A DNA stretch of 64,000 nucleotides from the NCBI RefSeq assembly GCF_003018255.1, contig NZ_CP027440.1; one strand, 5' to 3'. This DNA is from Escherichia coli. GTDB taxonomy: Bacteria > Pseudomonadota > Gammaproteobacteria > Enterobacterales > Enterobacteriaceae. Position numbers and translations under genes: made by a program. Each line of letters starts with the position of its first letter. The first letter of the stretch is position 1. The notes beneath the pieces are model-generated. The model was not told where the DNA came from and searched no databases. It was given only the letters and a program-made list of their open reading frames with translations. This document shows, one piece after another, positions 1-64,000 of the stretch.

Positions 1-2073
1 GCGGGCAGTGGTAAGACGCGCGTACTGGTGCATCGTATCGCCTGGCTGATGAGCGTGGAAAACTGCTCGCCATACTCGATTATGGCGGTGACGTTTACCA
101 ACAAAGCGGCGGCGGAGATGCGTCATCGTATCGGGCAACTGATGGGCACCAGCCAGGGCGGCATGTGGGTCGGCACCTTCCACGGGCTGGCGCACCGTCT
201 GCTGCGTGCGCACCATATGGACGCCAATCTGCCGCAGGATTTTCAGATCCTCGACAGCGAGGACCAGCTACGCCTGCTCAAACGCCTAATCAAGGCGATG
301 AACCTCGACGAGAAGCAGTGGCCGCCGCGCCAGGCAATGTGGTACATCAACAGCCAGAAAGATGAAGGCCTGCGTCCACATCATATTCAAAGCTACGGTA
401 ATCCGGTGGAGCAGACCTGGCAGAAGGTGTATCAGGCGTATCAGGAAGCGTGTGACCGCGCGGGCCTGGTGGACTTCGCCGAGCTGCTGCTACGTGCTCA
501 CGAGTTGTGGCTTAACAAGCCGCATATCCTTCAGCACTATCGCGAACGGTTTACCAATATCCTGGTGGATGAATTCCAGGATACCAACAACATTCAGTAT
601 GCGTGGATCCGCCTGCTGGCGGGCGATACCGGCAAAGTGATGATCGTTGGCGATGACGACCAGTCAATCTACGGCTGGCGTGGGGCGCAGGTCGAGAATA
701 TTCAGCGTTTCCTCAATGATTTCCCCGGTGCTGAAACTATCCGTCTGGAGCAGAACTACCGCTCTACCAGCAATATTCTGAGCGCCGCTAACGCCCTGAT
801 TGAAAACAATAACGGGCGTCTGGGTAAAAAACTGTGGACCGATGGCGCGGACGGTGAGCCTATTTCCCTCTATTGCGCTTTTAACGAACTCGACGAAGCG
901 CGTTTTGTGGTTAACCGTATCAAGACCTGGCAGGACAATGGCGGGGCGCTTGCCGAGTGCGCCATTCTCTACCGCAGCAACGCCCAGTCGCGTGTACTGG
1001 AAGAAGCACTGTTGCAGGCGAGTATGCCGTACCGTATTTACGGCGGGATGCGCTTCTTCGAACGCCAGGAAATCAAAGATGCGCTCTCGTATCTGCGCCT
1101 GATTGCCAACCGTAATGACGACGCGGCGTTTGAGCGCGTGGTGAATACACCAACGCGGGGTATTGGTGACCGGACGCTGGACGTGGTACGTCAGACATCG
1201 CGCGATCGCCAGTTAACACTCTGGCAGGCATGTCGTGAACTGTTGCAGGAAAAAGCCCTCGCCGGACGTGCTGCCAGTGCCTTACAGCGGTTTATGGAAC
1301 TGATCGACGCCTTAGCGCAGGAAACTGCCGATATGCCGCTGCATGTACAGACTGACCGGGTAATTAAAGACTCCGGCCTGCGCACAATGTACGAGCAGGA
1401 GAAAGGCGAAAAAGGCCAGACGCGTATCGAAAACTTAGAGGAACTGGTAACGGCGACGCGCCAGTTCAGCTACAACGAAGAAGACGAAGATTTAATGCCG
1501 CTGCAGGCGTTCCTCTCCCATGCGGCACTGGAAGCGGGCGAGGGGCAGGCGGATACCTGGCAGGATGCGGTGCAGTTGATGACGCTACACTCGGCGAAAG
1601 GTCTGGAATTCCCGCAGGTGTTTATCGTTGGTATGGAAGAGGGCATGTTCCCAAGCCAGATGTCGCTGGATGAAGGCGGGCGTCTGGAAGAAGAACGCCG
1701 TCTGGCCTACGTTGGCGTAACCCGCGCGATGCAGAAACTGACGCTGACCTACGCGGAAACCCGCCGTCTATATGGCAAAGAGGTTTACCATCGCCCGTCG
1801 CGCTTTATCGGTGAGTTGCCGGAAGAGTGTGTGGAAGAGGTGCGCCTGCGCGCCACGGTAAGCCGCCCGGTCAGCCATCAACGGATGGGGACGCCGATGG
1901 TCGAGAACGACAGCGGCTACAAGCTCGGCCAGCGCGTACGCCACGCTAAGTTTGGTGAAGGCACCATCGTCAATATGGAAGGCAGCGGTGAGCATAGCCG
2001 TTTGCAGGTGGCGTTCCAGGGCCAGGGTATTAAATGGCTGGTGGCGGCTTACGCCCGGTTGGAGACGGTGTGA
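1..2073 (+). CDS. uvrD: DNA helicase II UvrD, 5' end truncated by window start
   Basis: Frame 1 from base 1 reads AGSGKTRVLVHRIAWLM (Walker A GSGKT) continuous with the 28..2073 ORF; UvrD/Rep helicase motifs (DEFQD, helicase C-terminal region); position upstream of corA as in K-12. Confidence 0.95.
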   Translation, partial: AGSGKTRVLVHRIAWLMSVENCSPYSIMAVTFTNKAAAEMRHRIGQLMGTSQGGMWVGTFHGLAHRLLRAHHMDANLPQDFQILDSEDQLRLLKRLIKAMNLDEKQWPPRQAMWYINSQKDEGLRPHHIQSYGNPVEQTWQKVYQAYQEACDRAGLVDFAELLLRAHELWLNKPHILQHYRERFTNILVDEFQDTNNIQYAWIRLLAGDTGKVMIVGDDDQSIYGWRGAQVENIQRFLNDFPGAETIRLEQNYRSTSNILSAANALIENNNGRLGKKLWTDGADGEPISLYCAFNELDEARFVVNRIKTWQDNGGALAECAILYRSNAQSRVLEEALLQASMPYRIYGGMRFFERQEIKDALSYLRLIANRNDDAAFERVVNTPTRGIGDRTLDVVRQTSRDRQLTLWQACRELLQEKALAGRAASALQRFMELIDALAQETADMPLHVQTDRVIKDSGLRTMYEQEKGEKGQTRIENLEELVTATRQFSYNEEDEDLMPLQAFLSHAALEAGEGQADTWQDAVQLMTLHSAKGLEFPQVFIVGMEEGMFPSQMSLDEGGRLEEERRLAYVGVTRAMQKLTLTYAETRRLYGKEVYHRPSRFIGELPEECVEEVRLRATVSRPVSHQRMGTPMVENDSGYKLGQRVRHAKFGEGTIVNMEGSGEHSRLQVAFQGQGIKWLVAAYARLETV

Positions 2074-2117
2074 CGTTGCGGGATGCGGTGCGCCACACCG
2101 CATTCCGCATCAGCACC

Positions 2118-3020
2118 TTACTTAGCGCACTTCTTCACATCAATATTCCAGTCAGCACCAGACGCAACCTGATGTTTCTGCGCAAAATTATCCATATTCA
2201 GCGCCACGGAAACATTCAATAAGCTGTTCAGATACACCATCGGCTGGCCTTCCGGCACATCGCCGAAGCTTGCGACATACGGCATTTTCCCTGCGTATTT
2301 TTGCTGGGAACCTTCGGAAATGGTCACACACAACGTGTCGTTGAGTTTGATTCCTGCCTGTTTCAGCAACTCGTCGCTGATATTGCTCCAGACGTTGCCG
2401 TACTGAATATCGAGAATCGGGATATTGCCCTTCACTTCACCTTTTGTTGCTTTTGCTTTCTGATAAGAAAGTTCGACAACTTTTGCAGGAAGCTCTGGCC
2501 CCACCTGTTCGAACGTAATCGCTCCGGAAGCCAGACGCGCACCAGTGTAGGCATATACATCGCGACCATGGAAGGTATATGACTTTTCAGAACCTTTCAG
2601 GCGGTTAGCTTTTTCGTCGATTTCCCGGACGCTATCAATACCCAGAGTTTGTGCCACCAAAGTGAGCGTACCGTTATCTGGTGAAACGAAGTATTGACCG
2701 TTTTTGGTTTTCAGCACTACCGATTTACGGTCAGTGCCTACGCCCGGATCGACCACGCTAACAAACACCGAACCTTGCGGCCAGTAACTGGCAGTCTGAT
2801 ACAGGCGATAAGCGCCTTCCCAGATGTTATACGGTGGAATTTCGTGTGTTAAATCAAAGATTTTAAGATTATGGTCAACGCCGAATGCGACCCCTTTCAT
2901 CGCCGAGACGGCACCATCTTTCAGGCTAAAATCCGTTTGTAAAATCAAAGCGTTATCCGCATAAGCGGATGATGACCCCAGACAGGTTAATAAAAATAAT
3001 GTTGCGAGCGTTTTTTTCAT
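2118..3020 (-). CDS. DUF62 family SAM hydroxide adenosyltransferase (SAM hydrolase)-like protein with N-terminal signal peptide
   Basis: 300 aa ORF; N-terminus MKKTLATLFLLTCLGSSSAYA is signal-peptide-like; recalled DUF62 motifs present (LTHEIP, VVDPGVGT, YGNVWSNI, FGDVPEGQPMVYLNS); not recalled as present at this position in K-12. Confidence 0.75.
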   Translation of the reverse strand: MKKTLATLFLLTCLGSSSAYADNALILQTDFSLKDGAVSAMKGVAFGVDHNLKIFDLTHEIPPYNIWEGAYRLYQTASYWPQGSVFVSVVDPGVGTDRKSVVLKTKNGQYFVSPDNGTLTLVAQTLGIDSVREIDEKANRLKGSEKSYTFHGRDVYAYTGARLASGAITFEQVGPELPAKVVELSYQKAKATKGEVKGNIPILDIQYGNVWSNISDELLKQAGIKLNDTLCVTISEGSQQKYAGKMPYVASFGDVPEGQPMVYLNSLLNVSVALNMDNFAQKHQVASGADWNIDVKKCAK

Positions 3021-3102
3021 TTTTGTTTCCCTTCATTTATCTGATGATTTTCCAGCTGTGTAGCCAGCCCCAGTTTGTCTGGCCTCCTCGAGTGTACAAT
3101 GT

Positions 3103-3867
3103 TTAACCTTTCTGCTCGACGGAAATCATGGTGACAAAAGGATAGCGTTGCCACGGGATTGCCTCGCCTTTCATATACATATGTGAAATTGTGCCATCAA
3201 GATAAAGCAGCTGCCCAACGTTCAGTTTCGCTTTGGCATAACAGGCAAAATCATAAAAATTTGTCGCCTGCTGGCTCAACAAAAACACGGCGTTCCCATG
3301 TTTATTAATCCCAACACCGTTACGAATTTTACGTGAGGCGACGTTGGGATGAATACGCGGATTAATTACACCGTTTTCCATCAACAATGGCCCTGACTGC
3401 ACCGCAAACTGAATCTCTTTACTGGTTTTAAAGGCATCCAGACGAACGATGCCGACTTTATCTCCCGCGACATAAAACACTCCGCCAGGACGAATAAAGA
3501 AATTCCCTTCACCTGAAGCGAGATTTAACGCCACCTTCTGCTGACCGTTTTCGATGTACAAACCGAGCGGCGCATAGCTTTCATCATAGATGCCGCCGTT
3601 CATCGCCATCTGCACCTGACCCTGACTATTAATATCCGCCAGCAGAGCATGTAACGTTCCCCACGCTTCGCCATTGGCTTTTTGCCAGTACATTTTCACC
3701 CGCTCTGTTTGAGGATTAACGGTATACGCCTGTACGGTCAGCGTCGGATCTGAGGGTGCGCAATCATCAGCGGCAACAGCAAACAAGGGAAGTAAGGTGA
3801 GGGTGAGAAAAATCCGTTTGAGATTCAAGGTGATCATTCCTTTACCAATGAATAGCCGATGCGCCAT
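3103..3867 (-). CDS. yigE: DUF2233 family protein YigE
   Basis: 254 aa ORF with N-terminal signal-like segment; length and position next to corA match K-12 yigE from memory. Confidence 0.8.
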   Translation of the reverse strand: MAHRLFIGKGMITLNLKRIFLTLTLLPLFAVAADDCAPSDPTLTVQAYTVNPQTERVKMYWQKANGEAWGTLHALLADINSQGQVQMAMNGGIYDESYAPLGLYIENGQQKVALNLASGEGNFFIRPGGVFYVAGDKVGIVRLDAFKTSKEIQFAVQSGPLLMENGVINPRIHPNVASRKIRNGVGINKHGNAVFLLSQQATNFYDFACYAKAKLNVGQLLYLDGTISHMYMKGEAIPWQRYPFVTMISVEQKG

Positions 3868-4236
3868 TATAGGCCCTGGATGTGGGATTTTTTTATCCTG
3901 TTAGCGACCTTGACGAGTACCAAAAAGCGCGAAGTTCAACTATTGTTCTGTGGTGTTCTGTTGCGTGTTGACGGCAAAATTTTGCTGGCGTAACATGCGC
4001 GCACGATCACTCTAAGAGGACATTCGCCTTGGACACACCCAGTAGATACTGGCTCACTATCCTGTCATCCAGGATCAACTCCTAAGGCTATCCCTTTTTG
4101 CTGATAGCCTTAGCGGTTGTCAGCGACCTCAATTTTTCCCGTCGCGCTGAGTCAGGCTGTTTAATGGTCTGAAACCCAATTTGTTTCTGTGTGCCCACCG
4201 AACTGTCCGATATTTTAAGCATTGGGAGTCCCGGTC

Positions 4237-5187
4237 ATGCTGAGCGCATTTCAACTGGAAAATAACCGACTGACCCGGCTGGAAGTCGAAGAGTCACAAC
4301 CCCTTGTAAATGCAGTATGGATTGATCTTGTCGAACCGGACGACGACGAGCGACTGCGCGTACAATCTGAACTTGGTCAGAGCCTGGCAACCCGCCCGGA
4401 ACTGGAAGACATCGAAGCATCGGCACGTTTCTTTGAAGACGATGACGGCCTGCATATTCACTCCTTCTTCTTCTTTGAAGATGCGGAAGATCACGCCGGT
4501 AACTCTACTGTGGCATTTACCATCCGTGATGGTCGTCTGTTTACTCTGCGTGAGCGTGAACTGCCTGCATTCCGTCTGTATCGTATGCGCGCCCGTAGCC
4601 AGTCAATGGTGGACGGTAACGCCTACGAGCTGCTGTTGGATCTGTTCGAAACCAAAATCGAACAGTTGGCGGATGAAATTGAAAACATCTACAGCGATCT
4701 GGAGCAGTTGAGCCGGGTGATTATGGAAGGGCATCAGGGCGATGAGTACGACGAGGCGCTCTCCACGCTGGCGGAACTGGAAGATATCGGCTGGAAAGTT
4801 CGCCTGTGTCTGATGGATACCCAGCGTGCGCTCAACTTCCTGGTACGTAAAGCACGCTTACCGGGTGGGCAACTGGAGCAGGCGCGTGAAATCCTGCGAG
4901 ATATCGAATCCCTGCTGCCGCATAACGAATCCCTGTTCCAGAAGGTGAACTTCCTGATGCAGGCGGCGATGGGCTTTATCAATATCGAGCAGAACCGCAT
5001 CATCAAAATCTTCTCGGTGGTATCCGTGGTGTTCCTGCCACCGACGCTGGTCGCTTCCAGCTACGGGATGAACTTTGAGTTTATGCCGGAACTGAAGTGG
5101 AGCTTCGGCTACCCAGGCGCGATTATCTTTATGATCCTCGCGGGCCTGGCACCGTATCTGTACTTTAAGCGGAAGAACTGGTTGTAA
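4237..5187 (+). CDS. corA: Magnesium/cobalt transport protein CorA
   Basis: C-terminal two TM helices with YGMNF motif and KRKNWL tail; start set at the internal Met ([10 protein letters not shown]) giving 316 aa as in K-12; the ORF track start at 4222 is probably an upstream extension. Confidence 0.95.
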
Positions 5188-5222
5188 TATAAATGCCGGG
5201 TAAAGATTGTTCTTTATCCGGC

Positions 5223-5720
5223 TTATTGCTGAAAATTGTCTTTTTCAAAGTCATGCGGGTTGAACACTCGCTCTATCTTATTTTCCTGGGTTAGTTGATA
5301 CTCATTGTTATCAGCAATAAAAAAATGAGTATTACGGTAAGGATATTCATTAATAACCATTAAATAGTTTTTTACGATGCAATTATCATTGCTCTTAATC
5401 GTCGGGAAACAGTAGAGATCTTCATACGGCCCTTCGATATATTTTTTATAGTCAGTGAAGCCATTACCGATATCAATAACATACCAGGTATGCCAACTAC
5501 CTTCTGGTAGGGGATGTTGATTTTTAATTTCATTCTGACGCTTCAGATACCAATTTATTTTATCGCTGTCAGTCCATGGCAGATGATCAACGACCAGAAA
5601 GACTGAATTGCCAGCATCAGAGTATGTATACAAAATCTGTACAGGACGCAATGTCCATAAATTATAGATGCAGCATAGAAGAAATAAACATAATATAATT
5701 TTCTGGAGTTTGCTTTTCAT
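5223..5720 (-). CDS. Hypothetical protein with N-terminal signal peptide/membrane anchor, candidate immunity protein
   Basis: 165 aa ORF; hydrophobic N-terminus KIILCLFLLCCIYNLW; start overlaps stop of the upstream 282 aa gene by 4 bp (ATGA); visibly AT-rich. Confidence 0.55.
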   Translation of the reverse strand: MKSKLQKIILCLFLLCCIYNLWTLRPVQILYTYSDAGNSVFLVVDHLPWTDSDKINWYLKRQNEIKNQHPLPEGSWHTWYVIDIGNGFTDYKKYIEGPYEDLYCFPTIKSNDNCIVKNYLMVINEYPYRNTHFFIADNNEYQLTQENKIERVFNPHDFEKDNFQQ

Positions 5721-6565
5721 AGATAATTTTCGATTCTTTCTATAGTGTTAAAATTGGTGAAAAAAGGTTTGAAAGCAAAGTCTTTATGCCGTTGTAAAAA
5801 GAACCATATGCGAAAAAATCTATATTTGCTATAAGTCTTGTTTTTGATATCAGTTACATCAAGACCGAAGTGGTCCTGTGCTACAAAATGAATTGTTGCA
5901 CTCCATCCTATAGCGTATTTTTGAAAACTTAAAAGAGATATTTTTTGAGCTGAAATATCATGAACACTGATTCCTAAGCCATTAAAACTGTCCTCGAAGT
6001 CATTAAATTTATTTAGTCTTGATGAAAGTAATTCGGTCTTAATCTTTTGTAGGAGAAGAGGCCGGTATCCTATCGTAGGTGTTGAAGAAATATCATTTTC
6101 GATACATTCTTTGATTACACGTATTGGGCTATTATAATCATATTTGTTTATTCGTTCATGAAAAGATAAGTTCAATTCCTGGCTATGGAAACTGTTGCCA
6201 TTTCCATATCTAAAATGATCAATCAGATCCTGGATGAGTGTTTTGTATTGTCCAAAAAAGGAAAACATTTTTGCCAGATCTTTCATTTCTGCAAATAAAA
6301 TATCAATACATTCACTTTGTGATATTTTTGTTCCAGAAGTTGGAACACTAAAAGCACCATAAGTAGAATTCGGCCCAGGAAAATGGTATTTAATGAGGCG
6401 GTAAGGATCAACTTTTGCAGAGATGTCGCTCAAGCCGAGTGAGAGAAAATCTTGTTCTTCCATATCCCCATATTGCATATCATCAGCAGAAAAATCATCG
6501 AATAAAGTAATAGTTTCGAAAAGTGTACAGGGCATATTAATTGATGAGCCTAATATGTTGTTCAT
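5717..6565 (-). CDS. Hypothetical protein, candidate toxin/effector, family not recognised
   Basis: 282 aa ORF without signal peptide, AT-rich codon usage; translationally coupled to the downstream secreted 165 aa ORF; occupies the corA-rarD gap. Confidence 0.55.
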   Translation of the reverse strand: MNNILGSSINMPCTLFETITLFDDFSADDMQYGDMEEQDFLSLGLSDISAKVDPYRLIKYHFPGPNSTYGAFSVPTSGTKISQSECIDILFAEMKDLAKMFSFFGQYKTLIQDLIDHFRYGNGNSFHSQELNLSFHERINKYDYNSPIRVIKECIENDISSTPTIGYRPLLLQKIKTELLSSRLNKFNDFEDSFNGLGISVHDISAQKISLLSFQKYAIGWSATIHFVAQDHFGLDVTDIKNKTYSKYRFFRIWFFLQRHKDFAFKPFFTNFNTIERIENYL

Positions 6566-6875
6566 TTATATTCTCCTTTCTTATAATTAAGGGCAATGTT
6601 AATTTGATAAGAAATAATAGGCTAAAAAAATTTTAAAAAAGAAATGCACTTCACATTTTTCATTACATTCTGAAGAGAACTTGGTTAATGATTGGTCTTG
6701 CTCATCGCTAATAACATAATGCTGAATTTACCAAAAATGAAATTTATTAAAGCAAATGAAAATATACAACGACGTCTGGAAATTCTGCCTTTCCTTATGT
6801 GAGTCTCCTGTCAGCATGGCAATATGCCCACTCTCATGCAAGAGTCGGCATATTTTTTCAGAATATATTTATTTT

Positions 6876-7766
6876 TTATTTGGCCGTTCTACGCTGCGTA
6901 TAAATCGCATCCATCACAAAAATTGCCAGCGCCACCCAAATAAAGGTGAAAGTCACCATCTTATCGGCACCCGGTTTTTCACCATAAAACGTCACTGCCA
7001 ACAGGAACATTAGCGTCGGCCCAATGTACTGGAAAAAGCCTAATGTTGAGAGTCGTAAGCGTGTAGCTGCTGCGGTAAAACATAACAGTGGCACGGTGGT
7101 GACAATACCGGCGGCGATCAGCAGTAAATTCAGCGACATCGGGTTTTGCCCCATATGGCTGGTTGAGCTGTCGGCAATAGCAAACAGGTAAATCGCCGCC
7201 ACGGGCAGCAGCCACATGGTTTCGATTAACATGCCGGTTTGCGCTTCAACGGCAATTTTCTTGCGTACCAGGCCGTAGAAGGCAAAACTAAACGCCAGCC
7301 CCAGCGCGATGATTGGCAGCGAACCAAAAGTCCAGAGCTGGACCAATACACCACATATCGCCAGAATCACCGCCAGCCATTGCATCCGGCGGAATCGCTC
7401 GCCGAGGAAAATCATCCCCAGCACAATGTTCACCAGCGGGTTAATAAAGTAACCAAGGCTCGCTTCCAGCATATGGTGATTGTTCACCGCCCAGATAAAC
7501 AGTAGCCAGTTGCCACCAATCAGCACGGCAGAGACTGCCAGCATGAAGATTTTCTTTGGTGTCTGAATCAGCGTTTTTAAATAGGACCACTGGCGGCAAA
7601 TGCTCATCAGCACCACCATAAAGAAAAACGACCAGATCACGCGATGCGTCAGGATCTCATCGGCGGGCACGTAGTAAATCAGCTTGAAGTACGCTGGCGC
7701 AATACCCCAAATAAAATAAGCGGCAAGAGCGAGTAATACGCCCTGCCGCGTTTGTTTGGTGTCCAT
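6876..7766 (-). CDS. rarD: Chloramphenicol-sensitivity protein RarD (DMT superfamily permease)
   Basis: Polytopic membrane protein with EamA-like repeats; start chosen at MDTKQTRQG; the ORF track gives an alternative start two codons upstream at 7772. Confidence 0.9.
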   Translation of the reverse strand: MDTKQTRQGVLLALAAYFIWGIAPAYFKLIYYVPADEILTHRVIWSFFFMVVLMSICRQWSYLKTLIQTPKKIFMLAVSAVLIGGNWLLFIWAVNNHHMLEASLGYFINPLVNIVLGMIFLGERFRRMQWLAVILAICGVLVQLWTFGSLPIIALGLAFSFAFYGLVRKKIAVEAQTGMLIETMWLLPVAAIYLFAIADSSTSHMGQNPMSLNLLLIAAGIVTTVPLLCFTAAATRLRLSTLGFFQYIGPTLMFLLAVTFYGEKPGADKMVTFTFIWVALAIFVMDAIYTQRRTAK

Positions 7767-7817
7767 TGGCAAAACTCATTTTTTATTGGTAAAAGCAGTT
7801 TACCTGCTTTTACGTTA

Positions 7818-8285
7818 TCAACCTACCATATAGGTGGCGGTGGCACTGGCTATATAAAGCTGTTCTTCATTGTGTAATTCAACGCGGGCAACGGCGACTT
7901 TATTGCCTGCACGCAACAGACTACTGGTAGCAGTAAAACGCTCGCCCCTGCCTGGGCGCAGATAATCGACGCGAAGATCAATGGTCCCCATCCGCGATAG
8001 CCGCTGGCGTAGTTCATCTTCACTGATGGTTTCGTGGCGGGTTAAGGTACTTCCCACGCACACCAGACCTGCGGCGACATCCAGCGCCGACGCAATGACC
8101 CCGCCGTGCAAAATGCTTTGCGCCCAGTTACCCACCATCATTGGCTGATTTTTAAAGGCCAGCTGTGCGAACTCTTTTTCGTAACGCTCCAGTTCCATCC
8201 CCAATGCGCGGTTAAATGGCATGTGATAAACAAACATCTCACCCACTAATTTCAGGGCTTGTTCAGCGGTCAGTACGGCAGACAT
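7818..8285 (-). CDS. yigI: PaaI/hotdog-fold thioesterase YigI
   Basis: ORF 7818..8303 trimmed to start [12 protein letters not shown] (155 aa); hotdog thioesterase-like sequence; K-12 synteny. Confidence 0.85.
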
Positions 8286-8449
8286 ATCATCCTTACACCT
8301 CATTGGTTAATGAAATGTTGATTTTATGCTTCTTAATTGTGGTTTTCTACTTTAGGAAGGGATAACTAACGGCAAAGGAGTTAAGTATGTAAAATAGCCC
8401 GCAGAAAAATATTCATCTAATCAATAATTCGTTACGGAGAACACGACCG

Positions 8450-9319
8450 ATGCGGACTCTGCAGGGCTGGTTGTTGCCGGTGTTTATGTTGCCAATGGCA
8501 GTGTATGCGCAAGAGGCAACGGTAAAAGAGGTGCATGACGCGCCTGCGGTGCGTGGCAGTATTATTGCGAATATGCTGCAGGAGCATGACAATCCTTTCA
8601 CGCTCTATCCTTATGACACCAACTACCTCATCTACACCCAAACCAGCGATCTGAACAAAGAAGCGATCGCCAGTTATGACTGGGCGGAAAACGCGCGTAA
8701 GGATGAAGTGAAATTCCAGTTGAGCCTGGCATTTCCGCTGTGGCGCGGAATATTGGGGCCAAACTCGGTGTTGGGGGCTTCTTACACGCAAAAATCCTGG
8801 TGGCAACTGTCCAATAGCGAAGAGTCTTCACCGTTTCGTGAAACCAACTACGAACCGCAATTGTTCCTTGGTTTTGCCACCGATTACCGCTTTGCTGGCT
8901 GGACGCTGCGCGATGTGGAGATGGGTTATAACCACGACTCTAACGGGCGTTCAGACCCGACTTCCCGCAGCTGGAACCGCCTTTATACCCGTCTGATGGC
9001 AGAAAACGGTAACTGGCTGGTAGAGGTGAAGCCGTGGTATGTGGTGGGGAATACTGACGATAACCCAGATATCACCAAATATATGGGTTACTACCAGCTT
9101 AAAATCGGCTATCACCTGGGTGATGCGGTGCTGAGTGCGAAAGGACAGTACAACTGGAACACCGGTTACGGTGGTGCGGAGTTAGGCTTAAGTTACCCGA
9201 TCACCAGGCATGTGCGCCTTTATACCCAGGTTTACAGCGGTTATGGCGAATCGCTCATCGACTATAACTTTAACCAGACCCGTGTGGGTGTGGGGGTTAT
9301 GCTGAACGACTTGTTCTAA
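8450..9319 (+). CDS. pldA: Outer membrane phospholipase A
   Basis: 289 aa, signal peptide MRTLQGWLLPVFMLPMAVYA, beta-barrel-like alternating pattern, YTQ...HDSNGR motif region recalled for OMPLA. Confidence 0.93.
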   Translation: MRTLQGWLLPVFMLPMAVYAQEATVKEVHDAPAVRGSIIANMLQEHDNPFTLYPYDTNYLIYTQTSDLNKEAIASYDWAENARKDEVKFQLSLAFPLWRGILGPNSVLGASYTQKSWWQLSNSEESSPFRETNYEPQLFLGFATDYRFAGWTLRDVEMGYNHDSNGRSDPTSRSWNRLYTRLMAENGNWLVEVKPWYVVGNTDDNPDITKYMGYYQLKIGYHLGDAVLSAKGQYNWNTGYGGAELGLSYPITRHVRLYTQVYSGYGESLIDYNFNQTRVGVGVMLNDLF

Positions 9320-9401
9320 TGTGAGTTGATTGAAAGGCAAAACTGGAATCCAGTATCCAGGATTACCCTCTCAGAGACTAAAAGCATTGCAGTTTCTCGC
9401 G

Positions 9402-9430
9402 CAGGCGCTGAAAATAGCGCCTGTTTTTAT
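9402..9430 (+). terminator. Rho-independent terminator downstream of pldA
   Basis: Hairpin caggcgct-gaaaata-gcgcctg followed by tttttat. Confidence 0.6.
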
Positions 9431-9450
9431 TTCAGGCAATCGGGGTTAAT

Positions 9451-11280
9451 GTGGCGCAGGCGGAAGTGTTGAATCTGGAGTCCGGAGCTAAACAGGTTTT
9501 ACAAGAAACCTTTGGCTACCAACAGTTTCGCCCCGGCCAGGAAGAGATTATCGACACCGTACTTTCCGGTCGCGATTGCCTGGTCGTCATGCCCACTGGT
9601 GGCGGAAAATCCCTTTGCTATCAAATTCCTGCCTTACTGCTAAACGGTCTTACCGTGGTTGTTTCACCACTGATTTCGTTGATGAAAGATCAGGTGGATC
9701 AGCTACAGGCCAACGGTGTGGCGGCGGCGTGCCTTAACTCGACGCAAACCCGCGAGCAGCAGCTTGAAGTGATGACAGGCTGTCGCACCGGGCAAATTCG
9801 TCTGCTTTATATCGCCCCGGAACGCCTGATGCTGGATAACTTTCTTGAGCATCTGGCGCACTGGAATCCGGTGTTATTAGCCGTTGATGAAGCGCACTGT
9901 ATCTCCCAATGGGGCCACGATTTCCGCCCGGAATATGCCGCGCTCGGTCAGTTGCGCCAGCGGTTCCCGACGCTGCCGTTTATGGCGCTAACCGCCACCG
10001 CCGACGACACCACGCGGCAGGATATCGTGCGCCTGCTGGGGCTGAACGATCCGCTGATTCAAATTAGCAGTTTTGACCGTCCGAATATTCGCTACATGCT
10101 GATGGAGAAATTCAAACCGCTCGATCAGTTGATGCGTTATGTACAGGAACAACGCGGTAAGTCGGGGATTATTTACTGTAATAGTCGTGCGAAAGTAGAA
10201 GACACCGCCGCGCGTCTGCAAAGCAAGGGTATCAGCGCAGCGGCTTATCACGCCGGGCTTGAAAACGATGTCCGTGCGGACGTGCAGGAAAAATTCCAGC
10301 GTGATGACCTGCAAATTGTGGTGGCGACGGTAGCGTTCGGCATGGGCATCAACAAGCCTAACGTCCGCTTCGTGGTTCACTTTGATATTCCACGCAATAT
10401 CGAATCCTATTATCAGGAAACCGGTCGCGCCGGGCGTGATGGCCTGCCCGCGGAAGCGATGCTGTTTTACGATCCGGCTGATATGGCGTGGCTGCGCCGT
10501 TGTCTGGAAGAGAAGCCGCAGGGGCAGTTGCAGGATATCGAGCGCCATAAACTCAATGCGATGGGCGCTTTTGCCGAAGCGCAAACTTGCCGTCGTCTGG
10601 TGCTGCTGAACTACTTTGGCGAAGGGCGGCAGGAGCCGTGCGGGAACTGCGATATCTGCCTCGATCCGCCGAAACAATACGATGGTTCAACCGATGCGCA
10701 GATTGCGCTTTCCACCATTGGTCGTGTGAATCAGCGTTTTGGGATGGGCTATGTAGTGGAAGTGATTCGCGGCGCCAATAACCAGCGAATCCGCGACTAT
10801 GGTCATGACAAACTGAAAGTCTACGGCATGGGCCGCGATAAAAGTCATGAGCACTGGGTGAGCGTAATCCGCCAGTTGATTCATCTCGGTCTGGTGACGC
10901 AAAACATCGCCCAGCATTCGGCATTACAACTGACAGAAGCCGCACGCCCGGTGTTGCGCGGCGAATCCTCTTTACAACTTGCCGTGCCGCGTATTGTGGC
11001 GCTCAAACCGAAAGCAATGCAGAAATCTTTCGGTGGCAATTACGATCGCAAACTGTTCGCCAAATTACGCAAACTGCGTAAATCGATTGCCGATGAAAGT
11101 AATGTCCCGCCGTATGTGGTGTTTAACGATGCGACCTTGATTGAGATGGCGGAACAGATGCCGATCTCCGCCAGCGAAATGCTCAGCGTTAACGGCGTTG
11201 GGATGCGCAAGCTGGAACGCTTTGGCAAACCGTTTATGGCGCTAATTCGTGCGCATGTCGATGGCGATGACGAAGAGTAG
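9451..11280 (+). CDS. recQ: ATP-dependent DNA helicase RecQ
   Basis: 609 aa; GTG start; helicase motifs (PTGGGKS, DEAH), RecQ zinc-binding Cys cluster ([12 protein letters not shown]...CGNCDIC) and HRDC region. Confidence 0.96.
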
Positions 11281-11343
11281 TCAGCAGCATAAAAAAGTGC
11301 CAGGATGAAGACTCCGTAAACGATTTCTCCGCGAGTCAATTGA

Positions 11344-11964
11344 ATGTTGATGTTATTCCTCACCGTTGCCATGGTGCACATTGTGGCGCTTATGAGCCCC
11401 GGTCCCGATTTCTTCTTTGTTTCTCAGACCGCTGTCAGTCGTTCCCGTAAAGAGGCGATGATGGGCGTGCTGGGCATTACCTGCGGCGTAATGGTCTGGG
11501 CAGGGATCGCGTTGCTTGGCCTGCATTTGATTATCGAAAAAATGGCCTGGCTGCATACGCTGATTATGGTGGGCGGTGGCCTGTATCTCTGCTGGATGGG
11601 TTATCAGATGCTGCGTAGCGCACTGAAAAAAGAGGTCGTTTCTGCGCCTGCGCCACAGGTAGAACTGGCAAAAAGCGGGCGCAGTTTCCTGAAAGGCTTA
11701 CTGACCAATCTCGCCAATCCGAAAGCAATTATCTACTTTGGTTCGGTATTCTCGCTGTTTGTCGGCGATAACGTCGGCACCACTGAGCGCTGGGGCATTT
11801 TCGCGTTGATTATTATCGAAACACTGGCATGGTTTACGGTGGTTGCCAGCCTGTTTGCTCTACCGCAAATGCGCCGTGGTTATCAACGTCTGGCGAAGTG
11901 GATTGATGGTTTTGCCGGGGCGTTATTTGCCGGATTTGGCATTCATTTGATTATTTCTCGTTGA
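11344..11964 (+). CDS. rhtC: Threonine efflux protein RhtC (LysE family)
   Basis: 206 aa LysE/RhtB-family membrane protein; K-12 synteny after recQ. Confidence 0.9.
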   Translation: MLMLFLTVAMVHIVALMSPGPDFFFVSQTAVSRSRKEAMMGVLGITCGVMVWAGIALLGLHLIIEKMAWLHTLIMVGGGLYLCWMGYQMLRSALKKEVVSAPAPQVELAKSGRSFLKGLLTNLANPKAIIYFGSVFSLFVGDNVGTTERWGIFALIIIETLAWFTVVASLFALPQMRRGYQRLAKWIDGFAGALFAGFGIHLIISR

Positions 11965-11987
11965 TGCCAAACGCTTCATCAGAGTAA

Positions 11988-12017
11988 GTCGGATAAGGCG
12001 TTTATGCCGCATCCGAC
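11988..12017. repeat. REP (repetitive extragenic palindromic) element between convergent rhtC and rhtB
   Basis: Imperfect palindrome gtcggataaggcgtttatgccgcatccgac typical of enterobacterial REP units. Confidence 0.7.
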
Positions 12018-12025
12018 ATTATTTT

Positions 12026-12646
12026 TCACGCATGCCTCGCCGATGCCAACAACGCTCCTACCAGCATAAACAGCGAGCCAAAAATCTTATTCAATGCCTT
12101 CATCTGTTTCGGCCCTTTTATCCATAACGCAATCCGTTGAGCAAGTGTGGCGTAACCGATCATCACAATAATATCGACCACAATAGTGGTGACGCCGAGC
12201 ACGATATACTGCATCAGTTGTGGCTGCTGCGGCATGATGAATTGCGGAAATAGCGCCGCCAGAAACACAATACTTTTGGGATTGGTGAGATTGACAAAAA
12301 CTGCGCGCTGGAACAAATGTCGACGCGATTGAGTAGAGGCCAGCGGTTTAAGATCAATTGCGCCAGCGGCGCGCCACTGCTGGATCCCAAGCCAAATCAA
12401 GTAAGCTGCGCCTGCCCACTTCAACACTTCAAACGCAATCACTGAGCGGGAAAATAGCGTCCCCAACCCCACGCCAACCAGCACAATATGAATCGCCAGT
12501 CCGGTCTGAAGCCCAGCAATAGACGCCACCGCGCCGCGATAACCGTGGTTGAGCGAGGTGGTCATGGTGTTGATTGCACCAGAGCCTGGCGACAGGCTTA
12601 AAATGATCGATGTCAGCAGGTAGGCAAACCACCATTCTAAGGTCAT
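12026..12646 (-). CDS. rhtB: Homoserine/homoserine lactone efflux protein RhtB (LysE family)
   Basis: 206 aa LysE-family membrane protein; K-12 synteny. Confidence 0.9.
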
Positions 12647-12756
12647 GATGAACTCCCGGTGTGTCTATTTTTGTGCCACAATACGCTACTGTCGAAGCGT
12701 TGTGTCAGGCACGCTTAAAAAAACGATTTTACGTGGTTTAAGAGGCAGATTACCCG

Positions 12757-13779
12757 ATGTTTCAGCAGCAAAAAGACTGGGAAACAAGAGAAAACGCGTT
12801 TGCTGCTTTTACCATGGGACCGCTGACTGATTTCTGGCGTCAGCGTGATGAAGCAGAGTTTACTGGTGTAGATGACATTCCGGTGCGCTTTGTCCGTTTT
12901 CGCGCACAGCACCATGACCGGGTGATAGTCATCTGCCCGGGGCGTATTGAGAGCTACGTAAAATATGCGGAACTGGCCTACGACCTGTTCCATTTGGGGT
13001 TTGATGTCTTAATCATCGACCATCGCGGGCAGGGACGTTCCGGTCGCCTGTTAGCCGATCCGCATCTTGGGCATGTTAATCGCTTTAATGATTATGTCGA
13101 TGACCTGGCGGCATTCTGGCAACAGGAGGTCCAGCCTGGTCCGTGGCGTAAGCGCTATATACTGGCACATTCGATGGGCGGTGCGATCTCCACGTTATTT
13201 CTGCAACGCCATCCAGGTGTATGTGACGCCATTGCGCTAACTGCGCCAATGTTTGGGATCGTGATTCGTATGCCGTCATTTATGGCGCGGCAGATCCTTA
13301 ACTGGGCCGAAGCGCATCCACGTTTCCGTGATGGCTATGCAATAGGCACCGGGCGCTGGCGCGCGTTGCCGTTTGCTATCAACGTACTGACCCACAGCAG
13401 ACAGCGATATCGACGTAACTTACGCTTTTATGCTGATGACCCAACGATTCGCGTCGGTGGGCCGACCTACCATTGGGTACGCGAAAGTATTCTGGCTGGT
13501 GAACAGGTGTTAGCCGGTGCGGGTGATGACGCCACGCCAACGCTTCTCTTGCAGGCTGAAGAGGAACGCGTGGTGGATAACCGCATGCACGACCGTTTTT
13601 GTGAACTCCGCACCGCTGCGGGCCATCCTGTCGAAGGGGGACGACCGCTGGTAATTAAAGGTGCGTACCATGAGATCCTTTTTGAAAAGGACGCAATGCG
13701 CTCAGTCGCGCTCCACGCCATTGTTGATTTTTTCAACAGGCATAACTCACCCAGCGGAAACCGCTCTACAGAGGTTTAA
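12757..13779 (+). CDS. pldB: Lysophospholipase L2
   Basis: 340 aa alpha/beta hydrolase with HSMGG nucleophile elbow; K-12 synteny. Confidence 0.92.
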   Translation: MFQQQKDWETRENAFAAFTMGPLTDFWRQRDEAEFTGVDDIPVRFVRFRAQHHDRVIVICPGRIESYVKYAELAYDLFHLGFDVLIIDHRGQGRSGRLLADPHLGHVNRFNDYVDDLAAFWQQEVQPGPWRKRYILAHSMGGAISTLFLQRHPGVCDAIALTAPMFGIVIRMPSFMARQILNWAEAHPRFRDGYAIGTGRWRALPFAINVLTHSRQRYRRNLRFYADDPTIRVGGPTYHWVRESILAGEQVLAGAGDDATPTLLLQAEEERVVDNRMHDRFCELRTAAGHPVEGGRPLVIKGAYHEILFEKDAMRSVALHAIVDFFNRHNSPSGNRSTEV

Positions 13780-13786
13780 ATTTCTT

Positions 13787-14587
13787 ATGTACCAGGTTGT
13801 TGCGTCTGATTTAGATGGCACGTTACTTTCTCCCGACCATACGTTATCCCCTTACGCCAAAGAAACTCTGAAGCTGCTCACCGCGCGCGGCATTAACTTT
13901 GTGTTTGCGACCGGTCGCCACCACGTTGATGTAGGGCAAATTCGCGATAATCTGGAGATTAAGTCTTACATGATTACCTCCAATGGCGCGCGTGTTCACG
14001 ATCTGGATGGCAATCTGATTTTTGCTCATAACCTGGATCGCGACATTGCCAGCGATCTGTTTGGCGTGGTCAACGACAACCCGGACATCATTACTAACGT
14101 TTATCGCGACGACGAATGGTTTATGAATCGCCACCGCCCGGAAGAGATGCGCTTTTTTAAAGAAGCAGTGTTCAAATATGCGCTGTATGAGCCAGGATTA
14201 CTGGAGCCGGAAGGCGTCAGCAAAGTGTTCTTCACCTGCGATTCTCATGAGCAACTGCTGCCGCTGGAGCAGGCAATCAACGCTCGTTGGGGCGATCGCG
14301 TCAACGTCAGCTTCTCTACCCTAACTTGTCTGGAAGTGATGGCGGGCGGCGTTTCAAAAGGCCATGCCCTGGAAGCGGTGGCGAAGAAACTGGGCTACAG
14401 TCTGAAAGATTGTATTGCCTTTGGTGACGGGATGAACGACGCCGAAATGCTGTCGATGGCAGGTAAAGGCTGCATTATGGGCAGTGCGCACCAGCGTCTG
14501 AAAGATCTGCATCCGGAGCTGGAAGTGATTGGTACTAATGCCGAAGACGCGGTGCCGCATTATCTGCGTAAACTCTATTTATCGTAA
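13787..14587 (+). CDS. yigL: HAD-superfamily (Cof-type) sugar phosphatase YigL
   Basis: Start set at MYQVVASDLDGTLL (HAD motif I DxDGT) at 13787, just after the pldB stop; ORF track start at 13661 is an upstream in-frame extension overlapping pldB. Confidence 0.9.
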   Translation: MYQVVASDLDGTLLSPDHTLSPYAKETLKLLTARGINFVFATGRHHVDVGQIRDNLEIKSYMITSNGARVHDLDGNLIFAHNLDRDIASDLFGVVNDNPDIITNVYRDDEWFMNRHRPEEMRFFKEAVFKYALYEPGLLEPEGVSKVFFTCDSHEQLLPLEQAINARWGDRVNVSFSTLTCLEVMAGGVSKGHALEAVAKKLGYSLKDCIAFGDGMNDAEMLSMAGKGCIMGSAHQRLKDLHPELEVIGTNAEDAVPHYLRKLYLS

Positions 14588-14662
14588 TCGTTCTTTATTT
14601 GGTCAGTTGTCAACCTGATACTTCGCTACAATGGATACTCGTTAATCAAAGAGTTTTCCATT

Positions 14663-15562
14663 GTGGCGCTACTTATCATCACCACGATTCTGTGGGCCTT
14701 CTCCTTTAGCTTTTATGGCGAGTACCTTGCGGGGCACGTCGATAGCTATTTTGCAGTGCTGGTGCGCGTTGGCCTGGCGGCACTCGTGTTTCTGCCGTTT
14801 CTGCGTACCCGTGGCAATAGCCTGAAAACGGTTGGCCTGTATATGCTGGTGGGCGCGATGCAGCTCGGTGTGATGTATATGCTGAGTTTTCGCGCCTATC
14901 TCTACCTGACGGTCTCCGAACTGTTGCTGTTCACCGTACTGACTCCGCTCTACATCACGCTGATTTATGACATCATGAGTAAGCGCCGTCTGCGCTGGGG
15001 CTATGCTTTTAGCGCCTTGTTGGCGGTGATTGGTGCCGGAATTATTCGCTATGATCAGGTCACCGACCACTTCTGGACTGGCCTGCTGCTGGTGCAACTC
15101 TCCAATATCACTTTTGCCATCGGCATGGTGGGTTACAAACGCCTGATGGAAACTCGTCCGATGCCACAGCATAACGCCTTTGCGTGGTTCTATCTTGGTG
15201 CGTTCCTGGTGGCGGTGATTGCATGGTTTTTGCTGGGAAATGCGCAGAAAATGCCGCAAACCACGCTGCAATGGGGCATTCTGGTGTTTCTTGGCGTGGT
15301 GGCTTCCGGTATTGGCTACTTTATGTGGAACTACGGCGCGACTCAGGTGGACGCCGGAACGCTGGGCATTATGAATAATATGCACGTTCCGGCAGGGCTG
15401 TTGGTTAACCTGGCTATCTGGCACCAACAGCCGCACTGGCCAACGTTTATTACAGGCGCGCTGGTGATCCTGGCCTCACTGTGGGTGCATCGTAAGTGGG
15501 TCGCTCCGCGCTCTTCACAAACGGCAGATGATCGCAGGCGTGATTGCGCGCTGAACGAATAA
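14663..15562 (+). CDS. yigM: Inner membrane DMT-family transporter YigM (biotin transporter BioP)
   Basis: 299 aa polytopic membrane protein, GTG start; 3' end overlaps metR convergently. Confidence 0.85.
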
Positions 15563-16403
15563 ACGCTTCTGTAATCGGCTGACGCTGCTCGCCATCGCGC
15601 ACGGCGGCGTACAGTCGGCTCCACAAGCCTTCGCCCAGGGTTTTGGTGACCACCAGACCCTGGCGTTCAAAACTCTCCACCACCCAATGCGGTAGCGCAG
15701 CGATGCCCATCCGCGCGGCAACCATCTGAATCAACAACAAGGTGTTATCGACGCTTTTCAGTGACGGGCTAACGCCTGCGGGCTGAAGAAAATGCCGCCA
15801 GACATCCAGTCGGCTACGCTGCACCGGATAAATCAACAGCGTTTCGCTGGCGAGGTCTTCCGGCGTGATTCGCGTTTTCGCCGCCAGTGGATGGTCAGGT
15901 GCCAACACCAGACGCACTTCATAATCGAACATCGGCGAATAATGCAGGCCACTGCGCGGCAGAATATCGGAGGTCATCACCAGATCCAGCTCACCCTGCT
16001 GCAACGCGGGCTGCGGGTCAAACGTCACGCCCGATTTAAAATCCATCTCCACCTGCGGCCAGTTCTTATGGAAATTTTCTAACGCGGGCGTCAGCCACTG
16101 AATACAGCTATGGCACTCAATGGCAATGCGCAGGCGCGTCTGCTGCGGTTCATTGCAGGCTTGCAGTGCCTGGCTGATTTGAGGCAGCACCTGATTCGCC
16201 AGTTGCAACAGGATTTCTCCCTGCGGTGTAAACCGAAGCGGCTGGCTTTTACGCACAAATAGCCGGAAGCCAAGGCGTTGTTCCAGATCGCTAAACTGGT
16301 GAGACAGGGCGGATTGCGTTTGATGCAACGTCGCCGCAGCGGCTGCGAGTGAGCCGCAGTTCCGCAACGCTTGTAGCGTTTTCAGGTGTTTTACTTCGAT
16401 CAT
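15450..16403 (-). CDS. metR: LysR-family transcriptional activator MetR
   Basis: 317 aa; N-terminal LysR HTH ([20 protein letters not shown]); divergent from metE. Confidence 0.95.
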
Positions 16404-16520
16404 GAAAGTCCTTCACTTCGGCATGAATAATTTGCGCTTGAGGAATATACAGTAACCGCCAATTATGGATGTGTAAACATCTGGACGGCTAAATACTAAA
16501 AATTCCATAAGGGGCATATA

Positions 16521-18782
16521 ATGACAATTCTTAATCACACCCTCGGTTTCCCTCGCGTTGGCCTGCGTCGCGAGCTGAAAAAAGCGCAAGAGAGTTATTG
16601 GGCGGGGAACTCCACGCGTGAAGAACTGCTGGCTGTTGGGCGTGAATTACGTGCCCGTCACTGGGATCAACAAAAGCAGGCGGGTATCGACCTGCTGCCG
16701 GTGGGCGATTTTGCCTGGTACGATCATGTACTGACCACCAGTCTGCTGCTGGGTAACGTTCCGCCACGTCATCAGAACAAAGATGGTTCGGTAGATATCG
16801 ACACCCTGTTCCGTATTGGTCGTGGACGTGCACCGACTGGCGAACCTGCGGCGGCAGCGGAAATGACCAAATGGTTTAACACCAACTATCACTACATGGT
16901 GCCGGAGTTCGTTAAAGGCCAACAGTTCAAACTGACCTGGACGCAGCTGCTGGAGGAAGTGGACGAGGCGCTGGCGCTGGGCCACAAGGTCAAGCCCGTG
17001 CTGCTGGGGCCGGTTACCTACCTGTGGCTGGGTAAAGTGAAAGGTGAACAGTTTGATCGCCTGAGCCTGCTGAACGACATTCTGCCGGTTTATCAGCAAG
17101 TGTTGGCAGAACTGGCAAAACGCGGCATTGAGTGGGTACAGATCGACGAACCAGCGCTGGTACTGGAACTACCGCAGGCGTGGCTGGACGCATACAAACC
17201 CGCTTACGACGCGCTCCAGGGCCAGGTGAAACTGCTGCTGACTACCTATTTTGAAGGCGTAACGCCAAATCTCGACACGATTACTGCGCTGCCTGTTCAG
17301 GGGCTGCATGTGGACCTTGTACATGGTAAAGATGACGTTGCTGAACTGCACAAGCGTCTGCCTTCTGACTGGCTACTGTCTGCGGGTCTGATCAATGGTC
17401 GTAACGTCTGGCGCGCCGATCTTACCGAGAAATATGCGCAAATTAAGGACATTGTCGGCAAACGCGATTTGTGGGTGGCATCTTCCTGCTCGTTGCTGCA
17501 CAGCCCCATCGACCTGAGCGTGGAAACGCGTCTTGATGCAGAAGTGAAAAGCTGGTTTGCCTTCGCCCTACAAAAATGCCATGAACTGGCACTGCTGCGC
17601 GATGCGCTGAACAGTGGTGATACGGCGGCTCTGGCAGAATGGAGCGCTCCGATTCAGGCGCGTCGTCACTCTACCCGTGTCCATAATCCGGCGGTAGAAA
17701 AGCGTCTTGCAGCCATTACCGCCCAGGACAGTCAGCGTGCGAATGTCTATGAAGTGCGTGCTGAAGCCCAGCGTGCGCGTTTTAAACTGCCCGCGTGGCC
17801 GACTACCACGATTGGTTCCTTCCCGCAAACCACGGAAATTCGTACACTGCGTCTGGATTTCAAAAAGGGTAATCTCGACGCCAACAACTACCGCACGGGC
17901 ATTGCGGAACATATCAAGCAGGCCATTGTCGAGCAGGAACGTTTGGGACTGGATGTGCTGGTACATGGCGAGGCCGAGCGTAATGACATGGTGGAATACT
18001 TTGGCGAGCATCTGGATGGCTTTGTCTTTACGCAAAACGGTTGGGTACAGAGCTACGGTTCCCGCTGCGTGAAGCCACCGATTGTCATTGGTGACGTTAG
18101 CCGCCCGGCACCAATTACCGTGGAGTGGGCGAAATATGCACAATCGCTGACCGACAAACCGGTGAAAGGGATGCTGACGGGGCCGGTAACCATACTCTGC
18201 TGGTCATTCCCGCGTGAAGATGTCAGCCGTGAAACCATCGCCAAACAAATTGCGCTGGCGCTGCGTGATGAAGTGGCGGACCTGGAAGCCGCTGGAATTG
18301 GCATCATCCAGATTGATGAACCGGCACTGCGCGAAGGTTTACCGCTGCGTCGCAGCGACTGGGATGCCTATCTCCAGTGGGGCGTGGAGGCTTTCCGTAT
18401 CAACGCCGCCGTGGCGAAAGATGACACACAAATCCACACTCACATGTGTTACTGCGAGTTCAACGACATCATGGATTCGATTGCGGCGCTGGACGCAGAC
18501 GTCATCACCATCGAAACCTCGCGTTCCGACATGGAGTTGCTGGAGTCGTTTGAAGAGTTTGATTATCCAAATGAAATTGGTCCAGGCGTCTATGACATTC
18601 ACTCGCCAAACGTACCGAGCGTGGAATGGATTGAAGCCCTGCTGAAGAAAGCGGCAAAACGCATTCCGGCAGAGCGTCTGTGGGTAAACCCGGACTGTGG
18701 CCTGAAAACGCGCGGCTGGCCAGAAACCCGCGCGGCACTGGCGAACATGGTGCAGGCGGCGCAGAATTTGCGTCGGGGATGA
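16521..18782 (+). CDS. metE: Cobalamin-independent methionine synthase
   Basis: 753 aa; duplicated UroD-like barrel, C-terminal zinc-binding His/Cys/Glu region (HMCYCEF...); divergent from metR. Confidence 0.97.
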
Positions 18783-18821
18783 TGAGTATTAACGAGTCAT
18801 TGTAAATTGCAGTACGATAAT

Positions 18822-18847
18822 GGCTTCCAGTACTGGAAGCCATTTTG
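18822..18847 (+). terminator. Rho-independent terminator downstream of metE (possibly bidirectional)
   Basis: Inverted repeat ggcttccag/ctggaagcc followed by attttgc. Confidence 0.6.
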
Positions 18848-18950
18848 CATGAGTGCCAGATTGAAGCAGATCTTCAGGAGTAGAAATAACCGAATCGTTT
18901 TTTTCGCAAAACACAGTTTTGAGTGATTCCGTTCAGTAATCAACGCTACG

Positions 18951-19211
18951 TTATTTATTCTCACGTTGCACGAGATTGTATCCCTTTTCACTAACGTGGT
19001 AGTGAGGCATAGACTTATGCCCGCTATCCTCAATAATAACCAAACCTTCGTTAGCTAATTTGTTAACAATATTAACAATATTACCGAATCCTGGTATTTG
19101 CCTTATGGATAGTGTGCGATCGAGATTCATCCAGTTCCAGTTTATATCTTTCTCAGTCATAACGTTCAGCACGTTAAGTTCATTTTTAGTGATCACGATA
19201 TTCTGTACCAA
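18951..19211 (-). CDS. Candidate immunity protein, paralog 2 (distal copy)
   Basis: 86 aa; clearly paralogous to the 19271..19528 ORF (shared NVL.VM.EKDI.W.WM.LDRTL.IR.IPGFGN..NIV.KL...GLV); AT-rich; downstream of the Hcp-fusion gene. Confidence 0.6.
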   Translation of the reverse strand: MVQNIVITKNELNVLNVMTEKDINWNWMNLDRTLSIRQIPGFGNIVNIVNKLANEGLVIIEDSGHKSMPHYHVSEKGYNLVQRENK

Positions 19212-19270
19212 AATTGATGAGTATCTTATTGAAAGATCACAATGTAAATCATGCTCCTGTAATGGCTGGA

Positions 19271-19528
19271 TCAGAAGAGGTTGTCTTGTTGTTCTTTGAT
19301 AAGATTCAATCCATATTGAGAAACTCTGTAGCGTGGTTTAGAGTTGCCCTCACCATTTACGATATCAACCAACCCATGATTAACCAGCTTTGTTACGATA
19401 TTCGCTACGTTGCCAAATCCTGGAATATTTCGTATAGCTAAAGTACGATCCAGCACCATCCAGCTCCAGTCAATATCTTTCTCAGCCATAACTTTCAGCA
19501 CGTTAAATTCAACTATCGTAATCGTCAT
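19271..19528 (-). CDS. Candidate immunity protein, paralog 1 (proximal copy)
   Basis: 85 aa; start codon overlaps stop of the Hcp-fusion gene by 4 bp (ATGA at 19525-19528), i.e. translationally coupled; paralog of the 18951..19211 ORF. Confidence 0.65.
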   Translation of the reverse strand: MTITIVEFNVLKVMAEKDIDWSWMVLDRTLAIRNIPGFGNVANIVTKLVNHGLVDIVNGEGNSKPRYRVSQYGLNLIKEQQDNLF

Positions 19529-20658
19529 TTTTTTGCATCCGGATGAAATAAGTCAGTATCTTTAATTTTAAAGTCTTCTAGAGTTGCAGTATGTACATTA
19601 TTCCATAATTCATATCCATCTAAACCTTTCGGTTCACCTGTTTCCCATCCTAAATTACAATAACGCTGATACTCGCGACATTCATGAGTATAGTAGTTCA
19701 GATCGTATTTTTCAGGAAGCAATTCTTTATTTGCTATTTTCTTTAGCCTTGAAATCATTACATCATTAGCTGGATCATGATCAAATCTGGAGATATGCTT
19801 TTCAACAATAGCGATACCTTCCCTGTTGATTGTTACGCCATCTATCGTCAGGTTTTCAATTGGACCACCGGCAAGGTCGGGATTAAATGGTCTTCCTGAT
19901 ACTGCTCCTCTGGCTCCGAAATGCTCAAGTGATTCCAAATCAGGGAATCTCATTCTTCCCAGAACAACTCCAGCAACTATTGAAGCACCAGCGATGAGTA
20001 ACCCTTTGTTATCCATAACTTGATCGTAACCAGCAGGTGCATCTCCTCCCAACTTGTTTGCTGTTTCCCTGAATCCTTCGATATTCCCATTGTATATGCC
20101 GCCAGCAGCAAGCAGTCTGCCAACCGCTTTACTATTGAGTGTTTTGAGGCCATTATCATCTTTAGTTTTTGGCCGTGGTATAAACAGACGGTTGTAGTTA
20201 TCGGGAAATGCCAAATAACTAAATTCAGTATTAGCAATCAGATGCCTGGAGAGTATATATTCATAACTGGCAGTGATGGTTTCTGTATCCAGATTGTTCT
20301 CAGTAAACAGGTGATTGATTGCTGATAAGAGCGCGCCGCGGAGTTGAATGTTGTAATATTTCTCCCATCGACCAAATCTATTGATCCGATAGAAGTCAAA
20401 CTCCATGAACAACTGCTCGTTATTGTTAATAGCGTTAATAAGTAACGGGGAGCTTTTGTCAATCAACTTACAGAAACTAAGGCCATGTAATTGTGACCCT
20501 TTGCCTGTATTCGTAATACTATTAGATAGCGAGAACGCGAAGATTTCATCTTCATGGCCAATCTGCCAGCGATTACCTATTGATGCGCTCGTTCCGCAAC
20601 GAGAGGAAATACATCCTTGTTGTTCTCCGGTTATGGTCAGGTAAATAATATCACTCAT
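19525..20658 (-). CDS. Hcp (T6SS tube protein) domain fused to C-terminal extension of unknown function: candidate Hcp-ET type effector
   Basis: 377 aa; first ~165 aa resemble enterobacterial Hcp from memory (YLTITGEQQGCISSRCGTSASIGNRWQIGHEDEIFAF...KLIDKSSPLLINAI...EFDFYRI); ~210 aa C-terminal extension with GxxxG-rich hydrophobic segment and His/Glu/Tyr-rich tail (YYTHECREYQRY); AT-rich. Confidence 0.75.
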   Translation of the reverse strand: MSDIIYLTITGEQQGCISSRCGTSASIGNRWQIGHEDEIFAFSLSNSITNTGKGSQLHGLSFCKLIDKSSPLLINAINNNEQLFMEFDFYRINRFGRWEKYYNIQLRGALLSAINHLFTENNLDTETITASYEYILSRHLIANTEFSYLAFPDNYNRLFIPRPKTKDDNGLKTLNSKAVGRLLAAGGIYNGNIEGFRETANKLGGDAPAGYDQVMDNKGLLIAGASIVAGVVLGRMRFPDLESLEHFGARGAVSGRPFNPDLAGGPIENLTIDGVTINREGIAIVEKHISRFDHDPANDVMISRLKKIANKELLPEKYDLNYYTHECREYQRYCNLGWETGEPKGLDGYELWNNVHTATLEDFKIKDTDLFHPDAKK

Positions 20659-21049
20659 CCTTGAAAAACCTTTTGTTAATTCTTTTGTGAAAGAAAAATA
20701 GTATTGTTATTTTTTACCTTTATTTACGCCCAAAAGGGATGAACTAAAATGTGAAAAACAAAATGTTTCACTTTAATATCTTTTTATCAGGAAGGTCTGA
20801 GATAATTTATAATTAATGTGAATGTGTTGATAATAATTAATGTTTGTTTGAGAATGGGAGTTGATGGTAAATCTCTAAGGTGTCTGCCAGTGAAGAGACT
20901 CATTTATGACTATGACTTGCCGACTTTCTTAAGGTCAAATAGCGGAGTCGTGCTCTCCAATCAATTCATACTGATTATTTTTTGGGGGACAGAGATGGCA
21001 GCAAAATGCACTCGTTCACTCACCATCTCAAATATAGACTAAGAGGAAA
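20659..21049 (-). promoter_or_regulatory. AT-rich upstream/promoter region of the Hcp-fusion operon
   Basis: About 390 bp strongly AT-rich non-coding DNA upstream of the Hcp-fusion start; no precise -35/-10 assigned. Confidence 0.4.
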
Positions 21050-21862
21050 CTAATTCCGCTTCCCACCATACTGCTTAAACCACTCCAGCATACGCTGCCA
21101 GCCATCTTTCGCAGATTCGGCATGATAGCTCGGGCGATAATCGGCGTTGAATGCATGCCCGGCATCCGGGTAGACGATAATCTCTGCTTTCGCATTAGCA
21201 GCCCGCAGCGCCTGGCGCATGGTTTCAACGCTCTCCTGCGGAATGCTGTTATCCTGACCACCATATAAGCCGAGAACCGGCGCGTTAAGATCGGTTGCGA
21301 TATCAACAGGTTGTTTCGGTGAATTCAGCGACTTGTCGCCCGTCAGTTTGCCGTACCACGCCACTGCGGCTTTTAGCTGTGGATTATGCGCGGCATACAG
21401 CCAGGTGATACGTCCACCCCAGCAGAATCCGGTGATCATTAAACGATGAACATCGCCGCCGTTGCGGGAAGCCCAACTGGCGACATGATCGAGATCGGCC
21501 AGCACCTGCGAGTCAGGCACTTTTGCTACCAGACCGCTAAGCAACGTGGGGATATCGGCAAAATCATTCGGATCGCCTTCGCGGAAGTAAAGTTCAGGTG
21601 CAATAGCCAGATACCCCTCCAGCGCCAGACGGCGACAAATGTCGCGGATATGTTCATGCACGCCAAAAATTTCCTGCACTACAATGACCACTGGCAGTGG
21701 GCCATCGCTTTGCTTTGGTCTGGCATGGTAAGCAGGCATGTTATCCCCTTGTGAAGGGATAGAGGTGAAGCCCGCCACAATCGCGTCGTCCGGAGTCTGA
21801 ACGATGGTCGAAGCGAGAGGCGATGCCGCAGGTGCAAATCCAGATTGTTGTGTTGTTGCCAT
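21050..21862 (-). CDS. ysgA: Dienelactone hydrolase family protein YsgA
   Basis: alpha/beta hydrolase with dienelactone hydrolase-like sequence (GFCWGG nucleophile region); start chosen at MATTQQSGF; ORF track start at 21928 is a longer alternative. Confidence 0.85.
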   Translation of the reverse strand: MATTQQSGFAPAASPLASTIVQTPDDAIVAGFTSIPSQGDNMPAYHARPKQSDGPLPVVIVVQEIFGVHEHIRDICRRLALEGYLAIAPELYFREGDPNDFADIPTLLSGLVAKVPDSQVLADLDHVASWASRNGGDVHRLMITGFCWGGRITWLYAAHNPQLKAAVAWYGKLTGDKSLNSPKQPVDIATDLNAPVLGLYGGQDNSIPQESVETMRQALRAANAKAEIIVYPDAGHAFNADYRPSYHAESAKDGWQRMLEWFKQYGGKRN

Positions 21863-21982
21863 GGTATTCTCCGTACCCTTATAAAAATGTTGCGCAATGT
21901 TAACTATAGTCAGCATGCAACAAATCACATTGCCTGAATCGGCTCATCTTTTATGCAGTCCTGCAGAATGAAGAGTGATTTA

Positions 21983-21998
21983 TGTGATTTGCATCACT
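21983..21998. promoter_or_regulatory. Candidate CRP binding site in the udp promoter region
   Basis: tgtgatttgcatcact matches TGTGA-N6-TCACA consensus closely; udp is known to be CRP/CytR regulated. Confidence 0.6.
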
Positions 21999-22123
21999 TT
22001 TGATGGGTAAATTTATGCAACGCATTTGCGTCATGGTGATGAGTATCACGAAAAAATGTTAAACCCTTCGGTAAAGTGTCTTTTTGCTTCTTCTGACTAA
22101 ACCGATTCACAGAGGAGTTGTAT

Positions 22124-22888
22124 ATGTCCAAGTCTGATGTTTTTCATCTCGGCCTCACTAAAAACGATTTACAAGGGGCTACGCTTGCCATCGTCCCTGG
22201 CGACCCGGATCGTGTGGAAAAGATCGCCGCGCTGATGGATAAGCCGGTTAAGCTGGCATCTCACCGCGAATTCACCACCTGGCGTGCAGAGCTGGATGGT
22301 AAACCTGTTATCGTCTGCTCTACCGGTATCGGCGGCCCGTCTACCTCTATTGCTGTTGAAGAGCTGGCACAGCTGGGCATTCGCACCTTCCTGCGTATCG
22401 GTACAACGGGCGCTATTCAGCCGCATATTAATGTGGGTGATGTCCTGGTTACCACGGCGTCTGTTCGTCTGGACGGCGCGAGCCTGCACTTCGCACCGCT
22501 GGAATTCCCGGCTGTCGCTGATTTCGAATGTACGACTGCGCTGGTTGAAGCGGCGAAGTCAATTGGTGCCACCACTCACGTTGGTGTGACGGCTTCTTCT
22601 GATACCTTCTACCCGGGTCAGGAACGTTACGATACTTACTCTGGTCGCGTAGTTCGTCACTTTAAAGGTTCTATGGAAGAGTGGCAGGCGATGGGCGTAA
22701 TGAACTATGAAATGGAATCTGCAACCCTGCTGACCATGTGTGCAAGTCAGGGCCTGCGTGCCGGTATGGTAGCGGGGGTTATCGTTAACCGCACCCAGCA
22801 AGAGATCCCGAATGCTGAGACGATGAAACAAACCGAGAGCCATGCGGTGAAAATCGTGGTGGAAGCGGCGCGTCGTCTGCTGAAATAA
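22124..22888 (+). CDS. udp: Uridine phosphorylase
   Basis: Start at [11 protein letters not shown] (253 aa); PNP/UDP phosphorylase family motifs; K-12 synteny. Confidence 0.95.
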
Positions 22889-22914
22889 AAAACGCTCCCC
22901 AACTTCGGGGAGCG
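22886..22914. terminator. Bidirectional rho-independent terminator between udp and the convergent tctA-like gene
   Basis: Hairpin cgctcccc-aacttc-ggggagcg; A-run on + strand 5' side gives a T-run on the minus strand. Confidence 0.6.
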
Positions 22915-22921
22915 ATATCAG

Positions 22922-24412
22922 TTACTGACGCCGTAAACGCATTATTTTGCGGATTATTGGCGTCAGTAGCGTAAAGGCTGCCAGAGTTAGCAATGCCAGA
23001 GTGATCGGTCGGGTATACAGAAAGTCCAGTGAACCCCCTGAAAGCGACAGCGCACGGCGAAAATTACTTTCTGCCATCGGGCCCATAATCAATGCCAGCA
23101 CTACGGGTGATGCCGGATATCCTCCTTTCTGCATGAAATAGCCCACCACGCCTGCAATCAGCATAATGCCAACATCAAACAGGCTATTGTTCAACGCATA
23201 AGTCCCGACCACACAAAGTGCGAGGATCATCGGTGTGAGAATATTGCCGGGGATCTTCACCACGTTACCGATGACTTTCAAAGAGAGCAGTCCAAGAACT
23301 AGCAGCATGAAGTAACAAAAGATCATGCCGACAAACAGTGTATAAACCATATCGCCGTGGTCGGTAAACATCAGCGGGCCTGGTTGCATTCCCTGTAACG
23401 TTAACGCGCCCAGCATGATGGCGGTTACCGCATCGCCAGGGATCCCCAGCGTCAGCATAGGTAACAATGCGCCACCGGTGCAGCCATTCGCGCCTGCCTC
23501 ACAGGAGGCCACAGCTTTAATTTCACCCTTACCAAAGTTTTCTGGTGTCTTACTGAAACGACGAGTTTCGTTATAGGCAACAAAAGCTGCAATATCCGCC
23601 CCCGCACCGGGGATCATGCCGATAAAAACCCCTAATCCTGATGAGCGCAAAATGGTTAATGCAATGCGGCGTAGTGTTTGCCAGGGCAGTAACAGACTGC
23701 CGATAGCCACCTTCGCCCCCTGACGAATTTGCTGGTTTTGCTCCATAGAGCGGAATGCTTCTGAAGCAGCAAATAAACCAATCATCACCGGGATAAATGG
23801 CACATTCATCAGCTCCACAAATCCACCTGTAAACCGTGGAAAACCGCCCATTGGATCAAGGCCTATCGTTGCGATCAGCAATCCGCCAACCCCGGCAATC
23901 AGCCCTTTAATCAGCGACTCACCGGAAATACTGGCAATAATACTCAGTCCGAAGGTTGCCAGGGCGAAGGACTCCGAGGCACTAAATTTCAGCGCCCAAC
24001 TGGCAAGTACCGGAGAGAGAAACATCAGCACGATAATGCTGAGCGTTCCGCCACTAAAGGAAGAGAACGTGGCGGCACTCAATGCCAGCCCTGCTTTTCC
24101 CTGTTTCGTCAGCTCATAACCATCAATAGCGGTGGCTGCGGCGGCAGGCGTTCCGGGAATTTTGAGCAAAATTGCGGTGATAGAACCACCGTAGACGCCA
24201 CCAAAAAAGACGCCGCAAATCATCAACAAGCCAGAAACAGGCTCCATGCCGTAGGTGAAAGGCAGCAAAATCGCCACACCCATGGTCGCTGTCAGACCAG
24301 GCAAAGCGCCAATCACAATACCCAGCATCACCCCAAAAGTGGCAAACAGCAGCGCCTGAGGATTATTGAGTAATGTCGAAAAACCCTGAGTTAAAAGTTC
24401 ACTTTCAAACAT
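22922..24412 (-). CDS. Tripartite tricarboxylate transporter large permease, TctA family
   Basis: 496 aa polytopic membrane protein with internal duplication typical of TctA; follows tctB/tctC-like genes. Confidence 0.8.
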   Translation of the reverse strand: MFESELLTQGFSTLLNNPQALLFATFGVMLGIVIGALPGLTATMGVAILLPFTYGMEPVSGLLMICGVFFGGVYGGSITAILLKIPGTPAAAATAIDGYELTKQGKAGLALSAATFSSFSGGTLSIIVLMFLSPVLASWALKFSASESFALATFGLSIIASISGESLIKGLIAGVGGLLIATIGLDPMGGFPRFTGGFVELMNVPFIPVMIGLFAASEAFRSMEQNQQIRQGAKVAIGSLLLPWQTLRRIALTILRSSGLGVFIGMIPGAGADIAAFVAYNETRRFSKTPENFGKGEIKAVASCEAGANGCTGGALLPMLTLGIPGDAVTAIMLGALTLQGMQPGPLMFTDHGDMVYTLFVGMIFCYFMLLVLGLLSLKVIGNVVKIPGNILTPMILALCVVGTYALNNSLFDVGIMLIAGVVGYFMQKGGYPASPVVLALIMGPMAESNFRRALSLSGGSLDFLYTRPITLALLTLAAFTLLTPIIRKIMRLRRQ

Positions 24413-24424
24413 TGCTGGCCCCTG

Positions 24425-24934
24425 TTATTCGAAAAATGTGCCGACAGGCAATGGCACCTGTAACGCTTCGACAAACAGCAACCAGAGGATTGCCGTTAAC
24501 AGCAGCGCAATACCCGGTGTGAGTACCCATCGCCTGTAGCCCATCAACGTCATAATGACGATGAGGAAAACAGGAGTAGTAATGAGATAACCGCAGTAGC
24601 TCATCGCCACAATATAAAACGCGGTTGCCGCAATTCCTGTTGCTGTTTTCCTGAATGCCGGTTTTTCCTGTGCGTTGGCGCAAGAGGCTGGTTTTGCCTG
24701 CAAAAGATCGCGTATCACCAGCAAGACAGCGAGCACAATCAGGGCACAGGCATAGAAGGTAGGGAAGGCACTTGCACCGGGATCCGTTTCAATGGCAGTT
24801 GCTGGAAAATCAGCGGCATTAATCATCACCGCGCCAGCAACCACACAAAGTAACAGCGCCACCACCATCGTTGATGAAAGGCGCTTGCGGTGCGGTACGG
24901 CGAGTTGAGCAACAGACTGTTTTGTGTTCATCAA
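24425..24934 (-). CDS. Tripartite tricarboxylate transporter small subunit, TctB family
   Basis: 169 aa with about four hydrophobic helices, located between TctC-like and TctA-like genes. Confidence 0.7.
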   Translation of the reverse strand: MMNTKQSVAQLAVPHRKRLSSTMVVALLLCVVAGAVMINAADFPATAIETDPGASAFPTFYACALIVLAVLLVIRDLLQAKPASCANAQEKPAFRKTATGIAATAFYIVAMSYCGYLITTPVFLIVIMTLMGYRRWVLTPGIALLLTAILWLLFVEALQVPLPVGTFFE

Positions 24935-24947
24935 CCGTACCTCAGGT

Positions 24948-25922
24948 TTATTTTTTCAGGCCCAGGCGAGTCAGCAACTCGTCAAAGTACTTTTCCTGTT
25001 CGCTGATTTGGGTCTGGAAGCTGGCAGCGTCAAGCCATGCATAGTTGAGATTCAACTTTTGCAGTGCATCCTGGAATGCAGGCTCTTCAGCCGTCTCTTT
25101 TGCTGCCTTTGCCAGAACATCCACCACATCCTGCGGCGTTTTTTGCGACACAATCAGGCCGCGCCAGGTGCCGATGGAGAGATCAACGCCTTTCTCTTTT
25201 AACGTCGGGACGTCAGGCATGGTTTTCATTCGCTCATCCGCCATCACTACCAGTGTCTTCAGCTTGCCGCCATTCACATGGTTGATAACTTCTCCTGGGC
25301 TTACGGAAACCGCTTCAATATGCCCGCCTAACAGGCCTGTAATGGCAGGGGCTGCGCCGTCATACGGGACATGAGAAAACTTTGTGCCCGTTTTGTCTTC
25401 CAGTGCAGCTGCCGCCAGATGCCAGATAGCTCCGGTGCCTGAGTTACCAATGCGTACTTTTCCGGGATTCGCTTTGGAGTAAGCCATAAATTCTTCATAG
25501 CTATTCCACGGCGCATCGGCACGGACTGTGATAGCAGCCGGATCCGCATTCAGACGGGCAATGGGTTTAAAGTCGCTGGTTTTAAAACGCACCATTCCGA
25601 GGCTGGGAAGGGTGGTCAGTTCAACCGTGCCTAAACCAATTTTGTAACCGTTAGGGCGGGCAGCGGCGATTTCACTCAGGCCGATAGCACCGCCTCCGCC
25701 AGGTTTATTGATAACCCCGATGCTGACGGGTAAATGGTTTTTGGCGGCATCAGCAAAGGCACGGGCAACCAGATCCGTACCGCCTCCGGCAGCGTAGGGA
25801 ACGACTAACTCGATCTGTTTGGTTGGGTAGGAGGCAGCCTGTACAGGCGCAATGCTGAGGGCAGCGCCTGCAAGAAGTACCATTGCAGCCATTTTTTTCG
25901 GTAAGGTAAGATGTTTTATCAT
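24948..25922 (-). CDS. Tripartite tricarboxylate transporter periplasmic substrate-binding protein, TctC/Bug family
   Basis: 324 aa with signal peptide; Bug-family signature near N-terminus (YPTKQIELVVPYAAGGGTDLVAR). Confidence 0.8.
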   Translation of the reverse strand: MIKHLTLPKKMAAMVLLAGAALSIAPVQAASYPTKQIELVVPYAAGGGTDLVARAFADAAKNHLPVSIGVINKPGGGGAIGLSEIAAARPNGYKIGLGTVELTTLPSLGMVRFKTSDFKPIARLNADPAAITVRADAPWNSYEEFMAYSKANPGKVRIGNSGTGAIWHLAAAALEDKTGTKFSHVPYDGAAPAITGLLGGHIEAVSVSPGEVINHVNGGKLKTLVVMADERMKTMPDVPTLKEKGVDLSIGTWRGLIVSQKTPQDVVDVLAKAAKETAEEPAFQDALQKLNLNYAWLDAASFQTQISEQEKYFDELLTRLGLKK

Positions 25923-25946
25923 TGCTTTTATATCCTTATTTATCAG

Positions 25947-26576
25947 TTAGTTGCTATTTAAATTGTTCCATGCGTTCATAAACAGTACTGCATTTTCATA
26001 GACTTGCTCTGGCGTCATGCCGGGGCGATATAGCGCAGAACCGAGGCCAAAGCCGTTTGCGCCGTGGCTCAGATAACGCGCCATGGTTTCCGGTGTGATA
26101 CCGCCAACCGGTAACATCGGAACGGATTGTGGAATAACCGCACGCCAGGCTTTGGTAACTTCTGGCGTAATTTGTTCAGCCGGGAACAGCTTGATGGCAT
26201 TAGCACCATGTTCAATGGCAGCAAAGGCTTCGGTGGGCGTGGCGACGCCAGGCGCACAATACATACCCAGCGCACGGGCGCGACGGATCACCGCAGTATC
26301 GCAATGCGGCATCACGATAATCTGGCCCCCAGCCTCTTTAACCGCAACCACCTGCTCTACCGAAAGCACAGTTCCGGCTCCGACCAGGCAGTCCTTAGGC
26401 AGGGCGTCGCGCAGTAAACTGATACTTTGCAACGCCTCCGGCGAGTTCATAGGAATCTCAATCAGGCGGAATCCGGCGGCGTACAGTTTTTCACCGATGG
26501 CGACAATCTCATCCGGTTTCACGCCGCGTAAAATGGCGACTAACCCGGTTTTTTGCAAAAGTGTATTAAATGGCAT
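25947..26576 (-). CDS. 2-dehydro-3-deoxy-6-phosphogalactonate / KDPG aldolase family protein (DgoA-like)
   Basis: Aligns by eye with E. coli DgoA (LVAILRGVKPDE...IEIPMNSP...GAGTVL...GGITPE); start chosen at MPFNTLLQ (209 aa); ORF track start at 26651 is an upstream extension. Confidence 0.8.
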   Translation of the reverse strand: MPFNTLLQKTGLVAILRGVKPDEIVAIGEKLYAAGFRLIEIPMNSPEALQSISLLRDALPKDCLVGAGTVLSVEQVVAVKEAGGQIIVMPHCDTAVIRRARALGMYCAPGVATPTEAFAAIEHGANAIKLFPAEQITPEVTKAWRAVIPQSVPMLPVGGITPETMARYLSHGANGFGLGSALYRPGMTPEQVYENAVLFMNAWNNLNSN

Positions 26577-27570
26577 GGGTACATTCCCTGGCGTTGGTGG
26601 ACAGTAACCCGGCAGCGTGGGCGATTCGCCATAATCCATGTTCAGTGGCATTAGGAATGGCGTGTATCTGTCTGTCGGGAAAAACGTGGCTGAATGCTTG
26701 TGAATAGCGGCTGTTCAGATTTGCGCTACCGATTAAGGCGATCGGTGTTGTGGCGGGTAAATCACGTAGCAAACTGGATGCCAGACCACATAATTCATGG
26801 CCTATCAGTAATCCGGAAAGGTAATCCCCCTGCGAGGACGACGTAAGATTACTGGTCAGCAGGCGCGAACGGGTCGAAAACAGCGTCGATAATAATCCGG
26901 TCTGATGATGCTCTTGTGCTGCTGTCAGCCCGTGGGTGAAGGCATCCCAGTGCGGTTCATCTCCAGGATGCATGGTGGCACCGAGAATCGAATGGCGGGA
27001 TAAAACATCAAATAACTCGCCCGTCATAAAGGTTCGGAAATCGGTAATGGTGTTGTTTTCAACTACTGCCCATTTCGCATGTGTGCCGGGTAAGCCTATC
27101 AGCACTGGCATACCCTGATGGATCGCGTTTTGCAGGGCCGGTTCCATCGAGATAGCACCGAAGATTTGTGTCTCTTCGCCACGCATCACTTCGGGCATTT
27201 CACCTTCTTTAATCACGCCAGGAATGATGTGCAGCATTGTCTGCTGCTGGTGGATAACAGGCGTCAACTGCTTCGCCAGACCCTCGAGAGTGACCGGGCA
27301 AGGTAAATAAGCTGCTGATTGCCACCCTTGCGCACTGCCGAGCATGCCGCAAGCCAGTACCGGGCATGGGGTTTGTGCCAGCCAGTCGCCGCAGACACGT
27401 AAAAACGTATCGTGGAAAGCGTCCTCACGTGTTGCTGCCTGGGAGGGTAATTTCATGATCCCCCAGGGGAATTCACGTTTTTCTTGTGGATTTGGTGATT
27501 CGCCAAAACGCCATGCCCGAAGCGATGACGTTCCCCAGTCCAGGGCAATAAATGAGGGTGCTCCCGGCAT
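26566..27570 (-). CDS. 2-dehydro-3-deoxygalactonokinase family protein (DgoK-like)
   Basis: 334 aa; N-terminal IALDWGTSSLRAW and internal VMRGEETQIFG and PGTHAKW motifs resemble DgoK as recalled; 3' end overlaps aldolase start by 11 nt. Confidence 0.8.
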   Translation of the reverse strand: MPGAPSFIALDWGTSSLRAWRFGESPNPQEKREFPWGIMKLPSQAATREDAFHDTFLRVCGDWLAQTPCPVLACGMLGSAQGWQSAAYLPCPVTLEGLAKQLTPVIHQQQTMLHIIPGVIKEGEMPEVMRGEETQIFGAISMEPALQNAIHQGMPVLIGLPGTHAKWAVVENNTITDFRTFMTGELFDVLSRHSILGATMHPGDEPHWDAFTHGLTAAQEHHQTGLLSTLFSTRSRLLTSNLTSSSQGDYLSGLLIGHELCGLASSLLRDLPATTPIALIGSANLNSRYSQAFSHVFPDRQIHAIPNATEHGLWRIAHAAGLLSTNARECTHAI

Positions 27571-27593
27571 TAGTCGTTTCCTTTAATCATGGT

Positions 27594-28361
27594 TTATTTA
27601 TCTTTGCGGACGTGCTTACCCCAGCCCAGTTCAGCGGATATCTCTTCTGCACAGGATTTGACGTAAGGTGCCAGTTCTTCCAGACGCGCCAGCGACATAT
27701 ACGTGGTGGTACTGGCGACAGAAATAGCCGCCACAATTTCATCCCGGGCGTTGTAAACCGGCGCTGCAACGCAACGGATAGTCGGCTCGTTCTCTTCCAG
27801 ATCAAAAGCAAAACCACTGGCGGCATAACGACGCATGTTCTGAATAAATGCGCCCAGTTTTGTTTCATCACCACAGGTCTTAAACAGCGTGCGCCACTCT
27901 TCTTCTGTTCGGTTGAGGATCAATGCCTTGCCGATGCCGGTGATTGCCAGTGGCATGCGATGGCCTGGGCGTGAGCGCATTTCCAGCCCGCGCTGACTGT
28001 TGATCTTCTCCAGATACAGCACTTCGTCGCCTTCAACGATCCCCAGATGCACGGTGTCCAGGGTGTAACGGGCAAGGCGTTGCAAAACGGGCTGGGCAAT
28101 TTCGTACAGTGAGGTGCTTTCCAGTGCTCTGGCACCGAATTCGATCAGTTTGGCACCCAGTTGGTAGCCCTGCGTTGGGACATGGCGCAGGTAGCGTTGT
28201 TCCACCAGAACGGTGACTAAACGATGGGTTGTGCTCCGGGTCGTGCCGGTGAACTCGCCGATACTTTTTAGGTCATGGCAGCCGTTATAAACAGCATTAA
28301 GAACCGCCAGTCCACGTAATAACGTTTGTGCGCCTGCGGTGGTTGAAGAGGTTTCTGCCAT
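27594..28361 (-). CDS. IclR-family transcriptional regulator
   Basis: Start chosen at MAETSSTTAG (ATG 28361, RBS-like aggag upstream) giving about 255 aa; N-terminal wHTH plus C-terminal IclR effector-binding domain; 23 bp upstream of the kinase gene. Confidence 0.8.
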   Translation of the reverse strand: MAETSSTTAGAQTLLRGLAVLNAVYNGCHDLKSIGEFTGTTRSTTHRLVTVLVEQRYLRHVPTQGYQLGAKLIEFGARALESTSLYEIAQPVLQRLARYTLDTVHLGIVEGDEVLYLEKINSQRGLEMRSRPGHRMPLAITGIGKALILNRTEEEWRTLFKTCGDETKLGAFIQNMRRYAASGFAFDLEENEPTIRCVAAPVYNARDEIVAAISVASTTTYMSLARLEELAPYVKSCAEEISAELGWGKHVRKDK

Positions 28362-28421
28362 ACGTTTCTCCTGATGATATTGCTGAAGTGTTCCACATAA
28401 TGACGTGGGGAAAAGGTGATA

Positions 28422-28459
28422 TATCCCACAATATAAACTCCATCTCATATTGTGGGATA
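28422..28459. promoter_or_regulatory. Perfect 13-bp inverted repeat, candidate operator
   Basis: tatcccacaatat (28422-28434) and atattgtgggata (28447-28459) separated by 12 bp, located upstream of the IclR-family regulator gene and of rmuC. Confidence 0.5.
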
Positions 28460-28577
28460 AAATAATGAAAATTAACGATCGTTTTGCGTAGCGCCTCGCA
28501 GGAAATGCCTTTCCAACTGGACGTTTGTACAGCACAATTCTATTTTGTGCGGGTAAGTTGTTGCGTCAGGAGGCGTT

Positions 28578-30005
28578 GTGGATTTCTCAATCATGGTTTA
28601 CGCAGTTATTGCATTGGTGGGTGTGGCAATTGGCTGGCTGTTTGCCAGTTATCAACATGCGCAGCAAAAAGCCGAGCAATTAGCTGAACGTGAAGAGATG
28701 GTCGCGGAGTTAAGCGCGGCAAAACAACAAATTACTCAAAGCGAGCACTGGCGCGCTGAGTGCGAGTTACTCAATAACGAAGTGCGCAGCCTGCAAAGTA
28801 TTAACACCTCTCTGGAGGCCGATCTGCGTGAAGTAACCACGCGGATGGAAGCCGCACAGCAACATGCTGACGATAAAATTCGCCAGATGATCAACAGCGA
28901 GCAGCGCCTCAGTGAGCAGTTTGAAAACCTCGCCAACCGTATTTTTGAGCACAGCAATCGCCGGGTTGATGAGCAAAACCGTCAGAGTCTGAACAGCCTG
29001 TTGTCGCCGCTACGTGAACAACTGGACGGTTTCCGCCGTCAGGTTCAGGACAGCTTCGGTAAAGAAGCACAGGAACGTCATACCCTGACCCACGAAATTC
29101 GCAATCTCCAGCAGCTCAACGCGCAAATGGCTCAGGAGGCGATCAACCTGACGCGCGCGCTGAAAGGCGACAATAAAACCCAGGGCAACTGGGGCGAGGT
29201 GGTATTGACGCGGGTGCTGGAGGCTTCCGGTCTGCGTGAAGGGTATGAATATGAAACTCAGGTCAGCATCGAAAATGACGCCCGCTCGCGGATGCAGCCG
29301 GATGTCATCGTGCGGTTGCCGCAGGGAAAAGATGTGGTGATCGACGCCAAAATGACGCTGGTCGCCTATGAACGCTATTTCAACGCCGAAGATGACTACA
29401 CCCGCGAAAGCGCGCTACAGGAACATATCGCGTCGGTGCGTAACCATATCCGTTTGCTGGGACGCAAAGATTATCAACAGCTGCCGGGGCTGCGAACCCT
29501 GGATTACGTGCTGATGTTTATTCCCGTTGAACCCGCTTTTTTACTGGCGCTTGACCGCCAGCCGGAGCTGATCACCGAAGCGTTGAAAAACAATATCATG
29601 CTGGTTAGCCCGACTACGCTGCTGGTGGCGCTGCGCACTATCGCCAACCTGTGGCGTTATGAGCATCAAAGCCGCAACGCCCAGCAAATCGCCGATCGTG
29701 CCAGCAAGCTGTACGACAAGATGCGTTTGTTCGTCGATGACATGTCAGCGATTGGTCAAAGTCTCGACAAAGCGCAGGATAACTACCGCCAGGCAATGAA
29801 AAAACTCTCTTCAGGTCGCGGAAATGTGCTGGCGCAGGCAGAAGCGTTTCGCGGTTTAGGGGTAGAAATTAAACGCGAGATTAATCCTGATTTGGCTGAA
29901 CAGGCGGTGAGCCAGGATGAAGAGTATCGACTGCGGTCGGTTCCGGAGCAGCCGAATGATGAAGCTTATCAACGCGATGATGAATATAATCAGCAGTCGC
30001 GCTAG
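28578..30005 (+). CDS. rmuC: DNA recombination protein RmuC
   Basis: 475 aa, N-terminal TM helix then long coiled-coil and RmuC nuclease-like C-terminal domain; GTG start; K-12 synteny before ubiE. Confidence 0.92.
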   Translation: MDFSIMVYAVIALVGVAIGWLFASYQHAQQKAEQLAEREEMVAELSAAKQQITQSEHWRAECELLNNEVRSLQSINTSLEADLREVTTRMEAAQQHADDKIRQMINSEQRLSEQFENLANRIFEHSNRRVDEQNRQSLNSLLSPLREQLDGFRRQVQDSFGKEAQERHTLTHEIRNLQQLNAQMAQEAINLTRALKGDNKTQGNWGEVVLTRVLEASGLREGYEYETQVSIENDARSRMQPDVIVRLPQGKDVVIDAKMTLVAYERYFNAEDDYTRESALQEHIASVRNHIRLLGRKDYQQLPGLRTLDYVLMFIPVEPAFLLALDRQPELITEALKNNIMLVSPTTLLVALRTIANLWRYEHQSRNAQQIADRASKLYDKMRLFVDDMSAIGQSLDKAQDNYRQAMKKLSSGRGNVLAQAEAFRGLGVEIKREINPDLAEQAVSQDEEYRLRSVPEQPNDEAYQRDDEYNQQSR

Positions 30006-30099
30006 CCCATTGGGGGTAGTTAAGCCGGGTAGAAATCTAGGGCATCGACGCCCAATCTGTTACACTTCTGGAACAATTTTTTGATGAGCAGGCATTGAG

Positions 30100-30855
30100 A
30101 TGGTGGATAAGTCACAAGAAACGACGCACTTTGGTTTTCAGACCGTCGCGAAGGAACAAAAAGCGGATATGGTCGCTCACGTTTTCCATTCCGTGGCATC
30201 AAAATACGATGTCATGAATGATTTGATGTCATTCGGTATTCATCGTTTGTGGAAGCGATTCACGATTGATTGCAGCGGCGTACGCCGTGGGCAGACCGTG
30301 CTGGATCTGGCTGGTGGCACCGGCGACCTGACAGCGAAATTCTCTCGCCTGGTCGGAGAAACTGGCAAAGTGGTCCTTGCTGATATCAATGAATCCATGC
30401 TCAAAATGGGCCGCGAGAAGCTGCGTAATATCGGTGTGATTGGCAACGTTGAGTATGTTCAGGCGAACGCTGAGGCGCTGCCGTTCCCGGATAACACCTT
30501 TGATTGCATCACCATTTCGTTTGGTCTGCGTAACGTCACCGACAAAGATAAAGCACTGCGTTCAATGTATCGCGTGCTGAAACCCGGCGGCCGCCTGCTG
30601 GTGCTTGAGTTCTCGAAGCCAATTATCGAGCCGCTGAGCAAAGCCTATGATGCATACTCCTTCCATGTGCTGCCGCGTATTGGCTCACTGGTCGCGAACG
30701 ACGCCGACAGCTACCGTTATCTGGCAGAATCCATCCGTATGCATCCCGATCAGGATACCCTGAAAACCATGATGCAGGATGCCGGATTCGAAAGTGTCGA
30801 CTACTACAATCTGACGGCAGGGGTTGTGGCGCTGCATCGTGGTTATAAGTTCTGA
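30100..30855 (+). CDS. ubiE: Ubiquinone/menaquinone biosynthesis C-methyltransferase UbiE
   Basis: 251 aa class I SAM methyltransferase ([10 protein letters not shown] motif). Confidence 0.96.
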
Positions 30856-30868
30856 CAGGAGACCGGAA

Positions 30869-33111
<2,243 letters not shown>

Positions 33112-33189
33112 TTTTTTCATCGCTCAAGGCGGGCCGTGTAACGTATAATGCGGCCTTGTTTAATCATCATCTACCACAGAGGAACATGT

Positions 33190-33459
33190 ATGGGTGGTAT
33201 CAGTATTTGGCAGTTATTGATTATTGCCGTCATCGTTGTACTGCTTTTTGGCACCAAAAAGCTCGGCTCCATCGGTTCCGATCTTGGTGCGTCGATCAAA
33301 GGCTTTAAAAAAGCAATGAGCGATGATGAACCAAAGCAGGATAAAACCAGTCAGGATGCTGATTTTACTGCGAAAACTATCGCCGATAAGCAGGCGGATA
33401 CGAATCAGGAACAGGCTAAAACAGAAGACGCGAAGCGCCACGATAAAGAGCAGGTGTAA
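33190..33459 (+). CDS. tatA: Sec-independent translocase TatA
   Basis: Start at [29 protein letters not shown] (89 aa); ORF track start at 33148 is an upstream extension. Confidence 0.95.
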
Positions 33460-33462
33460 TCC

Positions 33463-33978
33463 GTGTTTGATATCGGTTTTAGCGAACTGCTATTGGTATT
33501 CATCATCGGCCTCGTCGTTCTGGGGCCGCAACGACTGCCTGTGGCGGTAAAAACGGTCGCGGGCTGGATTCGCGCGTTGCGTTCACTGGCGACAACGGTG
33601 CAGAACGAACTGACCCAGGAGTTAAAACTCCAGGAGTTTCAGGACAGTCTGAAAAAGGTTGAAAAGGCGAGCCTCACTAACCTGACGCCCGAACTGAAAG
33701 CGTCGATGGATGAACTACGCCAGGCCGCGGAGTCGATGAAGCGTTCCTACGTTGCAAACGATCCTGAAAAGGCGAGCGATGAAGCGCACACCATCCACAA
33801 CCCGGTGGTGAAAGACAATGAAGCTGCGCATGAAGGCGTAACGCCTGCTGCTGCACAAACGCAAGCCAGTTCGCCGGAACAGAAGCCAGAAACCACGCCA
33901 GAGCCGGTGGTAAAACCTGCTGCGGACGCTGAACCGAAAACCGCTGCACCTTCCCCTTCGTCGAGTGATAAACCGTAA
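33463..33978 (+). CDS. tatB: Sec-independent translocase TatB
   Basis: 171 aa, [27 protein letters not shown]-terminus, GTG start. Confidence 0.95.
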
Positions 33979-33980
33979 AC

Positions 33981-34757
33981 ATGTCTGTAGAAGATACTCA
34001 ACCGCTTATCACGCATCTGATTGAGCTGCGTAAGCGTCTGCTGAACTGCATTATCGCGGTGATCGTGATATTCCTGTGTCTGGTCTATTTCGCCAATGAC
34101 ATCTATCACCTGGTATCCGCGCCATTGATCAAGCAGTTGCCGCAAGGTTCAACGATGATCGCCACCGACGTGGCCTCGCCGTTCTTTACGCCGATCAAGC
34201 TGACCTTTATGGTGTCGCTGATTCTGTCAGCGCCGGTGATTCTCTATCAGGTGTGGGCGTTTATCGCCCCAGCGCTGTATAAGCATGAACGTCGCCTGGT
34301 GGTGCCGCTGCTGGTTTCCAGCTCTCTGTTGTTTTATATCGGCATGGCGTTCGCCTACTTTGTGGTCTTTCCGCTGGCATTTGGCTTCCTTGCCAATACC
34401 GCGCCGGAAGGGGTACAGGTATCCACCGACATCGCCAGCTATTTAAGCTTCGTTATGGCGCTGTTTATGGCGTTTGGTGTCTCCTTTGAAGTGCCGGTGG
34501 CAATAGTGCTGCTGTGCTGGATGGGAATTACCTCGCCAGAAGACTTACGCAAAAAACGTCCGTATGTGCTGGTTGGCGCATTTGTTGTCGGGATGCTGCT
34601 GACGCCGCCGGATGTCTTCTCGCAAACGCTGCTGGCGATCCCGATGTATTGCCTGTTTGAAATCGGTGTCTTCTTCTCACGCTTTTACGTTGGTAAAGGG
34701 CGAAATCGGGAAGAGGAAAACGACGCTGAAGCAGAAAGCGAAAAAACTGAAGAATAA
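33981..34757 (+). CDS. tatC: Sec-independent translocase TatC
   Basis: 258 aa six-TM protein immediately after tatB. Confidence 0.96.
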
Positions 34758-34798
34758 ATTCAACCGCCCGTCAGGGCGGTTGTCATATGGAGTACAGG

Positions 34799-36111
<1,313 letters not shown>

Positions 36112-36232
36112 TTACGCTAAGTTAATTATATTCCCCGGTTTGCGTTATACCGTCAGAGTTCACGCTAATTTAACAAATTTACAGCATCGCAAAGATGAAC
36201 GCCGTATAATGGGCGCAGATTAAGAGGCTACA

Positions 36233-37726
36233 ATGGACGCCATGAAATATAACGATTTACGCGACTTCTTGACGCTGCTTGAACAGCAGGGTGAGCTAAA
36301 ACGTATCACGCTCCCGGTGGATCCGCACCTGGAAATCACTGAAATTGCTGACCGCACTTTGCGTGCCGGTGGGCCTGCGCTGTTGTTCGAAAACCCTAAA
36401 GGCTACTCAATGCCGGTGCTGTGCAACCTGTTCGGTACGCCAAAGCGCGTGGCGATGGGCATGGGGCAGGAAGATGTTTCGGCGCTGCGTGAAGTTGGTA
36501 AATTATTGGCGTTTCTGAAAGAGCCGGAGCCGCCAAAAGGTTTCCGCGACCTGTTTGATAAACTGCCGCAGTTTAAGCAAGTATTGAACATGCCGACAAA
36601 GCGGCTGCGTGGTGCGCCTTGCCAACAAAAAATCGTCTCTGGCGATGACGTCGATCTCAATCGTATTCCCATTATGACCTGCTGGCCGGAAGATGCCGCG
36701 CCGCTGATTACCTGGGGGCTCACCGTAACGCGCGGCCCGCATAAAGAGCGGCAGAATCTGGGCATTTATCGCCAGCAGCTAATTGGTAAAAACAAACTGA
36801 TTATGCGCTGGCTGTCGCATCGCGGCGGCGCGTTGGATTATCAGGAGTGGTGTGCGGCGCATCCGGGCGAACGTTTCCCGGTTTCTGTGGCGCTGGGTGC
36901 CGATCCCGCCACGATTCTCGGTGCAGTCACCCCCGTTCCGGATACGCTTTCAGAGTATGCGTTTGCCGGATTGCTGCGCGGCACCAAGACCGAAGTGGTG
37001 AAGTGTATCTCCAATGACCTTGAAGTGCCCGCCAGTGCGGAGATTGTGCTGGAAGGGTATATCGAACAAGGCGAAACTGCGCCGGAAGGGCCGTATGGCG
37101 ACCACACCGGTTACTATAACGAAGTCGATAGTTTTCCGGTATTTACCGTGACGCATATTACCCAGCGTGAAGATGCGATTTATCATTCCACCTATACCGG
37201 GCGTCCGCCAGATGAACCTGCGGTACTGGGTGTAGCACTGAACGAAGTGTTCGTGCCGATTCTGCAAAAACAGTTCCCGGAAATTGTCGATTTTTATCTG
37301 CCGCCGGAAGGCTGTTCTTATCGTCTGGCGGTAGTGACGATCAAAAAACAGTATGCCGGACACGCGAAGCGCGTCATGATGGGCGTCTGGTCGTTCTTAC
37401 GCCAGTTTATGTACACTAAATTTGTGATCGTTTGCGATGATGACGTCAACGCCCGCGACTGGAACGATGTGATTTGGGCGATTACCACCCGTATGGACCC
37501 GGCGCGGGATACCGTTCTGGTAGAAAATACGCCTATTGATTATCTGGATTTTGCCTCCCCTGTCTCCGGGCTGGGTTCAAAAATGGGGCTGGATGCCACG
37601 AATAAATGGCCGGGGGAAACCCAGCGTGAATGGGGACGTCCCATCAAAAAAGATCCAGATGTTGTCGCGCATATTGACGCCATTTGGGATGAACTGGCTA
37701 TTTTTAACAACGGTAAAAGCGCCTGA
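36233..37726 (+). CDS. ubiD: 3-octaprenyl-4-hydroxybenzoate decarboxylase UbiD
   Basis: 497 aa UbiD family sequence; K-12 synteny. Confidence 0.96.
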
Positions 37727-37771
37727 TGCGCGTTTGTTTTGCCCTATTTATCGATCCGACAGAGAAAGCGC

Positions 37772-38473
37772 ATGACAACCTTAAGCTGTAAAGTGACCTC
37801 GGTAGAAGCTATCACGGATACCGTATATCGTGTCCGCATCGTGCCAGACGCGGCCTTTTCTTTTCGTGCTGGTCAGTATTTGATGGTAGTGATGGATGAG
37901 CGCGACAAACGTCCGTTCTCAATGGCTTCGACGCCAGATGAAAAAGGGTTTATCGAGCTGCATATTGGCGCTTCTGAAATCAACCTTTACGCGAAAGCAG
38001 TCATGGACCGCATCCTCAAAGATCATCAAATCGTGGTCGATATTCCCCACGGAGAAGCGTGGCTGCGCGATGATGAAGAGCGTCCGATGATTTTGATTGC
38101 GGGCGGCACCGGGTTCTCTTATGCCCGCTCGATTTTGCTGACAGCGTTGGCGCGTAACCCAAACCGTGATATCACCATTTACTGGGGCGGGCGTGAAGAG
38201 CAGCATCTGTATGATCTCTGCGAGCTTGAGGCGCTTTCGTTGAAGCATCCTGGTCTACAAGTGGTGCCGGTGGTTGAACAACCGGAAGCGGGCTGGCGTG
38301 GGCGTACTGGCACCGTGTTAACGGCGGTATTGCAGGATCATGGTACGCTGGCAGAGCATGATATCTATATTGCCGGACGTTTTGAGATGGCGAAAATTGC
38401 CCGTGACCTGTTTTGCAGCGAGCGTAATGCGCGGGAAGATCGCCTGTTTGGCGATGCGTTTGCATTTATCTGA
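37772..38473 (+). CDS. fre: NAD(P)H-flavin reductase Fre
   Basis: Start chosen at [21 protein letters not shown] (233 aa); ferredoxin-NADP reductase fold motifs (RPFSMAS, GGTGFS). Confidence 0.94.
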
Positions 38474-38479
38474 GATATA

Positions 38480-38503
38480 AAAAACCCGCCCCTGACAGGC
38501 GGG
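38480..38503. terminator. Rho-independent terminator (fadBA operon end, possibly bidirectional with fre)
   Basis: aaaaa-cccgcc-cctgaca-ggcggg hairpin; T-run on minus strand. Confidence 0.6.
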
Positions 38504-38544
38504 AAGAACGGCAACTAAAACTTTATACAGTGGCATTTAGATCT

Positions 38545-38660
38545 ATGTCGCATCCGGCATTCGGCACACGCTGCCTGATGCGACGCTGGCGCGTCTTATC
38601 AGGCCTACAATTGGTGCAGGATCGGTAGACCGGATAAGGCGTTCACGCCGCATCTGGCAA
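38545..38660. repeat. Cluster of REP elements (BIME-like) between fre and fadA
   Basis: Multiple copies of REP-type palindromes e.g. gcctgatgcgacgctggcgcgtcttatcaggcctac and ccggataaggcgttcacgccgcatctgg. Confidence 0.8.
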
Positions 38661-38664
38661 GTGG

Positions 38665-39837
<1,173 letters not shown>

Positions 39838-42027
39838 TTAAGCCGTTTTCAGGTCGCCAACCGGACGGGCTGGCTCAACCGGGGGATAGTACGGTTCGTT
39901 ATGACGCGCTTTATTACGCAGACCTTCCGGCACTTCATACAGCGGGCCGAGGTGCTGATATTGTTGTGCCATATCGAGGTATTTTGCGCTACCGAGGGTG
40001 TCCAGCCAGCGGAACGCACCACCGTGGAACGGAGGGAAGCCCAGGCCGTAGACCAGCGCCATATCCGCTTCTGCTGGAGTGGCGATAATGCCTTCTTCCA
40101 GACAGCGCACCACTTCGTTGACCATCGGGATCATCATGCGGGCGATAATCTCTTCTTCGCGGAAATCGCGCTTCGGCTGGCTCACTTCTGCCAGCAGGTC
40201 GTCAACAGCGGCGTCTTCTTCTTTCTTCGGCTTACCTTTGCTGTCTTCTTTATAACGCCAGAAACCGAGGCCGTTCTTCTGACCAAAGCGGTTGGCATCA
40301 AACAGCGCGTCGATGGCATCGCGATAATCTTTCTGCATCCGCTGCGGGAAGCCTGCTGCCATGACAGCCTGGGCATGATGCGCGGTGTCAATGCCCACAA
40401 CGTCCAGCAGATATGCCGGACCCATAGGCCAGCCAAACTGTTTTTCCATCACTTTGTCGATCTTGCGGAAATCCGCGCCGTCGCGCAGCAGCTGGCTGAA
40501 ACCGGCGAAATACGGGAACAGCACGCGGTTAACAAAGAAGCCGGGGCAGTCGTTAACCACAATCGGCGTCTTGCCCATCTTGCTCGCCCAGGCGACAACT
40601 TTCGCGATGGTTTCGTCGGAGCTTTTCTCGCCGCGAATAATTTCCACCAACGGCATTCGGTGGACCGGGTTAAAGAAGTGCATCCCGCAGAAGTTTTCCG
40701 GACGCTCCAGCGCGTTGGCCAGTTCGCTGATAGGAATGGTTGAAGTGTTAGACGCCAGCACGGTATCCGGGCGTACTTTTTGTTCGGTTTCTGCCAGTAC
40801 GGCTTTTTTCACTTTCGGGTTTTCAACAACCGCTTCTACCACAATATCCACGCGGTCAAACCCGGCGTAGTCGAGCGTTGGGTGGATTGTAGAGATCACG
40901 CCAGCCAGTTTCAGACCATCGATCTTGCCGCGCTCAAGCTGCTTGTTCAGCAGTTTCGCTGCTTCGGTCATGCCGAGGGTTAACGACTTGTCGTTAATAT
41001 CTTTCATGACAACCGGCACGCCTTTCCACGCAGACTGGTAAGCGATGCCGCCGCCCATAATGCCTGCGCCCAGCACAGCGGCCTGTTTCGGCGTTTCAAC
41101 GTCTTTGGTGAGTTTCTTCGCTTTGCCTTTTACATATTGATCGTTAAGGAATATGCCGACCAGTGCGCGAGCTTCGTTGGTATGCGCCAGCGGGACAAAA
41201 CTTTTGTTTTCCAGGTTTAGGGCTTCTTCACGACCAAAACGGGCCGCAGCTTCAATGGTTTTTACTGCGGTGATGGGGGCCGGATAATGTTTCCCCGCCG
41301 TTTGTGCGACCATCCCTTTAGCGATGGTGAAGCTCATGGTGGCTTCAATCTTGCTCAGTTTTAGCGGTTCCAGCTTCGGCTGACGTTTCGCTTTCCAGTC
41401 GAGGTCGCCGTTAATGGCCTGGCGTAAAATCGCCATCGCCCCTTCAATCAGTTTTTCTGCTTTGACTACGCCATCCACCAGACCGATTTTCAGCGCTTGA
41501 TCCGCGCCGACATCTTTACCGGCGGCAATGATTTCCAGCGCACTGTCAGCGCCCAGCATACGTGGCATACGTACAGAACCGCCAAAGCCCGGCATGATGC
41601 CCAGTTTGGTTTCCGGCAGACCGATGCGCAGATCCGGCGTCGCCAGACGATAATCGGTCGCCAGCACGCATTCGCAGCCACCGCCCAGCGCATAGCCGTT
41701 GACGGCAGCAATGGTCGGCACCGGCAGATCTTCCAGGCGATTAAACACGCTATTGGCAAAATGTAGCCACTGGCTTAACTGTTCTTCAGGAACGAGGAAC
41801 AGGGACAAAAATTCGGTGATATCAGCACCGACGATAAAGGCTGCTTTGTTCGAACGCAGCAGCAGCCCTTTTAGATCTGATTGCTGTTCCAGCACGCCGA
41901 TGGCCTCGCCGAGGCTGGCGACGGTGGCAGTGTCGAGTTTATTAACTGAACCTGGGGCATCAAATACCAGTTCGGCAATGCCATCTTCCAGCCAGTCAAG
42001 GTACAGGGTGTCGCCTTTGTAAAGCAT
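39838..42027 (-). CDS. fadB: Fatty acid oxidation complex alpha subunit FadB (enoyl-CoA hydratase / 3-hydroxyacyl-CoA dehydrogenase)
   Basis: Start chosen at [23 protein letters not shown] (729 aa); crotonase and 3HCDH domains; ORF track start at 42153 is an upstream extension that would run through the FadR operator. Confidence 0.95.
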
Positions 42028-42052
42028 GTCAGTCTCCTGAATCCGCAAGGTG

Positions 42053-42069
42053 ATCTGGTCGTACCAGAT
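42053..42069 (-). promoter_or_regulatory. FadR operator of the fadBA promoter
   Basis: Minus-strand reading atctggtacgaccagat, identical to the fadB FadR operator sequence as I recall it; lies 26-42 bp upstream of the fadB start. Confidence 0.8.
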
Positions 42070-42216
42070 GCATCGAAGTGTGTATTTTGTGTTAAAAATA
42101 TGCAAATAAAAGATTAAAGAAATGCCGATCTGATCACGCTCGGCAGAAATCACGCTCTGGATGAACGATGTGCTAAGATGCGGAGACTTAAGGTCAAAAA
42201 AACAGAAGGGTAAAAA

Positions 42217-43548
42217 ATGGAATCACTGGCCTCGCTCTATAAAAATCATATAGCTACCTTACAGGAACGGACTCGCGATGCGCTGGCGCGCTTCAAGCTG
42301 GATGCGTTACTTATTCACTCCGGCGAACTGTTCAACGTTTTTCTCGACGATCATCCCTATCCGTTTAAAGTGAATCCGCAATTCAAAGCGTGGGTGCCGG
42401 TAACTCAGGTGCCAAACTGCTGGCTGCTGGTGGATGGCGTGAACAAGCCGAAACTGTGGTTTTATCTGCCGGTTGATTACTGGCACAACGTCGAACCGCT
42501 GCCGACCTCCTTCTGGACTGAAGATGTAGAAGTGATCGCGCTGCCGAAAGCCGATGGCATTGGTAGCCTGCTGCCTGCTGCGCGCGGGAATATCGGTTAT
42601 ATCGGTCCGGTGCCGGAGCGTGCGCTGCAACTGGGTATTGAGGCCAGCAATATCAACCCGAAAGGGGTGATCGACTACCTGCATTACTACCGCTCCTTCA
42701 AAACCGAGTACGAACTGGCCTGTATGCGTGAAGCGCAGAAAATGGCGGTCAACGGTCATCGCGCGGCAGAAGAAGCGTTCCGTTCTGGCATGAGCGAGTT
42801 CGATATCAATATTGCCTATCTGACCGCGACCGGTCATCGTGATACCGACGTACCTTACAGCAACATTGTGGCGCTTAACGAACACGCTGCGGTGTTGCAT
42901 TACACCAAACTGGACCACCAGGCACCGGAAGAGATGCGCAGCTTCCTGCTGGATGCCGGGGCCGAATATAACGGCTATGCGGCTGACCTGACCCGTACCT
43001 GGTCGGCAAAAAGCGACAACGACTACGCACAGCTGGTGAAAGACGTAAATGATGAGCAACTGGCGCTGATCGCCACCATGAAAGCAGGCGTCAGCTATGT
43101 GGATTACCATATCCAGTTCCATCAGCGCATCGCCAAACTGCTGCGTAAACATCAAATCATCACCGATATGAGTGAAGAAGCGATGGTCGAAAACGATCTC
43201 ACCGGACCGTTTATGCCGCACGGTATCGGCCATCCGCTGGGCCTGCAGGTGCATGACGTAGCCGGTTTCATGCAGGATGATAGCGGTACGCACCTCGCGG
43301 CACCGGCAAAATATCCGTACCTGCGCTGCACCCGTATTCTCCAGCCGGGCATGGTGTTAACCATCGAGCCGGGTATCTACTTCATCGAATCGCTACTGGC
43401 ACCGTGGCGTGAAGGGCAGTTCAGTAAACACTTTAACTGGCAGAAAATTGAAGTACTGAAACCGTTCGGCGGCATTCGTATCGAAGACAACGTGGTGATC
43501 CACGAAAACAACGTGGAGAACATGACCCGGGATCTGAAACTGGCGTGA
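42217..43548 (+). CDS. pepQ: Xaa-Pro dipeptidase PepQ
   Basis: 443 aa M24B metallopeptidase ([13 protein letters not shown] metal-binding region). Confidence 0.96.
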
Positions 43549-44162
43549 TGGAAAGCTGGTTAATTCCTGCGGCACCGGTCACGGTCGTTGAAGAGATTAA
43601 AAAGAGCCGCTTCATTACGCTGTTGGCGCATACCGATGGCGTTGAGGCGGCGAAAGCGTTTGTTGAATCGGTGCGAGCAGAACACCCCGATGCCCGCCAC
43701 CATTGCGTGGCGTGGGTGGCGGGTGCGCCTGACGATTCACAACAGCTGGGTTTCTCTGACGACGGGGAGCCGACGGGAACGGCAGGTAAACCGATGCTCG
43801 CCCAACTAATGGGCAGCGGCGTCGGGGAAATTACCGCTGTGGTGGTGCGCTACTACGGCGGCATATTGCTTGGCACCGGTGGGTTAGTGAAAGCGTATGG
43901 CGGCGGCGTGAATCAGGCGCTGCGCCAGCTAACGACCCAACGCAAGACACCATTAACCGAATATACTTTGCAATGTGAATATAGTCAGTTAACCGGCATT
44001 GAAGCGTTGCTGGGGCAGTGTGACGGCAAAATTATCAACAGTGATTATCAGGCATTCGTTCTGCTGCGGGTGGCGCTTCCGGCGGCGAAAGTGGCTGAAT
44101 TTTCCGCAAAGCTGGCGGATTTTAGCCGTGGTTCATTGCAATTGTTAGCGATTGAAGAATAA
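43548..44162 (+). CDS. yigZ: IMPACT-family protein YigZ
   Basis: 204 aa; start chosen at [10 protein letters not shown]; conserved IMPACT-family residues; overlaps pepQ stop. Confidence 0.9.
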   Translation: MESWLIPAAPVTVVEEIKKSRFITLLAHTDGVEAAKAFVESVRAEHPDARHHCVAWVAGAPDDSQQLGFSDDGEPTGTAGKPMLAQLMGSGVGEITAVVVRYYGGILLGTGGLVKAYGGGVNQALRQLTTQRKTPLTEYTLQCEYSQLTGIEALLGQCDGKIINSDYQAFVLLRVALPAAKVAEFSAKLADFSRGSLQLLAIEE

Positions 44163-44200
44163 TCCCCACTTCGTTTTGCAGAACTAAGGAAGCGGCAGAG

Positions 44201-45652
44201 ATGCATTTTCGCGCCATTACCCGAATCGTTGGACTACTGGTCATCTTATTTTCAGGGACCATGATTATCCCTGGGCTGGTAGCACTCATCTACCGGGATG
44301 GAGCGGGCCGCGCTTTTACCCAGACCTTTTTTGTCGCCCTCGCCATTGGCTCTATGCTGTGGTGGCCGAACCGCAAAGAGAAGGGCGAACTGAAATCCCG
44401 TGAGGGGTTTCTGATAGTGGTGCTGTTCTGGACCGTGCTGGGTAGCGTCGGTGCGCTCCCTTTTATCTTCTCGGAAAGCCCGAACCTCACGATTACCGAT
44501 GCGTTTTTTGAATCTTTCTCTGGCCTGACCACCACGGGGGCCACTACGCTAGTGGGGCTGGATTCGCTCCCTCACGCCATCCTCTTTTATCGCCAGATGC
44601 TGCAATGGTTTGGCGGGATGGGGATCATCGTGTTAGCGGTTGCGATACTGCCTATCCTCGGCGTGGGTGGGATGCAGCTCTATCGCGCAGAAATGCCCGG
44701 CCCGCTGAAAGATAACAAAATGCGCCCGCGAATTGCGGAAACGGCGAAAACCCTGTGGTTGATTTATGTCTTGCTGACCGTCGCCTGTGCGCTGGCGTTG
44801 TGGTTTGCCGGAATGGATGCCTTTGATGCCATCGGCCATAGCTTTGCGACTATCGCTATTGGCGGCTTCTCGACACATGATGCCAGTATCGGTTATTTCG
44901 ACAGCCCGACTATTAACACTATCATTGCTATCTTCCTGCTGATCTCCGGCTGTAACTACGGTCTGCACTTTTCACTGTTAAGTGGGCGTAGTCTGAAGGT
45001 TTATTGGCGCGATCCGGAATTTCGCATGTTTATCGGCGTACAGTTTACGCTGGTGGTTATTTGTACACTCGTACTGTGGTTTCATAATGTCTACAGTTCG
45101 GCGCTGATGACAATTAACCAGGCGTTTTTCCAGGTGGTATCGATGGCGACAACCGCCGGGTTTACGACTGACAGCATTGCCCGCTGGCCGCTCTTTTTGC
45201 CGGTACTGCTCTTATGTTCAGCTTTTATCGGCGGTTGCGCCGGGTCAACGGGCGGTGGCCTGAAAGTGATCCGCATCCTGCTGCTGTTTAAGCAGGGGAA
45301 CCGTGAGCTGAAACGACTGGTGCATCCGAACGCCGTCTATAGCATTAAGCTGGGGAATCGCGCACTGCCGGAACGTATCCTCGAAGCCGTGTGGGGATTT
45401 TTCTCCGCCTATGCATTGGTGTTTATTGTCAGTATGCTGGCGATTATCGCCACGGGCGTGGATGACTTTTCTGCCTTTGCCTCGGTTGTTGCGACATTGA
45501 ATAACCTGGGGCCAGGGCTTGGTGTGGTTGCTGATAACTTTACCAGTATGAACCCGGTGGCTAAATGGATCCTGATTGCCAACATGCTGTTTGGTCGTCT
45601 CGAGGTCTTTACATTGCTGGTGCTCTTTACCCCGACTTTCTGGCGTGAATGA
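44201..45652 (+). CDS. trkH: Potassium uptake protein TrkH
   Basis: 483 aa polytopic membrane protein of Trk/Ktr family. Confidence 0.95.
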   Translation: MHFRAITRIVGLLVILFSGTMIIPGLVALIYRDGAGRAFTQTFFVALAIGSMLWWPNRKEKGELKSREGFLIVVLFWTVLGSVGALPFIFSESPNLTITDAFFESFSGLTTTGATTLVGLDSLPHAILFYRQMLQWFGGMGIIVLAVAILPILGVGGMQLYRAEMPGPLKDNKMRPRIAETAKTLWLIYVLLTVACALALWFAGMDAFDAIGHSFATIAIGGFSTHDASIGYFDSPTINTIIAIFLLISGCNYGLHFSLLSGRSLKVYWRDPEFRMFIGVQFTLVVICTLVLWFHNVYSSALMTINQAFFQVVSMATTAGFTTDSIARWPLFLPVLLLCSAFIGGCAGSTGGGLKVIRILLLFKQGNRELKRLVHPNAVYSIKLGNRALPERILEAVWGFFSAYALVFIVSMLAIIATGVDDFSAFASVVATLNNLGPGLGVVADNFTSMNPVAKWILIANMLFGRLEVFTLLVLFTPTFWRE

Positions 45653-45663
45653 TGGAGTAATAC

Positions 45664-46209
45664 GTGAAAACATTAATTCTTTTCTCAACAAGGGACGGAC
45701 AAACGCGCGAGATTGCCTCCTACCTGGCTTCGGAACTGAAAGAACTGGGGATCCAGGCGGATGTCGCCAATGTGCACCGCATTGAAGAACCACAGTGGGA
45801 AAACTACGACCGTGTGGTCATTGGTGCTTCTATTCGCTATGGTCACTACCACTCTGCGTTCCAGGAGTTTGTCAAAAAGCATGCGACGCGACTGAATTCG
45901 ATGCCGAGCGCCTTTTACTCCGTAAACCTGGTGGCGCGTAAACCGGAGAAGCGTACTCCACAGACCAACAGCTACGCGCGGAAGTTTCTGATGAGTTCAC
46001 AATGGCGTCCCGATCGCTGTGCCGTCATTGCCGGGGCGCTGCGTTACCCACGTTATCGCTGGTACGACCGTTTTATGATCAAGCTGATTATGAAGATGTC
46101 AGGCGGTGAAACGGATACGCGCAAAGAAGTTGTCTATACCGATTGGGAGCAGGTGGCGAATTTCGCCCGAGAAATCGCCCATTTAACCGACAAACCGACG
46201 CTGAAATAA
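45664..46209 (+). CDS. hemG: Protoporphyrinogen IX dehydrogenase (menaquinone) HemG
   Basis: 181 aa flavodoxin-like protein ([18 protein letters not shown]). Confidence 0.95.
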
Positions 46210-46224
46210 GCATAAAGAATAAAA

Positions 46225-46295
46225 AATGTGCGGTCAGAAAATTATTTTAAATTTCCTCTTGTCAGGCCGGAATAACTCCCTATAATGCGCCACCA
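46225..46295 (+). promoter_or_regulatory. rrn P1 promoter with AT-rich UP element
   Basis: -35 ttgtca (46259-46264), 16-bp spacer, -10 tataat (46281-46286), AT-rich UP element upstream. Confidence 0.8.
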
Positions 46296-46376
46296 CTGAC
46301 ACGGAACAACGGCAAACACGCCGCCGGGTCAGCGGGGTTCTCCTGAGAATCTCAACAGAGAAAAGCAAAAAAATGC

Positions 46377-46410
46377 TTGACTCTGTAGCGGGAAGGCGTA
46401 TTATGCACAC
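46377..46410 (+). promoter_or_regulatory. rrn P2 promoter
   Basis: -35 ttgact (46377-46382), 16-bp spacer, -10 tattat (46399-46404). Confidence 0.75.
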
Positions 46411-46585
46411 CCCGCGCCGCTGAGAAAAAGTGAAGCGGCACTGCTCTTTAACAATTTATCAGACAATCTGTGTGGGCACTCGAAGATACGGATTCTTAAC
46501 GTCGCAAGACGAAAAATGAATACCAAGTCTCAAGAGTGAACACGTAATTCATTACGAAGTTTAATTCTTTGAGCATCAAACTTTT

Positions 46586-48127
<1,542 letters not shown>

Positions 48128-48195
48128 CCTTAAAGAAGCGTACTTTGCAGTGCTCACACAGATTGTCTGATGAAAATGAGCAGTAAAACCTCTAC

Positions 48196-48272
<77 letters not shown>

Positions 48273-48314
48273 AATTTGCACGGCAAATTTGAAGAGGTTT
48301 TAACTACATGTTAT

Positions 48315-48390
48315 GGGGCTATAGCTCAGCTGGGAGAGCGCCTGCTTTGCACGCAGGAGGTCTGCGGTTCGATCCCGCATAGCTCCACCA
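48315..48390 (+). tRNA. alaT: tRNA-Ala (anticodon TGC) in 16S-23S spacer
   Basis: ggggctatagctcagctgggagagcgcctgctttgcacgcaggaggtctgcggttcgatcccgcatagctccacca; G3:U70 Ala identity pair and TGC anticodon. Confidence 0.95.
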
Positions 48391-48564
48391 TCTCTGTAGT
48401 GATTAAATAAAAAATACTTCAGAGTGTACCTGCAAAGGTTCACTGCGAAGTTTTGCTCTTTAAAAATCTGGATCAAGCTGAAAATTGAAACACTGAACAA
48501 CGAAAGTTGTTCGTGAGTCTCTCAAATTTTCGCAACTCTGAAGTGAAACATCTTCGGGTTGTGA

Positions 48565-51468
<2,904 letters not shown>

Positions 51469-51567
51469 TTACAACGCCGAAGATGTTTTGGCGGATGAGA
51501 GAAGATTTTCAGCCTGATACAGATTAAATCGACATGTCATAACGAGACGTGTTGATAAAACAGAATT

Positions 51568-51687
51568 TGCCTGGCGGCCTTAGCGCGGTGGTCCCACCTG
51601 ACCCCATGCCGAACTCAGAAGTGAAACGCCGTAGCGCCGATGGTAGTGTGGGGTCTCCCCATGCGAGAGTAGGGAACTGCCAGGCAT
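51568..51687 (+). rRNA. rrfA: 5S ribosomal RNA
   Basis: tgcctggcggcc...aactgccaggcat, 120 nt. Confidence 0.97.
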
Positions 51688-51744
51688 CAAATTAAGCAGA
51701 AGGCTATCCGTCAGGATGGCCTTTTTGCGCTGGAGCAGAATAAA

Positions 51745-51782
51745 TACCGGATGCGACGCTGGCGCGTCTTATCCAGCCTACT
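51745..51782. repeat. REP element downstream of the rrn operon
   Basis: ccggatgcgacgctggcgcgtcttatccagcctac REP-type palindrome. Confidence 0.7.
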
Positions 51783-51787
51783 TTTGC

Positions 51788-52315
51788 TTATCCGTCCTGC
51801 TTTTGCATCCACTCCACCACAAAATCAGCCAGCCCCTCAACATCATTAATATCCATTAACGCGACATCAAGATTAAGCGGCACATCACTGGCTACAGCAA
51901 TAACATGTCTGTCTATCACTAATTCTTCCGGTCGATGTCCGGCTCCATCGCGAAACAGCACAATCTTTGCGATCTCTTCATGCTTAAACCCTTCGACCAG
52001 AATCAAATCCAGCTTTGAGGTATCCATTCGACTTGCGAGAAAATGTAGATCCAGCTCTTCTTCGTCTGGTGTTTCCGTCATCAAGGCCCATCGTTGCTGG
52101 CTGGCAACGATGGTTTGTGCCGCGCCAGCCTTGCGCAACTCATAGCTATCTTTGCCCGGTTTATCAACATCCATATCATGGTGCGTATGCTTAATCAGTC
52201 CCGGACGGATCCCTCTGGCGCATAATACCGGGATCAGTTTTTTCAGCAGTGTAGTTTTTCCAGTACCACTCCACGCGGCAAAGGCGAGTAACGGTATCAT
52301 CGTTTTTCCTGCCAT
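51788..52315 (-). CDS. mobB: Molybdopterin-guanine dinucleotide biosynthesis adapter protein MobB
   Basis: P-loop GTPase (AWSGTGKTT); overlaps mobA stop; an alternative start at MIPLL (52300) is possible. Confidence 0.92.
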
Positions 52316-52881
52316 CGGGCAAGCTCCTCTGGCGTATTCACGTTTATAAATGCCTCTTTACGATCGCTGAAATCAACCGCATGACCGCCAGCCAGACGCA
52401 TAAATGCCATAACCCGGCGTTCTCCTGCTTGCAGATATTCCAGTAATAAAGGCTCAATTGCGCGGTTTACCAGAGCAATAGTCGGGTGATCGCGTTCACC
52501 GTCGTGGATCCACACGACAGGCGCATCTTTGCGCTGATGATTAAGCCGGGCGGCTAAATCATGGGGAATGTAAGGCGTATCGCACGGACAAAACAAAAAC
52601 CACTCACCCGCTTCCTGCTGCATTACTGAAAGCATTCCTGCCAGAGGGCCTGGGTAATCCGCCAGTGAATCTTCAATCACTTTCAGACCGCTTGCCTGAT
52701 AGATTTCCTGATGACGATTAGCATTAACCACGACGTGAGAGAGCTGCGTCATAAGCGCGTCAGCGACATGTTGCCATAATGGTTTGCCGTTTAATTCAAG
52801 CAATCCTTTATCTACGCCGCCCATTCGTCTGGCTTTACCGCCTGCCAGCACAACGCCTGTTATCGTCGTCATCAGATTCAC
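52297..52881 (-). CDS. mobA: Molybdenum cofactor guanylyltransferase MobA
   Basis: 194 aa, N-terminal [20 protein letters not shown] nucleotide-binding motif. Confidence 0.95.
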
Positions 52882-52950
52882 CGATATCGCCTCTTTTATT
52901 GTGGGATTGACCCTGCTAACGTGTCTGTCTCAAGAGTAAGGAGCATTACT

Positions 52951-53220
52951 ATGAAATGTAAACGTCTGAATGAAGTTATTGAACTCCTCCAGCCAGCCTG
53001 GCAAAAAGAGCCAGACCTTAACCTGCTGCAATTTTTGCAGAAACTGGCGAAAGAGTCAGGTTTTGACGGCGAACTGGCGGATTTGACGGATGACATTCTG
53101 ATCTATCACCTGAAAATGCGTGATTCCGCGAAAGATGCGGTGATCCCGGGTTTGCAGAAAGATTATGAAGAAGACTTCAAAACGGCGCTGTTACGCGCTC
53201 GCGGCGTAATTAAAGAGTAA
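52951..53220 (+). CDS. yihD: DUF1040 protein YihD
   Basis: Start chosen at [14 protein letters not shown] (89 aa); K-12 synteny divergent from mobA. Confidence 0.85.
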
Positions 53221-53296
53221 AAGCTTGTAAGCGGTGCCACCAAAATCATCGTGAAATGATATCCTTCATCATTCGTAATGTTTTCCGGATGATGGG

Positions 53297-54283
53297 ATGA
53301 ACAACAGCGCTTTTACTTTCCAGACACTACACCCGGATACCATCATGGATGCTCTGTTTGAGCAAGGGATCCGGGTGGATTCCGGTCTTACCCCGCTTAA
53401 CAGCTATGAAAACCGTGTCTATCAATTTCAGGACGAAGATCGTCGACGTTTTGTCGTCAAATTTTATCGTCCTGAACGTTGGACACCCGATCAAATCCTC
53501 GAAGAACATCAATTTGCGTTGCAGTTGGTAAATGATGAAGTTCCGGTCGCAGCACCTGTGGCCTTTAACGGTCAGACTTTATTGAATCATCAGGGATTTT
53601 ATTTCGCTGTTTTTCCAAGCGTCGGTGGTCGCCAGTTCGAAGCTGATAATATCGATCAGATGGAAGCGGTTGGGCGTTATTTAGGGCGTATGCACCAGAC
53701 GGGGCGCAAACAGCTTTTTATCCATCGCCCGACCATCGGTCTGAATGAATATCTCATTGAGCCTCGCAAGCTGTTTGAGGACGCTACACTGATACCTTCC
53801 GGGTTGAAAGCGGCATTTCTGAAAGCGACAGATGAGCTGATCGCCGCCGTTACAGCACACTGGCGGGAAGATTTCACCGTTCTGCGGCTACATGGAGACT
53901 GCCACGCCGGGAATATTCTCTGGCGCGATGGTCCAATGTTTGTTGATCTGGATGATGCACGTAATGGTCCGGCTATTCAGGATTTGTGGATGTTGCTCAA
54001 TGGCGATAAAGCCGAGCAGCGGATGCAACTGGAAACTATTATTGAAGCTTATGAAGAATTTAGCGAGTTCGACACCGCTGAAATCGGACTGATTGAACCT
54101 TTACGCGCCATGCGTTTGGTTTATTATCTTGCCTGGCTAATGCGGCGTTGGGCTGATCCCGCGTTCCCGAAAAATTTCCCGTGGTTAACCGGGGAAGATT
54201 ACTGGCTGCGACAGACGGCGACTTTTATAGAACAGGCAAAAGTTCTACAAGAACCCCCTTTGCAATTAACACCTATGTATTAA
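53297..54283 (+). CDS. srkA: Stress response Ser/Thr kinase SrkA (RdoA/YihE)
   Basis: 328 aa; aminoglycoside-phosphotransferase-like kinase fold motifs (HGDCHAGNILW, DLDD). Confidence 0.93.
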   Translation: MNNSAFTFQTLHPDTIMDALFEQGIRVDSGLTPLNSYENRVYQFQDEDRRRFVVKFYRPERWTPDQILEEHQFALQLVNDEVPVAAPVAFNGQTLLNHQGFYFAVFPSVGGRQFEADNIDQMEAVGRYLGRMHQTGRKQLFIHRPTIGLNEYLIEPRKLFEDATLIPSGLKAAFLKATDELIAAVTAHWREDFTVLRLHGDCHAGNILWRDGPMFVDLDDARNGPAIQDLWMLLNGDKAEQRMQLETIIEAYEEFSEFDTAEIGLIEPLRAMRLVYYLAWLMRRWADPAFPKNFPWLTGEDYWLRQTATFIEQAKVLQEPPLQLTPMY

Positions 54284-54299
54284 TCGGAGAGAGTAGATC

Positions 54300-54926
54300 A
54301 TGAAAAAGATTTGGCTGGCGCTGGCTGGTTTAGTTTTAGCGTTTAGCGCATCGGCGGCGCAGTATGAAGATGGTAAACAGTACACTACCCTGGAAAAACC
54401 AGTTGCTGGCGCGCCGCAAGTGCTGGAGTTTTTCTCTTTCTTCTGCCCGCACTGCTATCAGTTTGAAGAAGTTCTGCATATTTCTGATAACGTGAAGAAA
54501 AAACTGCCGGAAGGCGTGAAGATGACTAAATACCACGTCAACTTCATGGGGGGTGACCTGGGCAAAGATCTGACTCAGGCATGGGCAGTGGCGATGGCAC
54601 TGGGCGTGGAAGACAAAGTCACTGTTCCGCTGTTTGAAGGCGTACAGAAAACCCAGACCATTCGTTCAGCATCTGATATCCGCGATGTATTTATCAACGC
54701 AGGTATTAAAGGTGAAGAGTACGACGCAGCGTGGAACAGCTTCGTGGTGAAATCCCTGGTCGCTCAGCAGGAAAAAGCTGCAGCTGACGTGCAATTGCGT
54801 GGCGTTCCGGCGATGTTTGTTAACGGTAAATATCAGCTGAATCCGCAGGGTATGGATACCAGCAATATGGATGTTTTTGTTCAGCAGTATGCTGATACTG
54901 TGAAATATCTGTCCGAGAAAAAATAA
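54300..54926 (+). CDS. dsbA: Periplasmic thiol:disulfide oxidoreductase DsbA
   Basis: 208 aa, signal peptide, CPHC active site ([13 protein letters not shown]). Confidence 0.97.
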
Positions 54927-54945
54927 TTCAATGTAAATTACATAA

Positions 54946-54974
54946 AGCCCGTGAATATTCACGGGCTTTTTTTA
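54946..54974 (+). terminator. Rho-independent terminator downstream of dsbA
   Basis: agcccgtgaatattcacgggct hairpin followed by ttttttt. Confidence 0.75.
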
Positions 54975-55080
54975 TTATTTAATAAATATAAATACATTCT
55001 GATAATGCGTCCTGCCGCTGGACATTATTTCAGCATAAGTGGATATTCAAAGTTTTGCTGTTTTATCAGGGAATATTTAT

Positions 55081-56511
55081 ATGATACGTAAGTCAGCTAC
55101 AGGTGTTATTGTTGCGTTAGCCGTAATCTGGGGTGGTGGCACATGGTACACAGGTACGCAAATTCAGCCTGGTATCGAAAAGTTTATTAAAGATTTTAAC
55201 GATGCTAAAAAGAAAGGTGAACATGCCTACGATATGACGTTAAGTTATAAAAATTTTGACAAAGGCTTTTTTAATTCTCGTTTTCAAATGCAAATGACAT
55301 TTGATAACGGTGCACCTGATCTCAATATCAAACCTGGCCAGAAAGTTGCGTTTGATGTGGATGTTGAGCACGGTCCGTTACCCATCACAATGTTAATGCG
55401 TGGTAATGTCATCCCCGCACTGGCAGCGGCAAAAGTGAAATTAGTGGATAATGAACTGACACAACCGCTATTTATCGCCGCAAAAAATAAATCTCCTATG
55501 GAAGCGACATTGCGATTCGCGTTTGGTGGCTCATTCTCCACGACATTAGATGTTGCCCCTGCAAAATATGGAAAGTTTTCTTTTGGTGAGGGCCAGTTTA
55601 CTTTTAATGGTGATGGTAGTTCATTGTCTAATCTGGATATTGAAGGCAAAGTCGAAGATCTTGTTCTGGAATTATCGCCATTGAATAAAGTAACGGCGAA
55701 AAGTTTTACCATTGATTCTCTAACGCGATTAGAAGAAAAGAAATTTCCGGTTGGCGAAAGCGAGTCGAAATTCAATCAGATTAACATTATCAATCAGGGA
55801 GAAGACGTTGCCCAAATCGATGCTTTCGTTGCAAAAACCAGGCTGGATCGCGTTAAAGACAAAGATTATATCAATGTCAATCTGACCTACGAACTTGATA
55901 AGTTAACAAAAGGGAATCAGCAACTCGGTAGTGGTGAGTGGTCATTGATTGCTGAATCTATTGATCCCTCAGCGGTGCGCCAATTTGTCATCCAGTATAA
56001 CATTGCGATGCAGAAGCAGCTTGCTGCACACCCTGAGTTAGCAAACGATGAAGTTGCTCTGCAAGAAGTGAATGCTGCATTGTTCAAAGAGTATTTACCG
56101 TTATTACAAAAAAGTGAGCCGACCATTAAACAACCGGTAAGATGGAAGAATGCACTCGGCGAACTAAATGCCAATCTGGATATCAGTATTGCCGACCCAG
56201 CCAAATCCTCATCATCCACAAACAAAGATATTAAATCGCTCATTTTTGATGTGAAGTTACCGCTTAATGTTGTCACAGAAACCGCAAAACAGCTTAATTT
56301 ATCTGAAGGAATGGATGCTGAAAAAGCGCAAAAGCGGGCTGATAAACAAATCAGCGGGATGATGACATTAGGTCAGATGTTTCAGTTAATCACGATTGAC
56401 AACAATACCGCCTCGCTGCAACTGCGTTATACACCGGGTAAAGTTGTTTTTAACGGACAGGAGATGAGCGAAGAAGAATTTATGTCTCGTGCCGGACGTT
56501 TTGTTCATTAA
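55081..56511 (+). CDS. yihF: DUF945 family protein YihF
   Basis: Start chosen at MIRKSATGVIVALAVIWGGGTWYTG (476 aa) with N-terminal TM anchor; K-12 synteny. Confidence 0.85.
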   Translation: MIRKSATGVIVALAVIWGGGTWYTGTQIQPGIEKFIKDFNDAKKKGEHAYDMTLSYKNFDKGFFNSRFQMQMTFDNGAPDLNIKPGQKVAFDVDVEHGPLPITMLMRGNVIPALAAAKVKLVDNELTQPLFIAAKNKSPMEATLRFAFGGSFSTTLDVAPAKYGKFSFGEGQFTFNGDGSSLSNLDIEGKVEDLVLELSPLNKVTAKSFTIDSLTRLEEKKFPVGESESKFNQINIINQGEDVAQIDAFVAKTRLDRVKDKDYINVNLTYELDKLTKGNQQLGSGEWSLIAESIDPSAVRQFVIQYNIAMQKQLAAHPELANDEVALQEVNAALFKEYLPLLQKSEPTIKQPVRWKNALGELNANLDISIADPAKSSSSTNKDIKSLIFDVKLPLNVVTETAKQLNLSEGMDAEKAQKRADKQISGMMTLGQMFQLITIDNNTASLQLRYTPGKVVFNGQEMSEEEFMSRAGRFVH

Positions 56512-56551
56512 AATACTCACTCGCCTCTGCTCATTCAGAGGCGAGCAAAAT

Positions 56552-57484
56552 TTACTTGTCCTGCCGCTGTGATGACATCAACGACATCAGAAGCCGGTCT
56601 TTTTCCTGCCACAGTGAGTTCAGCCATTGCTGAAAATGGCGCTTAAAGCTTTTGTCATTGATGTAGTCGCCATGTAACTCATCGGAAATAGGCTGCAAAT
56701 CCACATGTACGACAATTCGCGTCAGTTTACCGCTTAACATATCGAAGAACGGCTGACGGTTATTGTCCGGATAACACAGCGTAACATTAAGCAGTTTATC
56801 GAATTGTTTACCCAGTACATTTAGCGCCATCGCAATGCCTGCCGCCTTTGGTGGCAACAAGTTTTGAAAAGTGGAGTGCGTTTGCTGATGTTTTTCTTGC
56901 GTGAAACGGGAGCCTTCAACGAAATTGACAATGGTGGTGGGGTGCAGGCGAAACTTTTCACAAGAACGCCGGGTGGTTTCAACATCTTTACCACGTCGTT
57001 CCGGATGACGTAATAAATAAGCGCGGGAATAACGCTTCATAAACGGCATATCCAGCGCCCAGCATGCCAGGCCAAGAAATGGCACCCAGGCAAGCTGCTG
57101 CTTGAGGAAATATTTATTCATCGGAATGTGCTTACGAAACAGCACGCACAGTACGACAATATCTGCCCAACTACGGTGGTTACAAATAAGCAGATACCAG
57201 TTCTTCTTACTTAACCCTTCCAGCCCGTGAACTTCCCATTGCAGGTGTGGGTTCAGATGCAGTAATACCGCCAGACTTTCACACCAGCAATACATCATAA
57301 AATCACAAAAACGCGAAACCTTTCGCCAAATGACTGGCACAGGTAGCAATAGTTTTACAATCCCGGCAATGATGATCGGGACGGAGCAAAAAATAGTGAC
57401 CAAAATGGTCAATACGATACTCAGCAAAAGGGTTATCGCAGCGAGTATTCTCGTCATAATGAATTTATTCAAAAGGTTAGCCAT
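56552..57484 (-). CDS. yihG: PlsC-family acyltransferase YihG
   Basis: Start chosen at [10 protein letters not shown] (310 aa); acyltransferase HX4D-like motif ([10 protein letters not shown]); K-12 synteny. Confidence 0.88.
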
Positions 57485-57847
57485 AGACAGTGCGCTAAAG
57501 AAGCGCAAGGCGCCGATTTTAGCAGAAAACGCCCCAAATAACGGATGATCCTTAAGGAGAAAAATAATTCATATATATCCACATTAGAAAAAATCCCATT
57601 ATCACAATTATTAGGGATGGCTTTATATTTAACTGTATGAAAAGCAAAGACAAATATCATGCTGTAAAAAGCATGATAATAAATTAAAAGCGATGTAAAT
57701 AATTTATGCACAAAGTTATCCACATGACGATTTGCGAGCGATCCAGAAGATCTACAAAAGATTTTCACGAAAAGCGGTGAAAAACTCATGTTTTCATCCT
57801 GTCTGTGGCATCCTTTACCCATAATCTGATAAACAGGCACGGACATT

Positions 57848-60634
57848 ATGGTTCAGATCCCCCAAAATCCACTTATCCTTGTAGATGGTTCATCTTATCT
57901 TTATCGCGCATATCACGCGTTTCCCCCGCTGACTAACAGCGCAGGCGAGCCGACCGGTGCGATGTATGGTGTCCTCAACATGCTGCGCAGTCTAATCATG
58001 CAATATAAACCGACGCATGCAGCGGTGGTCTTTGACGCCAAGGGAAAAACCTTTCGTGATGAACTGTTTGAACATTACAAATCACATCGCCCGCCAATGC
58101 CGGACGATCTGCGTGCACAAATCGAACCCTTGCACGCGATGGTTAAAGCGATGGGACTGCCGCTGCTGGCGGTTTCTGGCGTAGAAGCGGACGACGTTAT
58201 CGGTACTCTGGCGCGGGAAGCCGAAAAAGCCGGGCGTCCGGTGCTGATAAGCACAGGCGATAAAGATATGGCGCAGCTGGTGACGCCAAATATTACGCTT
58301 ATCAATACCATGACGAATACCATCCTCGGCCCGGAAGAGGTGGTGAATAAGTACGGCGTGCCGCCAGAACTGATCATCGACTTCCTGGCGCTGATGGGTG
58401 ACTCCTCTGATAACATCCCTGGCGTACCGGGCGTTGGTGAAAAAACCGCGCAAGCATTGCTACAAGGTCTTGGCGGACTGGATACGCTGTATGCCGAGCC
58501 AGAAAAAATTGCTGGGTTGAGCTTCCGTGGCGCGAAAACAATGGCGGCGAAGCTCGAGCAAAACAAAGAAGTGGCTTATCTCTCTTACCAGCTGGCGACG
58601 ATTAAAACCGACGTTGAACTGGAGCTGACCTGTGAACAACTGGAAGTGCAGCCACCGGTGGCAGAAGAGTTGTTAGGGCTGTTCAAAAAGTATGAGTTCA
58701 AACGCTGGACTGCTGATGTCGAAGCGGGCAAATGGTTACAGGCCAAAGGGGCAAAACCAGCCGCGAAGCCGCAGGAAACCAGTGTTGTAGACGAAGCGCC
58801 AGAAGTGACGGCAACGGTGATTTCTTATGACAACTACGTCACCATCCTTGATGAAGAAACACTGAAAGCGTGGATTGCGAAGCTGGAAAAAGCGCCGGTA
58901 TTTGCATTTGATACCGAAACCGACAGCCTTGATAACATCTCTGCTAACCTGGTCGGGCTTTCTTTTGCTATCGAGCCAGGCGTAGCGGCATATATTCCGG
59001 TTGCTCATGATTATCTTGATGCGCCCGATCAAATCTCTCGCGAGCGTGCACTCGAGTTGCTAAAACCGCTGCTGGAAGATGAAAAGGCGCTGAAGGTTGG
59101 GCAAAACCTGAAATACGATCGCGGTATTCTGGCGAATTACGGCATTGAGCTGCGTGGGATTGCGTTTGATACCATGCTGGAGTCCTACATTCTCAATAGC
59201 GTTGCCGGGCGTCACGATATGGACAGCCTCGCGGAACGTTGGTTGAAGCACAAAACCATCACTTTTGAAGAGATTGCGGGTAAAGGCAAAAATCAACTGA
59301 CCTTTAACCAGATTGCCCTCGAAGAGGCCGGACGTTACGCCGCCGAAGATGCAGATGTCACCTTGCAGTTGCATCTGAAAATGTGGCCGGATCTGCAAAA
59401 ACACAAAGGGCCGTTGAACGTCTTCGAGAATATCGAAATGCCGCTAGTGCCGGTGCTTTCACGCATTGAACGTAACGGTGTGAAGATCGATCCGAAAGTG
59501 CTGCACAATCATTCTGAAGAGCTCACTCTTCGTCTGGCTGAGCTGGAAAAGAAAGCGCATGAAATTGCAGGTGAAGAATTTAACCTTTCCTCCACCAAGC
59601 AGTTGCAAACCATTCTGTTTGAAAAACAGGGAATTAAACCGCTGAAGAAAACGCCGGGTGGCGCGCCGTCAACGTCGGAAGAGGTACTGGAAGAACTGGC
59701 GCTGGACTATCCGTTGCCAAAAGTGATTCTGGAGTATCGTGGTCTGGCGAAGCTGAAATCGACTTACACCGACAAGCTGCCGCTGATGATCAACCCGAAA
59801 ACCGGGCGTGTGCATACCTCTTATCACCAGGCAGTAACTGCAACGGGACGTTTATCGTCAACCGATCCTAACCTGCAAAACATTCCGGTGCGTAACGAAG
59901 AAGGTCGTCGTATCCGCCAGGCGTTTATTGCGCCAGAGGATTATGTGATTGTCTCGGCGGACTACTCGCAGATTGAACTGCGCATTATGGCGCATCTCTC
60001 GCGTGACAAAGGCTTGCTGACCGCATTCGCGGAAGGAAAAGATATCCACCGGGCTACGGCGGCAGAAGTGTTTGGTTTGCCACTGGAAACCGTAACCAGC
60101 GAGCAACGCCGTAGCGCGAAAGCGATCAACTTTGGTCTGATTTATGGCATGAGTGCTTTCGGTCTGGCGCGGCAATTGAACATTCCACGTAAAGAAGCGC
60201 AGAAGTACATGGACCTTTACTTCGAACGCTACCCTGGCGTGCTGGAGTATATGGAACGCACCCGTGCTCAGGCGAAAGAGCAGGGCTACGTTGAAACGCT
60301 GGACGGACGCCGTCTGTATCTGCCGGATATCAAATCCAGCAATGGGGCTCGTCGTGCAGCGGCTGAACGTGCAGCCATTAACGCGCCAATGCAGGGAACC
60401 GCCGCCGACATTATCAAACGGGCGATGATTGCCGTTGATGCGTGGCTACAGGCTGAGCAACCGCGTGTGCGTATGATCATGCAGGTACACGATGAACTGG
60501 TATTTGAAGTTCATAAAGATGATGTCGATGCCGTCGCGAAGCAGATTCATCAACTGATGGAAAACTGTACCCGTCTGGATGTGCCGCTGCTGGTGGAAGT
60601 GGGGAGTGGCGAAAACTGGGATCAGGCGCACTAA
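57848..60634 (+). CDS. polA: DNA polymerase I
   Basis: 928 aa; 5' nuclease, 3'-5' exonuclease and polymerase domains (motif A DYSQIELR, motif [15 protein letters not shown], motif C QVHDE). Confidence 0.98.
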
Positions 60635-60781
60635 GATTCGCCTGAACATGCCCTTTTTTCGTAAGTAAGCAACATAAGCTGTCACGTTTTGTGATGGCTA
60701 TTAGAAATTCCTATGCAACAACTGAAAAAAAATTACAAAAAATGCTTTCTGAACTGAACAAAAAAGAGTAAAGTTAGTCGC

Positions 60782-60890
60782 GTAGGGTACAGAGGTAAGA
60801 TGTTCTATCTTTCAGACCTTTTACTTCACGTAATCGGATTTGGCTGAATATTTTAGCCGCCCCAGTCAGTAATGACTGGGGCGTTTTTTA
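60782..60890 (+). ncRNA. spf: Spot 42 small regulatory RNA
   Basis: Sequence gtagggtacagaggtaagatgttctatctttcagacc... ending in intrinsic terminator gccgccccagtcagtaatgactggggcgtttttta matches Spot 42 as recalled; immediately downstream of polA. Confidence 0.9.
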
Positions 60891-60957
60891 TTGGGCGAAA
60901 GAAAAGATCCGTAATGCCTGATACGCCACATCCGGCACAAGCATTAAGGCAAGAAAA

Positions 60958-61590
60958 TTATTCGCCGTCCTGCGTTTCTTCTACAGGCTGCATCTCGCTA
61001 AACCAGGTATCCAGTTTCTGCCGCAGCTTGTCCACGCCTTGTTTCTTCAGCGAAGAAAACGTTTCAACCTGCACATCACCGTTAAACGCCAGCACCGCTT
61101 CACGCACCATATTCAATTGCGCTTTACGTGCGCCGCTTGCCAGTTTGTCCGCTTTGGTCAGCAGTACCAGCACGGCGATATTGCTGTCTACCGCCCACTC
61201 AATCATCTGCTGATCCAAATCTTTCAGCGGATGGCGAATATCCATTAGCACCACCAGACCTTGCAGGCTCTGACGTTTTTCGAGGTACTCGCCGAGCGCG
61301 CGCTGCCATTTGCGCTTCATCTCTTCCGGGACTTCCGCATAACCGTACCCAGGCAAGTCAACCAGACGCTTGCCGTCAGCCACTTCAAACAGGTTGATAA
61401 GCTGGGTGCGCCCCGGGGTTTTTGAGGTACGAGCCAGGCTTTTCTGGTTAGTCAGCGTGTTCAGCGCGCTGGATTTACCTGCGTTGGAACGGCCTGCAAA
61501 AGCCACTTCAATTCCGGTATCGGAAGGTAGGTGGCGAATATCAGGCGCACTCATCACAAAATGCGTCTGTTGATAATTCAAATTAGTCAA
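60958..61590 (-). CDS. yihA: Ribosome biogenesis GTPase EngB (YihA)
   Basis: GTPase motifs ([20 protein letters not shown]); start likely a TTG codon giving 210 aa; ORF track start at 61605 is a slightly longer alternative. Confidence 0.9.
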
Positions 61591-61860
61591 AGCGGTCGTC
61601 TCCATCAGTCAAAGCTTTGCGGCGATTATACCTGAACCATAATAAAAGGCGGATTTTTCGGCGTGAGCGTTGTAAGTAAAAGCCATATGCTTTGTGAGAC
61701 ATTGCCGATAGTCTTTATGCGAAATAGCAGAGAAAATTCTGCGACGTATGTCAAATAAGCTATATAAATCAGTGAATTGCTTTTATATAAAACTCTGAAA
61801 ATGTGCAAATACTGATGGCGGTTGATTGTTTATTTAAAGCAAAGGCGTAAAGTAGCACCC

Positions 61861-62103
61861 ATAGAGCGAGGACGCTAACAGGAACAATGACTCAGGATGA
61901 GGGTCAGGAGCGCCAGGAGGCGAAGACAGAGGATTGTCAGGAAGATAAACGTCCGGAGACGTAATTAAACGGAAATGGAATCAACACGGATTGTTCCGGC
62001 TAATGGAAAAACAGGGTGTGTTGGCGGCCTGCAAGGATTGTAAGACCCGTTAAGGGTTATGAGTCAGGAAAAAAGGCGACAGAGTAATCTGTCGCCTTTT
62101 TTC
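61861..62103 (+). ncRNA. csrC: CsrC small RNA (CsrA-sequestering)
   Basis: About 240 nt non-coding stretch between yihA and yihI with many GGA-containing motifs (aggacg, caggaa, aggatga, caggag, aggagg, aggatt, caggaa...) and terminal hairpin aggcgacagagtaatctgtcgcc followed by ttttttc; ends approximate. Confidence 0.8.
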
Positions 62104-62171
62104 TTTGCTTGCTTTCTGTTAGATTCCGCCGCAAATCTATACTGAATAAAACGGCTAAAAGACGAACCATT

Positions 62172-62681
62172 ATGAAACCATCATCTTCAAACTCACGCAG
62201 CAAAGGTCATGCAAAAGCGCGTCGAAAAACACGCGAGGAGCTGGATCAGGAAGCTCGTGACCGTAAGCGTCAGAAAAAACGTCGTGGTCATGCGCCGGGC
62301 AGCCGCGCAGCGGGCGGTAACACCACGTCAGGCAGCAAAGGCCAGAACGCACCGAAAGATCCACGTATTGGCAGTAAAACCCCTATTCCATTGGGCGTGA
62401 CTGAAAAAGTCACCAAACAGCACAAACCGAAGAGTGAGAAACCTATGCTTTCACCGCAGGCGGAGTTGGAGTTACTGGAAACGGATGAGCGTCTGGATGC
62501 GCTGCTGGAACGTCTGGAAGCAGGCGAAACCCTGAGCGCCGAAGAGCAATCCTGGGTGGATGCCAAACTGGATCGTATTGATGAGTTGATGCAGAAACTC
62601 GGCCTCTCTTATGACGATGACGAAGAAGAGGAAGAAGACGAGAAGCAAGAAGACATGATGCGTCTGCTGCGGGGCAACTAA
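62172..62681 (+). CDS. yihI: Der GTPase-activating protein YihI
   Basis: Start chosen at [19 protein letters not shown] (169 aa); basic N-terminus, acidic C-terminus; ORF track start at 62109 is an upstream extension. Confidence 0.88.
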
Positions 62682-62869
62682 CGGATTGCCGCCGTGGGCC
62701 TTCCCGTTCTGCTGATAACCCTTCCGGTTATATGTTATCTGGTGTGGTTATTCGTTAAACTACAGCGGTTGTCGCGGCGACAAAAGTGGCTGCGCAACCG
62801 GCTGATGACTCGAAACGGGCATCCGCCGGTACGCCGTAGCCGCCAGAGACGCCATCGGAAGGAGTGAGC

Positions 62870-64000
62870 ATGTCTGTACAGCAAATCGACTGGGATCTGG
62901 CCCTGATCCAGAAATATAACTATTCCGGGCCACGATACACCTCGTACCCGACCGCGCTGGAGTTTTCAGAAGACTTCGGCGAACAGGCGTTTTTACAAGC
63001 CGTGGCGCGCTATCCTGAGCGTCCATTATCTCTCTACGTACATATTCCGTTCTGCCATAAGCTTTGTTACTTCTGCGGTTGCAATAAGATAGTTACTCGC
63101 CAGCAGCACAAGGCCGATCAGTATCTGGACGCGCTGGAGCAAGAAATCGTCCATCGTGCACCGCTGTTCGCCGGGCGTCACGTCAGCCAATTGCACTGGG
63201 GCGGCGGAACGCCGACGTATCTGAATAAAGCGCAAATCAGCCGTCTGATGAAGCTGCTGCGCGAAAACTTCCAGTTCAATGCCGATGCGGAGATCTCGAT
63301 CGAAGTCGATCCGCGGGAAATCGAACTGGATGTACTCGATCATTTACGCGCCGAAGGCTTTAATCGCCTGAGCATGGGCGTGCAGGACTTCAACAAAGAA
63401 GTGCAACGTCTGGTTAACCGCGAGCAGGATGAAGAGTTCATCTTTGCACTGCTTAACCATGCGCGTGAGATTGGCTTTACCTCCACCAACATCGACCTGA
63501 TTTACGGCCTGCCGAAACAGACGCCGGAGAGTTTCGCCTTTACCCTGAAACGTGTGGCGGAGCTGAACCCCGATCGTCTGAGTGTCTTTAACTACGCGCA
63601 TCTGCCGACCATTTTTGCTGCTCAGCGCAAAATCAAAGATGCTGACCTGCCGAGTCCGCAGCAAAAACTCGATATCCTGCAGGAAACCATCGCCTTCCTG
63701 ACACAATCGGGCTATCAGTTTATCGGTATGGATCACTTTGCCCGTCCGGATGACGAGCTGGCGGTGGCCCAGCGTGAAGGCGTGCTGCATCGTAACTTCC
63801 AGGGCTACACCACTCAGGGCGATACCGATCTGCTGGGGATGGGCGTTTCCGCCATCAGCATGATTGGCGACTGCTACGCGCAGAACCAGAAAGAGTTGAA
63901 GCAGTACTATCAGCAAGTGGATGAACAAGGCAATGCGCTGTGGCGTGGTATTGCGCTAACGCGTGATGACTGTATTCGCCGCGATGTGATTAAGTCGCTC
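62870..64000 (+). CDS. hemN: Oxygen-independent coproporphyrinogen III oxidase HemN, 3' end truncated by window end
   Basis: ATG at 62870 with ggaaggag RBS; MSVQQIDWDLALIQKYNYSGPRYTSYPTA N-terminus; radical SAM CxxxCxxC motif (HIPFCHKLCYFCGCN); open to window end so absent from the ORF track. Confidence 0.92.
   Translation, partial: MSVQQIDWDLALIQKYNYSGPRYTSYPTALEFSEDFGEQAFLQAVARYPERPLSLYVHIPFCHKLCYFCGCNKIVTRQQHKADQYLDALEQEIVHRAPLFAGRHVSQLHWGGGTPTYLNKAQISRLMKLLRENFQFNADAEISIEVDPREIELDVLDHLRAEGFNRLSMGVQDFNKEVQRLVNREQDEEFIFALLNHAREIGFTSTNIDLIYGLPKQTPESFAFTLKRVAELNPDRLSVFNYAHLPTIFAAQRKIKDADLPSPQQKLDILQETIAFLTQSGYQFIGMDHFARPDDELAVAQREGVLHRNFQGYTTQGDTDLLGMGVSAISMIGDCYAQNQKELKQYYQQVDEQGNALWRGIALTRDDCIRRDVIKSL

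What the first reader, a model, noticed from the sequence alone, without database searches (positions are those of the whole stretch)
62694..62867. Unannotated small ORF between yihI and hemN overlapping the hemN ribosome-binding site
Immediately after the yihI stop, one frame is open for 57 codons (possible GTG start at 62694, stop TGA at 62865-62867). It would encode a hydrophobic N-terminal segment (LPVLLITLPVICYLVWLF) followed by a very basic tail (RRSRQRRHRKE), which resembles a small membrane protein. It falls below the 60-aa cutoff of the ORF track and ends inside the hemN Shine-Dalgarno region. I recall a small protein gene (yshB) annotated somewhere near hemN in K-12 but cannot confirm that it is this ORF.
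Basis: partly seen in the sequence, partly recalled or inferred. Interest (0 to 1): 0.3.

Follow-up and report, generated by a model that had tools for sequence, protein, structure and literature searches.

The report
Unannotated small membrane-protein gene before hemN
The 57-codon frame filling the yihI–hemN gap is a real, conserved gene for a tiny, very basic membrane-anchored protein; the E. coli K-12 reference lacks it, two ribosome-profiling surveys already list it (as "X067"), its function is unknown, and it is not yshB.

Summary
Its last two sense codons, AAG GAG, are the hemN Shine-Dalgarno, and hemN starts 2 nt after the stop.

- **Chance:** alone the ORF is unremarkable; 24% of shuffled spacers keep a stop-free forward frame.
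- **Conservation:** in 80 loci anchored on HemN, the frame is intact in about 72, across roughly 30 genera. Length changes are whole codons. pN/pS is 0.45 against 0.88 and 1.44 in the other forward frames. Variation is highest at codon position 3.
- **Range:** relatives occupy the same yihI–ORF–hemN slot in Pectobacteriaceae, Yersiniaceae, Hafniaceae and Morganellaceae.
- **Product:** one N-terminal transmembrane helix plus a tail of net charge +14.
- **Not yshB:** yshB lies beyond hemN on the other strand and shows no similarity.
- **Already reported:** it is gene X067 in EHEC (Neuhaus 2016, ribosome footprints) and Entero67K cluster 1920 in K-12 (Fesenko 2024). Other genera mislabel it "high mobility group protein Z".
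- **Likely mechanism (inferred):** co-transcription with yihI and translational coupling to yihI upstream and hemN downstream.
- **Unexplained:** a 45-nt core is invariant at all codon positions.

The parts
62694..62867 (+). Small ORF (57 codons plus TGA; GTG start). Identical to X067 of Neuhaus 2016, NC_000913.3_ORF.50430 / cluster 1920 of Fesenko 2024, and E. coli hypothetical protein EFJ75131.1.
62697..62756 (+). Codons for residues 2-21 (GLPVLLITLPVICYLVWLFV), the predicted transmembrane helix.
   Evidence: Kyte-Doolittle 19-residue mean is 2.2. AlphaFold2 predicts a helix over residues 3-40 with pLDDT 81-89 in the first 20 residues. Codon position 2 (T) is conserved: entropy by position is 0.71/0.30/1.09.
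62757..62864 (+). Codons for the basic tail (residues 22-57; 15 K+R, 1 E). The sequence varies between genera but the tail is always basic.
   Evidence: Arg codons CGN vary at position 3.
62733..62777 (+). A 45-nt core that is nearly invariant at all three codon positions within Enterobacteriaceae (TGTTATCTGGTGTGGTTATTCGTTAAACTACAGCGGTTGTCG). It implies a nucleotide-level constraint on top of the coding constraint.
   Evidence: position-3 entropy is 0.26 here against 1.09-1.14 in the flanking parts and 1.20 in the yihI 3' end.
62756..62761 (+). TAAACT, a -10-like hexamer inside the core, invariant in all distant relatives examined. It is a candidate internal hemN promoter element and is unverified.
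   Evidence: The promoter scan did not call it.
62679..62696 (+). The yihI stop to ORF start junction: TAA CGG ATT GCC GCC GTG. There are 12 nt between the stop and the GTG, the two are in the same phase, and there is no AGGAGG-like Shine-Dalgarno.
62859..62872 (+). The ORF end to hemN start junction: AAG GAG TGA GC ATG. The last two sense codons are the hemN Shine-Dalgarno, and the stop lies 2 nt before the hemN ATG.
   Evidence: The 2-nt spacing occurs in 71 of 81 loci.
62172..62681 (+). yihI (Der GTPase-activating protein), the upstream gene and probable co-transcription partner.
   Evidence: Neuhaus 2016 assigns the promoter of X067 to yihI.
62870..64000 (+). hemN (oxygen-independent coproporphyrinogen III dehydrogenase). 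The 5' part runs off the end of the window.

Best explanation
The ORF is a genuine protein-coding gene for a 7.1-kDa, pI-12 microprotein. The protein has one N-terminal transmembrane helix and a 36-residue polybasic tail.

Shown here:
- The reading frame, the hydrophobic helix and the basic composition are conserved under purifying selection across the order Enterobacterales.
- The ORF always sits in the slot yihI - ORF - hemN.
- Published data show ribosome footprints covering 84-88% of it in EHEC and K-12.

Inferred:
- By the positive-inside rule the helix inserts in the inner membrane with the N-terminus out and the tail in the cytoplasm.
- The gene is transcribed with yihI. It is translated mainly by ribosomes that have just terminated at the yihI stop. 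The start codon lies 3-15 nt downstream in the great majority of loci, is often GTG or TTG, and has no Shine-Dalgarno.
- Its own termination, on top of the hemN Shine-Dalgarno and 2 nt before the hemN AUG, passes ribosomes on to hemN or modulates their access. This would link hemN translation on the long transcript to yihI and ORF translation.

The molecular function of the protein is unknown. My best guess is a membrane tether or modulator for a neighbour-encoded partner (HemN or YihI/Der) acting through its basic tail. This is the weakest step.
For: Frame conservation:
- In 80 loci anchored on HemN, and therefore unbiased with respect to the ORF, the frame ending at the SD-overlapping stop is open for 60-69 codons in about 72 loci from roughly 30 genera.
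- No other frame on either strand is consistently open.
- The distance from the Lys22 codon to the stop is a multiple of 3 in 79 of 80 loci, across five length classes.

Selection:
- pN/pS is 0.45 in this frame against 0.88 and 1.44 in the other forward frames, and it is lowest in every sub-block.
- Position-3 variability exceeds positions 1 and 2 (Wilcoxon p = 7e-5 and 1.5e-4).
- At greater distance the residues Y15, L16, L19, K22, L23, L26 and S27 are kept through synonymous codon changes.

Distribution:
- A profile search found 27 relatives of 50-72 aa with the same architecture.
- They occur in Dickeya, Brenneria, Serratia, Rahnella, Rouxiella, Edwardsiella and Photorhabdus.
- All four contexts examined show yihI - ORF - hemN.
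- Three of the four Pectobacterium/Brenneria loci keep the ORF intact even where inserted repeats separate it from hemN.

Protein features:
- The N-terminal 19-residue hydropathy mean is 2.2 and the tail net charge is +14. AlphaFold2 predicts a single helix over residues 3-40.

Translation and expression:
- EHEC X067 has translatome RPKM 162, coverage 0.84 and ribosomal coverage value 0.64, with its promoter assigned to yihI (PMC4765031).
- In K-12 the Onc112 initiation-site count is 8, with 116 footprint reads covering 88% of the ORF (PMC11188072).

Junctions and population:
- The spacer is present in 5425 of 5426 complete E. coli genomes, with no indel in 60 sampled records.
Against: - No protein has been detected: Neuhaus 2016 found no MS peptides, and no tagging study was found.
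- The initiation-site signal in K-12 is very weak (8 reads, Onc112 only). Stringer 2021's supplement does not list the ORF.
- The start codon is not conserved at one position. It is ATG in 30 loci and GTG in 20. In 27 loci there is no start codon at that position, and 25 of those have only a TTG three codons upstream.
- A pN/pS of about 0.45-0.54 indicates only moderate constraint.
- Part of the amino-acid conservation coincides with a 45-nt core invariant at all codon positions, so a nucleotide-level element contributes to it.
- The terminal R-K-E residues are explained by the hemN Shine-Dalgarno.
- The ORF is disrupted in Pseudocitrobacter and lost in one uncultured lineage.
- Coupling to yihI and hemN rests on geometry alone. 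If the main hemN promoter lies inside the ORF, coupling would apply only to read-through transcripts.
- Nothing tested here points to a specific molecular function.
Confidence: 0.72

Rival explanations
1. The ORF is translated but the peptide has no function of its own. It acts in cis as a translated bridge that carries ribosomes from yihI to hemN, or opens the hemN RBS. Its sequence conservation comes from DNA or RNA signals embedded in it, such as an internal hemN promoter or an anti-SD segment.
For: - The start and stop are tightly juxtaposed with the yihI stop and the hemN SD/AUG.
- Starts are weak or non-ATG and there is no Shine-Dalgarno.
- The 45-nt core is invariant at all codon positions and contains TAAACT.
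- RNAalifold pairs the core UUAUUCGUU with the hemN SD AAGGAGUGA.
- CCTTCCG at 62720-26 is complementary to CGGAAGG at 62856-62.
Against: - A pure spacer would not keep a hydrophobic helix and a basic tail through extensive nucleotide change in Pectobacteriaceae, Yersiniaceae, Hafniaceae and Morganellaceae.
- It would not show pN/pS below 1 outside the invariant core, where the TM part is 0.51 and the tail 0.42-0.50.
- In Pectobacterium and Brenneria loci L079-L081 the ORF is intact although it no longer abuts hemN.
- The predicted core-SD helix has no covariation, and the E. coli minimum-energy fold does not use it.
Confidence: 0.14
2. The region is not a gene. It is the hemN 5' regulatory region (promoter and leader), and one frame happens to be open.
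For: - 24% of shuffled spacers keep a stop-free forward frame.
- The curated K-12 record and PGAP annotate nothing here.
- There is a nucleotide-invariant core.
- The region folds better than shuffles, with z = -2.98.
Against: - Frame integrity holds across about 72 of 80 loci with in-phase indels.
- Substitutions show codon periodicity and frame-specific pN/pS.
- The protein-level architecture is retained at order level.
- Ribosome footprints cover 84-88% of the ORF in two strains.
Confidence: 0.05
3. The ORF is a regulatory leader peptide of the SecM/MifM/VemP type. Its N-terminal membrane segment and C-terminal tail would modulate ribosome pausing at the end of the ORF, which sits on the hemN SD, and so set hemN translation.
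For: The layout resembles monitoring substrates: an N-terminal hydrophobic segment, a C-terminal Arg-rich stretch, and a stop on the downstream gene's SD. Structure is possible around the SD.
Against: - The C-terminal region varies in sequence and length (44-71 aa) and has no conserved arrest motif apart from the SD-imposed RKE.
- Some Pectobacteriaceae ORFs end far from hemN.
- HemN is not a membrane-insertion factor, so the feedback logic is missing.
- No covariation supports an SD-sequestering helix.
Confidence: 0.05
4. The ORF is a C-terminal extension of YihI made by read-through of the yihI stop codon, or the remnant of a longer ancestral YihI.
For: The ORF is in phase with the yihI TAA in E. 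coli and in 53 of 80 loci. One metagenomic record carries a YihI-ORF fusion, P0022.
Against: - 27 of 80 loci are out of phase with yihI, and nearly all of these have their own ATG.
- Distant relatives start with ATG 3-7 nt after the yihI stop.
- The yihI stop is usually TAA.
- The in-phase loci are phylogenetically clustered in the 188-nt spacer class.
Confidence: 0.02
5. The ORF is yshB.
Against: - yshB (b4686) is at K-12 4053647-4053757 on the minus strand, between hemN and glnG.
- BLASTP gives no alignment at E <= 100.
- There is no hit to Pfam PF28018 YshB, which marks a separate gene beyond hemN in locus L086.
Confidence: 0

Closest known systems
X067 of E. coli O157:H7 EDL933 (Neuhaus et al. 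2016, BMC Genomics 17:133, PMC4765031) and NC_000913.3_ORF.50430 / Entero67K cluster 1920 (Fesenko et al. 2024, PMC11188072)
   Same: They are the same ORF. The nucleotide and protein sequences, the GTG start and the 174-nt length are identical. The K-12 coordinates 4051868-4052039 correspond to window 62694-62864. Both papers report ribosome footprints, and Fesenko reports a coding signature and a predicted TM segment.
   Different: Neither paper names it, analyses it individually or gives a function. Neuhaus describes the 72 novel genes as restricted to Enterobacteriaceae and recently evolved. Here the family is found in five families of Enterobacterales, always between yihI and hemN.
Database entries labelled 'high mobility group protein Z' (for example Edwardsiella ictaluri C5BC82_EDWI9 and Photorhabdus WP_445495960.1)
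   Same: They are sequence relatives of this ORF with the same length, TM-plus-basic-tail architecture and yihI-ORF-hemN position.
   Different: The name is a misnomer. There is no HMG-box or any other Pfam domain. In the literature the name refers only to insect chromatin proteins. I infer that the label was transferred because of the basic tail.
YshB (b4686; Pfam PF28018)
   Same: It is a small predicted membrane protein encoded next to hemN.
   Different: It lies on the other side of hemN, on the opposite strand, is 36 aa long, and has no sequence similarity.
Small single-pass inner-membrane proteins with a basic cytoplasmic tail, such as BcsF (63 aa) and AcrZ (49 aa)
   Same: The architecture is shared: an N-terminal TM helix followed by a short cytoplasmic tail. 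These proteins are encoded next to, and often act on, a larger partner. BcsF recruits BcsE to the membrane and AcrZ binds AcrB; both statements are established knowledge that I did not test here.
   Different: There is no detectable homology (hhalign probability 1.8% against BcsF). The tail is far more basic (net +14). No partner is known.
Translationally coupled small ORFs, and leader or monitoring peptides (SecM, MifM)
   Same: The start lies within a few nucleotides of the upstream stop, the stop overlaps the downstream gene's RBS, and the N-terminal segment is hydrophobic.
   Different: There is no conserved arrest motif and no covarying SD-sequestering hairpin. The peptide itself is under purifying selection and persists where it is detached from hemN.

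Membership tests
YshB (b4686, PF28018) | Located between hemN and glnG on the strand opposite to hemN | tested here: not met
   One search places yshB at K-12 4053647-4053757 (-). This ORF maps to 4051869-4052042 (+), upstream of hemN.
YshB (b4686, PF28018) | Sequence similarity to YshB or a match to PF28018 | tested here: not met
   BLASTP gives no alignment at E <= 100. There is no Pfam hit at E <= 10.
HMG-box proteins ('high mobility group protein Z') | An HMG-box DNA-binding domain | tested here: not met
   No Pfam family matches the E. coli protein at E <= 10. The AlphaFold2 model is a single helix, not the three-helix L-shaped HMG fold.
Enterobacterial yihI-hemN small ORF family (X067 / Entero67K cluster 1920) | Sequence identity or similarity to X067 | tested here: met
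   The protein and DNA are identical in Additional files 1 and 8 of PMC4765031. Relatives are found at E = 1e-30 to 1e-4.
Enterobacterial yihI-hemN small ORF family (X067 / Entero67K cluster 1920) | Synteny: directly downstream of yihI and upstream of hemN on the same strand | tested here: met
Protein-coding gene (comparative criteria) | Reading frame kept open across species, with indels in multiples of three | tested here: met
   About 72 of 80 loci are open. The anchor distance is a multiple of 3 in 79 of 80 loci, across five length classes.
Protein-coding gene (comparative criteria) | An excess of synonymous over non-synonymous change that is specific to this frame | tested here: met
   pN/pS is 0.45 against 0.88 and 1.44. 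Fesenko reports a within-genus dN/dS of 0.54.
Protein-coding gene (comparative criteria) | A conserved start codon preceded by a ribosome-binding site | tested here: inconclusive
   The codon at the conserved position is ATG in 30 loci, GTG in 20 and a non-start codon in 27; 25 of the last group have TTG three codons upstream. E. coli has no Shine-Dalgarno upstream of the GTG.
Protein-coding gene (experimental criteria) | Ribosome occupancy of the ORF | not testable with these tools
   From the literature only. EHEC translatome RPKM is 162 with coverage 0.84. K-12 has 116 footprint reads with coverage 0.88 and an initiation-site count of 8.
Protein-coding gene (experimental criteria) | Detection of the protein by MS or epitope tag | not testable with these tools
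   Neuhaus 2016 reports no MS peptides for X067. No tagging study was found.
Small single-pass inner-membrane proteins | One hydrophobic helix long enough to span the membrane | tested here: met
   The Kyte-Doolittle 19-residue mean is 2.23 at residues 1-19. AlphaFold2 predicts a helix over residues 3-40. Both papers predict a TM segment.
Small single-pass inner-membrane proteins | Membrane localisation and topology shown experimentally | not testable with these tools
   The N-out/C-in topology is inferred from the positive-inside rule only.
Translationally coupled gene pairs | The start codon lies within a few nucleotides of the upstream stop, and the stop lies at the downstream start | tested here: met
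   The gap after the yihI stop is 3-15 nt in nearly all loci. The stop lies 2 nt before the hemN ATG in 71 of 81 loci.
Translationally coupled gene pairs | Downstream translation depends on upstream translation | not testable with these tools
   This needs reporter fusions carrying premature stops.
SecM/MifM-type regulatory arrest peptides | A conserved C-terminal arrest motif and a conserved hairpin that sequesters the downstream SD | tested here: not met
   The tail varies in sequence and length. The predicted SD pairing has no covariation.

The most novel reading that the evidence does not exclude
The ORF is a dual-purpose element conserved across Enterobacterales. It encodes a membrane-anchored polybasic microprotein with a function of its own, for example tethering or modulating HemN or the YihI/Der ribosome-assembly system at the inner membrane. 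Its translation would also physically couple synthesis of the anaerobic haem enzyme HemN to that of the ribosome-assembly regulator YihI. Its coding sequence would in addition carry an internal regulatory element, the 45-nt invariant core, acting as a hemN promoter or an anti-SD.
Probability: 0.12. Interest if true: 0.55.

Novelty: already known. Interest (0 to 1): 0.3.

Why it matters
This is a concrete gap in the best-curated bacterial genome annotation. A gene conserved across at least five families of Enterobacterales, with published ribosome footprints, is absent from NC_000913.3 and from PGAP annotation of E. coli. In other genera it carries a misleading name, "high mobility group protein Z". 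Adding it to K-12 and correcting that name is worthwhile housekeeping.

Biologically it is one more uncharacterised small inner-membrane protein. Its invariant position between a ribosome-assembly regulator (yihI) and the oxygen-independent haem enzyme (hemN), with coupling-type junctions on both sides, gives a testable hypothesis about co-regulation of the two genes. Its order-wide distribution also contradicts the earlier description of this gene class as recently evolved and family-restricted.

Tried and rejected
- **yshB identity:** rejected.
- **YihI read-through extension:** rejected as a general explanation, because 27 of 80 loci are out of phase with yihI.
- **Rfam families in the spacer:** none found; only CsrC upstream.
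- **Consensus promoter and terminator scan:** it found no sigma-70 promoter in 62000-63100 and no terminator after yihI.
- **Curated protein families:** there is no Pfam or NCBIfam match.
- **BcsF homology:** none.
- **Conserved RNA structure:** RNAalifold gives a weak consensus of -18 kcal/mol with a covariation term of -0.45. The core-to-SD helix is built entirely from invariant columns, so it is neither supported nor refuted. The E. coli minimum-energy fold does not contain it.
- **hemN transcription start:** I could not obtain it.
  - Troup 1995 is not held.
  - The supplements of SMRT-Cappable-seq, Conway 2014 and Mendoza-Vargas 2009 gave nothing for hemN.
  - A search for 'hemNp' found only hemin-uptake genes.
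- **Other ribosome-profiling papers:**
  - The Weaver 2019 and Stringer 2021 main texts do not mention the locus.
  - The Stringer supplement does not list it.
  - The Weaver supplement is not held.
- **EDL933 record NC_002655:** it is not in the collection. I established identity from the sequence printed in the paper's supplement instead.
- **Fold search:** not run, because a single helix gives meaningless matches.
- **Complex prediction with HemN or YihI:** the tools do not offer it.
Full report
**Observation.**
- yihI ends with TAA at 62679-81.
- After four codons (CGG ATT GCC GCC) a GTG at 62694 opens a 57-codon frame that ends with TGA at 62865-67.
- The last two sense codons, AAG GAG (62859-64), are the hemN Shine-Dalgarno. 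The hemN ATG is at 62870.
- The product is MGLPVLLITLPVICYLVWLFVKLQRLSRRQKWLRNRLMTRNGHPPVRRSRQRRHRKE.

The frame is in phase with the yihI stop. The window is E. coli, 100% identical to strain JNE23-011 and 99% identical to K-12. K-12 has the same ORF with one difference, ACT to ACC, which is synonymous in this frame. Window position x corresponds to NC_000913.3 position x + 3989175.

**Is it more than chance?** In a single sequence it is not. The spacer is 58.5% G+C. Among 5000 dinucleotide-preserving shuffles, 24% keep a stop-free forward frame and 5% contain a complete ORF of at least 50 codons. The case therefore rests on comparative and experimental data.

**It is not yshB.** In the curated K-12 record, yshB (b4686) is at 4053647-4053757 on the minus strand, between hemN and glnG. 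Nothing is annotated between yihI (which ends at 4051856) and hemN (which starts at 4052045). PGAP annotates only yihI and hemN over this stretch in all 90 E. coli genomes sampled across the ranking. YshB has its own Pfam family, PF28018, seen beyond hemN in locus L086. The ORF has no Pfam hit and no BLASTP alignment to YshB.

**Conservation of the frame.** I anchored on HemN, so that loci were chosen without regard to the ORF, and fetched 80 loci from one-genome-per-species contigs.
- The frame that ends at the stop next to the hemN Shine-Dalgarno is open for 60-69 codons in about 72 loci from roughly 30 genera. In Buttiauxella it is 48 codons.
- The consensus is (M/V)GLPVLLITLPVICYLVWLFVKL(Q/R)RLSRRQKWLRNRL, followed by a variable Arg-rich stretch and then HRKE.
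- No other frame on either strand is consistently open.
- The distance from the Lys22 codon to the stop is a multiple of three in 79 of 80 loci, across five length classes (69, 105, 108, 111 and 114 nt). All indels in the variable tail are therefore in phase.

**Substitution pattern.**
- Summed pairwise pN/pS is 0.45 in this frame, against 0.88 and 1.44 in the other two forward frames. This frame is the lowest of the three forward frames in each sub-block: TM part 0.51, core 0.46, tail 0.42-0.50.
- The wobble-matched antisense frame scores 0.54, as expected, but it contains stops.
- Mean column entropy at codon positions 1, 2 and 3 is 0.56, 0.53 and 0.89 (Wilcoxon p = 1.5e-4 and 7e-5). The TM part shows the pattern of hydrophobic coding, 0.71/0.30/1.09.

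**Exceptions.**
- Pseudocitrobacter (L018, L025) carries a 125-bp insertion in the TM-coding part plus an in-frame TAG. From memory the insertion looks ERIC-like.
- One uncultured lineage (L057) has lost the ORF.
- Two loci (L058, L074) keep the frame but have no canonical start.

**Wider distribution.**
- The protein search found the ORF called as a hypothetical protein of 57-60 aa in several genera.
- A profile built from 19 diverse sequences (A3) found 27 relatives among 1.84 billion representatives. All are 50-72 aa with the motif CYL(L/V)WL..KL(W/Q/R)RLS(R/K)RK..L, and many end in RKE.
- Source names place them in Dickeya and Brenneria (Pectobacteriaceae), Serratia, Rahnella and Rouxiella (Yersiniaceae), Edwardsiella (Hafniaceae) and Photorhabdus (Morganellaceae).
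- In all four contexts examined the order is engB/yihA (opposite strand), yihI, ORF, hemN.
- At this distance the core residues Y15, L16, L19, K22, L23, L26 and S27 are kept through synonymous codon changes (Leu TTA/CTG/CTC/CTT; Ser TCG/TCA). This is protein-level constraint.
- In three of the four Pectobacterium/Brenneria loci, inserted repeats separate the ORF from hemN. The ORF is still intact at 55-58 aa, has an ATG 3 nt after the yihI stop, and ends in ...RRERF. It therefore persists when detached from hemN.

**The protein.** It is 7.1 kDa with pI 12.0, 15 K+R and 1 E. The 19-residue Kyte-Doolittle mean is 2.2 for residues 1-19, and the tail (residues 22-57) has net charge +14. AlphaFold2 with the 19-sequence alignment gives one helix over residues 3-40, with pLDDT 81-89 in the first 20 residues, followed by a low-confidence tail. 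By the positive-inside rule (established knowledge) I infer N-out/C-in topology in the inner membrane. There is no Pfam or NCBIfam family and no homology to BcsF, a small protein with a similar layout.

**Prior reports.** The ORF has been published twice.
- Neuhaus et al. 2016 (PMC4765031) list it as novel gene X067 of EHEC EDL933.
  - It lies at NC_002655 4916583-4916756, is 174 bp and has a GTG start. The printed DNA and protein sequences are identical to this ORF.
  - They report transcriptome RPKM 255, translatome RPKM 162, footprint coverage 0.84 and ribosomal coverage value 0.64, with no MS peptides.
  - They place its predicted promoter 22 nt upstream of yihI, meaning it is polycistronic with yihI. 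The transcript is lower in most non-LB conditions.
- Fesenko et al. 2024 (PMC11188072) list it as NC_000913.3_ORF.50430, cluster 1920 of their conserved Entero67K set.
  - In MG1655 they report an Onc112 initiation-site count of 8 and 116 footprint reads covering 88% of the ORF. Their within-genus dN/dS is 0.54.
  - In UPEC 536 it has a predicted TM segment and log2 fold change -2.5 on oxygen deprivation.

Neither paper discusses it individually. It is not in Stringer 2021's supplement. In GenBank and RefSeq, relatives are labelled 'high mobility group protein Z'. That name occurs in the literature only for insect proteins, and no HMG box is present. I infer that the label is a propagated mis-annotation.

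**How it probably works.**

Shown:
- The ORF is a conserved coding sequence.
- It has a constant position.
- It has published footprints.

Shown by geometry only:
- The start lies 12 nt after the yihI stop in E. coli, and 3-15 nt after it in the great majority of loci.
- At the conserved position the codon is ATG in 30 loci and GTG in 20. The other 27 have no start codon there, and 25 of them have TTG three codons upstream.
- E. coli has no AGGAGG-like sequence upstream of the GTG.
- The stop lies 2 nt before the hemN ATG in 71 of 81 loci.
- No terminator-like site follows yihI.

From this I infer co-transcription with yihI, initiation mainly by ribosomes that have just terminated at the yihI stop, and termination on the hemN Shine-Dalgarno that passes ribosomes to hemN or affects their access. 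The lower transcript level on oxygen deprivation fits a yihI-type transcript rather than an anaerobically induced one, but this is weak evidence. The function of the protein itself is not indicated by anything tested here. A role as a membrane tether or modulator for HemN or YihI/Der is a guess based on neighbourhood and on how other small membrane proteins act.

**Unexplained feature.** Within Enterobacteriaceae, 62733-62777 is almost invariant at all three codon positions. Position-3 entropy is 0.26 there, against 1.09-1.14 in the flanking parts of the ORF and 1.20 in the 3' end of yihI. Inside it, TAAACT (62756-61) and the TAT codon of Y15 are invariant even in the distant relatives. I considered two explanations and could verify neither.
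- An internal hemN promoter, with TAAACT as the -10 element. The consensus scan does not call it, and I could not obtain hemN transcription start data.
- An RNA segment that pairs with the hemN Shine-Dalgarno. RNAalifold pairs UUAUUCGUU with AAGGAGUGA, but every pair is invariant, so there is no covariation. The E. coli minimum-energy fold does not use the pairing.

Because the core overlaps the most conserved residues, part of the apparent protein conservation within Enterobacteriaceae is really nucleotide conservation. The distant relatives are what show constraint at the protein level.

**Rivals.**
- A read-through extension of YihI fails because 27 of 80 loci are out of phase with yihI, and nearly all of those have their own ATG.
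- A purely non-coding leader fails on in-phase indels, codon periodicity and footprints.
- A translated but functionless bridge remains possible, at about 0.14. It does not explain why the helix and basic tail persist through extensive nucleotide turnover, or why the ORF persists when detached from hemN.
- An arrest-peptide leader is unlikely because the tail has no conserved motif.

**Verdict.** The small-membrane-protein interpretation is supported and the yshB guess is refuted. The feature is a real gene, but it is already catalogued as X067, as Entero67K cluster 1920 and as 'HMG protein Z' entries. It belongs to a well-known kind, the small single-pass membrane proteins. This analysis adds four things:
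- order-wide conservation and constant synteny;
- the coupling-type junctions on both sides;
- the embedded invariant core;
- exposure of the database misnomer.

Interest is modest.

Noticed in passing
window 62733-62777: A 45-nt stretch inside the ORF is nearly invariant at all three codon positions across about 70 Enterobacteriaceae loci. TAAACT (62756-61) and the TAT codon are invariant even in Pectobacteriaceae, Yersiniaceae and Hafniaceae. This suggests a DNA or RNA element superimposed on the coding sequence, either an internal hemN promoter or an anti-SD segment. The cause was not established.
   Followed up: partly
window 62720-62726 and 62856-62862: CCTTCCG inside the ORF is the exact complement of CGGAAGG, which covers the 5' part of the hemN Shine-Dalgarno. 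RNAalifold instead pairs 62748-56 with the SD. Neither pairing has covariation support.
   Followed up: partly
window 61861-62114: The sRNA gene CsrC lies directly upstream of yihI (Rfam RF00084, 276 bits, full length). Its terminator hairpin is at 62066-62105. K-12 annotation agrees.
   Followed up: yes
L018 and L025 (Pseudocitrobacter), about 2220-2345 in locus coordinates: A 125-bp insertion that looks like an ERIC/IRU repeat (recognised from memory, not tested) interrupts the TM-coding part of the ORF, and an in-frame TAG follows later. An ATG at the end of the insertion would restore a 47-aa ORF (MVTCITLLVICYLVWLFVKL...).
   Followed up: partly
L079, L080, L081 (Pectobacterium, Brenneria), between the small ORF and hemN: One to three copies of a repeat of about 70-80 nt are inserted downstream of the ORF. 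Each carries the hairpin AAAAACGCCGGGAGCGTTTTT. The ORF's last codons (..KRRERF*) run into the repeat. It looks like a family-specific miniature repeat element.
   Followed up: no
protein clusters of P0028, P0029, P0031: The label 'high mobility group protein Z' is still being propagated for this bacterial family, including in a recent RefSeq entry (WP_445495960.1). No HMG box is present and no bacterial literature uses the name.
   Followed up: yes
window 62679-62696 and the 80 related loci: The small ORF is in the same phase as the yihI stop in 53 of 80 loci (spacer length 188 nt in 44). This is probably phylogenetic clustering rather than selection. One metagenomic protein (P0022, 139 aa) is a YihI C-terminus fused to the ORF.
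   Followed up: partly
P0018 (Salmonella enterica subsp. enterica record): This record shows the ORF frameshifted after ...KLQR, with the end of yihI also shifted. S. enterica subsp. diarizonae and subsp. arizonae (L027, L043) have it intact. This may be assembly error. The status in common serovars was not checked.
   Followed up: no
E. coli genome search: One of 5426 complete E. coli genomes has no match to the yihI-hemN spacer, and two matches lie on records typed as plasmids. One strain (H30/H88, the Z1323CEC series) has yihI annotated only as 'GTPase-activating protein', with a split match.
   Followed up: no
PMC4765031 Additional file 8, entry X067: The original EDL933 sequence (NC_002655) has an ambiguous base (aaaMta) at the Leu23 codon, inside the TAAACT motif. 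This gives an X in the published X067 protein.
   Followed up: no
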